This document shows, in pieces, positions 1 to 64,000 of a DNA stretch of 64,000 bases. The stretch is from Escherichia phage ime09. Numbering within the stretch: position 1 is the first letter of the stretch; each line of letters opens with the position of its first letter. The stretch lies in the sequence record NC_019503.1. One strand, written 5' to 3'. Both the position numbers and the translations under genes were made by a program. The notes below the pieces were generated by a model. The model searched no databases. It was not told where the DNA came from and saw nothing but the letters and a program-made list of their open reading frames with translations.

Positions 1-734
1 TCCGCGCTGTTCACGGTATGGATGCTGATGCTGAACTGTCTGGTATTCTGGCTACCGAAATCATGCTGGAAATCAACCGTGAAGTTGTTGATTGGATTAA
101 CTACTCGGCTCAGGTTGGTAAATCTGGTATGACCCTGACTCCAGGTTCTAAAGCTGGTGTATTTGACTTCCAGGATCCGATTGATATTCGTGGTGCTCGC
201 TGGGCGGGTGAATCCTTTAAAGCTCTGTTGTTCCAGATTGACAAAGAAGCAGTTGAAATTGCTCGTCAGACCGGTCGTGGTGAAGGTAACTTCATTATCG
301 CTTCCCGTAACGTAGTTAACGTTCTGGCTTCAGTTGATACTGGCATTTCTTATGCTGCACAGGGTCTGGCTACCGGCTTTAACACTGATACTACCAAGTC
401 AGTATTTGCTGGTGTTCTGGGTGGTAAATACCGTGTATATATCGACCAGTATGCTAAACAGGATTATTTCACTGTAGGTTATAAAGGTCCGAACGAAATG
501 GATGCTGGTATTTACTATGCTCCATATGTAGCTCTGACTCCGCTGCGTGGTTCCGATCCGAAGAACTTCCAACCAGTAATGGGATTCAAAACTCGTTACG
601 GTATCGGTATCAACCCATTTGCAGAATCCGCTGCTCAGGCTCCGGCTTCTCGCATTCAAAGCGGTATGCCTTCTATTCTGAATAGCCTTGGTAAAAACGC
701 TTACTTCCGCCGTGTATATGTTAAAGGTATCTAA
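1..734 (+). CDS. 23: Major capsid protein gp23, C-terminal part (5' end lies outside the window)
   Basis: ORF 18..734 translation matches the T4 gp23 C-terminus as I recall it; reading frame is open from the window edge; followed by a GC stem-loop terminator. Confidence 0.9.
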   Translation, partial: RAVHGMDADAELSGILATEIMLEINREVVDWINYSAQVGKSGMTLTPGSKAGVFDFQDPIDIRGARWAGESFKALLFQIDKEAVEIARQTGRGEGNFIIASRNVVNVLASVDTGISYAAQGLATGFNTDTTKSVFAGVLGGKYRVYIDQYAKQDYFTVGYKGPNEMDAGIYYAPYVALTPLRGSDPKNFQPVMGFKTRYGIGINPFAESAAQAPASRIQSGMPSILNSLGKNAYFRRVYVKGI

Positions 735-747
735 TCTTTGACGATTT

Positions 748-779
748 AAGGGACCTTCGGGTCCCTTTAGTTGTTTTTA
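748..779 (+). terminator. Intrinsic terminator after gene 23 (gggacc-ttcg-ggtccc then T-rich tail)
   Basis: 6-bp GC stem with UUCG tetraloop at 750-765 followed by tttagttgttttta. Confidence 0.7.
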
Positions 780-782
780 TGG

Positions 783-790
783 TATAAATA
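783..790 (+). promoter_or_regulatory. T4-type late promoter TATAAATA upstream of gene 24
   Basis: Exact TATAAATA 28 nt upstream of the gene 24 ATG; followed by aaagga RBS. Confidence 0.6.
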
Positions 791-817
791 AATCATATAA
801 ACCAAAAGGAAAGCGCA

Positions 818-2101
818 ATGGCTAAAATCAACGAACTTCTGCGCGAATCAACCACAACGAATAGCAACTCAATCGGTCGCCCAAATCTCGTTGCTTTGAC
901 TCGCGCTACCACTAAATTAATATATTCTGACATTGTAGCAACGCAAAGAACTAATCAACCTGTTGCTGCTTTTTATGGTATCAAATACCTTAATCCAGAT
1001 AACGAATTTACATTTAAAACTGGTGCTACTTACGCTGGCGAAGCTGGATATGTAGACCGAGAACAAATCACAGAATTAACAGAAGAGTCTAAATTAACTC
1101 TCAATAAAGGCGATTTATTCAAATATAATAATATCGTTTATAAAGTATTAGAAGATACACCATTTGCTGATATTGAAGAAAGCGATTTAGAATTAGCTCT
1201 TCAGATTGCAATTGTTCTTTTAAAGGTTCGTTTATTTTCTGATGCTGCAGTAACAAGCAAATTTGAAAGCTCTGATAGTGAAATTGCGGATGCTAGATTC
1301 CAGATTAATAAATGGCAAACCGCAGTTAAATCTCGTAAACTTAAAACTGGCATTACGGTTGAATTAGCACAAGATTTAGAAGCAAATGGATTCGATGCTC
1401 CTAATTTCTTGGAAGATTTGCTTGCAACTGAAATGGCGGATGAAATCAATAAAGATATTCTGCAGTCTTTGATTACAGTGTCAAAACGCTATAAAGTTAC
1501 AGGAATTACTGATACTGGATTCATTGATTTGAGTTATGCATCTGCACCTGAAGCTGGTCGTTCATTATACCGAATGGTGTGTGAAATGGTTTCGCATATC
1601 CAAAAAGAATCAACTTATACTGCAACGTTCTGTGTTGCTTCAGCTCGTGCCGCTGCGATTCTTGCTGCATCAGGTTGGTTAAAACATAAACCAGAAGATG
1701 ATAAATATCTTTCACAAAATGCCTACGGGTTCTTAGCTAATGGTTTACCGCTTTATTGCGATACTAACAGCCCATTAGATTATGTAATCGTTGGTGTAGT
1801 AGAAAATATCGGTGAAAAAGAAATTGTTGGATCAATTTTCTATGCTCCGTATACAGAAGGTCTTGACTTAGATGACCCTGAACATGTAGGTGCATTTAAA
1901 GTTGTAGTTGATCCAGAAAGTTTGCAGCCATCTATCGGTTTATTAGTTAGATATGCTTTATCTGCAAATCCTTACACTGTAGCAAAAGATGAAAAAGAAG
2001 CAAGAGTAATTGATGGTGGAGACATGGATAAAATGGCGGGTCGTTCAGATTTGTCTGTTTTATTAGGTGTTAAGCTACCAAAAATTATCGTTGATGAATA
2101 A
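818..2101 (+). CDS. 24: Head vertex protein gp24
   Basis: 427 aa, same length as T4 gp24; immediately downstream of 23. Confidence 0.9.
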   Translation: MAKINELLRESTTTNSNSIGRPNLVALTRATTKLIYSDIVATQRTNQPVAAFYGIKYLNPDNEFTFKTGATYAGEAGYVDREQITELTEESKLTLNKGDLFKYNNIVYKVLEDTPFADIEESDLELALQIAIVLLKVRLFSDAAVTSKFESSDSEIADARFQINKWQTAVKSRKLKTGITVELAQDLEANGFDAPNFLEDLLATEMADEINKDILQSLITVSKRYKVTGITDTGFIDLSYASAPEAGRSLYRMVCEMVSHIQKESTYTATFCVASARAAAILAASGWLKHKPEDDKYLSQNAYGFLANGLPLYCDTNSPLDYVIVGVVENIGEKEIVGSIFYAPYTEGLDLDDPEHVGAFKVVVDPESLQPSIGLLVRYALSANPYTVAKDEKEARVIDGGDMDKMAGRSDLSVLLGVKLPKIIVDE

Positions 2102-2105
2102 AACA

Positions 2106-2130
2106 AAGGGACCGAAAGGTCCCTTTTTAT
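2106..2130. terminator. Bidirectional stem-loop terminator between convergent genes 24 and rnlB
   Basis: gggacc-gaaa-ggtccc flanked by an A-run upstream and a T-run downstream. Confidence 0.65.
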
Positions 2131-3135
2131 TTAACTTACCAATTCAATCCAAGCCGGACGAAGTACATCTTGTACCATTTTAACTAATTCCTTCTTAATC
2201 AAAGAAGGATTATCCGCTTGAGCTAAAGTAATACCTTCACGAGAAGTTTCTTCCAAAATATCTTGAACAGTTAGTCCCATCACCTTTCCAAAATCTTTTG
2301 GACCAATTTCGCCAATTTTAGAAATAACGTTATTTACTCGGTTCAGTGTAACGTAGCAAGCTAAAATTCCAACCAATTTGTTATCAGCTTCTGACAGTTC
2401 AACTTTAGCTTTAATAGGCTTATCAGACTTTTTCTTTTCACTAAATTTAGAGTTCTTGCATTTGATGGCTACACGATTGCGATTAGGCAGCCAAGAAGGA
2501 TAACAAGGTTTCAATACATATCCTTCAGCGGTAAATACTTCGCCTTTTGCTTCAGCATTCCAAACGCATTTATTTGCATCAACTAATCCAGCATGGTCTA
2601 CCGTAAAATTATAATCCTGTACGACAGAATCTAAATCATTTGGCAATTTAATCAGCTCTTCAAATTTACCGCGACCTAAAAGTGGAGCCATTTTAAATTT
2701 AAATGTATTACAGAATGATTCCATCATATAATCATCGACATAAGTTACATCACCACTTTCTGTAGTAACAATAATGTCAAATACATAAAAGTCTTTATCG
2801 CCATAATCGACATTCTTCTGAATGCCAGGTCCGGCGAATTCACCAAAGACTTGATAAGATACAACTGCTGAAGTTTCCATAATATCTTGCACTGCTTTAA
2901 TGGAATCAGCGTAATTCTTCAAAATAATTTCATACCCAAAGAAATCTTCAGCAGGAAGAATAGGACCAGTACGTTTAGCACAAGTTACTTTATCACGCTC
3001 AATAATTAGCGAGAAATTTGTACCATGAATCTTTTCACGAGCTACCCATTCGCCGCCAGTCAATCCTAAACTGTAAAGTTTTTCAATGAATTTAGAATTG
3101 TAATGATTTTCAAGACTGCTATACTTTTTAAACAT
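2131..3135 (-). CDS. rnlB: RNA ligase 2
   Basis: 334 aa; KIHGTN nucleotidyltransferase motif near the N-terminus; T4 Rnl2 length and position. Confidence 0.9.
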
Positions 3136-3144
3136 AATTAATCC

Positions 3145-3423
3145 TCAAAATGTAATTTCTAACCAATCACCATCACGCTGATCACTATTGACTTTAAAGC
3201 TAAATCCTTCTTTTCTCAGCCAATCACCAATTTCTTCAGTAATCAATTTATCGCGAGCAGTACAATAATAACTAAAATATGTTTTACCTTGTTCAGCTGC
3301 TTTATTAGCAAGTTCCGAAAAATCTTTAATAAAACACTCTAGCTTAAACTGTTTACTTTTAAGTGCTTTTTCACGTAATTGATTAGCAAAAGATTCATTT
3401 TCATAAAGATCATACTGTTCCAT
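3145..3423 (-). CDS. Hypothetical protein (T4 24.2 position)
   Basis: 92-aa ORF with compact spacing to neighbours, same strand as rnlB. Confidence 0.55.
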   Translation of the reverse strand: MEQYDLYENESFANQLREKALKSKQFKLECFIKDFSELANKAAEQGKTYFSYYCTARDKLITEEIGDWLRKEGFSFKVNSDQRDGDWLEITF

Positions 3424-3625
3424 TTTTCACCTTTTTATTAATATGCCTTTTTCTATAGACAACTTTTTCTCGAGTTTCAAATTTATTCTTAGCAGTCATA
3501 GCTCGAGCCCATAATACAGCCACTTCCTTTGCCTGTAAGTTCAATTCACGAGCAATTTCAATGAATGACTTTCCAGACTCATGAAGAGTAAACACCACAA
3601 CCTCAGTTCTCATAATCAATCTCAT
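3410..3625 (-). CDS. Hypothetical small protein with helix-turn-helix-like segment (T4 24.3 position)
   Basis: 71-aa ORF; segment SGKSFIEIARELNLQAKEVA resembles an HTH. Confidence 0.5.
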   Translation of the reverse strand: MRLIMRTEVVVFTLHESGKSFIEIARELNLQAKEVAVLWARAMTAKNKFETREKVVYRKRHINKKVKNGTV

Positions 3626-3687
3626 GTTATCGAGTTGGTGCCATTATATACATCATTTTCTGAGTGTGTTTTGTGTGCTTTCAAAAT

Positions 3688-3712
3688 GAAGAAAGGGGCC
3701 GAAGCCCCTTAT
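3688..3712 (-). terminator. Stem-loop terminator downstream of hoc
   Basis: ggggc-cgaa-gcccc at 3696-3709; on the minus strand it is followed by tttcttcatttt. Confidence 0.6.
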
Positions 3713-3714
3713 GA

Positions 3715-5133
3715 TTATGGATAGGTATAGATGATACCAGTTTCTAAAGCAGTTTTATGAATGATGTATCCATTACGTGATTCTTGAACATCAACTTCTG
3801 GATAGTCTTTCATCATCTTCTGAAGAGTGTAACGATGCAGGTAGTATTTACTATCTGGATCTTCAGTTTTCCAATCTTTACCTTCTTCGGTCATTTTTTG
3901 GATTTCATCCATAACCCACCAACCGCACCAGATATAAGCCGAAGTACGATGTGGAAGAGGATGAACATAAGGCAATTCACCTTCTGGTTCTGGAGCAACT
4001 TTATCAGTTACCTGAACTTGACCTTCTGCTGTGATAGTTTTGCTATCATAATCAGTAGCAGTAACAGTTGCAGTAACTTCAATAGTTTGACTTCCAATAG
4101 ATGATGTATCAACCGTGTATACATTAGTTGACCCTTCTACTGGAGAAGAATCTTTCTTCCATGAATATTCGATTTGTGCTTCTTCTGGAGCATCCGTAAC
4201 ATTAGCAGTAAATGTAGCCGAAGCATCTTGCTGAACGTTAATAGAAGGAGGAGTCAATGTAACCTGTGGATTCATTGTTTTCTTATTAACAGTCAATGAT
4301 ACTTCATTAGAAGTAACTTCCTTTTCATTGTAATTTTCTGCAGTTACTTGAGCTACACACTTAACTGTTTTAGCTCCAACTGTGGTAGGAGTATAGTTAA
4401 ATGTAGTAGTAGTTTCTCCATCGACCAGAGAACCGTCAACATACCACTGATACGTAGCAGACGCTCCTGGTGGCTGTGAAGCCAAGGCAGCAGTAAATTG
4501 AACTGGGGTTCCAATTACCCCGGCAGCAGGATTAGCAGGAGTTACTGCCAAGGTAGTCGTCTGCGTCTTCTTATTAACTGTTAATGATACTTCATTAGAA
4601 GTAACGCTTAGTGTATCATAATCTGCCGCAGTTACTTGAGCTACACACTTGATTTTTTTAACTCCGCTTGTGTCAGGAGTGTAATTGAATGTAGCGTCAG
4701 TTGCTTCGTCTACAGGAGAACCGTCAACGTGCCATTGATACGTAGCGTTTGCACCTGATGGCTGTGAAGCTAAGGCAGCGGTAAATTCAATTGGAGTTCC
4801 AATCACTCCAGCATCAGGGCTACCAGGAGTTACAGCTAAAGTAGTTGTTTGTGTCTTATTTTGAACTGTGATAGTTGTACTAATTTCTGCTGTTTCAGGT
4901 TCAGATTCTGCAACTTGATTGGTTGCAACTACTTTAATAGTCTTTTGACCGGCAGGTCCTTTTAGTACATAACTAAAAGTTGCTGACGTTTCTTCCTGTG
5001 GAGCGTCGTCTACAGTCCAAGCATATGTAATAGGTCCATCTCCAGTTTGACCACTGGGTGTAGCAGTAAACTGCTGAGTCTGATCTATAACTCCAGTAGG
5101 TGTTTTAGGAGTTATATCAACTGTAAAAGCCAT
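3715..5133 (-). CDS. hoc: Highly immunogenic outer capsid protein Hoc, 472 aa with an extra Ig-like domain
   Basis: Repeated Ig-like modules (TLAVTP...YQW.VDGS...KCVAQVTA...EVSLTVNKKT) and position between 24.x and inh; T4 Hoc is 376 aa. Confidence 0.85.
   Translation of the reverse strand: MAFTVDITPKTPTGVIDQTQQFTATPSGQTGDGPITYAWTVDDAPQEETSATFSYVLKGPAGQKTIKVVATNQVAESEPETAEISTTITVQNKTQTTTLAVTPGSPDAGVIGTPIEFTAALASQPSGANATYQWHVDGSPVDEATDATFNYTPDTSGVKKIKCVAQVTAADYDTLSVTSNEVSLTVNKKTQTTTLAVTPANPAAGVIGTPVQFTAALASQPPGASATYQWYVDGSLVDGETTTTFNYTPTTVGAKTVKCVAQVTAENYNEKEVTSNEVSLTVNKKTMNPQVTLTPPSINVQQDASATFTANVTDAPEEAQIEYSWKKDSSPVEGSTNVYTVDTSSIGSQTIEVTATVTATDYDSKTITAEGQVQVTDKVAPEPEGELPYVHPLPHRTSAYIWCGWWVMDEIQKMTEEGKDWKTEDPDSKYYLHRYTLQKMMKDYPEVDVQESRNGYIIHKTALETGIIYTYP
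4291..4860 (-). repeat. Tandem ~285-bp direct repeat inside hoc encoding two near-identical Ig-like domains
   Basis: Protein residues ~92-186 and ~187-281 are highly similar; the underlying DNA blocks at roughly 4291-4575 and 4576-4860 align. Confidence 0.75.
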
Positions 5134-5142
5134 AAGTTATCC

Positions 5143-5823
5143 TTATTTTAATGTTACGAAAGAAGAATTGCGTGTTTCACGAATTAGAACTGATCCGTCA
5201 CGGTTAATGTAGTAAATTAAGCTAAATAAAGTTTGATGTGCCGACGCGTGTTCAAAACTAGTTGGGTGAGATTTCCAATCCGGAGTTTCAGCAATCCACT
5301 GGTAAATCCACCAAGGAACAGTGCAGAATCCTGGATTTTTTCCAATCAGCTGAAGATTCGGACTAAAGTTTTCCGGAAGAGTAAATACAGACGGCTTTTC
5401 AGATTCAATAATCTCAGCTACAGCCTGTTCGAATTTTTCTTCAACAAAAGGAGTATCTTCAATCAAAACATCGGTATTTTCGGGAATTTTATCCATTTCG
5501 ACTACTTCAATTTTAATGTCAGATTTAACCGGAGAATCAATCAGAAGTGCTGCTTCTGGATTGACTTCTTCATCGTCATATTTTAATCCCTCTGCGGCAT
5601 CAGCAGCATTGATTAAGTCTTTAATAGATAACCCATCAGTCTCTGGCATAGGTTCACTAGCGAGCTTCTGGAGGGCTTCTTCAATATCATTAACGATATT
5701 ATCAAAAGATTTATTCTTTTTGACCTTTATACCAAACTGTTCAGCATATTCAGCTAATTTAGCCTTAGCTTCTTTATTATCATCAAGAGCCTTCAGCTCT
5801 GCAATATAATCTTTATCTATCAT
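5143..5823 (-). CDS. inh: Probable Inh (prohead protease inhibitor)
   Basis: 226-aa acidic protein in the position between hoc and uvsW. Confidence 0.6.
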   Translation of the reverse strand: MIDKDYIAELKALDDNKEAKAKLAEYAEQFGIKVKKNKSFDNIVNDIEEALQKLASEPMPETDGLSIKDLINAADAAEGLKYDDEEVNPEAALLIDSPVKSDIKIEVVEMDKIPENTDVLIEDTPFVEEKFEQAVAEIIESEKPSVFTLPENFSPNLQLIGKNPGFCTVPWWIYQWIAETPDWKSHPTSFEHASAHQTLFSLIYYINRDGSVLIRETRNSSFVTLK

Positions 5824-5836
5824 AATATTTCCTCAG

Positions 5837-5844
5837 TATAAATA
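5837..5844 (+). promoter_or_regulatory. Late promoter TATAAATA upstream of uvsW
   Basis: Exact TATAAATA 30 nt upstream of the uvsW ATG. Confidence 0.55.
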
Positions 5845-5873
5845 TAGATATATTTATTACATGGTATTTAGAC

Positions 5874-7385
5874 ATGACTGACATTAAAGTACATTTTTAT
5901 GATTTTAGTCACGTGAGAATTGATTGTGAAGAAAGTACATTTCATGAACTCCGTGATTTCTTTAGCTTCGAAGCTGATGGGTATCGTTTTAATCCGAAAT
6001 ACAAGTATGGTCACTGGGATGGACGAATCCGTCTATTAGATTATAATCGCCTTCTTCCGTTTGGTTTAGTCGGGCAAATTAAAAAGTTCTGCGATAACTT
6101 TGGCTATAAAGCTTGGATTGACCCGCAAATTAACGAAAAAGAAGAATTATCAAGAAAAGATTTTGATGAATGGCTTTCTAAGTTAGAAATCTATTCAGGA
6201 AATAAAAGAATTGAACCACACTGGTATCAAAAAGATGCAGTGTTCGAAGGATTAGTTAATCGTCGTAGAATTCTTAATCTTCCAACATCCGCAGGTAAAT
6301 CTTTAATTCAAGCTTTGCTTGCACGTTATTATTTGGAAAATTATGAAGGTAAAATTCTTATCATTGTTCCAACAACTGCTTTAACAACTCAGATGGCTGA
6401 TGACTTTGTTGATTATCGTTTATTCAGTCATGCAATGATAAAGAAAATCGGCGGCGGAGCATCAAAAGATGATAAATATAAAAATGATGCACCGGTAATT
6501 GTTGGTACATGGCAAACTGTAGTAAAACAACCAAAAGAATGGTTCTCACAGTTTGGAATGATGATGAATGATGAATGCCATCTTGCCACAGGAAAAAGTA
6601 TTTCATCTATCATATCAGGTTTAAATAACTGCATGTTTAAATTTGGTTTGTCCGGTTCATTGCGTGATGGCAAAGCTAATATCATGCAGTATGTTGGAAT
6701 GTTTGGTGAAATATTTAAGCCAGTAACGACTTCTAAATTAATGGAAGATGGACAAGTAACTGAGTTAAAAATTAATAGTATTTTTCTTCGCTATCCCGAT
6801 GAGTTCACTACTAAATTAAAGGGAAAAACTTACCAAGAAGAAATAAAAATTATTACTGGGCTCAGTAAAAGAAATAAATGGATCGCTAAATTAGCTATTA
6901 AGCTTGCACAAAAAGATGAAAACGCTTTTGTCATGTTTAAACACGTATCACACGGTAAAGCTATTTTCGATTTAATTAAAAATGAATACGATAAAGTTTA
7001 TTACGTATCAGGGGAAGTTGATACCGAAACACGCAACGTAATGAAAACCCTAGCTGAAAACGGTAAAGGAATAATTATAGTAGCTAGTTATGGTGTATTT
7101 TCTACTGGTATTTCAGTTAAAAATCTGCATCACGTTGTTTTAGCACACGGTGTTAAATCTAAAATTATTGTATTGCAAACAATAGGTCGCGTATTACGTA
7201 AGCATGGTTCCAAAACAATCGCAACGGTCTGGGACCTCATTGACGATTGTGGCGTTAAACCAAAATCTGCTAATACGAAAAAGAAATATGTTCATTTGAA
7301 CTATCTTTTAAAACACGGCATTGATCGTATTCAGCGCTACGCAGATGAAAAATTTAATTACGTAATGAAAACAGTTAATTTATAA
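5874..7385 (+). CDS. uvsW: UvsW DNA/RNA helicase (SF2)
   Basis: 503 aa; Walker A-like PTSAGKS, DEAD-box variant DECH, helicase C-terminal motifs. Confidence 0.9.
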   Translation: MTDIKVHFYDFSHVRIDCEESTFHELRDFFSFEADGYRFNPKYKYGHWDGRIRLLDYNRLLPFGLVGQIKKFCDNFGYKAWIDPQINEKEELSRKDFDEWLSKLEIYSGNKRIEPHWYQKDAVFEGLVNRRRILNLPTSAGKSLIQALLARYYLENYEGKILIIVPTTALTTQMADDFVDYRLFSHAMIKKIGGGASKDDKYKNDAPVIVGTWQTVVKQPKEWFSQFGMMMNDECHLATGKSISSIISGLNNCMFKFGLSGSLRDGKANIMQYVGMFGEIFKPVTTSKLMEDGQVTELKINSIFLRYPDEFTTKLKGKTYQEEIKIITGLSKRNKWIAKLAIKLAQKDENAFVMFKHVSHGKAIFDLIKNEYDKVYYVSGEVDTETRNVMKTLAENGKGIIIVASYGVFSTGISVKNLHHVVLAHGVKSKIIVLQTIGRVLRKHGSKTIATVWDLIDDCGVKPKSANTKKKYVHLNYLLKHGIDRIQRYADEKFNYVMKTVNL

Positions 7386-7410
7386 GGGCTTCGGCCCTTT
7401 GGAGAAAAAG

Positions 7411-7641
7411 ATGTTACTAGAATTTAAACAATTTCTTTATGAAGCTTCTATTGATGAATTTATGGGTAAAATTGCCTCTTGTCAAACATTAGAAGGTCTA
7501 GAAGAACTTGAAGCTTATTACAAGAAAAGAGTTAAAGAAACTGAATTAAAAGATACTGATGACATCTCTGTGAGAGATGCTTTGGCAGGAAAAAGAGCTG
7601 AATTAGAAGATTCAGACGATGAAGTAGAAGAAAGCTTTTAA
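7411..7641 (+). CDS. uvsW.1: UvsW.1 small acidic protein
   Basis: 76 aa from the ATG at 7411 preceded by a GGAG RBS; the ORF track's start at 7399 is a TTG. Confidence 0.65.
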   Translation: MLLEFKQFLYEASIDEFMGKIASCQTLEGLEELEAYYKKRVKETELKDTDDISVRDALAGKRAELEDSDDEVEESF

Positions 7642-7644
7642 ATT

Positions 7645-7675
7645 AAAAAAGGCCCAACCAAAAAGGAAGGGCCAA
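7645..7675 (-). terminator. Minus-strand terminator-like hairpin (ggccc-13 nt loop-gggcc then T6)
   Basis: On the minus strand the stem is followed by tttttt; lies downstream of the 55-aa ORF. Confidence 0.45.
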
Positions 7676-7696
7676 AACTATAGACTAAAGGTCACA

Positions 7697-7864
7697 CTAT
7701 AGCAAAAGTTGTGTTTCATTTAATTGTTCTTCCGAACTTTCTGAAACTGGTAGTTCTTTAATGTAATTATAACAAGGCCCAGGATGTACAGGACCTTTGT
7801 CTGTTTCAACAACCAATGCAGAATCGATTGGAGTTTTACAGACAACACAAATCTTATCTGACAT
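7697..7864 (-). CDS. Small 55-aa protein with CxxC...H...C arrangement (possible zinc ribbon); absent from the ORF track
   Basis: ATG at 7864 preceded by a GAGGAG RBS and a TATAAATA late promoter (7890-7897, minus); translation MSDKICVVCKTPIDSALVVETDKGPVHPGPCYNY... Confidence 0.55.
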   Translation of the reverse strand: MSDKICVVCKTPIDSALVVETDKGPVHPGPCYNYIKELPVSESSEEQLNETQLLL

Positions 7865-7892
7865 GATTGTCTCCTCTAAATTATATATCTAT

Positions 7893-8117
7893 TTATATAA
7901 CTCTCATATGCATATCAATGCCCATATCTTTGGAATAAAAATATTCATCAAGATATCCGGCAAATTTTCCTTTAACATAAAGTACATCTTCACCACATGG
8001 ATGGTCGGCCAGGATACGAATATCCTGACGCTTGAGATTATACTTTTTCATTAAGAATTGAATTTCCGTTTCAAATTCTTCTTCATAATTAAAAGCATTG
8101 ATGATGCTATATCTCAT
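7893..8117 (-). CDS. Hypothetical protein (uvsY.-1 position)
   Basis: 74-aa ORF directly downstream of uvsY, overlapping its stop. Confidence 0.55.
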   Translation of the reverse strand: MRYSIINAFNYEEEFETEIQFLMKKYNLKRQDIRILADHPCGEDVLYVKGKFAGYLDEYFYSKDMGIDMHMRVI

Positions 8118-8530
8118 TATTTTCCAGCCTCAAATGCTCGCATGTCTTGAATATGCTTAATAGCAAATCCGCGTGATTTAATAGCATCAAGAGCTCCGCT
8201 ACAGAAATCCAATAAAATTCCCCAATATTGTAATGAAGTATCAACTTTTAAAACATCCTTATCAGCTGATAGAACTGTCTTCATTTCTGATTTCTCATAG
8301 CGGTCCATACTAAATTCATCACCATCTCCTCGTCCCGAGTAGTAGTCTAATCTAGCTTTAAGAGCAACTTTTTTCTGTGCGTCAATTCTAAGCATTTCCT
8401 TTTTAATACTTGAATGCTTATTAAGCCATTTGCTATATAACATCACATTATTAGCTGCTTCATACTGTAATTTAGTCGAATCTATAAACACATCTTTCTT
8501 CAATTCTTCTTGAAGATCTTCTAATTTCAT
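8117..8530 (-). CDS. uvsY: UvsY recombination mediator
   Basis: 137 aa as in T4; synteny uvsW - uvsY - 25. Confidence 0.9.
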   Translation of the reverse strand: MKLEDLQEELKKDVFIDSTKLQYEAANNVMLYSKWLNKHSSIKKEMLRIDAQKKVALKARLDYYSGRGDGDEFSMDRYEKSEMKTVLSADKDVLKVDTSLQYWGILLDFCSGALDAIKSRGFAIKHIQDMRAFEAGK

Positions 8531-8596
8531 ATTGTTCTCTATTCAATTGTTATTGGATGGACTTAGATTCATTATACCACGTTTATACGTGAAGCA

Positions 8597-8995
8597 TTAT
8601 ACTCTGTTACTGGAAGCTAGTTGCAGTTTTATCTGCTCAATATCATCAGGGTTATCGATGACCGAAAAGCGTATTTCTACTATCAGAGTATAATCATCAT
8701 AAACTGGTATTACATTAACTGCTAATTTATCAATACGTGGCTCGTAGTTTCTTACTGCGCTTTCAATGTTACGCTCAACAGTATCAGCAGTAAGAGGAGT
8801 CATATTCTCAAAAAGCTGGTCAGATAAATCACATCCAAATTCCGGGTCAAATGGCCTTGACCCTTTCCTGGTTGTAATAATTCCTAAAAGGCTATTTTTA
8901 ATTGACCTTAATCCAAGAGATCTGGAAACGTCTTTGTCCCAATCCATTTTCATTTCTGGGTCAATGTCAGAATAAAGCTTATTAATATTTGCCAT
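8597..8995 (-). CDS. 25: Baseplate wedge protein gp25
   Basis: 132 aa as in T4; adjacent to 26. Confidence 0.9.
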   Translation of the reverse strand: MANINKLYSDIDPEMKMDWDKDVSRSLGLRSIKNSLLGIITTRKGSRPFDPEFGCDLSDQLFENMTPLTADTVERNIESAVRNYEPRIDKLAVNVIPVYDDYTLIVEIRFSVIDNPDDIEQIKLQLASSNRV

Positions 8996-9621
8996 TACAA
9001 TAGCTCAAAGAATTCTTTGAGTCCTCTTATTACATGAGCGTGAGTTTTTCCACACTCTGGACACTTAATTGGAACAGCCAAATAAACAGTAGGCTTTAAA
9101 AGCATATCTTTTATAGCTACAATATCTGACTCTGTGATGATAGAATATAAATCTTCCAATTCTTTTTCATTTAAGTCTTCAACTGGAATGCTTTCACCGT
9201 TAGCATGAATCGTTTCTATACATGATACTATCATGTGGGCTATATTTTTATCATCAAAAATTTTAGGGTAATGGAACTTAATTTTAATGTCACCCAGTGT
9301 ATACCAGAGGTCTTCTGGTGCATCTATTTGTGTATGTAATAGATTTATATGGGTTGGTATTTCAGTTCCACAGATGCACTTCCAGGAGTTTTCGTGATTA
9401 ACTTCTCCAAGAGAATGTGCCCATAAATGAATCAGCAGTAGTTCTGATTCTTGACGGTTTAAATCTTTTGCATTTGTACAGTCTTTGATTAGCTTTTTAA
9501 CGATCTCTTCTACTGAACCGTTCTTTTTAGCAGTAATAAGTTCTAGATATTCTTTAAGAGTAAATGCGCGACAGTTGATTATTTTAGAACCAACTCTCAC
9601 GTCAAATTTGTATTCATACAT
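8995..9621 (-). CDS. 26: Baseplate hub protein gp26
   Basis: 208 aa; synteny. Confidence 0.85.
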
Positions 9622-9643
9622 ATTTAGCTCCTTTATTTATCAT

Positions 9644-9654
9644 ATTTATAAATA
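9644..9654. promoter_or_regulatory. Divergent overlapping late promoters (tatttataaata) serving gene 26 (minus) and gene 51 (plus)
   Basis: TATAAATA reads on the plus strand at 9647-9654 and on the minus strand at 9644-9651, between divergent starts at 9621 and 9672. Confidence 0.6.
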
Positions 9655-9671
9655 GAATAAAAGGAGCATCT

Positions 9672-10421
9672 ATGGCAAACATTATTCGTTGTAAATTACC
9701 AGATGGTGTTCATCGTTTTAAACCATTTACGGTAGAAGATTATCGAGATTTTTTGTTAGTTCGAAACGATATAGAACATCGGTCACCACAAGAACAAAAA
9801 GAAATAATTGCTGATTTAATTGCCGATTATTTTGGAGACTATCCGAAGACTTGGCAACCATTTATATTTTTGCAGGTATTTGTAGGGTCAATAGGTAAAA
9901 CTAAAGTACCGGTCACATTTGTATGTCCAAAATGTAAAAAAGAAAAGACAGTTCCATTTGAAATATATCAAAAAGAATTAAAGGAGCCTGTTTTTGATGT
10001 AGCTAATGTTAAAATTAAATTAAAGTTTCCTTCTGAGTTTTATGAAAATAAAGCAAAGATGATTACTGAAAATATTCATTCCGTTCAAGTAGATGAAATA
10101 TGGTATGATTGGAAGGAAATTAGCGAATCAAGTCAAATAGAACTTGTTGATGCCATCGAGATAGAAACATTAGAAAAAATTCTCGATGCAATGAATCCTA
10201 TTAATTTAACATTGCATATGTCATGTTGTAATAAGTATGTAAAAAAATACACTGATATAGTAGATGTGTTTAAGCTATTAGTTAACCCAGATGAAATATT
10301 TACTTTTTATCAAATCAATCACACACTCGTAAAAAGTAATTATAGCTTAAATTCAATAATGAAAATGATTCCTGCTGAGCGCGGATTCGTATTAAAACTG
10401 ATTGAGAAGGATAAACAATAA
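9672..10421 (+). CDS. 51: Baseplate hub assembly protein gp51
   Basis: 249 aa; synteny. Confidence 0.85.
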
Positions 10422-11596
10422 TGAGTATGTTGCAACGCCCAGGATATCCAAATCTCAGCGTTAAATTATTTGATAGCTACGACGCTTGGAGTAATAATAG
10501 ATTTGTTGAATTAGCTGCTACTATTACCACATTAACTATGCGGGATTCTCTTTATGGCCGAAATGAAGGAATGTTGCAGTTTTATGATTCTAAAAATATC
10601 CATACAAAAATGGATGGAAATGAAATAATTCAGATTTCTGTAGCTAACGCAAACGATATTAATAATGTTAAAACACGAATTTATGGATGTAAGCATTTTT
10701 CTGTATCTGTAGATTCAAAGGGTGATAACATCATTGCTATTGAATTGGGAACTATTCATTCCATAGAAAATCTTAAATTTGGCAGACCGTTTTTCTCTGA
10801 TGCAGGTGAATCTATAAAGGAAATGCTTGGTGTCATTTATCAGGATCGCACGTTATTAACTCCAGCAATAAATGCTATAAATGCTTATGTTCCTGATATT
10901 CCATGGACTAGCACATTTGAAAACTATTTGTCGTATGTTAGAGAAGTTGCTCTAGCTGTAGGAAGTGACAAATTTGTATTTGTGTGGCAAGACATCATGG
11001 GAGTTAACATGATGGACTATGATATGATGATAAATCAAGAACCGTATCCAATGATTGTCGGTGAGCCATCTTTAATAGGTCAATTCATCCAAGAATTAAA
11101 ATATCCATTAGCATATGATTTCGTTTGGTTGACTAAATCGAATCCTCACAAACGCGACCCAATGAAAAACGCTACTATCTATGCGCATTCATTTTTAGAT
11201 TCTTCATTGCCAATGATTACTACAGGAAAGGGCGAAAACTCTATTGTAGTGTCAAGGTCAGGTGCTTATTCTGAAATGACTTATAGGAATGGCTATGAAG
11301 AAGCTATTCGTCTTCAAACTATGGCACAATATGACGGCTATGCTAAATGTTCTACTGTCGGTAATTTTAACTTGACTCCTGGTGTTAAAATTATTTTTAA
11401 TGATAGTAAAAACCAATTTAAAACAGAATTTTACGTTGATGAAGTTATCCATGAATTATCCAATAATAATTCAGTAACTCATCTATATATGTTCACTAAT
11501 GCAACGAAACTGGAAACAATAGACCCAGTTAAGGTTAAAAATGAATTTAAATCTGATACTACCACTGAAGAAAGTAGTTCTTCCAATAAGCAATAA
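10421..11596 (+). CDS. 27: Baseplate hub protein gp27
   Basis: 391 aa as in T4. Confidence 0.9.
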
Positions 11597-12074
11597 AGAA
11601 GTTTCTATTCCTAAAATGGGTCTTAAACATTATAACATTTTAAAAGATGTTAAAGGTCCTGATGAAAATTTAAAACTTCTTATTGATTCTATTTGTCCGA
11701 ATTTATCACCAGCAGAAGTTGATTTCGTTTCCATTCATTTATTGGAATTTAATGGAAAGATTAAATCTCGTAAAGAAATAGATGGTTATACTTATGACAT
11801 TAATGATGTTTATGTATGCCAAAGATTAGAATTTCAATACCAAGGAAATACATTTTATTTTAGACCTCCTGGAAAATTTGAACAATTTTTAACGGTGAGC
11901 GATATGTTATCCAAATGCTTGCTTAAGGTCAATGATGAAGTTAAAGAAATTAATTTTCTTGAGATGCCAGCATTCGTTTTAAAATGGGCAAATGATATTT
12001 TTACAACTTTAGCAATTCCTGGCCCTAATGGTCCAATAACCGGAATTGGCAATATTATTGGATTATTTGAATGA
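11541..12074 (+). CDS. 28: Baseplate hub protein gp28
   Basis: 177 aa; overlaps the 3' end of gene 27. Confidence 0.85.
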
Positions 12075-13843
12075 AAAAGCCACAAGAAATGCAAACGATG
12101 CGTAGAAAAGTTATTTCAGATAATAAATCAACACAGGAAGCGGCTAAATCCGCTTCCAACACTTTATCTGGACTTAACGATATATCTACGAAATTGGATG
12201 ATGCTCAAGCTGCTTCTGAATTAATTGCTCAAACTGTCGAAGAAAAATCGAATGAAATAATTGGAGCAATTGACAATGTAGAAAGCGCAGTGAGTGATAC
12301 TACTGCTGGTTCTGAGTTAATTGCTGAAACTGTCGAAATTGGCAACAATATTAATAAAGAAATCGGTGAATCACTCGGAAGTAAATTAGATAAATTAACG
12401 AGTTTACTAGAGCAAAAAATTCAGACAGCCGGAATTCAACAAACAGGAACTAGTTTAGCTACGGTTGAAAGCGCTATTCCTGTTAAAGTTGTTGAGGACG
12501 ATACAGCTGAATCCGTGGGTCCTTTATTACCAGCTCCTGAAGCAGTTAATAATGATCCTGATGCTGATTTTTTCCCTACCCCTCAGCCAGTTGAACCTAA
12601 ACAAGAATCGCCAGAAGAAAAACAGAAAAAAGACGCATTTAACTTAAAATTATCTCAAGCTTTAGATAAATTAACAAAGACTGTTGATTTCGGATTTAAG
12701 AAATCTATTTCAATTACTGATAAAATATCGAGCATGTTATTTAAGTATACCGTCAGTGCTGCTATTGAAGCTGCTAAAATGACTGCAATGATATTGGCTG
12801 TTGTTGTTGGAATAGATCTGCTGATGGTTCACTTTAAATATTGGTCAGATAAATTTTCACAGGCATGGGATTTATTTAGTACAGACTTTACTAAATTCTC
12901 TAGCGAAACCGGAACATGGGGTCCTTTATTACAGAGCATCTTTAGTTCTATCGATGAAATTAAAAAATTCTGGGAAGCGGGAGATTGGGGTGGTTTGACA
13001 GTAGCTATTGTAGAAGGGCTTGGAAAGGTTCTTTATAATTTAGGAGAACTTATTCAGCTTGGAATGGCTAAATTATCTGCTGCAATTCTTCGAGTCATTC
13101 CTGGCATGAAGGATACTGCTGATGAAGTAGAAGGAAGAGCGCTGGAAAATTTCCAAAATTCTACTGGAGCATCTCTCAATAAAGAAGACCAGGAAAAAGT
13201 AGCAAATTATCAAGATAAACGAATGAATGACGATCTTGGTCCAATAGCAAAAGGATTAGATAAAATTGCTAATTGGAAAACCCGTGCATCTAACTGGATT
13301 CGTGGCGTTGATAATAAAGAAGCACTAACTACCGACGAAGAACGTGCAGCAGAAGAAGAAAAATTAAAGCAACTTTCACCAGAAGAAAGAAAAAATGCTT
13401 TAATGAAGGCTAATGAAGCTCGGGCCGCGATGATTCGTTTTGAAAAATATGCTGATTCAGCTGATATGAGTAAAGACTCAACGGTTAAATCAGTTGAAGC
13501 TGCCTATGAAGACCTTAAAAAACGAATGGATGACCCGGATTTAAATAATTCACCGGCAGTTAAAAAAGAACTTGCTGCTAGATTTTCTAAAATTGATGCT
13601 ACTTATCAAGAGCTCAAGAAAAATCAGCCTAATGCCAAACCTGAAACTTCTGCTAAATCGCCAGAAGCAAAACAAGTCCAGGTAATAGAAAAGAACAAAG
13701 CACAGCAAGCTCCTGTTCAACAAGCATCTCCTTCGATCAATAATACTAATAATGTTATTAAGAAAAATACTGTCGTTCATAATATGACACCTGTAACGAG
13801 CACGACTGCTCCTGGTGTATTTGATGCGACTGGAGTTAATTAA
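12071..13843 (+). CDS. 29: Baseplate hub / tail length determinator gp29
   Basis: 590 aa as in T4. Confidence 0.9.
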   Translation: MKKPQEMQTMRRKVISDNKSTQEAAKSASNTLSGLNDISTKLDDAQAASELIAQTVEEKSNEIIGAIDNVESAVSDTTAGSELIAETVEIGNNINKEIGESLGSKLDKLTSLLEQKIQTAGIQQTGTSLATVESAIPVKVVEDDTAESVGPLLPAPEAVNNDPDADFFPTPQPVEPKQESPEEKQKKDAFNLKLSQALDKLTKTVDFGFKKSISITDKISSMLFKYTVSAAIEAAKMTAMILAVVVGIDLLMVHFKYWSDKFSQAWDLFSTDFTKFSSETGTWGPLLQSIFSSIDEIKKFWEAGDWGGLTVAIVEGLGKVLYNLGELIQLGMAKLSAAILRVIPGMKDTADEVEGRALENFQNSTGASLNKEDQEKVANYQDKRMNDDLGPIAKGLDKIANWKTRASNWIRGVDNKEALTTDEERAAEEEKLKQLSPEERKNALMKANEARAAMIRFEKYADSADMSKDSTVKSVEAAYEDLKKRMDDPDLNNSPAVKKELAARFSKIDATYQELKKNQPNAKPETSAKSPEAKQVQVIEKNKAQQAPVQQASPSINNTNNVIKKNTVVHNMTPVTSTTAPGVFDATGVN

Positions 13844-13851
13844 GGAATAAT

Positions 13852-14946
13852 ATGGCAATTGTTAAAGAAATAACTGCTGATTTAATTAAAAAGTCCGGTG
13901 AGAAAATTTCAGCCGGACAGAGTACTAAATCAGAAGTAGCAACTAAAACATACACTGCCCAGTTTCCAACTGGGCGTGCTAGTGGTAATGACACTACAGG
14001 GGACTTCCAGGTAACAGATCTATATAAGAATGGATTATTATTTACTGCATACAATATGTCATCTAGGGATTCTGGAAGTCTTAGATCGATGAGATCTAAC
14101 TACTCTTCTTCATCTTCGAGTATTTTAAGTACAGCTAGAAACACTATTAGTAGTACAGTATCAAAACTATCAAATGGATTAATATCAAACAATAATTCAG
14201 GAACAATAAGTAAAGCTCCTGTCGCAAACATTCTTTTACCGAGATCTAAATCTGACGTTGATACGTCATCACATAGATTTAATGATGTTCAAGAAAGTCT
14301 TATCAGCAGAGGCGGAGGTACTGCTACTGGTGTGTTAAGTAATATTGCTTCAACTGCAGTATTTGGGGCACTGGAAAGTATAACACAGGGTATAATGGCT
14401 GATAATAATGAACAGATTTATACTACAGCCAGAAGTATGTATGGTGGAGCTGAGAATAGAACTAAAGTGTTTACATGGGATTTGACTCCACGTTCAACAG
14501 AAGATTTAATGGCTATTATCAATATCTATCAATATTTTAACTATTTTTCTTATGGTGAAACGGGTAAATCTCAATATGCTGCTGAAATAAAGGGGTATTT
14601 AGATGATTGGTATCGTTCTACGTTAATTGAACCTTTATCTCCGGAAGACGCAGCTAAAAATAAAACACTATTTGAGAAAATGACATCGAGCTTAACTAAC
14701 GTTCTAGTAGTTTCAAACCCGACAATTTGGATGGTGAAAAACTTTGGTGCAACATCTAAGTTTGATGGAAAAACGGAAATATTTGGCCCATGCCAAATAC
14801 AGAGCATCAGATTTGATAAAACACCTAATGGTAACTTTAACGGATTAGCTATTGCTCCAAACCTCCCTAGTACATTTACTCTTGAGATTACTATGAGAGA
14901 AATTATCACGTTAAACCGTGCTTCTTTATATGCGGGGACTTTTTAA
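13852..14946 (+). CDS. 48: Baseplate tail-tube junction protein gp48
   Basis: 364 aa as in T4. Confidence 0.9.
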   Translation: MAIVKEITADLIKKSGEKISAGQSTKSEVATKTYTAQFPTGRASGNDTTGDFQVTDLYKNGLLFTAYNMSSRDSGSLRSMRSNYSSSSSSILSTARNTISSTVSKLSNGLISNNNSGTISKAPVANILLPRSKSDVDTSSHRFNDVQESLISRGGGTATGVLSNIASTAVFGALESITQGIMADNNEQIYTTARSMYGGAENRTKVFTWDLTPRSTEDLMAIINIYQYFNYFSYGETGKSQYAAEIKGYLDDWYRSTLIEPLSPEDAAKNKTLFEKMTSSLTNVLVVSNPTIWMVKNFGATSKFDGKTEIFGPCQIQSIRFDKTPNGNFNGLAIAPNLPSTFTLEITMREIITLNRASLYAGTF

Positions 14947-15911
14947 TGTATTCTTTAGAGGAATTTAATAATCAAGCAATAAACGCAGATTTCCAACGTA
15001 ATAATATGTTTAGCTGCGTTTTTGCGACAACTCCATCAACTAAAAGCTCTTCGTTGATAAGTTCAATTAGCAACTTTTCTTATAATAACTTGGGTCTAAA
15101 TTCAGATTGGTTAGGATTGACTCAAGGCGATATTAATCAGGGAATTACCACGCTAATTACCGCTGGCACACAAAAACTGATAAGAAAATCAGGGGTTAGT
15201 AAATATCTTATTGGTGCCATGAGTCAACGTACAGTTCAAAGTTTATTGGGCTCATTTACAGTTGGTACATATTTAATTGACTTCTTTAACATGGCATATA
15301 ACTCATCTGGGTTGATGATATATTCTGTAAAAATGCCAGAGAATAGATTATCCTATGAAACTGACTGGAACTATAACTCTCCTAATATTCGTATAACTGG
15401 GAGAGAATTAGACCCTTTGGTTATTTCATTTAGAATGGATTCAGAAGCTTGTAACTATCGTGCAATGCAAGACTGGGTTAACGCTGTTCAAGACCCAGTA
15501 ACTGGACTGCGTGCTTTGCCGCAAGATGTCGAGGCAGATATTCAGGTTAATCTTCATGCTCGTAATGGATTACCTCATACTGCAGTGATGTTCACCGGAT
15601 GCATTCCAGTGTCAGTGAGCGCTCCTGAGTTATCATATGATGGAGATAACCAAATAACTACATTTGATGTTACTTTTGCGTATAGAGTCATGCAGGCTGG
15701 GTCGGTTGATAGACAAGCTGCGCTTGAGTGGCTTGAATCTGCTGCTATAAACGGTATTCAAAGCGTTCTCGGAAATAGTGGAGGTGTTACTGGATTATCT
15801 AATTCGCTTTCACGACTTAGTAGATTAGGAGGAACTGCTGGAAGCATTTCAAACATTAATACTATGACGGGAATTGTCAATTCGCAAAGTAAAATATTAG
15901 GAGCAATATAA
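14946..15911 (+). CDS. 54: Baseplate tail-tube initiator gp54
   Basis: 321 aa; synteny. Confidence 0.9.
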   Translation: MYSLEEFNNQAINADFQRNNMFSCVFATTPSTKSSSLISSISNFSYNNLGLNSDWLGLTQGDINQGITTLITAGTQKLIRKSGVSKYLIGAMSQRTVQSLLGSFTVGTYLIDFFNMAYNSSGLMIYSVKMPENRLSYETDWNYNSPNIRITGRELDPLVISFRMDSEACNYRAMQDWVNAVQDPVTGLRALPQDVEADIQVNLHARNGLPHTAVMFTGCIPVSVSAPELSYDGDNQITTFDVTFAYRVMQAGSVDRQAALEWLESAAINGIQSVLGNSGGVTGLSNSLSRLSRLGGTAGSISNINTMTGIVNSQSKILGAI

Positions 15912-15914
15912 CAA

Positions 15915-15946
15915 TGGGGACCGAAAGGTCCCCATATTTTTATTTA
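15915..15946 (+). terminator. Intrinsic terminator after gene 54
   Basis: ggggacc-gaaa-ggtcccc followed by atatttttattt. Confidence 0.7.
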
Positions 15947-16230
15947 CGGAATGAAATAAAAGCAGCAACTGAAGCAACTAGACTGTCTTCAATATAAACT
16001 TCAATTTTTACCGGAGCTTCTGACTCAAATTTACCTGTTACTACACCCTGGAAAATGCTTTCAGTCTGTTCTGGCTTTAAAAAATTTTCAGAAGGAAAAA
16101 TTCCGAACTTTTTATCTGTTCCAAAAATTTTGATAAATTCATCATAAACTGCTTCATTAAAAGCGTTATCAGCAGGAATAACGCCTTCAACTACAAGTTC
16201 TTGACCTAAAAAGCGTAAAGAAGATTTCAT
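15940..16230 (-). CDS. Hypothetical protein (alt.-3 position)
   Basis: 96-aa ORF with an AGGA RBS 7 nt upstream of the ATG. Confidence 0.6.
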   Translation of the reverse strand: MKSSLRFLGQELVVEGVIPADNAFNEAVYDEFIKIFGTDKKFGIFPSENFLKPEQTESIFQGVVTGKFESEAPVKIEVYIEDSLVASVAAFISFRK

Positions 16231-16237
16231 TTTGTGT

Positions 16238-16291
16238 TCCTCATGTTATGTCAGTAAAACTATTGTAACACAACACGAGGGACTTGTAAAC
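16238..16291 (-). promoter_or_regulatory. Early-promoter/leader element copy A (GTTTAC -35, TACAAT -10) with a 13-bp hairpin overlapping the alt.-3 Shine-Dalgarno
   Basis: Matches 31848-31901 at 52 of 54 positions; arms 16239-16251 and 16268-16280 pair in the minus-sense RNA with 11 Watson-Crick plus 2 G-U pairs. Confidence 0.55.
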
Positions 16292-18348
16292 TACATCTTG
16301 AACTTTTTAGACATTCCGTTGATGTTAACCAAAGAAGCCAAGATTTGAGAAACTTCGTTTTCCTCTTCTTTTGATTCTTCTACAAGGAATTGATTAAACC
16401 CAGCCATTGGACGAACTTCACCAGTTTCCATTAGATGATCGCCATCATATACCGATTCTTCTAATTGTTCAGAAGGAGGAACGATTGTGCCTTCGATTAG
16501 ATACTTGTTATAAGCAGTTTCTTTCATCATGTACGTGCTTACTTTATTAATCTTCAACAAAATTCCACGCGGTAGAATAACTTCAGCTTCTGATGGAAAT
16601 CCTGATAAATGACCTGGAACGATAACTTTGATTCGCTCAGCCCCTTTAATTACCATACCTACGCTAGTTTCAGCATCTTCATTAGCATATGCAGAATGAC
16701 TACCCATATGCATTAAATCTTCAGCATCAACAGAACCTTCTCCTTCACCAGAAAATACTGCACCGGAATCATCTAGAGCCATATAGTTTTTACCATGCTC
16801 ACCGAAGATATTTGGTTTAAGCGATGTTGATACGAAGTTCTTGAAATAGAACATTTTATTTTCAATATTATGGCGTAAAGTTTTAAAAGTAACTTCTTGT
16901 CCACGATAAAGCGTAGTTCCTGGAGGAAGAACTGATCCTTTTGCGAATGCAGAATCCAGCGTCTCGATGTGTTTAATAGCTCGTTCCATGTATTCTTCAC
17001 GGGTAGAATCTGGTTTACCCAAGAGGAACGAGTTCATTTCAACATATGAATCTGCACAATAATCTTCAATTACATCAGACTCAGCCTGAGTCAGTCCTTT
17101 TGGAGTTACTTCGGTGCTTGCGTATTCATATGCCTGAGCAGCAGATTCATTAATCAATTTATAAATGCCATTCATGACAAATTGAATAATAGCTACTTTT
17201 TCGTCTGGCGTGGCTTTAGAACCTTTAACTAAATCATTGATAATTTTCTTAATAACATCAAAGCTATTAGAAATATTAATGTCAGCGAGATCGCTCAAAA
17301 TTTTATCGGTTTTATAATCAAAAAATTCTTTATTCTTTAAATATTCTTGAGAACCTTGATGTGTTATATCGCTCTGCAGTCTGATAGACGGATCACGTAA
17401 ACGTGCATGGGCCAATGCAATATGATTTCGGAAGCTTTCTAGTTCATAATCGTTAGATTTAAAACGAGAAGCACTTCTCATACCACCGATAGCTCCTTTG
17501 CCGAAGTTTGAACCAATCTGAATAACGCCAGAGTTCATTGGTCCTTCTGCTTTATATACCGGAACTTTAGATTCAAACTCTTGATATTTCTTGGCAGCGA
17601 AGCTATCACCCTGAAGTGAAGCATCGACAGTAGAATATTGAGCTTGTGCTGCTAATCGACGACTAATTTTAGTTTTCTGAATAACAGCTTGATCCGTGCG
17701 CTTATCATTTTCTAAGGCAATAGAAGCAGCAACAGCAACAGCTTTAGGAACAGCATTACCTGTTTTAACATCTACATAAACATCACCAACCTTTGATTCA
17801 ACTTTTGTGAATAACTCAGTTGAAATAGGAGGTACACCTGGAATGTCTTCTAAATTGGCATTTTTACGGTAAACCATAATATATGCATACTTTTTATCAT
17901 AATCCCAGATTTCCTTTAAAAGAACATATCGACCTGCTCCTTTAGTACGTACTAAACGGTCAGCAATAACTTGCATTTGACGAGCAGCGCCATTTGTTTT
18001 ACTTTTTAGTACGCGGAATAGGCATGCGTCAATTTTATACTGTTTCATTGTTTGAAGAGCAGTATCAAAAACCGCATTAATGACACCAATTGGATTTCCA
18101 CCCAAGTTTTTAAGTTTAACGAGCGATAGTTTCTCATTGACACCTATCATTACGATATGCATCATTTTATCGCCTGGCTTAACGTTTTTATTTGTATCAC
18201 CGCCAGAGGTGTATGTACAAAATCTAAATCCAGGAAGCACACTTTCTTCGCCGGCTTGAATAGCAAAAATTTGAGGTATTTTATGCTTAGGATTTAAGTT
18301 AACAACCGGCGCCGAAGCGCCGTCAAATAATTCTGTAATAAGTTCCAT
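16291..18348 (-). CDS. Alt-like ADP-ribosyltransferase, paralog 1 (685 aa)
   Basis: C-terminal R / STS / ExE motifs (LYRGQ, FVSTSL, EAEVILPRG); N-terminus MELITELFD shared with the adjacent paralog. Confidence 0.8.
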   Translation of the reverse strand: MELITELFDGASAPVVNLNPKHKIPQIFAIQAGEESVLPGFRFCTYTSGGDTNKNVKPGDKMMHIVMIGVNEKLSLVKLKNLGGNPIGVINAVFDTALQTMKQYKIDACLFRVLKSKTNGAARQMQVIADRLVRTKGAGRYVLLKEIWDYDKKYAYIMVYRKNANLEDIPGVPPISTELFTKVESKVGDVYVDVKTGNAVPKAVAVAASIALENDKRTDQAVIQKTKISRRLAAQAQYSTVDASLQGDSFAAKKYQEFESKVPVYKAEGPMNSGVIQIGSNFGKGAIGGMRSASRFKSNDYELESFRNHIALAHARLRDPSIRLQSDITHQGSQEYLKNKEFFDYKTDKILSDLADINISNSFDVIKKIINDLVKGSKATPDEKVAIIQFVMNGIYKLINESAAQAYEYASTEVTPKGLTQAESDVIEDYCADSYVEMNSFLLGKPDSTREEYMERAIKHIETLDSAFAKGSVLPPGTTLYRGQEVTFKTLRHNIENKMFYFKNFVSTSLKPNIFGEHGKNYMALDDSGAVFSGEGEGSVDAEDLMHMGSHSAYANEDAETSVGMVIKGAERIKVIVPGHLSGFPSEAEVILPRGILLKINKVSTYMMKETAYNKYLIEGTIVPPSEQLEESVYDGDHLMETGEVRPMAGFNQFLVEESKEEENEVSQILASLVNINGMSKKFKM

Positions 18349-18351
18349 GAT

Positions 18352-20448
18352 TTATCCTTGAACGAACTTGTAAGGCATGTTTGTAATATCTATGCAAGAC
18401 GCAATAATTCCAAGAGATGATTCTACTTTTTGTTTAACATTTGATGAAACAAATGATGCAAAGTCAACTCTGTCTTCTATTTCAATATCACCTGTCATTG
18501 CAACTACTTCACCAGTTTCCATTAGACGGTCACCGTCATAAATTACTGATTCGGTGAGTTCTTCCGTAGTCATAACTTCAGCTTGAATGAGTTTTGTATT
18601 ATTAGATGTTGTTCCGTCGTTATTAGAAGCATCAGTTATTTTATTGACTTTGACCATCAATCCGCGTGGTAGAATAACTTCAGCTTCTGTTGCTATTCCG
18701 AGACTTCCTGGATATACAACATTAACTTTATGAGCTCCATCAATTGCCCATCCTATTTGAACTTTAACGTATTCAGGATTTTCTTTATACGCTCTTATTT
18801 CATTTGGATTAATAGTTATTCCTTCTTCATTTTTATCAACTGTCAATTCATTACGAGCTTCTGGTTCTAAAAGACCAATACCAGCATGTGTAATTCCAAA
18901 ACGTCCAAAAATGATAGGAGTTAAAGAAGTAGATACAAAATTTCTGAAATAGAACACTTTATTTTTAACTAGTGCTTCGTATATAGGAGCAGTCATGCTT
19001 TGAGCACGATAAACTGTAATGCCTTCTGGTATACGGTCACCGTTTTCAAAAGCTGAATCTAAGTTATTTATAGCAGATTCAATTTCTTTTTCACTCATTA
19101 CATCATATCGTTCTGGATTGTAACGACCCAAAAGAAGATTATTGATGTCAGTATATCCTGAACCACAATACTCTCTAATGCCGCGCTTTTGTGATGGAGT
19201 ATATTTAGAACCATCACGGGCAATAGTAATATCAATCATTGGACCTGCACCAATTCCAGAAAAGCTATAAATCATTCGTTTGAGGAATTTAGTTTTTGCT
19301 GCGTTCCAGGAATTTTTAGTTATTTCTTCCCAGACTTCATCTGGCTGTCCTTTACGGGTTTTATTATGTTTATCAAGCCAATTATCTTTATATTCTTCAA
19401 AGAATTGATTAACGGCTGCTGCGTATTTCTCCAAACATTTTATTGAAGTAGTTGGTTCATTTTTAATCGCATTAAGAATTACATCTTTAATTTTTTCAGA
19501 AACTTCATTAACCTCACTTTTTGAAAAGAATTTATAATCATAGTGAAGTTCATCTGCAGTTCCTTCGGCAATGATTTTTGCTGCCTTAGTTTTAGAAGCT
19601 AATGAATTAATTCCAAGCTTCATTTCTTCTGCTTCGGGAATTAAAGGAGCTGTAGCAGGTTTATTGAAATTAGCTGCGGTAGATTCATACTTTTGGAATA
19701 ATTCACTTTCAAATCTAGAAGATTCCAATGACTGACTTTGTGCAATTGCTCTGCGGGAAATTTTAACTTTAACGATTACAGCTTGGTCAGAACGTTTATC
19801 GTTTTCTTGTGCAATAGATGCTGCAATTGCCTCATTTTTAGTTACTTGAGCTCCAGTATCTTTATTGATATAAACATCACCGACCTTCGATTCAACTTTA
19901 GTAAAGAGCTCGGTACTGATTTCCGGAACTCCTGGAATGTCTTCTAATGATACATTTTTGCGATGTATAAGAATATATGCATACTTTTTATCGTAATCCC
20001 AGAGTTCCTTAAGAAGGACGTATCTGCCGCCTGAACGGCTGCGGATAAGTCTATCAGCAATAACTTGAATTTGTCGAGCTTGACCAGCAGTTTTAGACTT
20101 AAGAATACGAAGCATACAGGCATCAATTTTATACTGACGCATTGTTTGCATTGCAACAGTAAAAACTGAATTGATGTAATTAATTGGGCTTGGACCGAGA
20201 CCTTTCAATTTAGCAATTGAACCTTTAGCAGTTAATGTAAAAGGAACAATATGCATCATTTTATCACCCATCTTTAAATCGCGATTAGTATCACCTCCAG
20301 ATGTATAGGTACATAAACGAAAGCCTGGTTGTTCAATTGCGTCATCAACATGAACTGAAAAAATTTGCGGTATTTTCTTCTTTGGATTTAAGTTTGTAAT
20401 CGGAAGAGTAGTATCTTCGTCAAATAATTCTGTAATGAGTTCCATCAT
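18352..20448 (-). CDS. alt: Alt ADP-ribosyltransferase, paralog 2 (698 aa)
   Basis: Motifs VYRAQ, FVSTSL, EAEVILPRG; position next to DNA ligase; candidate minus-strand late promoter 20469-20476. Confidence 0.8.
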   Translation of the reverse strand: MMELITELFDEDTTLPITNLNPKKKIPQIFSVHVDDAIEQPGFRLCTYTSGGDTNRDLKMGDKMMHIVPFTLTAKGSIAKLKGLGPSPINYINSVFTVAMQTMRQYKIDACMLRILKSKTAGQARQIQVIADRLIRSRSGGRYVLLKELWDYDKKYAYILIHRKNVSLEDIPGVPEISTELFTKVESKVGDVYINKDTGAQVTKNEAIAASIAQENDKRSDQAVIVKVKISRRAIAQSQSLESSRFESELFQKYESTAANFNKPATAPLIPEAEEMKLGINSLASKTKAAKIIAEGTADELHYDYKFFSKSEVNEVSEKIKDVILNAIKNEPTTSIKCLEKYAAAVNQFFEEYKDNWLDKHNKTRKGQPDEVWEEITKNSWNAAKTKFLKRMIYSFSGIGAGPMIDITIARDGSKYTPSQKRGIREYCGSGYTDINNLLLGRYNPERYDVMSEKEIESAINNLDSAFENGDRIPEGITVYRAQSMTAPIYEALVKNKVFYFRNFVSTSLTPIIFGRFGITHAGIGLLEPEARNELTVDKNEEGITINPNEIRAYKENPEYVKVQIGWAIDGAHKVNVVYPGSLGIATEAEVILPRGLMVKVNKITDASNNDGTTSNNTKLIQAEVMTTEELTESVIYDGDRLMETGEVVAMTGDIEIEDRVDFASFVSSNVKQKVESSLGIIASCIDITNMPYKFVQG

Positions 20449-20468
20449 ATCCTCTCTAGTGTTTATTC

Positions 20469-20476
20469 TATTTATA
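20469..20476 (-). promoter_or_regulatory. Late promoter TATAAATA (minus strand) upstream of alt
   Basis: The plus-strand tatttata is TATAAATA on the minus strand, about 20 nt upstream of a GAGGA RBS and the alt ATG at 20448. Confidence 0.5.
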
Positions 20477-20497
20477 AAATTAAAGGCCCGAAGGCCT

Positions 20498-20686
20498 TTA
20501 ATAATCTATTGGTAAGAGAGTACGGTATATTTCAAACTTTGGACCTTTTTCGTAGGCATCAAATGTTTCTGTGAATTTATTATAAGCATACGCATCTATA
20601 AATTCAATCATAATTTGTGATACAGAAGTAGAAACATCTCCACCTTCTTTTTGAGCCACGACAATTGTTTCTAAATAAGCTTTCAT
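20498..20686 (-). CDS. Hypothetical small protein
   Basis: 62-aa ORF overlapping the stop of gene 30. Confidence 0.45.
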   Translation of the reverse strand: MKAYLETIVVAQKEGGDVSTSVSQIMIEFIDAYAYNKFTETFDAYEKGPKFEIYRTLLPIDY

Positions 20687-22146
20687 AGACCAGTTACCTC
20701 ATGAAAATCACCAAATACATCCTCGAATGTATTAGCTTTAGTTTTATCTTCACGTAAACGAATCGCAATCGGAAGAAATAATTTAACGTAATCAGTGCGG
20801 CCATCAGATTTTAACCAACCGTTGCATTCGCACTCTAGAATTTTTCCAATATAATAATTTTGGTTTTCCATAATGCGAGTACGGTCAAGTTCATGTGATT
20901 TTACACCGGCTTTATCTTTTAAGCCTGAACCAGCATTTACTTTAATTTTTCCACACTCTGATTCAAGAATAAATCCACCTGCTTTGGTAGGGTCTTTACG
21001 GTGAGGATAAATTCCTACAATTTTTAAATCAACATCAATTACTTCTTTAAATTTATAAAGATTTTTTGAACGAGCATTTTCCCACAATCCATCGGTATTT
21101 TTGAGAATAATACCTTCAAGACCTTGGTCAATATACTTTTTATAAATTACCTTAGCTTCATCTAGGTTATTTACTACCTGGTTTTCAATTAAAATTACTT
21201 TATCATATCCTGATGTCATTTGTTCTAGTTTAGAAAAACGCACATCATATTTTAAACGAAACGCCGGAAGACCATATATTTCTACCAACGGAACATAATC
21301 CCAGACCTGAAACTTCATGCATTGAGCTTCTTTTTCAGAAATGGTTCCTTTTAAGGATTTATTGGCGATTCCATTAGAAGTAGTACGAGATTCCGCTACT
21401 TCGGCGAATTCTTTAGCTTTACTAATTTCAGGATAAGCATCAAAAAGAAAATCTAGGCCTTCTGGTTCCTTTTTAACTTGCTCGTGGTATACCAATTCGC
21501 CATCAATTAACACACCTTCTGGATGAATCTGGCGGGCTTCAGCAGTCATTTTGATTAATTCTTCCTTAAGAAGATCTAATCCTAGATATTCATTACCAGC
21601 TCGTGATAAAAGACGAACATCATCTAATTCATCGCCTCTAACTTCAGCAAAACACCGGGCTCCATCTGCTTTTAACTGTGCAAAGGCTGGAAATTTGATA
21701 TTCTTACTAATGCCCTTTTCATCATAAGAACTTGCCAGCATTTGAGGTTGTTCAGGAATTAAACCTGGCCAAACTTTGTTTGCAATAGATACTGAAGCAC
21801 CGCATTCAAGGTCTCGCATCATCACTCGACGCAAAACTTCAACATCATCCTTTTTACCATCGGTGATATATCCAGTTAATTCCTCAATTGCAGCATTTCC
21901 GGTCAATTTCCGAGTAGCTAACGTGAATTCAATGAAGTCAAGCATATCGGTAATAGTCAGCATTCCAAAACTCTGGGTAGCAATATCAGGTTTAGGCCAT
22001 TTCTTGATATAATACTGTAACCCACGAGAATAAGTCAGACGATATACCCGTTTAAGCAATTCATTATCTTTATTCTTTTCAAGAATTGCTTGCTTCTGCT
22101 TAGTTGATCCAATAGATGCTATTTCATTCAGAATTTTAAGAATCAT
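20683..22146 (-). CDS. 30: ATP-dependent DNA ligase gp30
   Basis: 487 aa as in T4; KADG adenylation motif (FAQLKADGARC). Confidence 0.95.
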   Translation of the reverse strand: MILKILNEIASIGSTKQKQAILEKNKDNELLKRVYRLTYSRGLQYYIKKWPKPDIATQSFGMLTITDMLDFIEFTLATRKLTGNAAIEELTGYITDGKKDDVEVLRRVMMRDLECGASVSIANKVWPGLIPEQPQMLASSYDEKGISKNIKFPAFAQLKADGARCFAEVRGDELDDVRLLSRAGNEYLGLDLLKEELIKMTAEARQIHPEGVLIDGELVYHEQVKKEPEGLDFLFDAYPEISKAKEFAEVAESRTTSNGIANKSLKGTISEKEAQCMKFQVWDYVPLVEIYGLPAFRLKYDVRFSKLEQMTSGYDKVILIENQVVNNLDEAKVIYKKYIDQGLEGIILKNTDGLWENARSKNLYKFKEVIDVDLKIVGIYPHRKDPTKAGGFILESECGKIKVNAGSGLKDKAGVKSHELDRTRIMENQNYYIGKILECECNGWLKSDGRTDYVKLFLPIAIRLREDKTKANTFEDVFGDFHEVTGL

Positions 22147-22412
22147 TGCTCATCCTTCAAAGTTTGGTTTACAGCTCTATTATAAATCAATTCATCATTA
22201 AGCTCAGGCAAAGACTTATGATATGTAGTTCTAACTTTATTTCCTTGCATCCAGTGCTTGACGTAAATGAAACCTTGCTCTACACATTTTTTAAAAATTC
22301 GTTCGTCTTTTTGAGCTCGGAATTCTGGATTGCATCTAAAAAATTGATTTACGTGACCGTAATCACGTGTAGTATTACCTTCATTTTCATAAATAGTGTG
22401 AACGACAAACAT
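22143..22412 (-). CDS. Hypothetical protein (30.1 position)
   Basis: 89-aa ORF; minus strand chosen for operon consistency. Confidence 0.55.
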   Translation of the reverse strand: MFVVHTIYENEGNTTRDYGHVNQFFRCNPEFRAQKDERIFKKCVEQGFIYVKHWMQGNKVRTTYHKSLPELNDELIYNRAVNQTLKDEQ

Positions 22413-23251
22413 TAGAATGCTCCTTGGAAAATATTATCACCACAAGTAGGTCTATTATACAAATACTCTATGCCACCAGGTTTAATATAGTTCCATGTCT
22501 GAAACGGATGTGTCTGATATGGATGATATAGATGATTATAAGGATTAAACCCAGGCGTTCTCCAGGTAGTGTTCCAACGAAAAGAATCGTTTTTAACCAT
22601 CTTCTCAATTAAATCTTTTATAGCTTTTTCACTATCAAAACTTTCTTTATTTTCCTTCGGCGAAAAAAGCTTATTTTCTACATCATTCCATGTATAAACT
22701 CGCTGCGCAGTTTTTGGAATATTGTCACGCTCTCCTCGAGCCATCCAATAAACAGGAACATTTAATATTTCACTAGCATGATCGCAGTGATGAGCGAGAT
22801 CGTCAATATAACAAATTACGTTATATTTCTCTTTTGCCTTTTTGAACAACTCTTCTTTTGAAGAATCATGACCGCACATCATTACTTCCGAGAAGGCACC
22901 AGGAAAAAGAGCATTCAAATTAAATTGACGATTCAACAGAGCGTCAATAGAATCACCCAATGCTGTAACAGCTACAAAATTATAATCTTCTTTTAATTTG
23001 TTAATTACACACAGGGCATCTTTATATGGAGACAAGTAACGAATAAAATCTGATCGATTGTATTTTTCAATTAGCTTGACACCAAGTTCTTCATCACAGT
23101 TAAATAGTTTACCTGGAGAAATAAATTTCTCATCTTGGATCATTTTTAAAATATGTTCTAACGGAAGATTATATTTCTGAGCAAAATAAGGAAGACCTGA
23201 TTGCCAGCTTAAACATACTCCATCAATATCAGTTAAAATAGTAGGCTTCAT
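22412..23251 (-). CDS. Hypothetical protein (30.2 position)
   Basis: 279-aa ORF in tight array. Confidence 0.6.
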   Translation of the reverse strand: MKPTILTDIDGVCLSWQSGLPYFAQKYNLPLEHILKMIQDEKFISPGKLFNCDEELGVKLIEKYNRSDFIRYLSPYKDALCVINKLKEDYNFVAVTALGDSIDALLNRQFNLNALFPGAFSEVMMCGHDSSKEELFKKAKEKYNVICYIDDLAHHCDHASEILNVPVYWMARGERDNIPKTAQRVYTWNDVENKLFSPKENKESFDSEKAIKDLIEKMVKNDSFRWNTTWRTPGFNPYNHLYHPYQTHPFQTWNYIKPGGIEYLYNRPTCGDNIFQGAF

Positions 23252-23712
23252 AGAGAGTCTCTTAATAGGTTTAACACATCAATAAATTCAGCTTCGGTTA
23301 GTATTGTATCATCTTTTGTTAGACCACTAGCCATGCTGTGCTTCAAAACTTTTCCTTTCGAGGCTTGTAATGCATCGCGAAAGCCCCTGTTTTGGAACGC
23401 TGCTTCAAAATATGCATTTGTGTATAATTCTTTCCACGCTGGAGAGTATCTTGAAAACGGAACTCCAAGCCAGAAGAGGGTCCCACGGTCCTGAGCTCTA
23501 GCATAAGCTCGTCCAGCTTGTTGGGCAGCAAGCCCGGATAACCCAAATATACGACGTTGCTGTTCAACATTTTTCACCTTACACCCTTGGAGGAATCCTT
23601 CGAGACCTCCAAATTGGATACCATCCATAACAAAAGGCCATTGGGCGAAATTACTTAGTGCGCATGATGGCCATCTAAAATTGCTTCTTATCTCTAACTC
23701 AGACATTTTCAA
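23248..23712 (-). CDS. Hypothetical protein (30.3 position)
   Basis: 154-aa ORF in tight array. Confidence 0.6.
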   Translation of the reverse strand: MKMSELEIRSNFRWPSCALSNFAQWPFVMDGIQFGGLEGFLQGCKVKNVEQQRRIFGLSGLAAQQAGRAYARAQDRGTLFWLGVPFSRYSPAWKELYTNAYFEAAFQNRGFRDALQASKGKVLKHSMASGLTKDDTILTEAEFIDVLNLLRDSL

Positions 23713-23914
23713 TACTTATAATTTCAACATCAGCCCAATGACCGTAACCCGGTAAACGGTCTTCAATAGATAATCCGCCATCATATTTAAGCATTTTAAT
23801 TGTCATAATATATGGCTCTAAATGGTCTTCTGTGAGAGGAGAAACGTCAGTCACACGATAAGTAACTTCAACCATTTCCGTACCTAATAATTTCTGAATT
23901 AATTTCTTAAACAT
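23699..23914 (-). CDS. Hypothetical protein
   Basis: 71-aa ORF in tight array. Confidence 0.45.
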   Translation of the reverse strand: MFKKLIQKLLGTEMVEVTYRVTDVSPLTEDHLEPYIMTIKMLKYDGGLSIEDRLPGYGHWADVEIISIENV

Positions 23915-23918
23915 TTTA

Positions 23919-24206
23919 TTAGAACCTCATCTGAAAACCGTGCGATTTAACATTACCGCCGCCAATATCAGAAATATTAATTTCACGCGCAATTGAAGGA
24001 TCAATGTCAATTTCACGATTGAGTTTAGTGATAGCTAAAGTATCGCGGCCATTTACAGTACGGAACTCTAAAGGACATACTACATTAACGTAGTTTTTAA
24101 TCGATTCGCTGGTAGGTTGCAAATGAGCAGGAAGGTCTTTAGGCGCCTTAGAGAAAACCACTTCACAGAAGTTTTTACGAGTATCAAAATAAGTAGTCAT
24201 AAACAT
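23919..24206 (-). CDS. Hypothetical protein
   Basis: 95-aa ORF. Confidence 0.45.
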   Translation of the reverse strand: MFMTTYFDTRKNFCEVVFSKAPKDLPAHLQPTSESIKNYVNVVCPLEFRTVNGRDTLAITKLNREIDIDPSIAREINISDIGGGNVKSHGFQMRF

Positions 24207-24247
24207 AGTATTTTCCTCAGTAAGGGGCCGAAGCCCCTCATTTTATT

Positions 24248-24613
24248 TTAAATATCAAATTCATTAAGAACTACATCAAAGATCGCTTCAAGATGCTCAG
24301 GTTTAGCTCTGTTACTCAGAATATGACGAATCCAAGTTTTAACCAGAAGCTTGCGATTAACACCATTCCAGCAAGGATGAGTCCCTAAATCGCGTTGACG
24401 AAAATCATCATCCAAAGCAATTTTGAAGTTGGAACCTTCCATTGTGATTGAAACCGTGATGCCATTTTCAAATCGCATATAAACGTAGTTAGGAGTCATA
24501 TACTGTTCAATTTCGCATACTGATCCATTTTGATGTTTCCAAAGGCAAATAGTATCAATAGAACCTGCAATACCATTAGAAACATATTTACGTTCAAAGT
24601 TAATGTAGTTCAT
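24248..24613 (-). CDS. Hypothetical protein
   Basis: 121-aa ORF; early-promoter-like element upstream at about 24650-24685. Confidence 0.5.
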   Translation of the reverse strand: MNYINFERKYVSNGIAGSIDTICLWKHQNGSVCEIEQYMTPNYVYMRFENGITVSITMEGSNFKIALDDDFRQRDLGTHPCWNGVNRKLLVKTWIRHILSNRAKPEHLEAIFDVVLNEFDI

Positions 24614-24683
24614 TTTTATTCTCCGAGATGTTTAATTGCGGTACAGGTATATAATATCATATCCTGTACCAAAGTAAACTATT

Positions 24684-25052
24684 TTATGCAACTTTAATCC
24701 AATTATCTAAATTTAATTCACCTTTGGCTTTCATTTTTTCAATCAAGAGGTCAGCGGTAATACGACCATTTTGATACCACGTAACATCTTCAGAGTAACC
24801 AGTTTCTTTATCTTCATAAGTCTCACAGCGAATTTTACCAAGAATCAAAGTTTTTAATTCGTATGTATCTCCAGTAAAAAAGTTAGTTAACATTATTTTC
24901 CAAGAGAAGTCATCAGAAGGACCTTCAGGAGTCATGCAACCTACAAATTCAAATTGTTCTTTGTATAAGTGCCACTGAAGTTCTTTAGTTTCGATAGCTT
25001 TATAGCCGTCGTGATCTTTACCTTTGATGTATGAGTTAAGATTGATTTTCAT
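24684..25052 (-). CDS. Hypothetical protein
   Basis: 122-aa ORF; early-promoter-like element at about 25075-25115. Confidence 0.5.
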   Translation of the reverse strand: MKINLNSYIKGKDHDGYKAIETKELQWHLYKEQFEFVGCMTPEGPSDDFSWKIMLTNFFTGDTYELKTLILGKIRCETYEDKETGYSEDVTWYQNGRITADLLIEKMKAKGELNLDNWIKVA

Positions 25053-25127
25053 TTTATTCTCCTTTGTTTGTGTAAGATAATACTATCACAAAGGAACCAT
25101 ACTGTAAACAACTTTGTGCAATCTTTG

Positions 25128-25160
25128 GAAAATAAAAAAGGACTCCCGAAGGAGTCCTCA
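25128..25160 (-). terminator. Minus-strand intrinsic terminator
   Basis: ggactcc-cgaa-ggagtcc; on the minus strand it is followed by ttttttatttt. Confidence 0.7.
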
Positions 25161-25162
25161 AC

Positions 25163-25339
25163 TTATGCTTTCTGCTTACCAAAACGAGAAGCATCATCTC
25201 GAAGAACCGCACGTGCTCGGCGCATGATCTTCTCAACAGTTTGATTGATACGAGAGTTCGACCCACGCTTGTAACCAGCGCGTTTAGAATCACCAACTTT
25301 CTTTTCAACTGCTTTCTTTGCTTTAGCTTGTTTTGCCAT
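25163..25339 (-). CDS. Small highly basic protein (K/R-rich, 58 aa from MAKQAKAKK)
   Basis: The ORF-track 72-aa ORF is trimmed to the internal ATG at 25339; composition resembles a nucleic-acid-binding protein. Confidence 0.45.
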   Translation of the reverse strand: MAKQAKAKKAVEKKVGDSKRAGYKRGSNSRINQTVEKIMRRARAVLRDDASRFGKQKA

Positions 25340-25533
25340 TATAAATTCTCTTTTAAATGAAAATGCAGGACTTATTGGCATTGCCTGCGAAAGCCCTCAA
25401 GGGGTACTTAGGTTTTGAATATTTACCGACAGGATAACCATAAACCTCGTCAACATTCAAGAGGTACACCGTAAAACAAAGTTCGACGGCTCCTCGTTTT
25501 AACTTCACACTAAGGCAGTGACTCTCCAATAAA

Positions 25534-25782
25534 TTACTTCAGTGTTACCACAAAGTGACGAACTGCTTTTCGTGCAGCAGAAGCCAGAGGCTTAGCATAT
25601 TTAAGTTCATCTTTTTCCTGAAGCTCAGCAGCTAATGCAGTTTGAGCAGGATTCAGATGTTTGAAATAACGCAGGATTTCAAGAGCTTCGGCTTCAACAT
25701 CAATAGATGCGCCATAGTTTTCGTGACCATTATTCCATGCGTTTCGTTGCAGTTCAAGAGCGTATTGTAATTGTTTAATCAT
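25534..25782 (-). CDS. rIII: rIII lysis-inhibition accessory protein
   Basis: 82 aa as in T4; synteny next to gene 31. Confidence 0.8.
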   Translation of the reverse strand: MIKQLQYALELQRNAWNNGHENYGASIDVEAEALEILRYFKHLNPAQTALAAELQEKDELKYAKPLASAARKAVRHFVVTLK

Positions 25783-25908
25783 TTAAAAATTCTCGTTAGA
25801 GATTAAAACTCGGTAGTCACGTTCTTCTGAATTTCATCTTCTTTCGACAGATCTCTCAGTTGTAGACTACCACATAGAATTGAAACTCAATTCATATTAT
25901 TATTTATA

Positions 25909-26244
25909 TCACTTATAAAGACACGGAATAGCTTTATAGTGACAGGTAACGAATTTTTGTTTAATTTCTTTTGGCTGCTTAAGACCCAGAGCTACAAAAG
26001 GATGCGGAACGTTTCGAATTTGACCAACTGGAAGAGAAGTCAAATCACCAACTTCACAGAAACCTTCAGGAACATCAGGACCAACAGAGTGAATTACACA
26101 CAGTTCAGGAACTTCACCTTGAACACGTTTACCGATAATAAGTCCTGATTCTGTAACTTCTTCATCACCGGCTTGTGCAGGTTCAGAAACTAAAATAACA
26201 TATTCACCGACAGCACGAATTGGTAGCTGTTGTACTTCAGACAT
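25909..26244 (-). CDS. 31: Co-chaperonin gp31 (GroES-like)
   Basis: 111 aa as in T4; synteny. Confidence 0.85.
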
Positions 26245-26301
26245 CGTTTTTCCTTTTTTGTTAACAGATGAATTAATAATAACAAATAATTCTTAAAGCA
26301 T

Positions 26302-26610
26302 TTATTTACCAATAAATTGGAGCAAATGCTCAACTTTCATGCCATTAACGGAAATCAATTTGTCAATAGAAAAACCTCGCCACTCGCCAAGCTCAACATC
26401 AAATACTGGAATCATATCAGTAGATTCTTTCCGGGCAGATTCAGTCAATTTACCGGTTTGCATGGTTGGCATAAAGTCTGCATCACGAGTACCTTTCATA
26501 GTACGAATAGTACCATCAGACTTTTCAAAAACTACGTTTGAAATACCCATGGACAATTTAGTTTTCAAAATTTCACGAATTGCTACTTTTTGTTCAGTCG
26601 TCAATTTCAT
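26302..26610 (-). CDS. Hypothetical protein (31.1 position)
   Basis: 102-aa ORF. Confidence 0.55.
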   Translation of the reverse strand: MKLTTEQKVAIREILKTKLSMGISNVVFEKSDGTIRTMKGTRDADFMPTMQTGKLTESARKESTDMIPVFDVELGEWRGFSIDKLISVNGMKVEHLLQFIGK

Positions 26611-26847
26611 TTATTTACCTATTACAGTTTTATGATAAATTGTTCCACGTTCTTTAAGAGTGGAAAGTAATTTTTGATATTTTTCTAAATCAGATTTCCA
26701 ACTATGCGGTCTATCAATACAAACCCAGTTTGATTTATAATACTGTTTCCACCTAGAGAAAAAATATTTCTTATACTCTACAGCAAATGAAATGTTCTCG
26801 GTAGAATAAGAACTAATTGCTGTGAGCTGTACCAAACGAAATTTCAT
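26611..26847 (-). CDS. Hypothetical protein (31.2 position)
   Basis: 78-aa ORF. Confidence 0.5.
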   Translation of the reverse strand: MKFRLVQLTAISSYSTENISFAVEYKKYFFSRWKQYYKSNWVCIDRPHSWKSDLEKYQKLLSTLKERGTIYHKTVIGK

Positions 26848-27428
26848 TATTCACCACAGAATTCGTTGATATTTTCCCAGTTTAACTTATTCAAGTTTTT
26901 CTTAGGAACATTAAACACTTCAATACCTGCATTTCGCAGAATATCATCCCAGCCAGGTTTATTTTTATCGTATGTTTCACAATAAACCAGCTTTTTAATA
27001 CCAGATTGAGCTATTGCTTTTGCACAATCTGGGCAAGGAGAAAGTGTTACATACATAGTAGCACCTTCAATTGAAGAACCGTTTCGTGCAGCAAACAAAA
27101 TCGCATTTAGTTCAGCATGAATTTCATTTTTAGACGACCATTCAGAGTGCGCGCTACGATGTTCTTTCGCCAAGACAAAACGATCAGTTGAACCAAATGA
27201 TACACATTCAGGCTTATGACCTTGAATGATAGTATGTTTAGGCTTATTCAGCAACCAACCTTGCTCAGCAGCATAATCACAGCAGTTCACACCCCCGGCA
27301 GGTGAACCATTATATCCGGTAGAAATAATACGTCCATTCTTTTCAATTACTGCTCCTACCTTCCAGGAGCAACATTTTGATTCTTGTGATACTAAATATG
27401 CAATTTGAAGTACTGTACTCGCTTTCAT
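26847..27428 (-). CDS. cd: dCMP deaminase
   Basis: 193 aa; zinc-binding deaminase motifs HAELNAI and PCPDCAKAI. Confidence 0.9.
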   Translation of the reverse strand: MKASTVLQIAYLVSQESKCCSWKVGAVIEKNGRIISTGYNGSPAGGVNCCDYAAEQGWLLNKPKHTIIQGHKPECVSFGSTDRFVLAKEHRSAHSEWSSKNEIHAELNAILFAARNGSSIEGATMYVTLSPCPDCAKAIAQSGIKKLVYCETYDKNKPGWDDILRNAGIEVFNVPKKNLNKLNWENINEFCGE

Positions 27429-27763
27429 TTCATAATCACCAGATAAGCAGATTTAGCAGTTTCAACACGATAAATTTCGTGACGAAGTTTAGTTATACTT
27501 TTAATAACAGAACTAATTATATTCTGCCCATCTTTAAAGCGGTTTTTCTTATCAATAAAAATTGCGCCAACCATCTTTTTGTGAAGCTCAACTGGATACT
27601 TCGTCACAATAATAGCATCATACACAGAAGGATGAATACTATTCACTAGAGTGTCATTCATTAAAGTTATTCTAATGAACTGTGCTGTGTCAGAGTCAAG
27701 CGCTCTATGATCGCCAGTATCATTTTCAAGACAATTATCAATTATATCAGTTAAATTCATCAT
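27425..27763 (-). CDS. Hypothetical protein (cd.1 position)
   Basis: 112-aa ORF. Confidence 0.5.
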   Translation of the reverse strand: MMNLTDIIDNCLENDTGDHRALDSDTAQFIRITLMNDTLVNSIHPSVYDAIIVTKYPVELHKKMVGAIFIDKKNRFKDGQNIISSVIKSITKLRHEIYRVETAKSAYLVIMK

Positions 27764-27996
27764 AGTACGCCATACACCCTTTGTGCTTCAACTAATCCAT
27801 CAAAATCCAATTTGAGATGTGTTATTTGGTCACCATCACCTGGATTCACAATTACTAATACTGAACGAGGAGTTTCGGTAATAACACGAACCGATGTTTC
27901 AGGAAATCGTTCAGAAACCTTATTTACCAATTCCTGAGCAAATAGTTTAACTTTTTCTTGGAATTCTTTAACAGTAATTGGTTTTTCACTTAGCAT
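27760..27996 (-). CDS. Hypothetical protein
   Basis: 78-aa ORF. Confidence 0.5.
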   Translation of the reverse strand: MLSEKPITVKEFQEKVKLFAQELVNKVSERFPETSVRVITETPRSVLVIVNPGDGDQITHLKLDFDGLVEAQRVYGVL

Positions 27997-28517
27997 GTTG
28001 ATCCCAGCTCCTTACTTTCAACGTTTTTAACTAATTTGACAGAAACTAATTCGGCATCTTGGGTAATCATTACCGGGCCTTCTTTATACTCTTCAAGATA
28101 TTCTAGAGCTTTCTTTTTAGCTTCTTCCTTCGTATCAGTTTGAGCATAGATATAAAACATACAACCAGTAATACCTACTACTTTCCACTTAATTTCTTTA
28201 TCAGTTTTAATTTCAAATTTACTGACAGAATCGTCTTTTTGAACTTCTTCGAAAAAAGAATATTCTAACATATAAGCAATTGAAAATAACGGGCTAACTT
28301 TATAGGATTCGCCCATTACATCAACAGCTTTATACCAACAGTCATCAATTTCGCGTTTAATGCTAATAACATTTTTCGCAGGATCTATTTTTACTTTAAA
28401 TGAATTTTCCCCAATAAACTGAGCAATTCGTTTATTAGCCCCGCAGGTTTCATTAAAAATATCTTTATATCCAGCTTTAAAGCGATAAACCTTATCTTCT
28501 TCAAACCATTCGCTCAT
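27990..28517 (-). CDS. Hypothetical protein
   Basis: 175-aa ORF; early-promoter-like element at about 28540-28585. Confidence 0.5.
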   Translation of the reverse strand: MSEWFEEDKVYRFKAGYKDIFNETCGANKRIAQFIGENSFKVKIDPAKNVISIKREIDDCWYKAVDVMGESYKVSPLFSIAYMLEYSFFEEVQKDDSVSKFEIKTDKEIKWKVVGITGCMFYIYAQTDTKEEAKKKALEYLEEYKEGPVMITQDAELVSVKLVKNVESKELGSTC

Positions 28518-28579
28518 TTCAATTTCCTCATTTGTTTTGGTAGAGCTATAATATCACAACTCTACCGTAAAGTAAACTG

Positions 28580-28855
28580 TTAAATTGCTTTGAATTCTGA
28601 TGTCTGTGATTCAAAGCGAATATCGCCTTTGATGACTAGCTCAGCATCAAGACCGAATACGACAATGATATGCGCGGAACCTGGATACAGCGTAATGGCA
28701 ATAGAATCCACCTGGTCTGGAAGCAAAGTGTTCAATACATGAGTCACTTGAGCATGAATTCGAAGCTCAGCTGCGTTATCAAGCTTTTCAAACATATTAT
28801 TAGCGATAATTTGGCTAAACACTACTTCTACGATTTTAGAGTAAGTTGGAAACAT
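28580..28855 (-). CDS. Hypothetical protein
   Basis: 91-aa ORF. Confidence 0.5.
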   Translation of the reverse strand: MFPTYSKIVEVVFSQIIANNMFEKLDNAAELRIHAQVTHVLNTLLPDQVDSIAITLYPGSAHIIVVFGLDAELVIKGDIRFESQTSEFKAI

Positions 28856-28862
28856 ATTTACC

Positions 28863-29057
28863 TCACATAATTTTCTTCAAGCCAATTAATAACATCCAAC
28901 GCATTATCAAAAGTGAACCATCTACTTTGTCTTCTGTTTCATAATCAAGAACATCTAAGCCTACTCTTCCATCAACAATAGGCCATAAACAAAATAGATA
29001 TTTCTTTTCTTTTTCAATTTTATCACAAAGTCGATAAATCTTTTCTATGTTATTCAT
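28863..29057 (-). CDS. Hypothetical protein
   Basis: 64-aa ORF. Confidence 0.45.
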   Translation of the reverse strand: MNNIEKIYRLCDKIEKEKKYLFCLWPIVDGRVGLDVLDYETEDKVDGSLLIMRWMLLIGLKKIM

Positions 29058-29246
29058 AAGTTTTCCATGGTAAAGGTAGTTTAGTTTTCTTTACTGTTAG
29101 TTCAACATCAGGATTCTTTTCTCTTAATTTAAGGCATTCCTCCCAAGCTCTGATTTCACTAGTGAATACACAAAATTGCCCATTACTAGTACCAACTAAA
29201 CCACTATTTACAATAACAATAGACCAAGTTTCATGATGCCACGCCA

Positions 29247-29247
<1 letters not shown>
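29050..29247 (-). CDS. Hypothetical protein
   Basis: ORF-track ORF 29050..29277 trimmed to the ATG at 29247, which overlaps the pseT stop. Confidence 0.4.
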
Positions 29248-30472
<1,225 letters not shown>

Positions 30473-30475
30473 TTA

Positions 30476-30706
30476 TTATTTCTCAACCAATGATTGAATA
30501 TAATCATGCAGGTCTTTAGATGCTTTACCCCACTTATTTTGGTATTCATTTTTAAGATTAGCACGTGATTGAGCTAATAAAACATCATTAGTTGGAGGTA
30601 AAGATTCTAATCGTTGAATCTGGCGTCCATAAATCATTGCAGCCATCTCGGATTCATAAATCAATCCTTTGAGGTGTTCAAATTGATGCCATGAAATCAT
30701 TTGCAT
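30476..30706 (-). CDS. Hypothetical protein
   Basis: 76-aa ORF. Confidence 0.45.
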   Translation of the reverse strand: MQMISWHQFEHLKGLIYESEMAAMIYGRQIQRLESLPPTNDVLLAQSRANLKNEYQNKWGKASKDLHDYIQSLVEK

Positions 30707-30996
30707 TTATCCTCTTTTAGCTCTTGACGATAATAACATATCATAGTTTTTTGGTCATGTACATATCGTTTTACATCATTAAGCCAAATACGAAATTCCT
30801 GGGAATCTTCAAATGGCATACCGACCCAAGCTTTACCATCAATAACTTTAACTTGCCAAGATAGTTTAGCTTCATCATATGACTTTATTTGTACAGGCCA
30901 ATTAGGATGAACTGTTTCTTTCTTTACTTCTAGAGGCTTTGTCGAACAACCAACTAGAAGACCAATAGATAATATTACTGCTGATAGTTTAATCAT
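30697..30996 (-). CDS. Probable o-spanin (outer-membrane lipoprotein, Rz1 equivalent)
   Basis: Signal peptide with lipobox LVGC (MIKLSAVILSIGLLVGCSTK); sits directly downstream of the i-spanin-like ORF. Confidence 0.6.
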   Translation of the reverse strand: MIKLSAVILSIGLLVGCSTKPLEVKKETVHPNWPVQIKSYDEAKLSWQVKVIDGKAWVGMPFEDSQEFRIWLNDVKRYVHDQKTMICYYRQELKEDKCK

Positions 30997-31346
30997 TTAG
31001 AAAGGTCCTGGATGTCTTCTGCGAACTTGTTGAAGGAGTTGTTGATTTGTTTTTCAACCAATCCTGGCTTATGAGCCACCACATCCGCCTTCTTTGCGTC
31101 TTTGCGCAGTTTTTCATTTTCACGCTCAATAGCAGCAATTGCCTCACGATTTTTATTATTCATCGCATCAATATAATTATACTGAATTCGCAAATTATTT
31201 AATGCTAAAGCGTTTTCATTGGCCGTTTTTGTAATTTCTACAACAGACGTTTCTAATCTTTCAATTTTATTTTTTAAAATTAAAGAAGTTCCGCCCAATG
31301 CAATTACAATTAATAACAAGCCTGTTGTCGTATTACTTAATTGCAT
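30993..31346 (-). CDS. Probable i-spanin (N-terminal TM helix plus coiled coil, Rz equivalent)
   Basis: N-terminal hydrophobic helix GLLLIVIALGGTSLIL followed by a charged, heptad-like region; overlaps the o-spanin start. Confidence 0.6.
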   Translation of the reverse strand: MQLSNTTTGLLLIVIALGGTSLILKNKIERLETSVVEITKTANENALALNNLRIQYNYIDAMNNKNREAIAAIERENEKLRKDAKKADVVAHKPGLVEKQINNSFNKFAEDIQDLSK

Positions 31347-31840
31347 AAAGTTTTAATAACCTCTATAATATCGTCTTGAGAAAGACCGTTAATTAAAATA
31401 TGATGTTCAGCCGGAGATTTAGAAATTTTAAAGCATGCCTCAACATCTTCTGCCATATCCGATGCGCTACGATTTGGATTACTAATTCCAAGACGGTGTT
31501 TTCCCGTCAAAGGATTAACGATGATATAGCATTTACAATTATTGATATGAACATTAGGTTGAGTCTGATTAATGAACACATCACAATCATATTTCGCAAG
31601 CTGATTTTCTAAAAAGACTTTCATCTCCTCAACCGCATCAGGAAGCATATCACGGGCTTGCTCAAGACGACGATTTCGATATTCTTTAATGGTCGTTTTC
31701 CGCTTGACTTGCTTAGCTAAATCTTTCTTAAGATCGGTGATATATCCAACTCGACGATTTCCTTTAAATACAGAAATCCCATCTGTAGTATCACCGTATG
31801 CTTCAACGACCATTTCAGTAGTAATAAGCTGTAAATCCAT
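31337..31840 (-). CDS. alc: Probable Alc (host transcription unfolding/termination protein)
   Basis: 167 aa from the second ATG (AGGA RBS 7 nt upstream); position between the pseT.x genes and rnlA. Confidence 0.65.
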   Translation of the reverse strand: MDLQLITTEMVVEAYGDTTDGISVFKGNRRVGYITDLKKDLAKQVKRKTTIKEYRNRRLEQARDMLPDAVEEMKVFLENQLAKYDCDVFINQTQPNVHINNCKCYIIVNPLTGKHRLGISNPNRSASDMAEDVEACFKISKSPAEHHILINGLSQDDIIEVIKTLCN

Positions 31841-31847
31841 CATAAAG

Positions 31848-31901
31848 TCCTCATGTTATGTCAGTAAGACTACTGTAACACAACACGAGGGACTTGTAAA
31901 C
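31848..31901 (-). promoter_or_regulatory. Early-promoter/leader element copy B with a hairpin overlapping the alc Shine-Dalgarno
   Basis: Near-identical to 16238-16291; GTTTAC -35 at 31896-31901 (minus); arms 31849-31861 and 31878-31890. Confidence 0.55.
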
Positions 31902-31904
31902 AGC

Positions 31905-33492
<1,588 letters not shown>

Positions 33493-33519
33493 AATAAAAT
33501 GGGCCTTGCGGCCCACTCC

Positions 33520-34689
33520 TTAAAAATATTTTTTAAAACTCATCATAACTTTATCATCAACATCATTATCAATCTGTGCTACAAGGTAAGATGACAGTTC
33601 TACTTCTTGTGGCGCGGATTGAACATTATCAGAATTAAGATATTCACGAATCCAAGGATATGGATGTTTAACCGGAGCATCAGTAATTGGGCATGGAAGA
33701 CCACACTGTTTCATACGAGATACAGTTAAGTAATCAATAAAGCTCCACATGCTATTTGTATTTAATCCAGGAACATCGCCATCTTTAAATAAATGAACTG
33801 CCCAGTCTTTTTCTTGACGGTTAACTTCCATGAAAATATCAACTGCTTCTTGTTCACACTCTTGGGCGATTTTAACCCATTCATCACCATCAGTGCCAAG
33901 TTGAAGTTGACGAATAATATATTGGGTGCCTTTAAGATGAAGCTGCTCATCACGTGCAATGAACTTCATAATCTTGGCATTACCTTCCATGATTTCCATG
34001 TTCTTATGGAAGTTAAAGGTACATGCGAAAGATACATAAAAACGAATAGCTTCCAATGCGTTGATTACATGCAAGCAGAGGTAAAGAGATTTCATTAGCG
34101 CTCGTTTAGTACATTCAACAACTTTGCCTAGCTCTTCTTTACGAAATCCTTCTGATAAAATTCCTTCATAATCTTCAACCGCATTCTGGTATTCACGAGT
34201 CTTAACTAGAACATCATCGTAATAGCGACCAATGGACTCGGCACGTTTCATAATAGCTTTATCTAATACAATCTCATCAAACACCTTTGACGGATCAGTA
34301 TAAAGATTTCGCATAATATGAGTGTATGAACGACTGTGAATAGTTTCACTAAAAGTCCATGTAGCAACCCATGTATCAAGGCTTGGGTCTGAAATTAATG
34401 ACATAAGTACAGCAGACGGTGCACGACCCTGAATGCTATCCAAAAGTGATTGATACTTCAGGTTATTAGTAAAAATATCTTGCTGATACTGAGGAAGCTT
34501 GTTAAATTGTGCAGCATCCATCATCAAGTTTACTTCTTCAGGACGCCAGAAAAATGACAACTGTTTTTCGGTTAAATCTTCAAAAACTTTATGGCGTTGA
34601 ATATCATAACGCGCAATACCAAGACCTGAACCGAAGAACATAGGTTCTTTTAAAACATCAACTGGATTTGTATTAAAAACTGTGCTCAT
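33520..34689 (-). CDS. nrdB: Ribonucleotide reductase small subunit, uninterrupted (no intron)
   Basis: 389-aa continuous ORF with the di-iron ligand pattern; T4 nrdB carries a group I intron, but here the ORF is intact. Confidence 0.9.
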   Translation of the reverse strand: MSTVFNTNPVDVLKEPMFFGSGLGIARYDIQRHKVFEDLTEKQLSFFWRPEEVNLMMDAAQFNKLPQYQQDIFTNNLKYQSLLDSIQGRAPSAVLMSLISDPSLDTWVATWTFSETIHSRSYTHIMRNLYTDPSKVFDEIVLDKAIMKRAESIGRYYDDVLVKTREYQNAVEDYEGILSEGFRKEELGKVVECTKRALMKSLYLCLHVINALEAIRFYVSFACTFNFHKNMEIMEGNAKIMKFIARDEQLHLKGTQYIIRQLQLGTDGDEWVKIAQECEQEAVDIFMEVNRQEKDWAVHLFKDGDVPGLNTNSMWSFIDYLTVSRMKQCGLPCPITDAPVKHPYPWIREYLNSDNVQSAPQEVELSSYLVAQIDNDVDDKVMMSFKKYF

Positions 34690-34740
34690 AAATTTTCCGC
34701 TTAGTTAATAGATAGTGACTCGTCCGTGAGTCAAATTATA

Positions 34741-37005
34741 TCATAATTTACAGGATGAACAATCTTCAGCTTTTGGAGTTTCTATTTCATAATCATCAGT
34801 ACCAGAACCGTCACGGGTATTATGATAATAGAAATTTTTTCCGCCAAAATACCAAAAATATAAAAGGTCATCAATCATTATTGACATTGGAACCTTTCCT
34901 TTTGGAAAAATCTGCGGGTCATAATATGTATTCGCTGAAGCTGATTGACACACCCATTTAAGCATAATAGCTACCTGCGTAAGATAAGGTTTATTACCCT
35001 TCTTAGCTAATTTCCATGTATAATCATAGAGGTCTATGTTGTGCTCAATATTGGGCACGACTTGATTAAATGAACCTTCTTTAGATTCTTTAACACTTAC
35101 TGGACCGCGTGGTGGCTCGATGCCGTTGGTAGAGTTAGATACCTGACTTGACGATTCACAAGGCATAAGGGCCGAGAGTGTACTGTTACGGATTCCATAA
35201 GTTCTGATTTCAGAACGGAGTGCTTCCCAATCACAAACATAAGCGGGCGCAGCGATTTGGTCAATCTTTTTATTGTACCAGTCGATAGGTAATTCGCCTC
35301 GAGACCAACGAGTGTCTGAATAATATTCGCAAGGTCCTTTTTCTTTGGCGAGCTTAATGGATGCTTTAATGAGTCCATACTGTAATCTCTCAAATAGTTC
35401 ATGTGTTAAATCGTTAGCATCTTCATAAGAAGCAAAATTACTTGCCAGCCAAGCTGCATAGTTAGTAACACCTACGCCAAGGTTTCGACGCTTTTTAGCT
35501 TTTTCTGCTTCAGGAACCGGATATCCTTGGTAATCTAAAAGATTATCAAGAGCACGAACTTGGACTTCTGCCAATTCATTAATTTTATCTTGGTCTTGCC
35601 AATCGAAGTTATCTAGCACAAATGCAGATAACGTGCACAATCCAATTTCAGCATCAGGACTATTCACATCATTTGTTGGAATAGCAATTTCACAGCACAA
35701 GTTGCTCTGACGAATAGGTGCCTTTTCACGAATAAATGGCGTATAGTTATTCGTATTATCAATGAACTGCACATAAATCCTTGCTGTTCCTGAGCGTTCA
35801 GTCATGAGCAATTCAAACAGTTCACGGGCTTTAATGCGCTTTTTACGAATATTAGGGTCTTTTTCTGCGGCTTCGTATAATTCACGGAAACGGTCTTGGT
35901 CTTTAAAATAAGAATAATAAAGCTCGCCACCCATTTCATGCGGACTGAACAAAGTAATGTAATCATTCTTTCCGAATCGTTCCATCATTAGGTCATTCAG
36001 TTGAACGCCATAATCCATATGACGGATACGGTTTTCTTCTACACCTTTGTTATTTTTCAAAACGAGAAGATTTTCAACTTCCAAATGCCAAATAGGATAA
36101 TAAGCAGTAGCAGCGCCGCCACGAATTCCACCCTGTGAACATGATTTAACAGCAGTCTGAAAATGTTTCCAAAAAGGAATAACACCAGTATGACGTACTT
36201 CACCTGTACCAATCTTAGAACCTTCGGCACGAATCATACCAACGTTAATACCAATTCCAGCGCGTTTGGAGATATATTCAACAATTGAAGCAGAAGCCTT
36301 ATTGATAGACTTTAATGAATCACCTGCTTCAATAACAACGCATGAACTAAACTGCCGAGTTGGAGTACGGCAACCAGCCATAATAGGAGTTGGCAGTGAA
36401 ATCTGTCGAGTAGATACTGCTTCATAAAAACGGATAACGTGTTTTAATCTATCAACAGGTTCATCTTGATGTAATGCCATTCCAATAGTCATAAATGCAA
36501 ACTGCGGAGTTTCATAAATTTGACCAGTGGTTTTATCTTTAACTAGATATTTTTCTTTTAATTGCATCGCTCCGGAATAAGTAAATTCCATATCCCGCTC
36601 ATGCTTAATTTTTGATTCTAAAAATGTAATTTCTTCAGCAGAATATTTTGACAATAGTTCAGGGTCATATTTACCTTCATTTACACAGTAAGAAATATGG
36701 TCAATAAATGAACGTGGTTCATACTGCCCGTAAACATGCTTACGAAGAGCGAACATTAAACAGCGTGCAGCTACATATTGATAATCAGGCTCTTCAACTG
36801 AAATAGAATTCGCAGCAGCCTTAATGACAATAGTCTGAATGTCATCAGTTGTCATTCCATCACGGAGATATGATTTAATATTTTCATATAATTCATAAGG
36901 ATCTACAGATGTTCCTTCAGCTGCCCAAGATAAAACTTTAATAATTTTTTGCGGGTCAAAGCTCTGAGAAACACCACTACTTTTGATAACATTAATTAAT
37001 TGCAT
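34741..37005 (-). CDS. nrdA: Ribonucleotide reductase large subunit
   Basis: 754 aa as in T4; class Ia RNR motifs. Confidence 0.95.
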   Translation of the reverse strand: MQLINVIKSSGVSQSFDPQKIIKVLSWAAEGTSVDPYELYENIKSYLRDGMTTDDIQTIVIKAAANSISVEEPDYQYVAARCLMFALRKHVYGQYEPRSFIDHISYCVNEGKYDPELLSKYSAEEITFLESKIKHERDMEFTYSGAMQLKEKYLVKDKTTGQIYETPQFAFMTIGMALHQDEPVDRLKHVIRFYEAVSTRQISLPTPIMAGCRTPTRQFSSCVVIEAGDSLKSINKASASIVEYISKRAGIGINVGMIRAEGSKIGTGEVRHTGVIPFWKHFQTAVKSCSQGGIRGGAATAYYPIWHLEVENLLVLKNNKGVEENRIRHMDYGVQLNDLMMERFGKNDYITLFSPHEMGGELYYSYFKDQDRFRELYEAAEKDPNIRKKRIKARELFELLMTERSGTARIYVQFIDNTNNYTPFIREKAPIRQSNLCCEIAIPTNDVNSPDAEIGLCTLSAFVLDNFDWQDQDKINELAEVQVRALDNLLDYQGYPVPEAEKAKKRRNLGVGVTNYAAWLASNFASYEDANDLTHELFERLQYGLIKASIKLAKEKGPCEYYSDTRWSRGELPIDWYNKKIDQIAAPAYVCDWEALRSEIRTYGIRNSTLSALMPCESSSQVSNSTNGIEPPRGPVSVKESKEGSFNQVVPNIEHNIDLYDYTWKLAKKGNKPYLTQVAIMLKWVCQSASANTYYDPQIFPKGKVPMSIMIDDLLYFWYFGGKNFYYHNTRDGSGTDDYEIETPKAEDCSSCKL

Positions 37006-37322
37006 AAGTCCTCAACTTGAAAATCGTCTTTAAACAATCGGTTAACTATATGAGCTATTATATCACCATGACACGGCTTTGGTTTACATGTGCATCCTAG
37101 CCTCATTCCACGTAAAGGCTCTAAATGTGATTTAGTTATTTCTCCGGATTTAATTCGACGTATAAAATCTTTTTTGAATAATTCAATGGCAGCCTCCCGG
37201 CTGCCAGCATCTTTACCGACGTAATTTCCCCAAAATGTACCACGGTGAATATTAACATCAAAGTCGGATTTATATTTATTCACTACCTGGCATAGACGGC
37301 CCACGCGGTAATAATTCGTCAT
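36996..37322 (-). CDS. Hypothetical protein (nrdA.1 position)
   Basis: 108-aa ORF; Cys/His-containing segment [11 protein letters not shown]. Confidence 0.5.
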
Positions 37323-37551
37323 ATTGTTGTTCCGTTAAAACAGTAATATCATAGTAGCAATCAGAAGAAGTTTTAACTGTGGAAATTTTATTATCAAAAT
37401 ACTCACGAGTCATTTTATGAGTATAATACTTTTTACCATAAATGATAATAGGTTGTTCTGGTCCTGGAACTTCTAACTCGCTTGGATTAGGAAGTGTAAA
37501 AAGAACGACACCAGAAGTATCCTTAAATCGTAAAATCATATATCCTCTCAA
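37276..37551 (-). CDS. Hypothetical protein (nrdA.2 position)
   Basis: 91-aa ORF. Confidence 0.5.
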
Positions 37552-37562
37552 TTAAATTAAAA

Positions 37563-38423
37563 TTACACCGCCATCTTTCCTTTCAATACACCGTGGGACT
37601 GATAATCTTTGAGAACGAAATCCCGTGCTGTCATATATTCAGTTAACCAATACATTTGAGTTTCAGTATCGCATTGACTGAATCCATTAGGCCAATTAAT
37701 ACTGAGTTTGCATAGATCCATAGGAGTTCTATTTAATATCTCTTTGCATTGCTCAATATGGTTAGAATAAATGTGTGTATTACCACCCGAGAATACCAAA
37801 TCGCCCGGAACTAGTTCACACATATCAGCAACAATATGTAAAAGAGCAGCATAACTCGCGATGTTAAATGGAAGACCGAGGAAAACATCTACCGAACGTT
37901 GATACCATTGGAGGTCAAGGTATCCATTACGCACATTAAACTGATAGAACATATGACAAGGTGGTAATGCCATCTGCTTGAGTTCAGCTGGATTCCATGC
38001 CGACACAATTTGACGTCTATCATTGGGAAATGTTTTAATACGATTAACAACTTCTACAATTTGATCTACACCACCAAAATCACGCCACTGTTTTCCGTAA
38101 ATTGGACCAAGTTCACCGCTATGATAACCTAAGTCTTTGGCCTGGTTTTCGTAGTTTTCATCCCAAATTGTTTTTCCTGCAATTAAAGATCCATGAGTAC
38201 GTTGACGTAAATCATTTACGTTAGTACTTCCTGATAAGAACCACAATAACTCAGAAATACATGCATTCCAGGCGAGCTTCTTAGTCGTTACTGCAGGAAA
38301 ACCTTTAGTTAAATCCCAGCGTAATTTAGTACCGAACAAAGCAATTGTTCCTGTGCCTGTTCGGTCATCAGTTTCATAGCCGTTTTCAAAAATGTCTTTA
38401 ATTAAATCTTGGTATTGTTTCAT
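37563..38423 (-). CDS. td: Thymidylate synthase, uninterrupted (no intron)
   Basis: 286 aa as in T4; catalytic-Cys motif PPCH; continuous reading frame. Confidence 0.95.
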   Translation of the reverse strand: MKQYQDLIKDIFENGYETDDRTGTGTIALFGTKLRWDLTKGFPAVTTKKLAWNACISELLWFLSGSTNVNDLRQRTHGSLIAGKTIWDENYENQAKDLGYHSGELGPIYGKQWRDFGGVDQIVEVVNRIKTFPNDRRQIVSAWNPAELKQMALPPCHMFYQFNVRNGYLDLQWYQRSVDVFLGLPFNIASYAALLHIVADMCELVPGDLVFSGGNTHIYSNHIEQCKEILNRTPMDLCKLSINWPNGFSQCDTETQMYWLTEYMTARDFVLKDYQSHGVLKGKMAV

Positions 38424-38468
38424 TTAGTACCTTATATAAATTATAAATATATTTTATGAAGCTAATAA

Positions 38469-38828
38469 TCAATACGGTTTAGCATCAAATTTTCTTTCAA
38501 TTTCAGGCGTAAAATACAATTCTTTACCACGCTTGGAAAAGCGACCAATAATATGATAATTATTCTCATCAAACGTGATATTGCCAATATCCATAGCTTT
38601 CAACCAAATATCGATATTTCTGTCAAGCTTTATATCAAAATTCCAGTATTGAGAACTATTACCAAAAATAATGCAAGCGGATTCAGTGAAACAACTGCTA
38701 TAAATCTTGTCTTTAGGAACTACTAATTGATAGACGCCTTTAATAAACTGAGGACCCTGCCATTTTGGTTGTTTCGCGTCTTTTTCTAATAGAATAGGGT
38801 AATAATTAAAATTCATATTTTCCGCCAC
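38469..38828 (-). CDS. Hypothetical 119-aa protein inserted between frd and td
   Basis: Compact ORF on the same strand filling the ~400-bp gap; no motif recognised. Confidence 0.5.
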   Translation of the reverse strand: MAENMNFNYYPILLEKDAKQPKWQGPQFIKGVYQLVVPKDKIYSSCFTESACIIFGNSSQYWNFDIKLDRNIDIWLKAMDIGNITFDENNYHIIGRFSKRGKELYFTPEIERKFDAKPY

Positions 38829-38836
38829 GTGTTATT

Positions 38837-39663
<827 letters not shown>

Positions 39664-39673
39664 ATTATTTTCC

Positions 39674-39916
39674 TTAAACAGACTTTTTCACAATTTTCCA
39701 ATCAGCTTTAAACTGTTCAACATCAGAATGGTAAATCCAGAATCCTGCGCTTTCTCCATCCTCATAAAGAGGGCATCCATCACATTCATCTTCCCATCCC
39801 ATATCACGCAAAAGACGTTCAGCTTTTTCAACAAGTTCAGAATCTTTACCGATGATATTAAAATACCATTTACCTCTAACTTCTGAATCTTTAATGCTCT
39901 GACGTTGTAATCTCAT
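39674..39916 (-). CDS. Hypothetical protein (frd.2 position)
   Basis: 80-aa ORF; early-promoter-like element at about 39935-39975. Confidence 0.5.
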   Translation of the reverse strand: MRLQRQSIKDSEVRGKWYFNIIGKDSELVEKAERLLRDMGWEDECDGCPLYEDGESAGFWIYHSDVEQFKADWKIVKKSV

Positions 39917-39970
39917 TTTATTCTCCTTAGTTGATAGGGTAATAGTATCACACTACTACCCTTCTGTAAA

Positions 39971-40351
39971 CTACTTTTTGAAAGTTTTTCGCAAAAGTTC
40001 AATGATTTCATCTACATTGTTTTCGTCTACAACGCAGTGAATTTTTGTTACGCCAGAAACCTTGTCTTTGACTTCATCTTCTTCAGAAGTCGGTTCTTTA
40101 TACTCGCGAAAACAATGAAATTCATCTTCGCAAATTTCTAAAAGTCTATCTTTGAGGTAAAAATGCTTTCCATTAGCACATTCAATATGTTTTACCGCTT
40201 TAAATCCATTAGCAAAGAAAACTTCTTTAACTTCAAACCATCCGCCATTTTCTCGAATAATTTTAACTATTGACGCGTTGGATCGTGGGCTATAATTAAT
40301 AAATGTATCAATAAGTCTTGGAACAAGTTCATACTTTTTGCCAATATACAT
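39971..40351 (-). CDS. Hypothetical protein (frd.3 position)
   Basis: 126-aa ORF. Confidence 0.5.
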   Translation of the reverse strand: MYIGKKYELVPRLIDTFINYSPRSNASIVKIIRENGGWFEVKEVFFANGFKAVKHIECANGKHFYLKDRLLEICEDEFHCFREYKEPTSEEDEVKDKVSGVTKIHCVVDENNVDEIIELLRKTFKK

Positions 40352-40395
40352 TACGTTTTCCTCATTTTAACGGGGCTGTAATAGCCCCTTGATAA

Positions 40396-40647
40396 TTATT
40401 GTTCAATCAATCCCATATAAAATTCTGCGTCTTCAGAATCCATGCCGTCACAATACTCATTAGCCATAAAGCGGGTGAGGTCTTCAAGAGGACCTTCAAT
40501 GACAATAGAAAAATTGCAATAATTGGGATCATCGTGAATACTTGTGATACTAAGTTCAGGATAACGATTACGAATAATTTCTTCAATATATTCAAAATCA
40601 ACGATGTCAATATCAACTTTAGCCATATTATTTTCCTCTTTAATCAT
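40396..40647 (-). CDS. Hypothetical acidic protein
   Basis: 83-aa ORF preceded by an early-promoter cassette. Confidence 0.5.
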
Positions 40648-40660
40648 CAGCAGTATTGCC

Positions 40661-40700
40661 GATAGTTGTATAGTACCATAAAGCTTTATGCTTGTAAACC
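40661..40700 (-). promoter_or_regulatory. T4-type early promoter (GTTTAC -35; TACTATACA -10 region), cassette copy 1
   Basis: Shares a conserved block with 57895-57937 and 61925-61965, including the upstream A/T-rich UP-like tract. Confidence 0.55.
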
Positions 40701-40724
40701 GTTTTGTGAAAAAATTTTTGAAAT

Positions 40725-40752
40725 AAAAAAGGGGACCTCTAGGGTCCCCAAT
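40725..40752 (-). terminator. Terminator downstream of gene 32
   Basis: ggggacc-tctag-ggtcccc; on the minus strand it is followed by ttttttatttc. Confidence 0.7.
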
Positions 40753-40771
40753 TAATTAGTAATATAATTTA

Positions 40772-41680
40772 TTAAAGGTCATTCAAAAGGTCATCCAGGT
40801 CCGTGTCATCAGCACTAGATGAACTGCCAGAGCTTGAGCTCATAAAATCATCTTCAGTTTTTGTATTGAAGTCATCAACATTGAATGCATCCAAATCATC
40901 AGCAACTTTGTCAGCTTTCTTAGCGGCAGTTGCTGCGGCACCACCCATAGCAGCAGTTCCCATAACTTGACTGAACTTAGTGCTCAGTTCTTCAAACGAT
41001 TTGAATTTATCTTTAGAAGTCATTTCAGAAAGATCAACCATTTGTTCGAACAGTTCTTTCTGGAAAGATTCATCATCAATGTTTGGAATCGCAGATTGAT
41101 TCAGGAATTTAGATTCGTCGTAGTTACTAAAACCAGAAACTTGTTTAACTTTCAGTACAAAGTTAGCACCTTCCCACGGACAAGTTACATCAACCGGAGT
41201 TTCACCCATTTCAACATCAACTGCAATCATTGCATTGATTTTATCCCAGATTTTCTTACCGAAACGGTATTTAAATACTTTACCTTCATTTTCTGGAGCA
41301 GCTGGGTCTTTTACTACAAGAATGTTAGCCCAGTAAGAAGTTTTACGTTTAACAAGACCGTACTCTTTATTGTCAGTGTTGTACAAATCATTTTTACTGA
41401 TGTACTGACATACTGGACAAGAATCGTAATCACCGTGGGTAGATGAACAGTTTTCAATATACCATTTACCATTTTTCTTGAAACCGTGATTTACAAGAAT
41501 TGCGAATGGTGCTTGTTCATCATTTTTAGACGGAAGAAAACGAATTACTGCTTGACCGTTACCCGCATTGTCGAGTTTCAGTTTCCACTCGCCTTTATCT
41601 TCAGAAGAAAAACCACCTTTATTTCCAGCCAGTTTAGCCATTTGTGCAGCGAGTTCAGCAGTAGATTTACGTTTAAACAT
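40772..41680 (-). CDS. 32: Single-stranded DNA-binding protein gp32
   Basis: 302 aa; zinc-binding H-x-C-x-C-x-C region and acidic Ser/Asp-rich C-terminal tail. Confidence 0.95.
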
Positions 41681-41779
41681 TTTTATTTCCTTTTTAATTT
41701 AATTAACAGTTGGTGCTATGACGATGTATGACCTCATAGCTGGTCAGTGAGATAATTATAATCTATTTATAATAAGCAA

Positions 41780-42433
41780 TTAATACTTACAAGATTTCAC
41801 AGTTTCAATAAAAATACTTTTAGCTTTCTGCGAATCAATATTTAAAATTTTTCTATAAGCCTTTAACTTTATAGAATAATTATTCCAGACTAAATTATCA
41901 GTCTGTTCATCATGTTTATCGATTATATTTAAAAACGAATCAAGCAAGATAAACGTCTCAAACGAAATTATATTCGATTGAAGTAGTTTAAAAATATAAC
42001 TCGATTGAACTTTTGGATTATACTCAAAGATTTCTTTAAAAGCAGAAACTTCAACTTTTTTACTAAAATAATAAATGTTGCGAATATCTTCTTCAAACTT
42101 AAATTTAATTTGCTTTAAGCGTCCGATATATTCACGATAAAACACAAGTGCATCAGCGTCAGAGATGTCACCAATCCAAGCATCTTGGTTAGCAACCAGA
42201 TTGCTTATAAAGATTAAAGCAAGTTCCTTTAATTTATATTTTTCTGATAACTTCTGGAAAAAATACTTATCCCTTCGCTTTTGATAAGCGGCATCAGACA
42301 CCCGCATGCACCAATTATACTTAATTACATCATACTTTCCATTCATATGTTGTTTTATCATTAAGTATAATTTATAAACTGATTTACCATCAATGTATCT
42401 TTCACCACCAGCAGGCATGCGGAGTTTAATCAT
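41780..42433 (-). CDS. 59: Helicase loader gp59
   Basis: 217 aa as in T4; synteny next to 32. Confidence 0.85.
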   Translation of the reverse strand: MIKLRMPAGGERYIDGKSVYKLYLMIKQHMNGKYDVIKYNWCMRVSDAAYQKRRDKYFFQKLSEKYKLKELALIFISNLVANQDAWIGDISDADALVFYREYIGRLKQIKFKFEEDIRNIYYFSKKVEVSAFKEIFEYNPKVQSSYIFKLLQSNIISFETFILLDSFLNIIDKHDEQTDNLVWNNYSIKLKAYRKILNIDSQKAKSIFIETVKSCKY

Positions 42434-42777
42434 AGTAGAAAATCTAATGTATTAGTTTTTTCACAACGAACAACAGAAGGACGTAAAAGATTTTCGTCGA
42501 TAGCTTCTGACTGAATTTTTTCAATTATACCCGAAGGAATAAATTTAGCAAATTGAGTTTCAGGAATAGAATTTTCTTCTAAGAATGCTGTTGTAGCTTC
42601 AAGATAACTCATTCCAAACTCTTCTACCATTTTTTCAATAATAAATCCATTTTCTTGGCGATCGAGAAGCTTTGCAATTTCATCTTTTTCTTTCTTAATT
42701 GAAAGTTCTTTTTCTGAAAGACCGGTCTCATCGACCGGACGAATATCATTTAGAGAAAACTGTGTCATAAAGTTCAA
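42430..42777 (-). CDS. 33: Late transcription co-activator gp33
   Basis: 115-aa acidic protein in the conserved position. Confidence 0.7.
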   Translation of the reverse strand: MNFMTQFSLNDIRPVDETGLSEKELSIKKEKDEIAKLLDRQENGFIIEKMVEEFGMSYLEATTAFLEENSIPETQFAKFIPSGIIEKIQSEAIDENLLRPSVVRCEKTNTLDFLL

Positions 42778-43015
42778 CTACCTCTTCAGTTTCAGCTTCA
42801 AACACATCACGGTTATCTTTATGATACAAAGCTAACAGACGATTAAACATCTTACCATCAACGCCAAGTTCATCTTTGGCACGAATTCGAATATCTTTAA
42901 TCAATTCATTATAACCAGAAATTTTCAGTTTATGATCAGATGCTTCTTTAATAAATTTAGCCAAGTCTTCGCCATGAATAGCTTCATCAAATTCAACCAT
43001 TTCTTTTTTAGCCAT
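42746..43015 (-). CDS. dsbA: dsDNA-binding protein DsbA
   Basis: 89 aa as in T4; synteny. Confidence 0.7.
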   Translation of the reverse strand: MAKKEMVEFDEAIHGEDLAKFIKEASDHKLKISGYNELIKDIRIRAKDELGVDGKMFNRLLALYHKDNRDVFEAETEEVVELYDTVFSK

Positions 43016-43023
43016 TATTCACC

Positions 43024-43940
43024 TCAAAATTCATTAATGCTATTAGTTAATTTAGAAAGACCCGCTTTTACAAAATATGAATAAATTTTGCCACGCGGTG
43101 GTAATTTATATGAATTATAGTAATTCACAATGTTTGAAGCAATATTATCAGGAATATAATCAAAATCAATTAGAACTAAATTTTCTTTATATCGATTATA
43201 TTCAGATTCAGTGAGAAGCACCTTAGCTTGCTCACGGTCATTAGCAATAGCTTCAACAATAGATGTTTTCATTGAAGGAGTTCGTTCACCTTCAACTCTA
43301 GTAAACCAAAAGTCAGACCGTACTTTAACTGAAGCAACGTTATCCTTTTTGTCACCTTTAAGGATTTTAGTCATACAGTCAATTTCAGCAGAACCGCTTT
43401 TAATTTTAACCCATTTCTTGTGCATCGGTGACCATTGCTTAACATTTGGGTATTTGTGAAGTTGAGTAAAGTCACCATCAGATGAAATGATTAAAATCTT
43501 ATGTCCTTCTAAAGAGAACTTTTTAACAAGAACAGCAATATGGTCATCTGCTTCATACTTATCAATATCCATAACAATGTATGGCATATAAGCTTTCAAT
43601 TCATCTATGACTTTATGACTGGATTCAAAATAACCTTCCCAGTCCCAAGTAGATTCTTCTCGTGCTTTTCCACGGTTTTTCTTATAATAATAAGCGAAAT
43701 CACGACGCCAGTATCCAGATTTCGCATTATCAATACACAGTACAATTTTAGTGTATCCAAGAGCTTTTGCTTTTTTGACATTAAACTTAATTGAGTTCAA
43801 TATCAAATGACGAACCATTGATAAATTAATTTTTCTTTATCTGGAAAGTTTACCAAAGCAGTTGAAAGAGCAATTTGACTAAAGTCAATTAAGCAGATTC
43901 CTTCTTTGTAATCTTCATCCAGCATCATTTCTAAATCCAT
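43024..43940 (-). pseudogene. rnh: RNase H / 5'-3' flap exonuclease gene with an apparent 1-nt frameshift in an A5 tract
   Basis: Intact 264-codon segment 43024..43818 (MVRHL...) plus an upstream out-of-frame ORF from the ATG at 43940 (MDLEMMLDEDYKEGICLIDFSQIALSTALVNFPDKEK), which has its own SD and early promoter; frames differ by one nucleotide at the T5 run 43830-43834 (plus strand). Confidence 0.7.
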
Positions 43941-43969
43941 ATGAACCTCGTTCAATTAGTGAGATTTCT

Positions 43970-44000
43970 ATTATATACCATCCGAATCTTAAAGTAAACA
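43970..44000 (-). promoter_or_regulatory. Early promoter for rnh (GTTTAC -35, TATATAAT -10)
   Basis: Minus-strand GTTTAC at 43994-43999 and TATATAAT about 16 nt downstream; divergent from the gene 34 late promoter. Confidence 0.55.
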
Positions 44001-44002
44001 AG

Positions 44003-44010
44003 TATAAATA
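44003..44010 (+). promoter_or_regulatory. Late promoter TATAAATA for gene 34
   Basis: Exact TATAAATA about 35 nt upstream of the gene 34 ATG. Confidence 0.6.
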
Positions 44011-44044
44011 CTTATTATTGAAAACACAATAGGAGCCCGGGAGA

Positions 44045-47000
44045 ATGGCCGAGATTAAAAGAAAGTTCAGAGCAGAAGATGGTCTGGACGCAGGTGGCGA
44101 TAAAATAATCAACGTAGCTTTAGCTGATCGTGCCGTAGGAACTGACGGTGTTAACGTTGATTACCTAATTCAAGAAAACACAGTTCAACAATACGATCCA
44201 ACTCGTGGATATTTAAAAGATTTTGTAATCATTTATGATAACCGCTTTTGGGCTGCTATAAATGATATTCCAAAACCGGCAGGAGCTTTTAATAGCGGAC
44301 GCTGGAGAGCATTACGTACCGATGCTAACTGGATTACAGTCTCATCTGGTTCATATCAATTAAAATCTGGTGAAGCTATTTCGGTTAACACTGCAGCTGG
44401 TAATGATATTACATTTACTTTACCATCTACTCCAATTGACGGTGATACTATCGTTCTCCAAGACATTGGAGGAAAACCTGGAGTTAACCAAGTTTTAATT
44501 GTAGCTCCAGTGCAAAGTATTGTAAACTTCAGAGGCGAGCAAGTACGTTCAGTACTAATGACTCATCCAAAGTCACAGTTAGTTTTAATTTTTAGTAATC
44601 GTCTGTGGCAAATGTATGTAGCTGATTATAGTAGAGAAGCTGTAGTTGTAACACCAGCGAATACTTATCAAGCACAATCCAACGATTTTATCGTACGTAG
44701 ATTTACTTCTGCTGCACCGATAAATATTAAACTTCCGAGATTTGCTAATCACGGCGATATTATTAATTTCGTCGATTTGGATAAATTAAACCCTCTTTAT
44801 CATACAATTGTTACTACATATGATGAAACGACATCAGTGCAAGAAGATGGAACTCATTCCATTGAAGGCCGTACATCGATTGACGGTTTCTTGATGTATG
44901 ATGATAATGAGAAATTATGGAGATTATTTGACGGGGACAGTAAAGCACGTTTACGTATCATAACAACTAATTCAAACATTCGTCCAAATGAAGAAGTTAT
45001 GGTATTTGGTGCGAATAACGGAACAACTCAAACGATTGAGCTTCAGCTTCCAACTAATATTTCTGTTGGTGATACTGTTAAAATTTCCATGAATTACATG
45101 AGAAAAGGACAAACAGTTAAAATCAAAGCTGCCGGTGAAGATAAAATTGCTTCTTCAGTTCAATTGCTGCAATTCCCAAAACGTTCAGAGTATCCACCTG
45201 AAGCTGAATGGGTGACTGTTCAAGAATTAGTTTTTAACGGTGAAACTAATTATGTTCCAGTTTTACAACTTGCTTATATAGAAGATTCTGACGGAAAATA
45301 CTGGGTTGTACAACAAAACGTTCCAACCGTAGAAAGAGTTGATTCTTTAAACGATTCTACTAGAGCAAGATTAGGCGTAATTGCTTTAGCTACACAAGCG
45401 CAAGCTAATGTCGATTTAGAAAATTCTCCACAAAAAGAATTAGCAATTACTCCAGAAACATTAGCTAACCGTACTGCTACAGAAACTCGTAGAGGTATCG
45501 CAAGAATAGCAACCACTGCTCAAGTGAATCAGAACACCACATTCTCTTTTGCTGATGATATTATCATTACACCTAAAAAGCTGAATGAAAGAACTGCTAC
45601 AGAAACTCGTAGAGGTGTTGCTGAAATTGCTACGCAACAGGAAACTAATGCAGGTACTGATGATACTACAATCATCACTCCTAAAAAGCTTCAAGCTCGA
45701 CAAGGTTCTGAATCATTATCTGGTATTGTAACCTTTGTATCTACTGCAGGAGCTACTCCAGCTTCTAGTCGTGAATTAAATGGTACAAACGTTTATAATA
45801 AAAACACTAATAATTTAGTTGTTTCGCCTAAAGCTCTGGATCAGTATAAAGCTACTCCAACACAACAAGGTGCAGTAATTTTAGCAGTTGAAAGTGAAGT
45901 AATTGCTGGACAGAGCCAAGAAGGATGGGCAAATGCGGTTGTAACGCCAGAAACGTTACATAAAAAGACATCAACTGATGGAAGAATTGGTTTAATTGAA
46001 ATTGCTACGCAAAGTGAAGTTAATACAGGAACTGATTATACTCGTGCAGTCACTCCTAAAACTTTAAATGACCGTAAAGCAACTGAAAGTTTAAGTGGTA
46101 TAGCTGAAATTGCTACACAAGTTGAATTCGACGCAGGCGTCGACGATACTCGTATCTCTACACCATTAAAAATTAAAACTAGATTTGATAGTACTGATCG
46201 TACTTCTGTTGTTGCTCTATCTGGATTAGTTGAATCAGGAACTCTCTGGGACCATTATACCCTTAATATTCTTGAAGCAAATGAGACACAGCGTGGTACA
46301 CTTCGTGTAGCTACACAGGTTGAAGCTGCTGCAGGAACATTAGATAATGTTTTAATAACTCCTAAAAAGCTTTTAGGTACTAAATCTACTGAAGCACAGG
46401 AAGGCGTTATTAAAGTTGCAACTCAGTCTGAAACTGTGACTGGAACGTCAGCAAATACTGCTGTATCTCCAAAAAATTTAAAATGGATTGTGCAGAGTGA
46501 ACCTACTTGGGCAGCTACTACTGCGATAAGAGGCTTTGTTAAAACTTCATCCGGTTCAATTACATTCGTTGGTAATGATACAGTTGGTTCAACACAGTCG
46601 TTAGAATTATACGAGAAAAATAGCTATGCAGTATCACCATATGAATTAAACCGTGTATTAGCAAATTATTTGCCATTAAAAGCAAAAGCTGCTGATACAA
46701 ATTTATTGGATGGTCTAGATTCATCTCAGTTCATTCGTAGGGATATTGCACAGACAGTTAATGGTTCACTAACCTTAACCCAACAAACGAATCTGAGTGC
46801 CCCTCTTGTATCATCTAGTACTGCTACGTTTGGTGGATCAGTTTCGGCAAACAGCACATTAACTATTTCTAATACTGGAACGGCAACTCGTCTGATTTTT
46901 GAGAAAGGACCTCAAACTGGAACTAACCCAGTACAGACGATGACTATCAGAGTTTGGGGAAATCAGTACGGTGGCGGTTCAGATACAACACGTTCTACTG

Positions 47001-47914
47001 TATTTGAAGTTGGTGATGAAACGTCTAATCACTTTTATTCTCAACGTAATAAAGCTGGGAATATAACGTTTAGTATCAATGGTACTGTAATGCCAATAAA
47101 TGTTAATGCTTCGGGTTCTTTGAATGCGAACGGCGTTGCAACATTTGGTAGTTCAGTTACTGCTAATGGTGAATTCATCAGCAAGTCTGCAAATGCTTTC
47201 AGAGCAATAAATGGCGACTATGGATTCTTTATTCGCAATGATGCTGCTAACACCTATTTTATGCTTACTGCATCGGGTGATCAGACTGGCGGATTTAATG
47301 GATTACGTCCTTTAGCTATTAATAATGCATCCGGTCAAGTAACGATTGGTGAAAGCTTAATCATTGCCAAAGGTGCTACTATAAATTCAGGTGGTTTAAC
47401 TGTTAACTCGAGAATTCGTTCTCAGGGTACTAAAACATCTGACTTATATACCCGTGCGCCGACATCTGATACTGTAGGATTCTGGTCAATTGACATTAAT
47501 GATTCAGCCACTTATAATCAGTTCCCAGGTTATTTTAAAATGGTTGAAAAAACTAATGAAGTGACTGGACTTCCATACTTAGAACGTGGCGAAGAAGTTA
47601 AATCTCCTGGTACATTGACTCAGTTTGGTAATACACTTGATTCGCTTTACCAAGATTGGATTACTTATCCAACGACTCCAGAAGCACGTACCACTCGCTG
47701 GACCCGTACATGGCAGAAAACCAAAAACTCTTGGTCGAGTTTTGTTCAGGTATTTGATGGAGGTAACCCTCCTCAGCCGTCTGATATCGGTGCTTTACCA
47801 TCTGATAATGCTACAATGGGGAATCTTACTATTCGTGATTTCTTACGAATTGGCAATGTTCGCATTATTCCTGACCCAGTGAATAAATCTGTTAAATTTG
47901 AATGGATTGAATAA
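44045..47914 (+). CDS. 34: Long tail fibre proximal subunit gp34
   Basis: 1289 aa as in T4; internal ~40-aa repeats (ATETRRG..IATQ...ITPKKL). Confidence 0.9.
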   Translation: MAEIKRKFRAEDGLDAGGDKIINVALADRAVGTDGVNVDYLIQENTVQQYDPTRGYLKDFVIIYDNRFWAAINDIPKPAGAFNSGRWRALRTDANWITVSSGSYQLKSGEAISVNTAAGNDITFTLPSTPIDGDTIVLQDIGGKPGVNQVLIVAPVQSIVNFRGEQVRSVLMTHPKSQLVLIFSNRLWQMYVADYSREAVVVTPANTYQAQSNDFIVRRFTSAAPINIKLPRFANHGDIINFVDLDKLNPLYHTIVTTYDETTSVQEDGTHSIEGRTSIDGFLMYDDNEKLWRLFDGDSKARLRIITTNSNIRPNEEVMVFGANNGTTQTIELQLPTNISVGDTVKISMNYMRKGQTVKIKAAGEDKIASSVQLLQFPKRSEYPPEAEWVTVQELVFNGETNYVPVLQLAYIEDSDGKYWVVQQNVPTVERVDSLNDSTRARLGVIALATQAQANVDLENSPQKELAITPETLANRTATETRRGIARIATTAQVNQNTTFSFADDIIITPKKLNERTATETRRGVAEIATQQETNAGTDDTTIITPKKLQARQGSESLSGIVTFVSTAGATPASSRELNGTNVYNKNTNNLVVSPKALDQYKATPTQQGAVILAVESEVIAGQSQEGWANAVVTPETLHKKTSTDGRIGLIEIATQSEVNTGTDYTRAVTPKTLNDRKATESLSGIAEIATQVEFDAGVDDTRISTPLKIKTRFDSTDRTSVVALSGLVESGTLWDHYTLNILEANETQRGTLRVATQVEAAAGTLDNVLITPKKLLGTKSTEAQEGVIKVATQSETVTGTSANTAVSPKNLKWIVQSEPTWAATTAIRGFVKTSSGSITFVGNDTVGSTQSLELYEKNSYAVSPYELNRVLANYLPLKAKAADTNLLDGLDSSQFIRRDIAQTVNGSLTLTQQTNLSAPLVSSSTATFGGSVSANSTLTISNTGTATRLIFEKGPQTGTNPVQTMTIRVWGNQYGGGSDTTRSTVFEVGDETSNHFYSQRNKAGNITFSINGTVMPINVNASGSLNANGVATFGSSVTANGEFISKSANAFRAINGDYGFFIRNDAANTYFMLTASGDQTGGFNGLRPLAINNASGQVTIGESLIIAKGATINSGGLTVNSRIRSQGTKTSDLYTRAPTSDTVGFWSIDINDSATYNQFPGYFKMVEKTNEVTGLPYLERGEEVKSPGTLTQFGNTLDSLYQDWITYPTTPEARTTRWTRTWQKTKNSWSSFVQVFDGGNPPQPSDIGALPSDNATMGNLTIRDFLRIGNVRIIPDPVNKSVKFEWIE

Positions 47915-47922
47915 GAGGTATT

Positions 47923-49038
47923 ATGGAAAAATTTATGGCAGAGTTTGGACAAGGATATGTCCAAACGCCATTTTTATCGGAAAGTAATTCAGTAAGATAT
48001 AAAATAAGCATAGCGGGTTCTTGCCCGCTTTCTACGGCAGGACCATACGTTAAATTTCAAGATAATCCTGTTGGAAGTCAAACATTTAGCGCAGGTCTTC
48101 ATCTAAGAGTTTTTGACCCTTCCACCGGAGCATTAGTTGATAGCAAGTCATATGCTTTTTCGACTTCAAATGATACTGCGTCAGCTGCTTTTGTTAGTTT
48201 CATGAATTCTTTGACGAATAACAGACTTGTTGCTATATTAACTAGTGGAAAGGTTAATTTTCCTCCTGAAGTAGTATCTTGGTTAAGAGCTGCAGGAACG
48301 TCTGCTTTTCCATCTGATTCTATATTGTCAAGATTTGACGTATCATATGCTGCTTTTTACACTTCTTCTAAAAGAGCTATTGCATTAGAGCATGTTAAAC
48401 TGAGCAACAGAAAAAGCACAGATGACTATCAAACTATTTTAGATGTGGTGTTTGACAGTTTAGAAGACGTCGGAGCTACCGGGTTTCCAAAAAGAACGTA
48501 TGAAAGCGTTGAGCAATTTATGTCAGCAGTCGGTGGAACTAATAACGAAATTGCACGTCTACCAACTTCAGCTGCCATAAGTAAATTATCTGACTATAAT
48601 TTAATTCCTGGCGATGTTCTTTATCTTAAAGCACAGTTATATGCTGATGCCGATTTACTTGCGCTTGGAACTACAAATATATCTATCCGTTTTTATAACG
48701 CATCGAATGGATATATTTCTTCAACACAAGCTGAGTTTACCGGGCAAGCTGGGTCTTGGGAATTAAAAGAAGATTATGTAGTTGTTCCAGAAAACGCTGT
48801 GGGATTTACGATATACGCACAAAGAACAGCACAAGCTGGCCAAGGTGGCATGAGAAATTTAAGCTTTTCTGAAGTGTCAAGAAATGGAGGTATTTCTAAA
48901 CCTGCTGAATTTGGCGTCAATGGTATTCGAGTTAATTATGTCTGTGAATCTGCTTCACCTCCGGATATAATGGTACTTCCTACGCAAGCATCGTCTAAAA
49001 CTGGTAAAGTGTTTGGGCAAGAATTTAGAGAAGTATAA
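47923..49038 (+). CDS. 35: Long tail fibre hinge protein gp35
   Basis: 371 aa; synteny. Confidence 0.85.
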   Translation: MEKFMAEFGQGYVQTPFLSESNSVRYKISIAGSCPLSTAGPYVKFQDNPVGSQTFSAGLHLRVFDPSTGALVDSKSYAFSTSNDTASAAFVSFMNSLTNNRLVAILTSGKVNFPPEVVSWLRAAGTSAFPSDSILSRFDVSYAAFYTSSKRAIALEHVKLSNRKSTDDYQTILDVVFDSLEDVGATGFPKRTYESVEQFMSAVGGTNNEIARLPTSAAISKLSDYNLIPGDVLYLKAQLYADADLLALGTTNISIRFYNASNGYISSTQAEFTGQAGSWELKEDYVVVPENAVGFTIYAQRTAQAGQGGMRNLSFSEVSRNGGISKPAEFGVNGIRVNYVCESASPPDIMVLPTQASSKTGKVFGQEFREV

Positions 49039-49041
49039 ATT

Positions 49042-49070
49042 GAGGGAGCCTTCGGGTTCCCTTTTTCTTT
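49042..49070 (+). terminator. Stem-loop terminator after gene 35
   Basis: gggagcc-ttcg-ggttccc followed by tttttcttt. Confidence 0.6.
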
Positions 49071-49077
49071 ATAAATA
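49070..49077 (+). promoter_or_regulatory. Late promoter TATAAATA for gene 36
   Basis: Exact TATAAATA 24 nt upstream of the gene 36 ATG. Confidence 0.6.
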
Positions 49078-49100
49078 CTATTAAAATAAAGGGGCATACA

Positions 49101-49766
49101 ATGGCTGATTTAAAAGTAGGTTCAACAACTGGAGGCTCTGTCATTTGGCATCAAGGAAATTTTCCATTGAATCCAGCCGGTGACGATGTACTCTATAAAT
49201 CATTTAAAATATATTCAGAATATAATAAACCACAAGCTGTTGATAACGATTTCGTTTCTAAAGCTAATGGTGGTACTTTTGCGTCAAAGGTAACATTTAA
49301 TGCTGGTGTTCAAGTACCATATGCTGTAAACAATACAAACCCGTGCGGTATTTATCCAGGTAATGGCGATGCAGCTACTTTTGCTACAGCAAATATTGAT
49401 ATTGTTTCGTGGTATGGTATTGGTTTTAAATCATCACAGGGTTCAGCAGCCCGAACTGTTGTAATTAATACGCGTAATGGTGATATTAGTACAAAAGGTG
49501 TTGTGTCGGCAGCTGGTCAAGTAAGAAGTGATGCGACTGCTCCTATAGCAGCGAATGACCTTACTAGAAAGGACTATGTTGATGGAGCAATAAATACTGT
49601 TACAGCAAATGCGAACTCTAGAGTGTTACGATCTGGTGACACTATGACTGGTAATTTAACCGCACCAAACTTTTTCTCGCAGAATCCTGCGTCTCAACCT
49701 TCACACGTTCCGCGATTTGACCAAATCGTAATTAAGGATTCTGTTCAAGATTTCGGCTATTATTAA
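49101..49766 (+). CDS. 36: Long tail fibre distal-half connector gp36
   Basis: 221 aa as in T4. Confidence 0.85.
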
Positions 49767-49774
49767 GAGGACTT

Positions 49775-52700
49775 ATGGCTACTTTAAAACAAATACAATT
49801 TAAAAGAAGCAAAACCGCAGGTGCACGTCCTGCTGCTTCAGTATTAGCCGAAGGTGAATTGGCTATAAACTTAAAAGATAGAACAATTTTTACTAAAGAT
49901 GATTCGGGAAATATCATTGATCTAGGTATTGCTAAAGGCGGTCAAATTGATGGAAATGTGACTATCAATGGTCTTTTAAGATTAAATGGGGATTATACAC
50001 AAACTGGTGGAATGACCGTAAATGGACCTATTGGTTCTACTGAAGGCGTATCCGCCTTAGTTTTTAGATCTATGCGAGGGTCATTTTACGCAAGAGCAAC
50101 AAATGATACTTCCAATGCCCATCTTTGGTTTGAAAATACAGATGGATCGGAGAGAGGTGTTTTATATTCAAAACCACAGTCTGAAAATGAAGGCGTAATC
50201 ACAATGCGTGTTCGTCAAGGAACCGCAGCAGGGGCTCAAAATTCAGAATTTCATTTCATTTCTACTGATGGTGGTATTTTCCAGGCACGCAAGTTAACTG
50301 CTTTAACTTCTATTAGTACACCAACTATTAGTGTTAATTTAATTAATCATGATTCTAAAGCCTTTGGACAATACGATTCACAATCATTGGTTCAGTATGT
50401 TTATCCTGGAACCGGTGAAACTAACGGAGTAAACTATCTTCGTAAAGTTCGTGCTAAATCTGGCGGCACTATGTGGCATGAAATCTGTACAGCTCAGACT
50501 GGACAAGCTGATGAAATGTCATGGTGGACTGGTAATACTCCTCAATCTAAACAATATGGTATTCGTAATGATGGCCGAATAGCTGGCCGTAATAGCCTTG
50601 CATTAGGTACATTCACTACGGGTTTCCCGTCTAGTGATTATGGAAATACTGGGGTAATGGGTGATAAGTATCTTGTTCTCGGTGACACTGTAACTGGTCT
50701 GAAATATATTAAACAAGGTGTTTATGATTTAGTTGGTGGAGGTTATTCCGTTGCATCTATTACGCCTGATAGTTTCCGTAGTACTCGTAAAGGTATATTT
50801 GGTCGCTCAGAAGATCAAGGTACAACATGGACTATGCCTGGAACGAATGTTGCATTTTTATCAGTTCAAACACAGGCTGATGAAAACGCTGCTGGAGACG
50901 GCCAGACACATATTGGCTATAACTCAGGCGGAAAAATGAACCACTATTTCCGTGGTAAAGGCAAAACTAATATTAATACTCAAGAAGGCATGGAAGTTAA
51001 CCCGGGTATTCTTAAAATAGTAACCGGTGCAAATAATGTAATGTTTTATGCTGATGGCGGTATTACATCCACTAAGCAGCTTTCAATATATAATGGTGTA
51101 TATTTAGCAGCTAATAATTCTACTGCTGGGCTAACATTCGCTCCAACTACTACAATTGACGGCACTAAGCAAATTTTGTGGGAAGGTGGTAAGCGTGCTG
51201 GACAGAATAAAAGCTATGTAACTGTTAAAGCGTGGGGTAATTCATTTAACGCATCTGGCGATCGTAATCGTGAAACGGTTTTTGAAGTAGCTGACGGACA
51301 AGGTTATTATTTTTATGCGCAGCGTGTAGCTCCTGCATCAGGTTCAACAACTGGAGTAATTCAATTTAGAATTGCTGGAGCATTATTAACCGGTGGGGGT
51401 ATTACATCATCAGGTTCTATTGTTACTGAGTCAAGTTTAGTTGCAAATAATGGATTGTCTGTAAATGGACAAGCTAAATTTGGTGGAACAGCAGATGCAT
51501 TAAGAATTTGGAATGCTGAATACGGTGCTATTTTCCGCCGTTCGGAAACTAACTTTTATATTATTCCAACTTTACAAAATGCCGGAGAATCGGGCGGTAT
51601 AAGTAATTTACGCCCATTTACCATCAATCTCGCAAATGGTAGTGTTATGATGGGCAATCATACACAAGCCGGAAAAAATTTGCTTACTATTGATAACGTA
51701 TCAAAATTCGTTCAAACCGATGTTAGACTTCGAGTTAATATGGATTCTGACGCTATTGTGGTAAATGCTTCATCTCAAGCTGCATCTAACTTTATTCAAG
51801 GACGTAAGGCTGATGTTACAAAATGGTATTTAGGTATTGGCGATGGCGGAAACGTCGTTCGTATGCATAATTACACCTACTCTCACGGTATTGCATTAAA
51901 CTCTGATACTGTCGATATTACTAAGCCTCTTAAAATTAATGATATTCGAATTGGTACAGATGGTAACATCACAGGTGGTACTGGTAATTTTGCTAACTTA
52001 AATACAACGTTAAATCGTAAAACCAACGTGGGCGGTTGGGCTGGTAGTTCTGTTGACGGATGGTATAAATTTGCTACGGTAACAATTCCTCAGGGTACTG
52101 GTACAGTGACTTTTAAGATTTCCGGCGGCGCTGGTTTTAATTTTAAAAGCTATAGCCAAGCTTCTGTTGCAGAAATAGTTCTTCGCACGGGTAATAATAA
52201 TCCTAAAGGCATAAATGCTGTACTGTGGAATAGGTCAGACCTGAGTTTTAATCAGATAGCTACTATGAATACATCTGGCGATACTTATGATGTATACGTG
52301 TTCTGTGCCGGTTATACAAATGCATTAGTGGTTGAATATTCCTGTAGTGAAAACTCTTCGGTAACCGTAGTCGGTCTTAACGGAGGCATTCAGCCAGTTG
52401 TTGATGCATTGCCTGAGGGACATGTTGTAGGTAAAACAGTTCGTCTGTTAAATAATATTGGCGGAACTTTCGCAGCTGGAGAATCTAACATTGTTACTCG
52501 CGGTGAATACGTTACTGATAATCAAAAAGGCATGCGTATTAAATCTAACGGTAATAATATCGGTTCTAACGCAGCTTTAATTAGAAATGATGGCGGAAGT
52601 TTTTATATTTTAGCTACAGATAAAAATACGGAAGAAAAACCCGATGCAGCTAATGGTGATTGGAATGGATTAAGACCTTTCTCGATTAATATGGCTGATG

Positions 52701-53623
52701 GTCGCGTTGGTATGAACCACGGGTTAAATATTACTGGCGGTGGTCTGAACGTGGCGGGTGGCCTTAATGTTACCAGTGGTAATACTAGTTTAGGTAATAT
52801 CTCATCTCGTGTGGTTGCAGGTTGGCGTGGTGCCGCAGGTTGGGGAGATACCTCAGATGCCATGAAATCCAAAATTACCTTTATGGCAGACCATGGTGAT
52901 TTATCTAATTCAGGTAGTTATTATCCTATTGTCGGTGCATACAGTAACTATGGTTCAGCGGGTTATCGTCAAACCTTTGAGTTCGGATGGGTCGGTTCCG
53001 GCACTACAGCGGGTTGGCGCGATGGTATTATTCGTATTCGCGGAGATAATGCTAATGACCAGCAAGCAAGATGGCGCTTTACAATGGACGGTACTTTAGA
53101 TTGCCCTGGTAAAGTACTGCTACCACAAACAGGTGCCTTTGGTGTCAATACATCAAATGGTCTCGGTGGAAATAGTATAACATTTGGTGATAACGATACT
53201 GGTATTAAGCAAAATGGTGATGGATTATTAGACATATATGCGAACAGCGTACAAGTATTCCGTTTCCAAAACGGTGATTTGTACTCATACAAAAATATAA
53301 ACGCTCCAAACGTTTATATTCGTTCTGATATTCGTTTAAAATCCAACTTTAAACCTATCGAAAATGCACTTGATAAAGTTGAAAAACTTAACGGTGTCAT
53401 TTATGATAAAGCTGAATACATCGGTGGAGAGGCAATTGAAACTGAAGCGGGTATTGTGGCTCAAACGCTGCAAGACGTTTTACCAGAAGCTGTCCGTGAA
53501 ACAGAAGACAGCAAGGGTAATAAAATACTCACTGTTTCTTCTCAAGCCCAGATTGCTCTTCTAGTTGAAGCTGTGAAAACACTTTCTTCTCGTGTAAAAG
53601 AACTTGAATCTAAACTTATGTAA
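49775..53623 (+). CDS. 37: Long tail fibre distal subunit gp37, T2-type (1282 aa) with a C-terminal intramolecular-chaperone-like domain
   Basis: Longer than T4 gp37 (1026 aa); C-terminal ~110 aa (SDIRLKSNF...LESKLM) resembles a self-cleaving chaperone domain; followed by a gp38 adhesin gene. Confidence 0.85.
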
Positions 53624-53651
53624 AAGAGGGCTTCGGCCCTCTAAGGATTTT
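53624..53651 (+). terminator. Weak stem-loop after gene 37
   Basis: gagggc-ttcg-gccctc followed by taaggattttt. Confidence 0.4.
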
Positions 53652-53653
53652 TA

Positions 53654-54448
53654 ATGGCAATTGTAGGTGTTCCTGGCTGGATTGGTGAATCTGCCGTGAA
53701 TGAAACTGGACAACGTTGGATGGATGCTGCGATGAGAGCAGTTCGTGTTTCAGTTCCTGGTTGGATGAGCTCAATGGCCGGACAATCTAAAGAAGTATAT
53801 TACAGCATTGGTGCTAGCAATTCTTATAATAAAGACACACTAATAAATTATCTCAAATCTCAAGGTAGTACTCCTGTTGTTGTTACTATTACTGGTAACT
53901 TAGTTTCTTCATCTGCCGGGCAACCTTGCTTAGATTTTCCTAGTTCATTAACTAATGCTTATGTAACGCTTATTATAAATGGCGGTGTAACAGTATATGG
54001 TCGCGGAGGACGCGGCGCGCAAGCGGGAAACCAGGCGGGTGAAGCTGGTGGTACTGCAATTAACAATGGTATAGGTACTCGTCTACGAATCACTAACAAT
54101 GGAGCAATCGCTGGCGGCGGCGGTGGTGGTGGCGCCCAATCAACTGATAATGGATGGGGAGGTAAATATGTTTCTGGCGGTGGCGGCGGACGTCCTTTCG
54201 GAGCTGGTGGTAATAATGGAGCAAAAGCTCCGGGTGCATCAGCATCTTTAACATCTCCAGGCGCTGGCGGAAAAATGTATTCCGGCGTTGGATACTACGG
54301 TGGTGACGGTGGTAATGTTGGTGAACGAGGTAAGGATGCGGTTAGATTGAACGGCTATTCGAACTCACCTGGCGCAGCAGGTAAAGCTGTTACTGGTAAT
54401 GCTCCAACTTGGACTAAAGTTGGTACAATATATGGTTCAAGAGTATAA
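53654..54448 (+). CDS. 38: Receptor-recognising adhesin gp38 (T2-type, glycine-rich motifs)
   Basis: 264 aa; several Gly-rich blocks (GGGGGGG, GGGGG) separated by variable segments; position after 37. Confidence 0.8.
   Translation: MAIVGVPGWIGESAVNETGQRWMDAAMRAVRVSVPGWMSSMAGQSKEVYYSIGASNSYNKDTLINYLKSQGSTPVVVTITGNLVSSSAGQPCLDFPSSLTNAYVTLIINGGVTVYGRGGRGAQAGNQAGEAGGTAINNGIGTRLRITNNGAIAGGGGGGGAQSTDNGWGGKYVSGGGGGRPFGAGGNNGAKAPGASASLTSPGAGGKMYSGVGYYGGDGGNVGERGKDAVRLNGYSNSPGAAGKAVTGNAPTWTKVGTIYGSRV
54002..54344 (+). repeat. Glycine-rich motif region of gp38 (GGN/GGC-rich coding repeats)
   Basis: Runs such as ggcggcggcggtggtggtggc and ggcggtggcggcgga. Confidence 0.6.
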
Positions 54449-54479
54449 TTTTGAATAAATATCCTTAAAAGGAGGGTCT

Positions 54480-55136
54480 ATGGCAGCACCTAGAATATCA
54501 TTTTCGCCCTCTGATATTCTGTTTGGTGTTCTAGATCGCTTGTTCAAAGATAACGCTACCGGGAAAGTTCTTGCTTCCCGGGTAGCTGTCGTAATTCTTT
54601 TGTTTATAATGGCGATTGTTTGGTATAGGGGAGATAGTTTCTTTGAGTACTATAAGCAATCAAAGTATGAAACATACAGTGAAATTATTGAAAAGGAAAG
54701 AAATGCACGCTTTGAATCTGTCGCCCTGGAACAACTCCAGATAGTTCATATATCATCTGAGGCAGACTTTAGTGCGGTGTATTCTTTCCGCCCTAAAAAC
54801 TTAAACTATTTTGTTGATATTATAGCATATGAAGGAAAATTACCTTCAACAATAAGTGAAAAATCACTTGGAGGATATCCTGTTGATAAAACTATGGATG
54901 AATATGCAGTTCATTTAAATGGACGTCATTATTATTCCAACTCAAAATTTGCTTTTTTACCAACCAAAAAGCCTACTCCCGAAATAAATTACATGTACAG
55001 TTGTCCATATTTCAATTTGGATAATATCTATGCTGGAACAATAACAATGTACTGGTATAGAAATGATCATATAAGTAATGACCGCCTTGAATCAATATGT
55101 GCTCAGGCGGCCAGAATATTAGGAAGGGCTAAATAA
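54480..55136 (+). CDS. t: Holin T
   Basis: 218 aa as in T4; single TM segment (VAVVILLFIMAIVWY) near the N-terminus with a large C-terminal domain. Confidence 0.85.
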   Translation: MAAPRISFSPSDILFGVLDRLFKDNATGKVLASRVAVVILLFIMAIVWYRGDSFFEYYKQSKYETYSEIIEKERNARFESVALEQLQIVHISSEADFSAVYSFRPKNLNYFVDIIAYEGKLPSTISEKSLGGYPVDKTMDEYAVHLNGRHYYSNSKFAFLPTKKPTPEINYMYSCPYFNLDNIYAGTITMYWYRNDHISNDRLESICAQAARILGRAK

Positions 55137-55409
55137 TTATTTGTTCGTATACATCTCTAGATATCGATATACACCCTCAAAACCCTCGTTGAATTCGTCG
55201 ATGAGGGTTTTCTTATCTTCTTGAGTTAATTCAGAAACAATTTTACGGAATGAATTCTGATTCAACTTTCTACCTTCATGTGTTACTCCAATCTCATTCA
55301 GAAATGCAATAAAATTAGCACGATTCTCAACAATATCTTCTCTGGAAAATTTAATCAAAATAGACGCAACAGTAATAATTTCACGAACTGTATCAATATT
55401 TTTATTCAT
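55137..55409 (-). CDS. asiA: Anti-sigma70 factor AsiA
   Basis: 90 aa as in T4; convergent with t. Confidence 0.9.
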   Translation of the reverse strand: MNKNIDTVREIITVASILIKFSREDIVENRANFIAFLNEIGVTHEGRKLNQNSFRKIVSELTQEDKKTLIDEFNEGFEGVYRYLEMYTNK

Positions 55410-55421
55410 TAACTATACCAC

Positions 55422-55574
55422 TCAATTAGTTGACTTTACTATAATATCATCAGACGCTTGATTTGTAAACTGGTCTGTGGTATTTTCTTCAAAAATTTTT
55501 TCTACGAATTCCTTGAACGACTTACGTTCCTGAGCTACATTGTGCTCGATTACTTTTTCAAGATTATGACTCAT
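55422..55574 (-). CDS. Possible small 50-aa protein (not in the ORF track)
   Basis: ATG overlaps the arn stop (ATGA-type overlap); translation MSHNLEKVIEHNVAQERKSFKEFVEKIF... Confidence 0.3.
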   Translation of the reverse strand: MSHNLEKVIEHNVAQERKSFKEFVEKIFEENTTDQFTNQASDDIIVKSTN

Positions 55575-55849
55575 TCGAAATAATCTTCAATTTCATAATC
55601 ATGGACATAAATCATTATAGTTTTTAATACATCATCAATACTTTTTCCAGGAGCTGGAATTACGTAAAAATATCCTGCTTTTGAGAGGTCTTTATAAGTT
55701 CCAATCAAGAAATCATTATTCTCGAGATGTAGTTCTTCAACTAATTCATTGACAATTGAGTGGTATAAATTTGGTAGAAACTTATATAGCTTTTCTAGAA
55801 TATCAATTTTGATTGTGTATTGAACCACAGACTGAGAATCAATAATCAT
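55571..55849 (-). CDS. arn: Probable Arn (anti-restriction nuclease)
   Basis: 92-aa ORF in the arn position between asiA and motA. Confidence 0.6.
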   Translation of the reverse strand: MIIDSQSVVQYTIKIDILEKLYKFLPNLYHSIVNELVEELHLENNDFLIGTYKDLSKAGYFYVIPAPGKSIDDVLKTIMIYVHDYEIEDYFE

Positions 55850-55932
55850 AGACCTTCCCCTTATGTTTCTGTTTGCGATTAGATTCTTTAAACGCTTTCT
55901 TCTTATCCTTATGGACAGAAGCTTTATTAAAA

Positions 55933-56151
55933 TTATGTTTTGCGACTAAATTGTTCATAGTGCTGAATTACCTCTCTCAAACATTTGCATGTGAATGAAA
56001 ACTTTTTAGCTACACCACATTCAAATATATGTTCTCTTAAATCACGTGTATCAGTATATCCCATCTCAACGATAAAATGCCGTATTAGATTTTTATCTTT
56101 ATCATTGAGAGAATTAAAATAATCGGATTTTGAATTAATTTCCCTGGCCAA
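55933..56151 (-). CDS. Hypothetical protein
   Basis: 72-aa ORF. Confidence 0.45.
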   Translation of the reverse strand: MAREINSKSDYFNSLNDKDKNLIRHFIVEMGYTDTRDLREHIFECGVAKKFSFTCKCLREVIQHYEQFSRKT

Positions 56152-56431
56152 ATTGAATCACCTTCAGTTGACGTTTTAGCTCTTTTATCATTTCTTCGTT
56201 CATCGCAATATAAAGATCGCGTAAAGCAGGTTTTAACATGTCATTTATTGTAGAACTAAATGGACATACATAATCTTTTCCTACAAGCTTTTTAGTGAAT
56301 TCCATATCGCAGAACTTAAATCCCGGTTCATTGGCATAAATTCCCCAATTAGTTGACATCATTTTATTAGCATATTCCAGTGCCTGGATTTGATTCATAA
56401 TTCCATCAATTTGAAACTTTTTAATATTCAT
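56135..56431 (-). CDS. Hypothetical protein
   Basis: 98-aa ORF. Confidence 0.5.
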   Translation of the reverse strand: MNIKKFQIDGIMNQIQALEYANKMMSTNWGIYANEPGFKFCDMEFTKKLVGKDYVCPFSSTINDMLKPALRDLYIAMNEEMIKELKRQLKVIQFGQGN

Positions 56432-56892
56432 TAGTAAAGGTCCTCAGAGTAAAGTTCTTTTTCACTACCACCGCGTTCAATACGTACTTGTCTGGCGTAA
56501 GTTGCAATAATCATTGCTTCTTCACGTGTCCAATAATTACTATATTGGTCAATAAACCCTTGGTCATCATCACAAACTTGTTGAGTAACTAATTGAGGTT
56601 TAACTACATCTAAAACTTCTGCCATATCTTTAGAATAATGACGAGCACCCGGAATAACAAGAGTTCGTCCATCTTTTAATTTAAAACGGTTGGCTGCGCA
56701 AACAATTCGTCGTTGATACTTTTGATTTTCGTCCCAATATGCAGACTGCCAACAGATTTCAGGAACTTCTTTCAGAATATCTTCTTCTGTGCATTTATAA
56801 CCATGCGCTTTAAATTTTTCAACAAGACTTTCTGGAGTTTCACGGGATAAAGGAACATTCAGCATTTTTAAACGATTAATAAACGGGTTCAT
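56431..56892 (-). CDS. Hypothetical protein
   Basis: 153-aa ORF. Confidence 0.5.
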
Positions 56893-57218
56893 TTAAACCA
56901 TCCTTTAATACGTTGCCACAAAGTTTTCTGTTGAGCTTTGTTAACACCAATTGAGCGAATAACTGGTTGAGATTCCTGGAATTCTTTATAATCAGCAAGG
57001 TAAATTTCGTAAGCTGCATCTGTAAATGAACTTATCGCCGCCATAAAATTATTGCGAATACCTACTGGAGCATCTTTACTTTCACGAATAATCATGTATT
57101 TACCAGTCTTAATCTTTACGATAGTTCCAAGATAAGCTCCGTGGTACCAGATGTCCCACCCCTCTTGAGTGGGTTCTGCACAACGACGAAGTTCATTAAC
57201 AATTTCTAACTTGTTCAT
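56889..57218 (-). CDS. Hypothetical protein
   Basis: 109-aa ORF. Confidence 0.5.
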
Positions 57219-57228
57219 TATTTATTCC

Positions 57229-57864
57229 TCACAGTTCAGATGCTACGGTGATTACTGCTTCAATGTTTTCTGCCGAGCGTTTAATGTCAAGATACACATT
57301 ACCGTTTTTAGCGATTTTACATGACATTCCGATATCAGTAAATTTCTGAATATGATGTTCCATCATTTTGTATCCAAAAATTCGCATATTTCCATTGTTA
57401 TTAATTTCAAAATTGCGAATTCCGTGAGTGCGTTTTTCTAAAATAGCAAGATAGTTACTGCGGTAAGTTTCAACCTTTTTAAGAACAAATCCATTTTCAT
57501 CTAAAAGTTTTAACATGAAGTCTTTATCTTCTTCCATATCGGAAGTAATCTCACGAGCTTTACGAGTTGCTCGTTTTTTCAGCAGTTCAGGAGCATTTTC
57601 CTGTGCATACAAAGTTGCTGCGTTTGAAATAATATCCTGAGCTTCACCAGTAATGATTAATCCATCACCAGATTTCTCCACTAGGCCTTTTTTAATCAAT
57701 ACCCCAATATTACTATTAACTACTGCGTTACCTAAATCTGGATGCACCTCACGAACTTCTGCAGCTGTAATGAAATCTTTCTTAGCAATGGTAATTAAAA
57801 TTGCAGCAGTCTTTTCATTCAGAACATCGTTAGAAGCTTTGATGATATAAGTTACTTTAGACAT
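57229..57864 (-). CDS. motA: Middle-transcription activator MotA
   Basis: 211 aa as in T4; early promoter cassette upstream. Confidence 0.9.
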   Translation of the reverse strand: MSKVTYIIKASNDVLNEKTAAILITIAKKDFITAAEVREVHPDLGNAVVNSNIGVLIKKGLVEKSGDGLIITGEAQDIISNAATLYAQENAPELLKKRATRKAREITSDMEEDKDFMLKLLDENGFVLKKVETYRSNYLAILEKRTHGIRNFEINNNGNMRIFGYKMMEHHIQKFTDIGMSCKIAKNGNVYLDIKRSAENIEAVITVASEL

Positions 57865-57894
57865 TTTCTAATCTCCGTAATTCTGTATCAGTAG

Positions 57895-57937
57895 TTGATA
57901 GTTGTATAGTACCATAGTATGCTTTGGTTGTAAACCG
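57895..57937 (-). promoter_or_regulatory. Early promoter for motA (cassette copy 2)
   Basis: GTTTAC at 57930-57935 (minus) with a -10-like TATACA; matches the 40661-40700 promoter region. Confidence 0.6.
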
Positions 57938-57959
57938 TTTTGTGAAAAAATTTTTGAAA

Positions 57960-57990
57960 TAAAAAAGGGAGAGCCTCGGCTCTCCCTAAA
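57960..57990 (-). terminator. Minus-strand terminator (gggagagcc-tc-ggctctccc then T-run)
   Basis: 9-bp GC-rich stem; on the minus strand it is followed by ttttttatttc. Confidence 0.7.
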
Positions 57991-57991
57991 A

Positions 57992-58141
57992 TTACTGCAT
58001 GACTGTGATAACTGTCATGATAACACGTTGAATTCCGAACGCAAGAAGACCTCCTGCTACGGCAGGAACAACACCTAAACCCGCCAGTAAAATGCTACCA
58101 GATACTAATGCAGCACTTGTAATACCTATGAATGGACTCAT
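57992..58141 (-). CDS. Small hydrophobic membrane protein (49 aa)
   Basis: ATG overlaps the gene 52 stop (ATGA); translation MSPFIGITSAALVSGSILLAGLGVVPAVAGGLLAFGIQRVIMTVITVMQ; absent from the ORF track. Confidence 0.45.
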   Translation of the reverse strand: MSPFIGITSAALVSGSILLAGLGVVPAVAGGLLAFGIQRVIMTVITVMQ

Positions 58142-59466
58142 TTGATTTCCTCTAAATCTTTGGTGTATTCTGTAACTACATCAGTAGTTTTCCAATATTC
58201 GTTTTCTTCTTTTTTGGCTTTAGCTTCTTCAGCAAGTTTCTTTGCTTCGTCGGAAGTCATATGAAAAATGTTCATTCCAACTAGTTTATCAACATAAGAA
58301 GAATACATATCAATTTTAGAAAGTTCTTCGGTCAGTTCTTTGCGAGTTTTACCTTGTACAACAATTTCACCTGAAATTACTTTCTTAATGAAATGTGCCT
58401 TGGCAAAAGCTAAACGAAATGCCGATTCAGTTTCCTTAATTTTGTTATCAATTCGCTTTTGGACATAAGTTTTACGAACTTCAACGAAGTCTTTGATTAA
58501 ATCAACTACGTTATCGTAAACTTGCAGCTTTCCTTTCTCATTAATAACAGTAATATTCTGGGAACGACGCTCAATCAACCCGAAGTCTTTCATAATTTTT
58601 GCATGGCGTTCTTCTTCGTTATCGCTCAAAGAATATTCTTTACGGAATTTAACTTTGAAGCCAAAACCATGCTCACCGCAAGCATCATCCCACGTAATGA
58701 AGCCTTTATCTTCAAGCGGGTCTAAGATTTTACTCACATAAGTTTCACGATCATACTTATACGGAATCTCAGTGATATTCATTTGAGTTCGTGAAGTAAA
58801 CTTGTACGTTCCACGAATTTCATATTGACCGTCAATTTCAACGACTTCACCGCGAAATTCTGGGAATTCTACCTTCGGTTTAGTTACTTTCTTTCCTTGA
58901 AGAGCTTGTAGTACAGCTTTCTTGACAGAAGAAACACTATGAGGAAGAATGTAAGTTGCATAACCAGTTGCAATACCGGAAACACCATTAAGAAGAACAG
59001 TAGGAATAATAGGCAAATAGAAAGCAGGCGGAATGTGTTCTTTATCTTGATGTACCGGAGCATATTCAGTATCTTTATATACGCTATAGAAATTTTTACT
59101 TACACGAGCAAAAATATAACGACTTGCCGCTGCTTTTTGAACGGTACGAGAACCAAAGTTTCCTTGACCATCTAACAAAGGAAAGTTATTATTCCAAGTG
59201 TTAGCCATCAAAGCTCCAGCGTCTTGCGCAGAGTTTTCACCATGATGATATCCAAGGTCAGCTACACCACCTGCAATAGAAGCGAGTTTGTGAAACTTAT
59301 CTTTATTTCCTCGCGCCAAATCAAGAGCTCGAGCAATAACAAATCGTTGAACTGGCTTAAATCCATCAATCATATTTGGGATAGCACGATTTTCAACCGT
59401 GTACATAGCATAAGCCAATGCTTCATTATCAATGATACTTTTTAAATCGCGATTATTCAGTTGCAT
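58138..59466 (-). CDS. 52: DNA topoisomerase II medium subunit gp52
   Basis: 442 aa as in T4; GyrA-like active-site region around RYIFARV. Confidence 0.9.
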   Translation of the reverse strand: MQLNNRDLKSIIDNEALAYAMYTVENRAIPNMIDGFKPVQRFVIARALDLARGNKDKFHKLASIAGGVADLGYHHGENSAQDAGALMANTWNNNFPLLDGQGNFGSRTVQKAAASRYIFARVSKNFYSVYKDTEYAPVHQDKEHIPPAFYLPIIPTVLLNGVSGIATGYATYILPHSVSSVKKAVLQALQGKKVTKPKVEFPEFRGEVVEIDGQYEIRGTYKFTSRTQMNITEIPYKYDRETYVSKILDPLEDKGFITWDDACGEHGFGFKVKFRKEYSLSDNEEERHAKIMKDFGLIERRSQNITVINEKGKLQVYDNVVDLIKDFVEVRKTYVQKRIDNKIKETESAFRLAFAKAHFIKKVISGEIVVQGKTRKELTEELSKIDMYSSYVDKLVGMNIFHMTSDEAKKLAEEAKAKKEENEYWKTTDVVTEYTKDLEEIK

Positions 59467-59470
59467 AAAT

Positions 59471-59611
59471 TTACCATACTAGTGAATGTAGTGCCATAAT
59501 AACATCAGAAATGAAAAGCACGACTTGAATTAATCCGAACATTACTCCATAATATAGTGCTACCAATAAAGTAGCAAGGGCTAATGAATAGCCCAAGATT
59601 TTCTTAATCAT
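59471..59611 (-). CDS. Small hydrophobic protein (46 aa)
   Basis: MIKKILGYSLALATLLVALYYGVMFGLIQVVLFISDVIMALHSLVW; start overlaps the stop of the upstream small ORF. Confidence 0.35.
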   Translation of the reverse strand: MIKKILGYSLALATLLVALYYGVMFGLIQVVLFISDVIMALHSLVW

Positions 59612-59762
59612 TAGTAGATAACAACACAAATGTTAAATATGCACACATACCCTGGGCTAAAGCTTGTGAAAACACACTGCTAGCATCGATGCAGATAGTT
59701 AAAACACATGCTACTATCCAACAAATAAATGAAATAACTCCTAATAATTTTGCGATATTCAT
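59604..59762 (-). CDS. Small hydrophobic Cys-containing protein (52 aa)
   Basis: MNIAKLLGVISFICWIVACVLTICIDASSVFSQALAQGMCAYLTFVLLSTND; GAGGA RBS upstream. Confidence 0.35.
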   Translation of the reverse strand: MNIAKLLGVISFICWIVACVLTICIDASSVFSQALAQGMCAYLTFVLLSTND

Positions 59763-59842
59763 ATTTTCCTCACTGGCGTCCGAAGACGCCTTTGGTTTTA
59801 AGATTGTTACGATAGAACTGCATCACATGTTCGTTATGGAAA

Positions 59843-60016
59843 TTACTCATACACACCACACATTTTGCATAAACGTTCAAAACAGATAAATCCACCACCT
59901 ACACACATCACGACAGCCACATTATCATTAAGAGGTAGACCTAAAGCTGTAAAGATTCCAGTCAATGTGAATAAGGCTAAAACTAATAGGTAACCCATTA
60001 CAAATAGAGCTTTCAT
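59843..60016 (-). CDS. Small hydrophobic Cys-rich protein (57 aa)
   Basis: [57 protein letters not shown]; start overlaps the stop of the 151-aa ORF (TAATG). Confidence 0.35.
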
Positions 60017-60471
60017 TAATATGCCTGCAAAACAAATTTAAAATTATCAGCCAACATACGGTTCATTTCTTCAAGTGTTTGATACTCAGAATGATGATTA
60101 CGAGTAAACGCCAAAGCTAACTGACCTTTTCCAAATCCAGTCGTCAGAGGTTTCATCTTAGAAGCAGGCAAATAAAATACCGTGTATGGAACATTGTTAT
60201 TTGCAATAGTACGCGCAAGCTGAGACCGACGCTGACGAATATGACTTAGAACTGCACTGAACCCTTGCTTAGAGCGCTGATTACCTACATAAAATCGCGC
60301 AGATACACACGGACTATCAAATGGACCACCAAATTTGCTCACTAAAAAGTAAAATCCAGGATTAGACAAAATGTCTTTATGTGGAGTTCCAAAAACCCAT
60401 TCACCGCCCTTGATTGTACCAATAACAGTTGCCCCTGCATTATTCAAATCAGTAACAGTCATATATTTCAT
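60016..60471 (-). CDS. Hypothetical 151-aa protein, possibly Ndd (nucleoid disruption) by position and size
   Basis: 151-aa ORF between the gene 52 side and the denB/rIIB side; identity unconfirmed. Confidence 0.45.
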
Positions 60472-60530
60472 GTTAATTTCCTCTAATTATTTTCTACTCC
60501 AAGGCCGCATGAATACACACGGCCGATAAA

Positions 60531-60746
60531 TTAATCGTCGCAGTCGACGCTCAATTCCCAGAACTCTTCTACAGTATAAGTTTCAGTATCGTTTTCAATA
60601 CAGAAACGTTCATTACTGTTATTTGCTAAAGTAGCATTAACTGTCATTTTCTCGCTAGTGCTCTTAAGAGGTGAAATACGAATTAACTGATCACCACTAT
60701 CCAAGCAAAAAATTTCGCCAACTTTTACATCTTTAAAAATTTTCAT
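60531..60746 (-). CDS. Hypothetical protein
   Basis: 71-aa ORF. Confidence 0.45.
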   Translation of the reverse strand: MKIFKDVKVGEIFCLDSGDQLIRISPLKSTSEKMTVNATLANNSNERFCIENDTETYTVEEFWELSVDCDD

Positions 60747-60861
60747 AATTCACCTCAGGGAGTATAAAATCCAAATGCAGTTGTTGACCATCCCATCCAA
60801 TACGGAAAATTTGCACCGACGTAAAACATGAGAATATAAAACCAAATGCTTAGTAAATTCA

Positions 60862-61059
60862 TTATTTTACACCATTCCAAATTGTTTCAACCACAGATTT
60901 CAAACCATTTTGGTGAATATCCATTCCGACAACTGCCATCAAATAGATTCCAACTACAACTGAACCTAAGGCGAAAATCAGCATGAAAATGAATAAAGCC
61001 GGAAAAATATTATCGAAAAACCATTCCATAAATGTAAAAGCACTACGTTTACGCTTCAT
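60862..61059 (-). CDS. Small membrane protein (65 aa from MKRKRSAF)
   Basis: Trimmed to the ATG with a GAGGA RBS; two hydrophobic segments. Confidence 0.4.
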   Translation of the reverse strand: MKRKRSAFTFMEWFFDNIFPALFIFMLIFALGSVVVGIYLMAVVGMDIHQNGLKSVVETIWNGVK

Positions 61060-61066
61060 ATTTTCC

Positions 61067-61180
61067 TCACATAAATCCAAAGTAAGCGTTTAATACATCA
61101 ATCATTAAAACGATTGGGAATATACTCAAAACTATTAGTATTATAACTACATTCCATATAGCTTTAACAATCTTTTTCAT
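61067..61180 (-). CDS. Small membrane protein (37 aa, MKKIVKAIWNVVIILIVLSIFPIVLMIDVLNAYFGFM)
   Basis: The ORF-track 82-aa ORF is trimmed because a GGAGG RBS and an early promoter (about 61195-61245) lie inside the extended reading frame. Confidence 0.35.
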   Translation of the reverse strand: MKKIVKAIWNVVIILIVLSIFPIVLMIDVLNAYFGFM

Positions 61181-61423
61181 TTTCTGTTCCTCCGTAGTTG
61201 ATAGGGTAATAATACCACAGAGGAACAGTCTTGTAAACAACTTTTTTAAAAATATTCGTAATAAATGTGAATACCAACTACTACCGCTGAAACTTGTGCA
61301 ACCCACCACGCACAAGCAATAAGTACAGAATTCAAAATTTTCATAATAACCTCATCACAAAAGTAAATGCTAAACAAATCAATGGAATACTAATTAACCA
61401 AACAAAACACCACCATAATGAAC

Positions 61424-61696
61424 TCATAGTTCAATCTCAGCGATTTTCATTTCATTACTATTAATAGCCGCTTTAAGACTATCTGAAAGAATTACATTCC
61501 AGTGGTCATTCATATGACCATTAACTAAGCGTGTAATTTCTTCAGGAGTTGAAAAATAAGGCGTATCAGACTCCCAATGTGATAATCCCAAGCGAGTATA
61601 AATCACACCTTCATCATCGCTAGAATATTCAACTGACACAAACTCATCAGTTATTTTATGTTTAGCGTAATAAAATTTAAATTTCATTTTACTCAA
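61424..61696 (-). CDS. Hypothetical protein
   Basis: 90-aa ORF. Confidence 0.5.
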   Translation of the reverse strand: MSKMKFKFYYAKHKITDEFVSVEYSSDDEGVIYTRLGLSHWESDTPYFSTPEEITRLVNGHMNDHWNVILSDSLKAAINSNEMKIAEIEL

Positions 61697-61911
61697 TAAT
61701 CCGCTAAAAGATCGACGATTGTATCACGAAGACACTTATTCGCAATACGTTTAAGAGCAATTTCAGTTTCTGGAGCATTTTGAATAATCATTGAATTCAA
61801 TTCAGCCTCAGCAAACTGAAGTTCTTTAACTAATTCAGCTTTATATTTTCCTTGCCCTTTCTTAGCTTTTGCTCGTTTTAATTCAGCTGTAGTAAACATT
61901 TTATTCTCCAA
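61693..61911 (-). CDS. Hypothetical protein
   Basis: 72-aa ORF; early promoter cassette copy 3 upstream. Confidence 0.5.
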   Translation of the reverse strand: MENKMFTTAELKRAKAKKGQGKYKAELVKELQFAEAELNSMIIQNAPETEIALKRIANKCLRDTIVDLLADY

Positions 61912-61924
61912 ATCCGTATCAGTT

Positions 61925-61965
61925 GATAGTTGTATAGTACCACAGTCCTTGTGGTATGTAAACCG
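61925..61965 (-). promoter_or_regulatory. Early promoter (cassette copy 3)
   Basis: GTTTAC at 61958-61963 (minus) with a TATACA -10-like box; strongly similar to the 40661-40700 and 57895-57937 promoters. Confidence 0.55.
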
Positions 61966-61980
61966 TTTTGTGAAAATTTT

Positions 61981-62538
61981 TTAAATGGAAAGATACCATC
62001 CGTTGTAGTTGCTTTTTCTTACAACCTTACGAAGGTCTTCTCTATCACCGATGAACTTCGGAGTGTACTGGATGACACCTGGGTGAATTTCTTTAGTGTT
62101 GAATATAATTATACAGTCAGCGACCTGATGATTCAGAATGGGCCCTAGATTTATTCCAGAACCGTATGGATACTCTCCGCTGCATCCGGTTGTTACCGAA
62201 ATCCAACGTGAGTCAGTTTGATGTGTCTTAACTTCTACACGAAGCCCGCAGTATCTTGGATGCGCCAATACATCCCATGCGTATGTATACGGGTCATTAA
62301 CATCCTCTTGGCCTTTGTTAACATACCCGCTTAGCCAATCTGCTACAAAAAACTCTGCGTACACCGCGATACGACATCTTTCGATAACTTCTGCTTTATC
62401 CTGGTTCGGGTTTTGTTTTAAAGAGTATCTTGCTGTATCAGCAATTTTGACCTTCATTTCACTAGTCAAGTCACTGTTCGATAGGGTAAATGTCGGAATC
62501 TGAAATAGTCTCTGTAAACCCGGATTCGTTTTCTGCAT
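61981..62538 (-). CDS. Hypothetical 185-aa protein, possibly endonuclease IV (denB) by size and position near rIIB
   Basis: 185-aa ORF; identity from synteny only. Confidence 0.45.
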   Translation of the reverse strand: MQKTNPGLQRLFQIPTFTLSNSDLTSEMKVKIADTARYSLKQNPNQDKAEVIERCRIAVYAEFFVADWLSGYVNKGQEDVNDPYTYAWDVLAHPRYCGLRVEVKTHQTDSRWISVTTGCSGEYPYGSGINLGPILNHQVADCIIIFNTKEIHPGVIQYTPKFIGDREDLRKVVRKSNYNGWYLSI

Positions 62539-62800
62539 TTAGACTTTCCTTTTTACCGCTGAGATAAGCGTTATATACTTTAAGAGTGCCGTAATAAATT
62601 CGGTCATTTTCATCTAAAGACTCACGGTCAAGTTCATCGAGTTCCTTTTTATCCATGACTATAACATCATTGCAGTAAAGAAACCCAAGTTTTTCGTGAC
62701 CAAACTCAAATTTATTGCAGTACACAATATTAGCGTGATGATTTCCGTGCAGTTTAATCTCTTTTATGTCGGAATCACCGATATTCATACAATAAATCAT
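62471..62800 (-). CDS. Hypothetical protein
   Basis: 109-aa ORF. Confidence 0.45.
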   Translation of the reverse strand: MIYCMNIGDSDIKEIKLHGNHHANIVYCNKFEFGHEKLGFLYCNDVIVMDKKELDELDRESLDENDRIYYGTLKVYNAYLSGKKESLNAENESGFTETISDSDIYPIEQ

Positions 62801-62838
62801 AATTTTTCCTTAAAACAAAAGGGCCGAAGCCCCTTATT

Positions 62839-63033
62839 TTATTTGAATTGTGCAATTCTTTTTTCTAAACAATCTGCGTAAGATTTCATTGAGATGAACT
62901 GTGAAAGCAGTAATTCTTGCTCAACTTCATTAATCGTTAGAAACTTTGTGCTTTCTAAAAATTTGCTCAGTGCATTAATTTTGAGCATTAATTGATCGTA
63001 TTCTTCTTTTACTCGTGCTTGATAACCTAACAT
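62839..63033 (-). CDS. Hypothetical protein
   Basis: 64-aa ORF flanked by stem-loops. Confidence 0.45.
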   Translation of the reverse strand: MLGYQARVKEEYDQLMLKINALSKFLESTKFLTINEVEQELLLSQFISMKSYADCLEKRIAQFK

Positions 63034-63061
63034 AATTTTCCTTAGTTAAGGGCCGAAGCCC

Positions 63062-64000
63062 TTATTTAAATTGTTCAGTAACGTCTTCAACTACTTCGTA
63101 TTGGCAGGTACGCATTTTAGCATCGTTGTAATCAATCGGAATTGATACTACATCGCGAGGATGTACTTTAACTTTTACAACTCGACTGGTTGAACTGCCA
63201 AAGTGACGAATATAAGATTTAGAACACACATGCAGACCACGAGAACAAGTTTGTGTATCATCGTCATTCACACGAGTGCGTGGCATTTTAACTACTTTAC
63301 CAGGACTGTTATCAAAAGTATTTGAATGACAGTCAAAGTAATTGCTGCGAACTACTTTCCAAGCATAGAAGTAGCCATCTTCTGTAATTTCAATATCGTT
63401 TGCTACCAAGAAATCAAAGAGTCGAGATACCGCTTTTTGACTCGGGTTTTCTAACAGATTTTCCAAGAACGGAAAATAAAATTCAAAGTTTTCACCTTTT
63501 TCCATCGAATCGAGAATACGATCAACTAAACCAGACCGCAATTCAATATTTTGATAGAACAAGCTTCCACCTTCAATTCGAACATCACCGGAAATATATT
63601 TTTCAACAGCGCGACGAACGTTAATTTTTTGTGCTGCTTCTTCCAATTTATCTGCAACAAGCAGATTAAGAATTTCCTGGAAGTTTGAATGAGTATTAGG
63701 AGTTGCGTTATAAGTTACACCGTCAACAGTAATTGAAATGAATTTTTTAGATGCATTCCAAATAATGTCAGATTTAGCAACCGGAGCAATAGCTGTATCG
63801 CTATTAACTTTAACTGTAATATCACCGCTAATAGTAACTTTGGAGCGCTCAGCTTCTTCAGCATTTTTCAAAACACGACGGATTGTGTCCACCGATACAC
63901 CTTGCCAATCAGCCAATTCCTGCTGAGTATAATTACCACTTGAATACAGTTTGACAATTTCAGCTTGTTCGTTTTTGGTCAGGCATTTAATATTGTACAT
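63062..64000 (-). CDS. rIIB: rIIB rapid-lysis / membrane-associated protein
   Basis: 312 aa with the classical N-terminus MYNIKCLTKNEQAEIVKLY; the start codon lies at the window edge. Confidence 0.9.
   Translation of the reverse strand: MYNIKCLTKNEQAEIVKLYSSGNYTQQELADWQGVSVDTIRRVLKNAEEAERSKVTISGDITVKVNSDTAIAPVAKSDIIWNASKKFISITVDGVTYNATPNTHSNFQEILNLLVADKLEEAAQKINVRRAVEKYISGDVRIEGGSLFYQNIELRSGLVDRILDSMEKGENFEFYFPFLENLLENPSQKAVSRLFDFLVANDIEITEDGYFYAWKVVRSNYFDCHSNTFDNSPGKVVKMPRTRVNDDDTQTCSRGLHVCSKSYIRHFGSSTSRVVKVKVHPRDVVSIPIDYNDAKMRTCQYEVVEDVTEQFK

What the first reader, a model, noticed from the sequence alone, without database searches (positions are those of the whole stretch)
43819..43940. 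rnh (RNase H / flap endonuclease) split by a 1-nt frameshift at an A5 homopolymer
A 41-codon ORF with a proper early promoter, SD and ATG at 43940 encodes a typical 5'-nuclease N-terminus with an acidic residue at position 19 (CLIDFSQ), then stops. The remaining 264 codons continue in the -1 frame from 43818. One additional A in the run (plus-strand T5 at 43830-43834) would fuse them into a single 305-aa product reading PDKEKINLSMVRHL. The likeliest explanations are a homopolymer sequencing error, a genuine inactivating mutation (rnh is dispensable in T4), or low-level -1 slippage on the A-run.
Basis: partly seen in the sequence, partly recalled or inferred. Interest (0 to 1): 0.6.

Follow-up and report, generated by a model that had tools for sequence, protein, structure and literature searches.

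The report
Likely sequencing error splitting phage rnh
The RNase H gene of this T4-like phage (Escherichia phage ime09) is broken by one missing A in a run of six, but the genome was read on an Ion Torrent machine that routinely under-counts such runs, so the break is most likely a sequencing error rather than biology.

Summary
One extra A in the A5 run (43834-43830) restores a 305-aa protein that is 304/305 identical to T4 RNase H (PDB 1TFR).

The window is Escherichia phage ime09 (NC_019503). Its GenBank record already annotates the two pieces as separate CDSs. The genome was sequenced on an Ion Torrent PGM, which systematically under-calls long A/T homopolymers.

None of 460 related phage records has A5; all have A6. 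IMG/VR, metagenome and genome collections have no A5 copy either. The repaired gene differs from relatives almost only by synonymous changes (10:0, 11:0, 20:0), so the break is at most very recent.

The only other A5 carriers are four short-read assemblies (ERR4622920-23) of a different genotype. In these, 37% of six-base A/T runs are shortened, including runs in genes 33, 34 and 59.

A second private 1-nt deletion breaks cd.4 in the same window.

Verdict: homopolymer under-call, about 0.85; genuine recent null mutation (rnh-minus T4 is viable), about 0.12; functional slippage, about 0.02. Low interest.

The parts
43970..43998 (-). Promoter-like site upstream of rnh: TTTACT, 17-nt spacer, TATAAT
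   Evidence: 10 of 12 consensus matches. This is a consensus match only. Sequence read.
43946..43949 (-). Shine-Dalgarno GAGG, 5 nt before the rnh ATG
   Evidence: Read directly.
43803..43940 (-). rnh 5' piece (ORF1): 45 codons plus TGA. Residues 1-37 are wild type, including the active-site residue D19, followed by the 8 out-of-frame residues LIYQWFVI.
   Evidence: The exact product is annotated as AEK12498.1 / YP_007004619.1 'RNaseH ribonuclease [Escherichia phage ime09]'.
43830..43834 (-). A5 run (T5 on the plus strand) where relatives have A6. This is the site of the 1-nt deficit.
   Evidence: An A5 41-mer hits 0 phage records; the A6 42-mer hits 460.
43024..43818 (-). rnh 3' piece (ORF2): 264 codons starting at the internal Met42 codon, in the -1 frame relative to ORF1. 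No Shine-Dalgarno sequence upstream.
   Evidence: Pfam PF02739 and PF09293 hit this product. It is annotated as AEK12497.1 'phage ribonuclease H [Escherichia phage ime09]'.
43024..43940 (-). Whole rnh locus: 917 nt as given, 918 nt and 305 codons with A6. It lies between dsbA and gene 34 as in T4.
28863..29057 (-). cd.4 carrying a second private 1-nt deletion (AA to A at 28914). This replaces the last 18 residues. It has the same artefact signature as rnh.
   Evidence: The 64-aa product is found only in ime09, as AEK12472.1.

Best explanation
The split is most likely an Ion Torrent homopolymer under-call fixed in the consensus of the ime09 genome record. On this reading the phage's real rnh has A6 and encodes an ordinary, intact 305-aa T4-type RNase H (a FEN-1-family 5' nuclease that removes Okazaki-fragment primers). 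Shown: the lesion, the identity of the source record, the sequencing platform, the absence of A5 from relatives, and purifying selection on the gene. Inferred: that the consensus base-call is wrong. No reads were available to confirm this.
For: (1) Source. The 45-aa and 264-aa products are exact ime09 CDSs. The window's gp37, gp34 and the frameshifted cd.4 each occur only in ime09. NC_019503 is absent from the searchable phage collection. (2) Platform. IME09 (NC_019503, 166,499 bp) was sequenced on an Ion Torrent PGM (PMC3896407). The PGM under-calls long homopolymers. Deletions dominate as run length rises, and A and T flows are the most error-prone. It also makes high-frequency single-base indels at 2-3-mers (PMC3623719). 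(3) The lesion is a 1-nt deletion in an A6 run. (4) It is private. No phage record has A5 against 460 with A6. There are no A5 copies in IMG/VR, metagenome or genome contigs, against 5 and 5 A6 copies in the two collections also scanned for A6. (5) Selection. The repaired gene against CrRp10 shows 10 synonymous and 0 non-synonymous changes; ESh26 11:0; the Logan genotype 20:0; T4 21:2; KRT47 27:2. (6) The only other A5 carriers, Logan assemblies of ERR4622920-23, are a different genotype. All 12 of their extra 1-nt deletions lie in A/T runs, 11 of them 4-6 bases long, and 9 hit genes 33, 34 and 59. Seven of 19 six-base runs are shortened, against 0 of 8 in each GenBank relative. So A5 appears only in homopolymer-error-prone data. 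(7) A second private 1-nt deletion breaks cd.4 in the same window. No other of about 150 conserved genes is broken.
Against: The window is not riddled with errors. It has 3 private single-base indels in 44 kb against 0-2 in control genomes, and all essential genes are intact. Both broken genes are dispensable, which is also what real mutations would show, although by my rough estimate random errors would give this pattern about 35% of the time. Read depth was high: about 1.2 million reads in one dataset. A wrong consensus therefore needs a systematic, site-specific under-call. A5 is seen in 4 of 4 Logan runs, whereas other six-base runs there are shortened only about 37% of the time. That site is therefore either a systematic error hotspot or a real allele in that genotype. 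No reads were inspected.
Confidence: 0.85

Rival explanations
1. A genuine, very recent A6-to-A5 replication-slippage mutation that inactivates rnh in the ime09 isolate. The 45-aa peptide carries D19 and the clamp-binding N-terminus. Any ORF2 product made by re-initiation at Met42 would lack D19 and be catalytically dead. The phage would survive because host Pol I 5' nuclease substitutes.
For: rnh-minus T4 is viable because E. coli Pol I can substitute, and mutating D19 eliminates nuclease activity (PMC3012046). Both frame-broken genes in the window (rnh, cd.4) are non-essential, and no essential gene is broken. The window's overall private-indel count is close to that of control genomes. The same A5 is present in all four ERR4622920-23 assemblies. 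From general knowledge, A6 runs are classic T4 frameshift hotspots.
Against: None of 460 relatives has it. The gene shows purely synonymous divergence from its closest relatives. The platform is known to produce exactly this error. The only other A5 data set demonstrably under-calls A/T runs in genes 33, 34 and 59. If A5 were real, there would be no reason for it to appear only in error-prone data.
Confidence: 0.12
2. A5 is genuine, and full-length RNase H is still made by -1 slippage: P-site tRNA-Lys shifting on A-AAA-A, or RNA polymerase stuttering on the run. That would be a recoding or attenuation device, because a -1 shift reproduces the wild-type sequence ...EKINLSM... exactly.
For: A -1 shift at the AAA Lys codon restores the exact wild-type protein (sequence logic). 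Both halves stay under purifying selection in two diverged A5-bearing genotypes, 20 synonymous to 0 non-synonymous changes. A stable 14-bp hairpin lies downstream; the region's folding z-score is -3.6.
Against: There is no X XXY YYZ heptamer in the 0 frame (GAA AAA UUA). The hairpin starts 22 nt after the run, not 5-9 nt, and sits in coding sequence that is near-identical in the A6 relatives, so it did not evolve for shifting. The shift is not conserved: 0 of 460 relatives. From general knowledge, a run of five is too short for appreciable transcriptional slippage. The purifying-selection signal is explained more simply if the true sequence is A6.
Confidence: 0.02

Closest known systems
Bacteriophage T4 RNase H (rnh; PDB 1TFR, 2IHN), a FEN-1/RAD2-family 5' nuclease
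   Same: With one A restored, the product is 305 aa and 304/305 identical (T60A). It has the same Pfam domains, the same position between dsbA and gene 34, and the same promoter and Shine-Dalgarno layout.
   Different: As deposited, the reading frame breaks after codon 37. That separates D19 and the clamp-binding N-terminus from the rest of the enzyme.
Ion Torrent PGM homopolymer under-call and high-frequency indel errors (Bragg et al. 2013, PMC3623719)
   Same: A single-base deletion in a six-base A/T run, in a genome sequenced only on the PGM. The second private deletion, at a 2-mer in cd.4, matches the high-frequency indel class.
   Different: There is no read-level or flow-level confirmation here. 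The consensus came from deep coverage, so the error would have to be systematic at this site.
T4 rnh null mutants (Hobbs and Nossal 1996, as cited in PMC3012046)
   Same: If A5 is genuine, this would be a natural rnh-minus phage, viable on hosts with functional Pol I.
   Different: Those are engineered laboratory mutants. No natural isolate among the 460 records carries this lesion.

Membership tests
T4-type RNase H / FEN-1 5' nuclease | Full-length sequence similarity to the solved T4 enzyme | tested here: met
   The repaired product is 304/305 identical to 1TFR, E = 1.6e-205. The split pieces align to residues 1-38 and 37-305.
T4-type RNase H / FEN-1 5' nuclease | 5_3_exonuc_N (PF02739) and RNaseH_C (PF09293) domains | tested here: met
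   Precomputed Pfam hits on the 264-aa product.
T4-type RNase H / FEN-1 5' nuclease | All metal-binding carboxylates (D19, D71, D132, D155, D157, D200) on one polypeptide | tested here: not met
In the sequence as given, D19 is on the 45-aa ORF and the others are on the 264-aa ORF.
T4-type RNase H / FEN-1 5' nuclease | Conserved genomic position (33, dsbA, rnh, divergent gene 34) | tested here: met
Programmed -1 ribosomal frameshift site | X XXY YYZ slippery heptamer in the 0 frame | tested here: not met
   The 0-frame codons are GAA AAA UUA. Only a single-tRNA shift on A-AAA-A is possible.
Programmed -1 ribosomal frameshift site | Stimulatory structure 5-9 nt downstream, or an upstream SD-like element | tested here: not met
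   The nearest stable hairpin (43807-43774) begins 22 nt after the run.
Programmed -1 ribosomal frameshift site | Conservation of the frameshift among relatives | tested here: not met
   0 of 460 related records carry A5. The only other carriers are error-prone assemblies.
Flow-sequencing homopolymer under-call artefact | The record was produced on a flow-based platform | tested here: met
   The window is ime09. IME09 was sequenced on Ion Torrent PGM (PMC3896407).
Flow-sequencing homopolymer under-call artefact | A one-base deletion in a long A/T homopolymer, private to the record, in an otherwise constrained gene | tested here: met
Flow-sequencing homopolymer under-call artefact | Reads or flow values show mixed or shifted run-length calls at the site, or an orthogonal method gives A6 | not testable with these tools
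   No raw reads for ime09 are accessible here.

The most novel reading that the evidence does not exclude
A5 is genuine in two diverged Tequatrovirus lineages (ime09 and the ERR4622920-23 genotype). Both halves of rnh stay under purifying selection because full-length RNase H is still made, at a reduced level, by -1 slippage of tRNA-Lys on A-AAA-A. That would be a natural attenuation of a replication nuclease by recoding.
Probability: 0.02. Interest if true: 0.5.

Novelty: not a real feature. Interest (0 to 1): 0.06.

Why it matters
It matters mainly as curation. The RefSeq record for the exemplar of the species Tequatrovirus ime09 carries rnh as two CDSs (YP_007004619.1 and YP_007004618.1) and a frameshifted cd.4 (YP_007004593.1). 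These most likely reflect Ion Torrent consensus errors. They have already propagated into protein databases as separate UniRef100 entries for the 45-aa rnh fragment and the frameshifted cd.4 (UniRef100_G1FHG5 and UniRef100_G1FHD9). If the frameshift were genuine, ime09 would be a natural rnh-minus T4-like phage dependent on host Pol I. That would be of modest interest, because engineered rnh-minus T4 is already characterised.

Tried and rejected
(1) I searched for the A5 allele in IMG/VR, metagenome and genome contig collections and found none. (2) I looked for the exact split products elsewhere. The four Logan assemblies that carry them first looked like independent corroboration, but I set them aside. 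They are a different genotype, with all extra deletions in A/T runs (11 of 12 in runs of 4-6 bases), 9 of 12 in genes 33, 34 and 59, and 37% of six-base runs shortened. (3) I tested whether the window is globally error-ridden. It is not: only rnh and cd.4 are broken among about 150 conserved genes, and private indel counts are close to those of control genomes. The argument therefore rests on the platform and on the lesion being private, not on a high error density. (4) Apparent breaks in uvsW and in CrRp10 gp32 turned out to be peculiarities of the reference records, not of the window. (5) I tried to find an independent assembly of the ime09 genotype reaching rnh through its exact gp38. The contigs were only 1.3 and 2.8 kb and did not reach it. 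(6) A literature search for ERR4622920 found nothing. Hobbs and Nossal 1996 (PMC178574) is not held. The CrRp10 paper compares genomes with Ime09 but does not mention rnh. (7) I considered the downstream hairpin as a frameshift stimulator and rejected it on spacing and because its sequence is near-identical in the A6 relatives.

Full report
**Observation.** On the minus strand, an ATG at 43940 opens a 45-codon ORF that ends at TGA 43805-43803. The ATG is preceded by GAGG at 43949-43946. Upstream is a sigma-70-like promoter match (TTTACT, 17-nt spacer, TATAAT) at 43998-43970.

A second ORF of 264 codons starts at ATG 43818, in the -1 frame, and ends at 43024. The two overlap by 16 nt.

The run GAAAAAT holds five A residues at 43834-43830. 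Adding one A gives a 918-nt ORF whose 305-aa product reads ...PDKEKINLSMVRHL.... That product is 304/305 identical to T4 RNase H (PDB 1TFR, E = 1.6e-205).

The one slip is that the first ORF is 45 codons (37 wild-type plus 8 out-of-frame), not 41.

**What the window is.** The window is a Tequatrovirus segment running from gene 23 to rIIB. The closest searchable records are only about 96% identical over 24 kb.

Exact-sequence look-ups identified the source. The 45-aa and 264-aa products are annotated CDSs of Escherichia phage ime09: AEK12498.1 / YP_007004619.1 and AEK12497.1 / YP_007004618.1. The window's gp37, gp34 and a frameshifted 64-aa cd.4 each occur in that genome and no other. NC_019503 is absent from the searchable phage collection.

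The split is therefore already present, and annotated as two genes, in a public record dating from 2011.

**How the record was made.** PMC3896407 states that IME09 (NC_019503, 166,499 bp) was sequenced on an Ion Torrent PGM and assembled from those reads.

PMC3623719 characterises PGM errors:
- Long homopolymers are under-called.
- Deletions become the dominant error as run length rises.
- A and T flows are the most error-prone.
- A second class of high-frequency single-base indels sits mostly at 2-3-mers.

**Is the lesion shared?** I used a 41-base A5 query built so that every megablast seed must span the run. It hits no phage record. The matching 42-base A6 query hits 460 records.

An exact A5 28-mer is absent from IMG/VR, metagenome and genome contigs. 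The A6 form occurs 5 times in each of the two collections also scanned for it.

Against CrRp10, the 9.1 kb around rnh is 97.7% identical with exactly one gap, and that gap is this one.

**Selection.** The table counts synonymous and non-synonymous differences between the repaired rnh and each relative.

| Relative | Synonymous | Non-synonymous |
|---|---|---|
| CrRp10 | 10 | 0 |
| ESh26 | 11 | 0 |
| T4 | 21 | 2 |
| KRT47 | 27 | 2 |
| Logan genotype | 20 | 0 |

The gene has therefore been maintained as a single 305-codon frame up to the present tip. The break is either very recent or not real. It is not an old split gene.

**The other A5 carriers.** Four Logan assemblies (ERR4622920-23) encode the same 45-aa ORF. 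They all share one set of substitutions that makes them 97-98% identical to the window, so they are a different phage.

They differ from one another by 12 extra single-base deletions. All 12 lie in A/T runs, 11 of them 4-6 bases long, and 9 hit genes 33, 34 and 59. Seven of the 19 six-base runs they cover are shortened, against 0 of 8 in each of four GenBank relatives.

These data are clearly prone to homopolymer errors. Their A5 is therefore weak evidence for a real allele. A5 appears only in error-prone data sets and never in 460 other records, and this is itself an argument for an artefact. One caveat remains: A5 is seen in 4 of 4 runs, more consistently than most other sites, so the site is either a systematic under-call hotspot or real in that genotype.

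**Quality of the rest of the window.** I ran 160 annotated T4 and CrRp10 proteins against the window with tblastn. Only two genes are broken in the window itself: rnh and cd.4.

The cd.4 lesion is a loss of one A from an AA at 28914. It is private too: at least seven relatives are identical across 81 bases apart from that one base, and none of 355 shares the deletion.

A leave-one-out comparison over 44 kb gives the window 3 private single-base indels. The four control genomes have 0-2 each, none of which breaks a gene. The assembly is therefore generally good. A few residual indels fit a PGM-only consensus, but this is not decisive on its own.

**If A5 were real.** rnh-minus T4 is viable because host Pol I 5' nuclease substitutes. 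D19 is a site-I metal ligand whose mutation abolishes activity. The N-terminal peptide binds the gp45 clamp (PMC3012046).

A re-initiated ORF2 product would therefore be catalytically dead. ORF2's ATG is the conserved internal Met42 codon with no Shine-Dalgarno sequence.

A -1 shift of tRNA-Lys on A-AAA-A would regenerate the exact wild-type protein. However:
- There is no X XXY YYZ heptamer.
- The nearest stable hairpin (43807-43774) starts 22 nt downstream.
- That hairpin's sequence is near-identical in the A6 relatives.
- Nothing about the shift is conserved.

**Verdict.** The sequence feature is present as described, but the biology is most probably ordinary: an intact T4-type rnh mis-recorded by a homopolymer under-call (about 0.85). 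A genuine recent null mutation remains possible (about 0.12). Functional recoding is very unlikely (about 0.02). Resequencing about 100 bp of the ime09 stock would settle it.

Noticed in passing
window 28863-29057 (minus strand), deletion at 28914: cd.4 carries a private 1-nt deletion (TCAACT to TCACT) that replaces its last 18 residues. None of 355 related records shares it. The 64-aa product is annotated in ime09 as AEK12472.1. This is probably a second Ion Torrent consensus error.
   Followed up: yes
L014-L017 (Logan assemblies of ERR4622920-23), matching window 42036-46851: A second Tequatrovirus genotype, 97-98% identical to the window, shows the same rnh A5 in all four runs. It also has 12 extra deletions, all in A/T runs and variable between runs, 9 of them in genes 33, 34 and 59. 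The platform of these runs is unknown. Whether its A5 is real remains open.
   Followed up: partly
window 7383-7409: uvsW ends here and a separate short ORF follows in another frame, whereas T4 RefSeq NC_000866.4 annotates one fused 587-aa uvsW. The window has one extra base net relative to T4. From memory, this matches the later correction of T4 into uvsW plus uvsW.1, so the oddity lies in the reference and not in the window.
   Followed up: partly
window 40679-40797, compared with L006 (CrRp10) about 23254-23268: CrRp10 lacks about 106 bases present in the window just downstream of gene 32. Its gp32 is annotated as 392 aa, fused to downstream sequence. The window's gene 32 matches T4's normal length.
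   Followed up: no
window 43774-43807 (minus strand): A 14-bp AU-rich hairpin lies inside the rnh coding sequence and spans ORF1's stop codon. The 106-nt region folds with a z-score of -3.6 against shuffles. Its sequence is near-identical in the A6 relatives, and its role, if any, is unknown.
   Followed up: partly
window 26254 and 25883: There are two further indels private to the window compared with four relatives. One is +1 in a T run (T6 against T5) in the intergenic region next to gene 31. The other is a 21-nt net deletion near rIII.
   Followed up: no
whole window compared with T4 (L007, L013): The T4 mobile-element genes segD, segE, segG, mobE and nrdB.1 have no counterpart in the window. 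The td and nrdB regions align without the T4 intron segments. Gene 38 has no similarity to T4 gp38 and instead matches the receptor-recognising gp38 of ime09 and relatives (264 aa).
   Followed up: no
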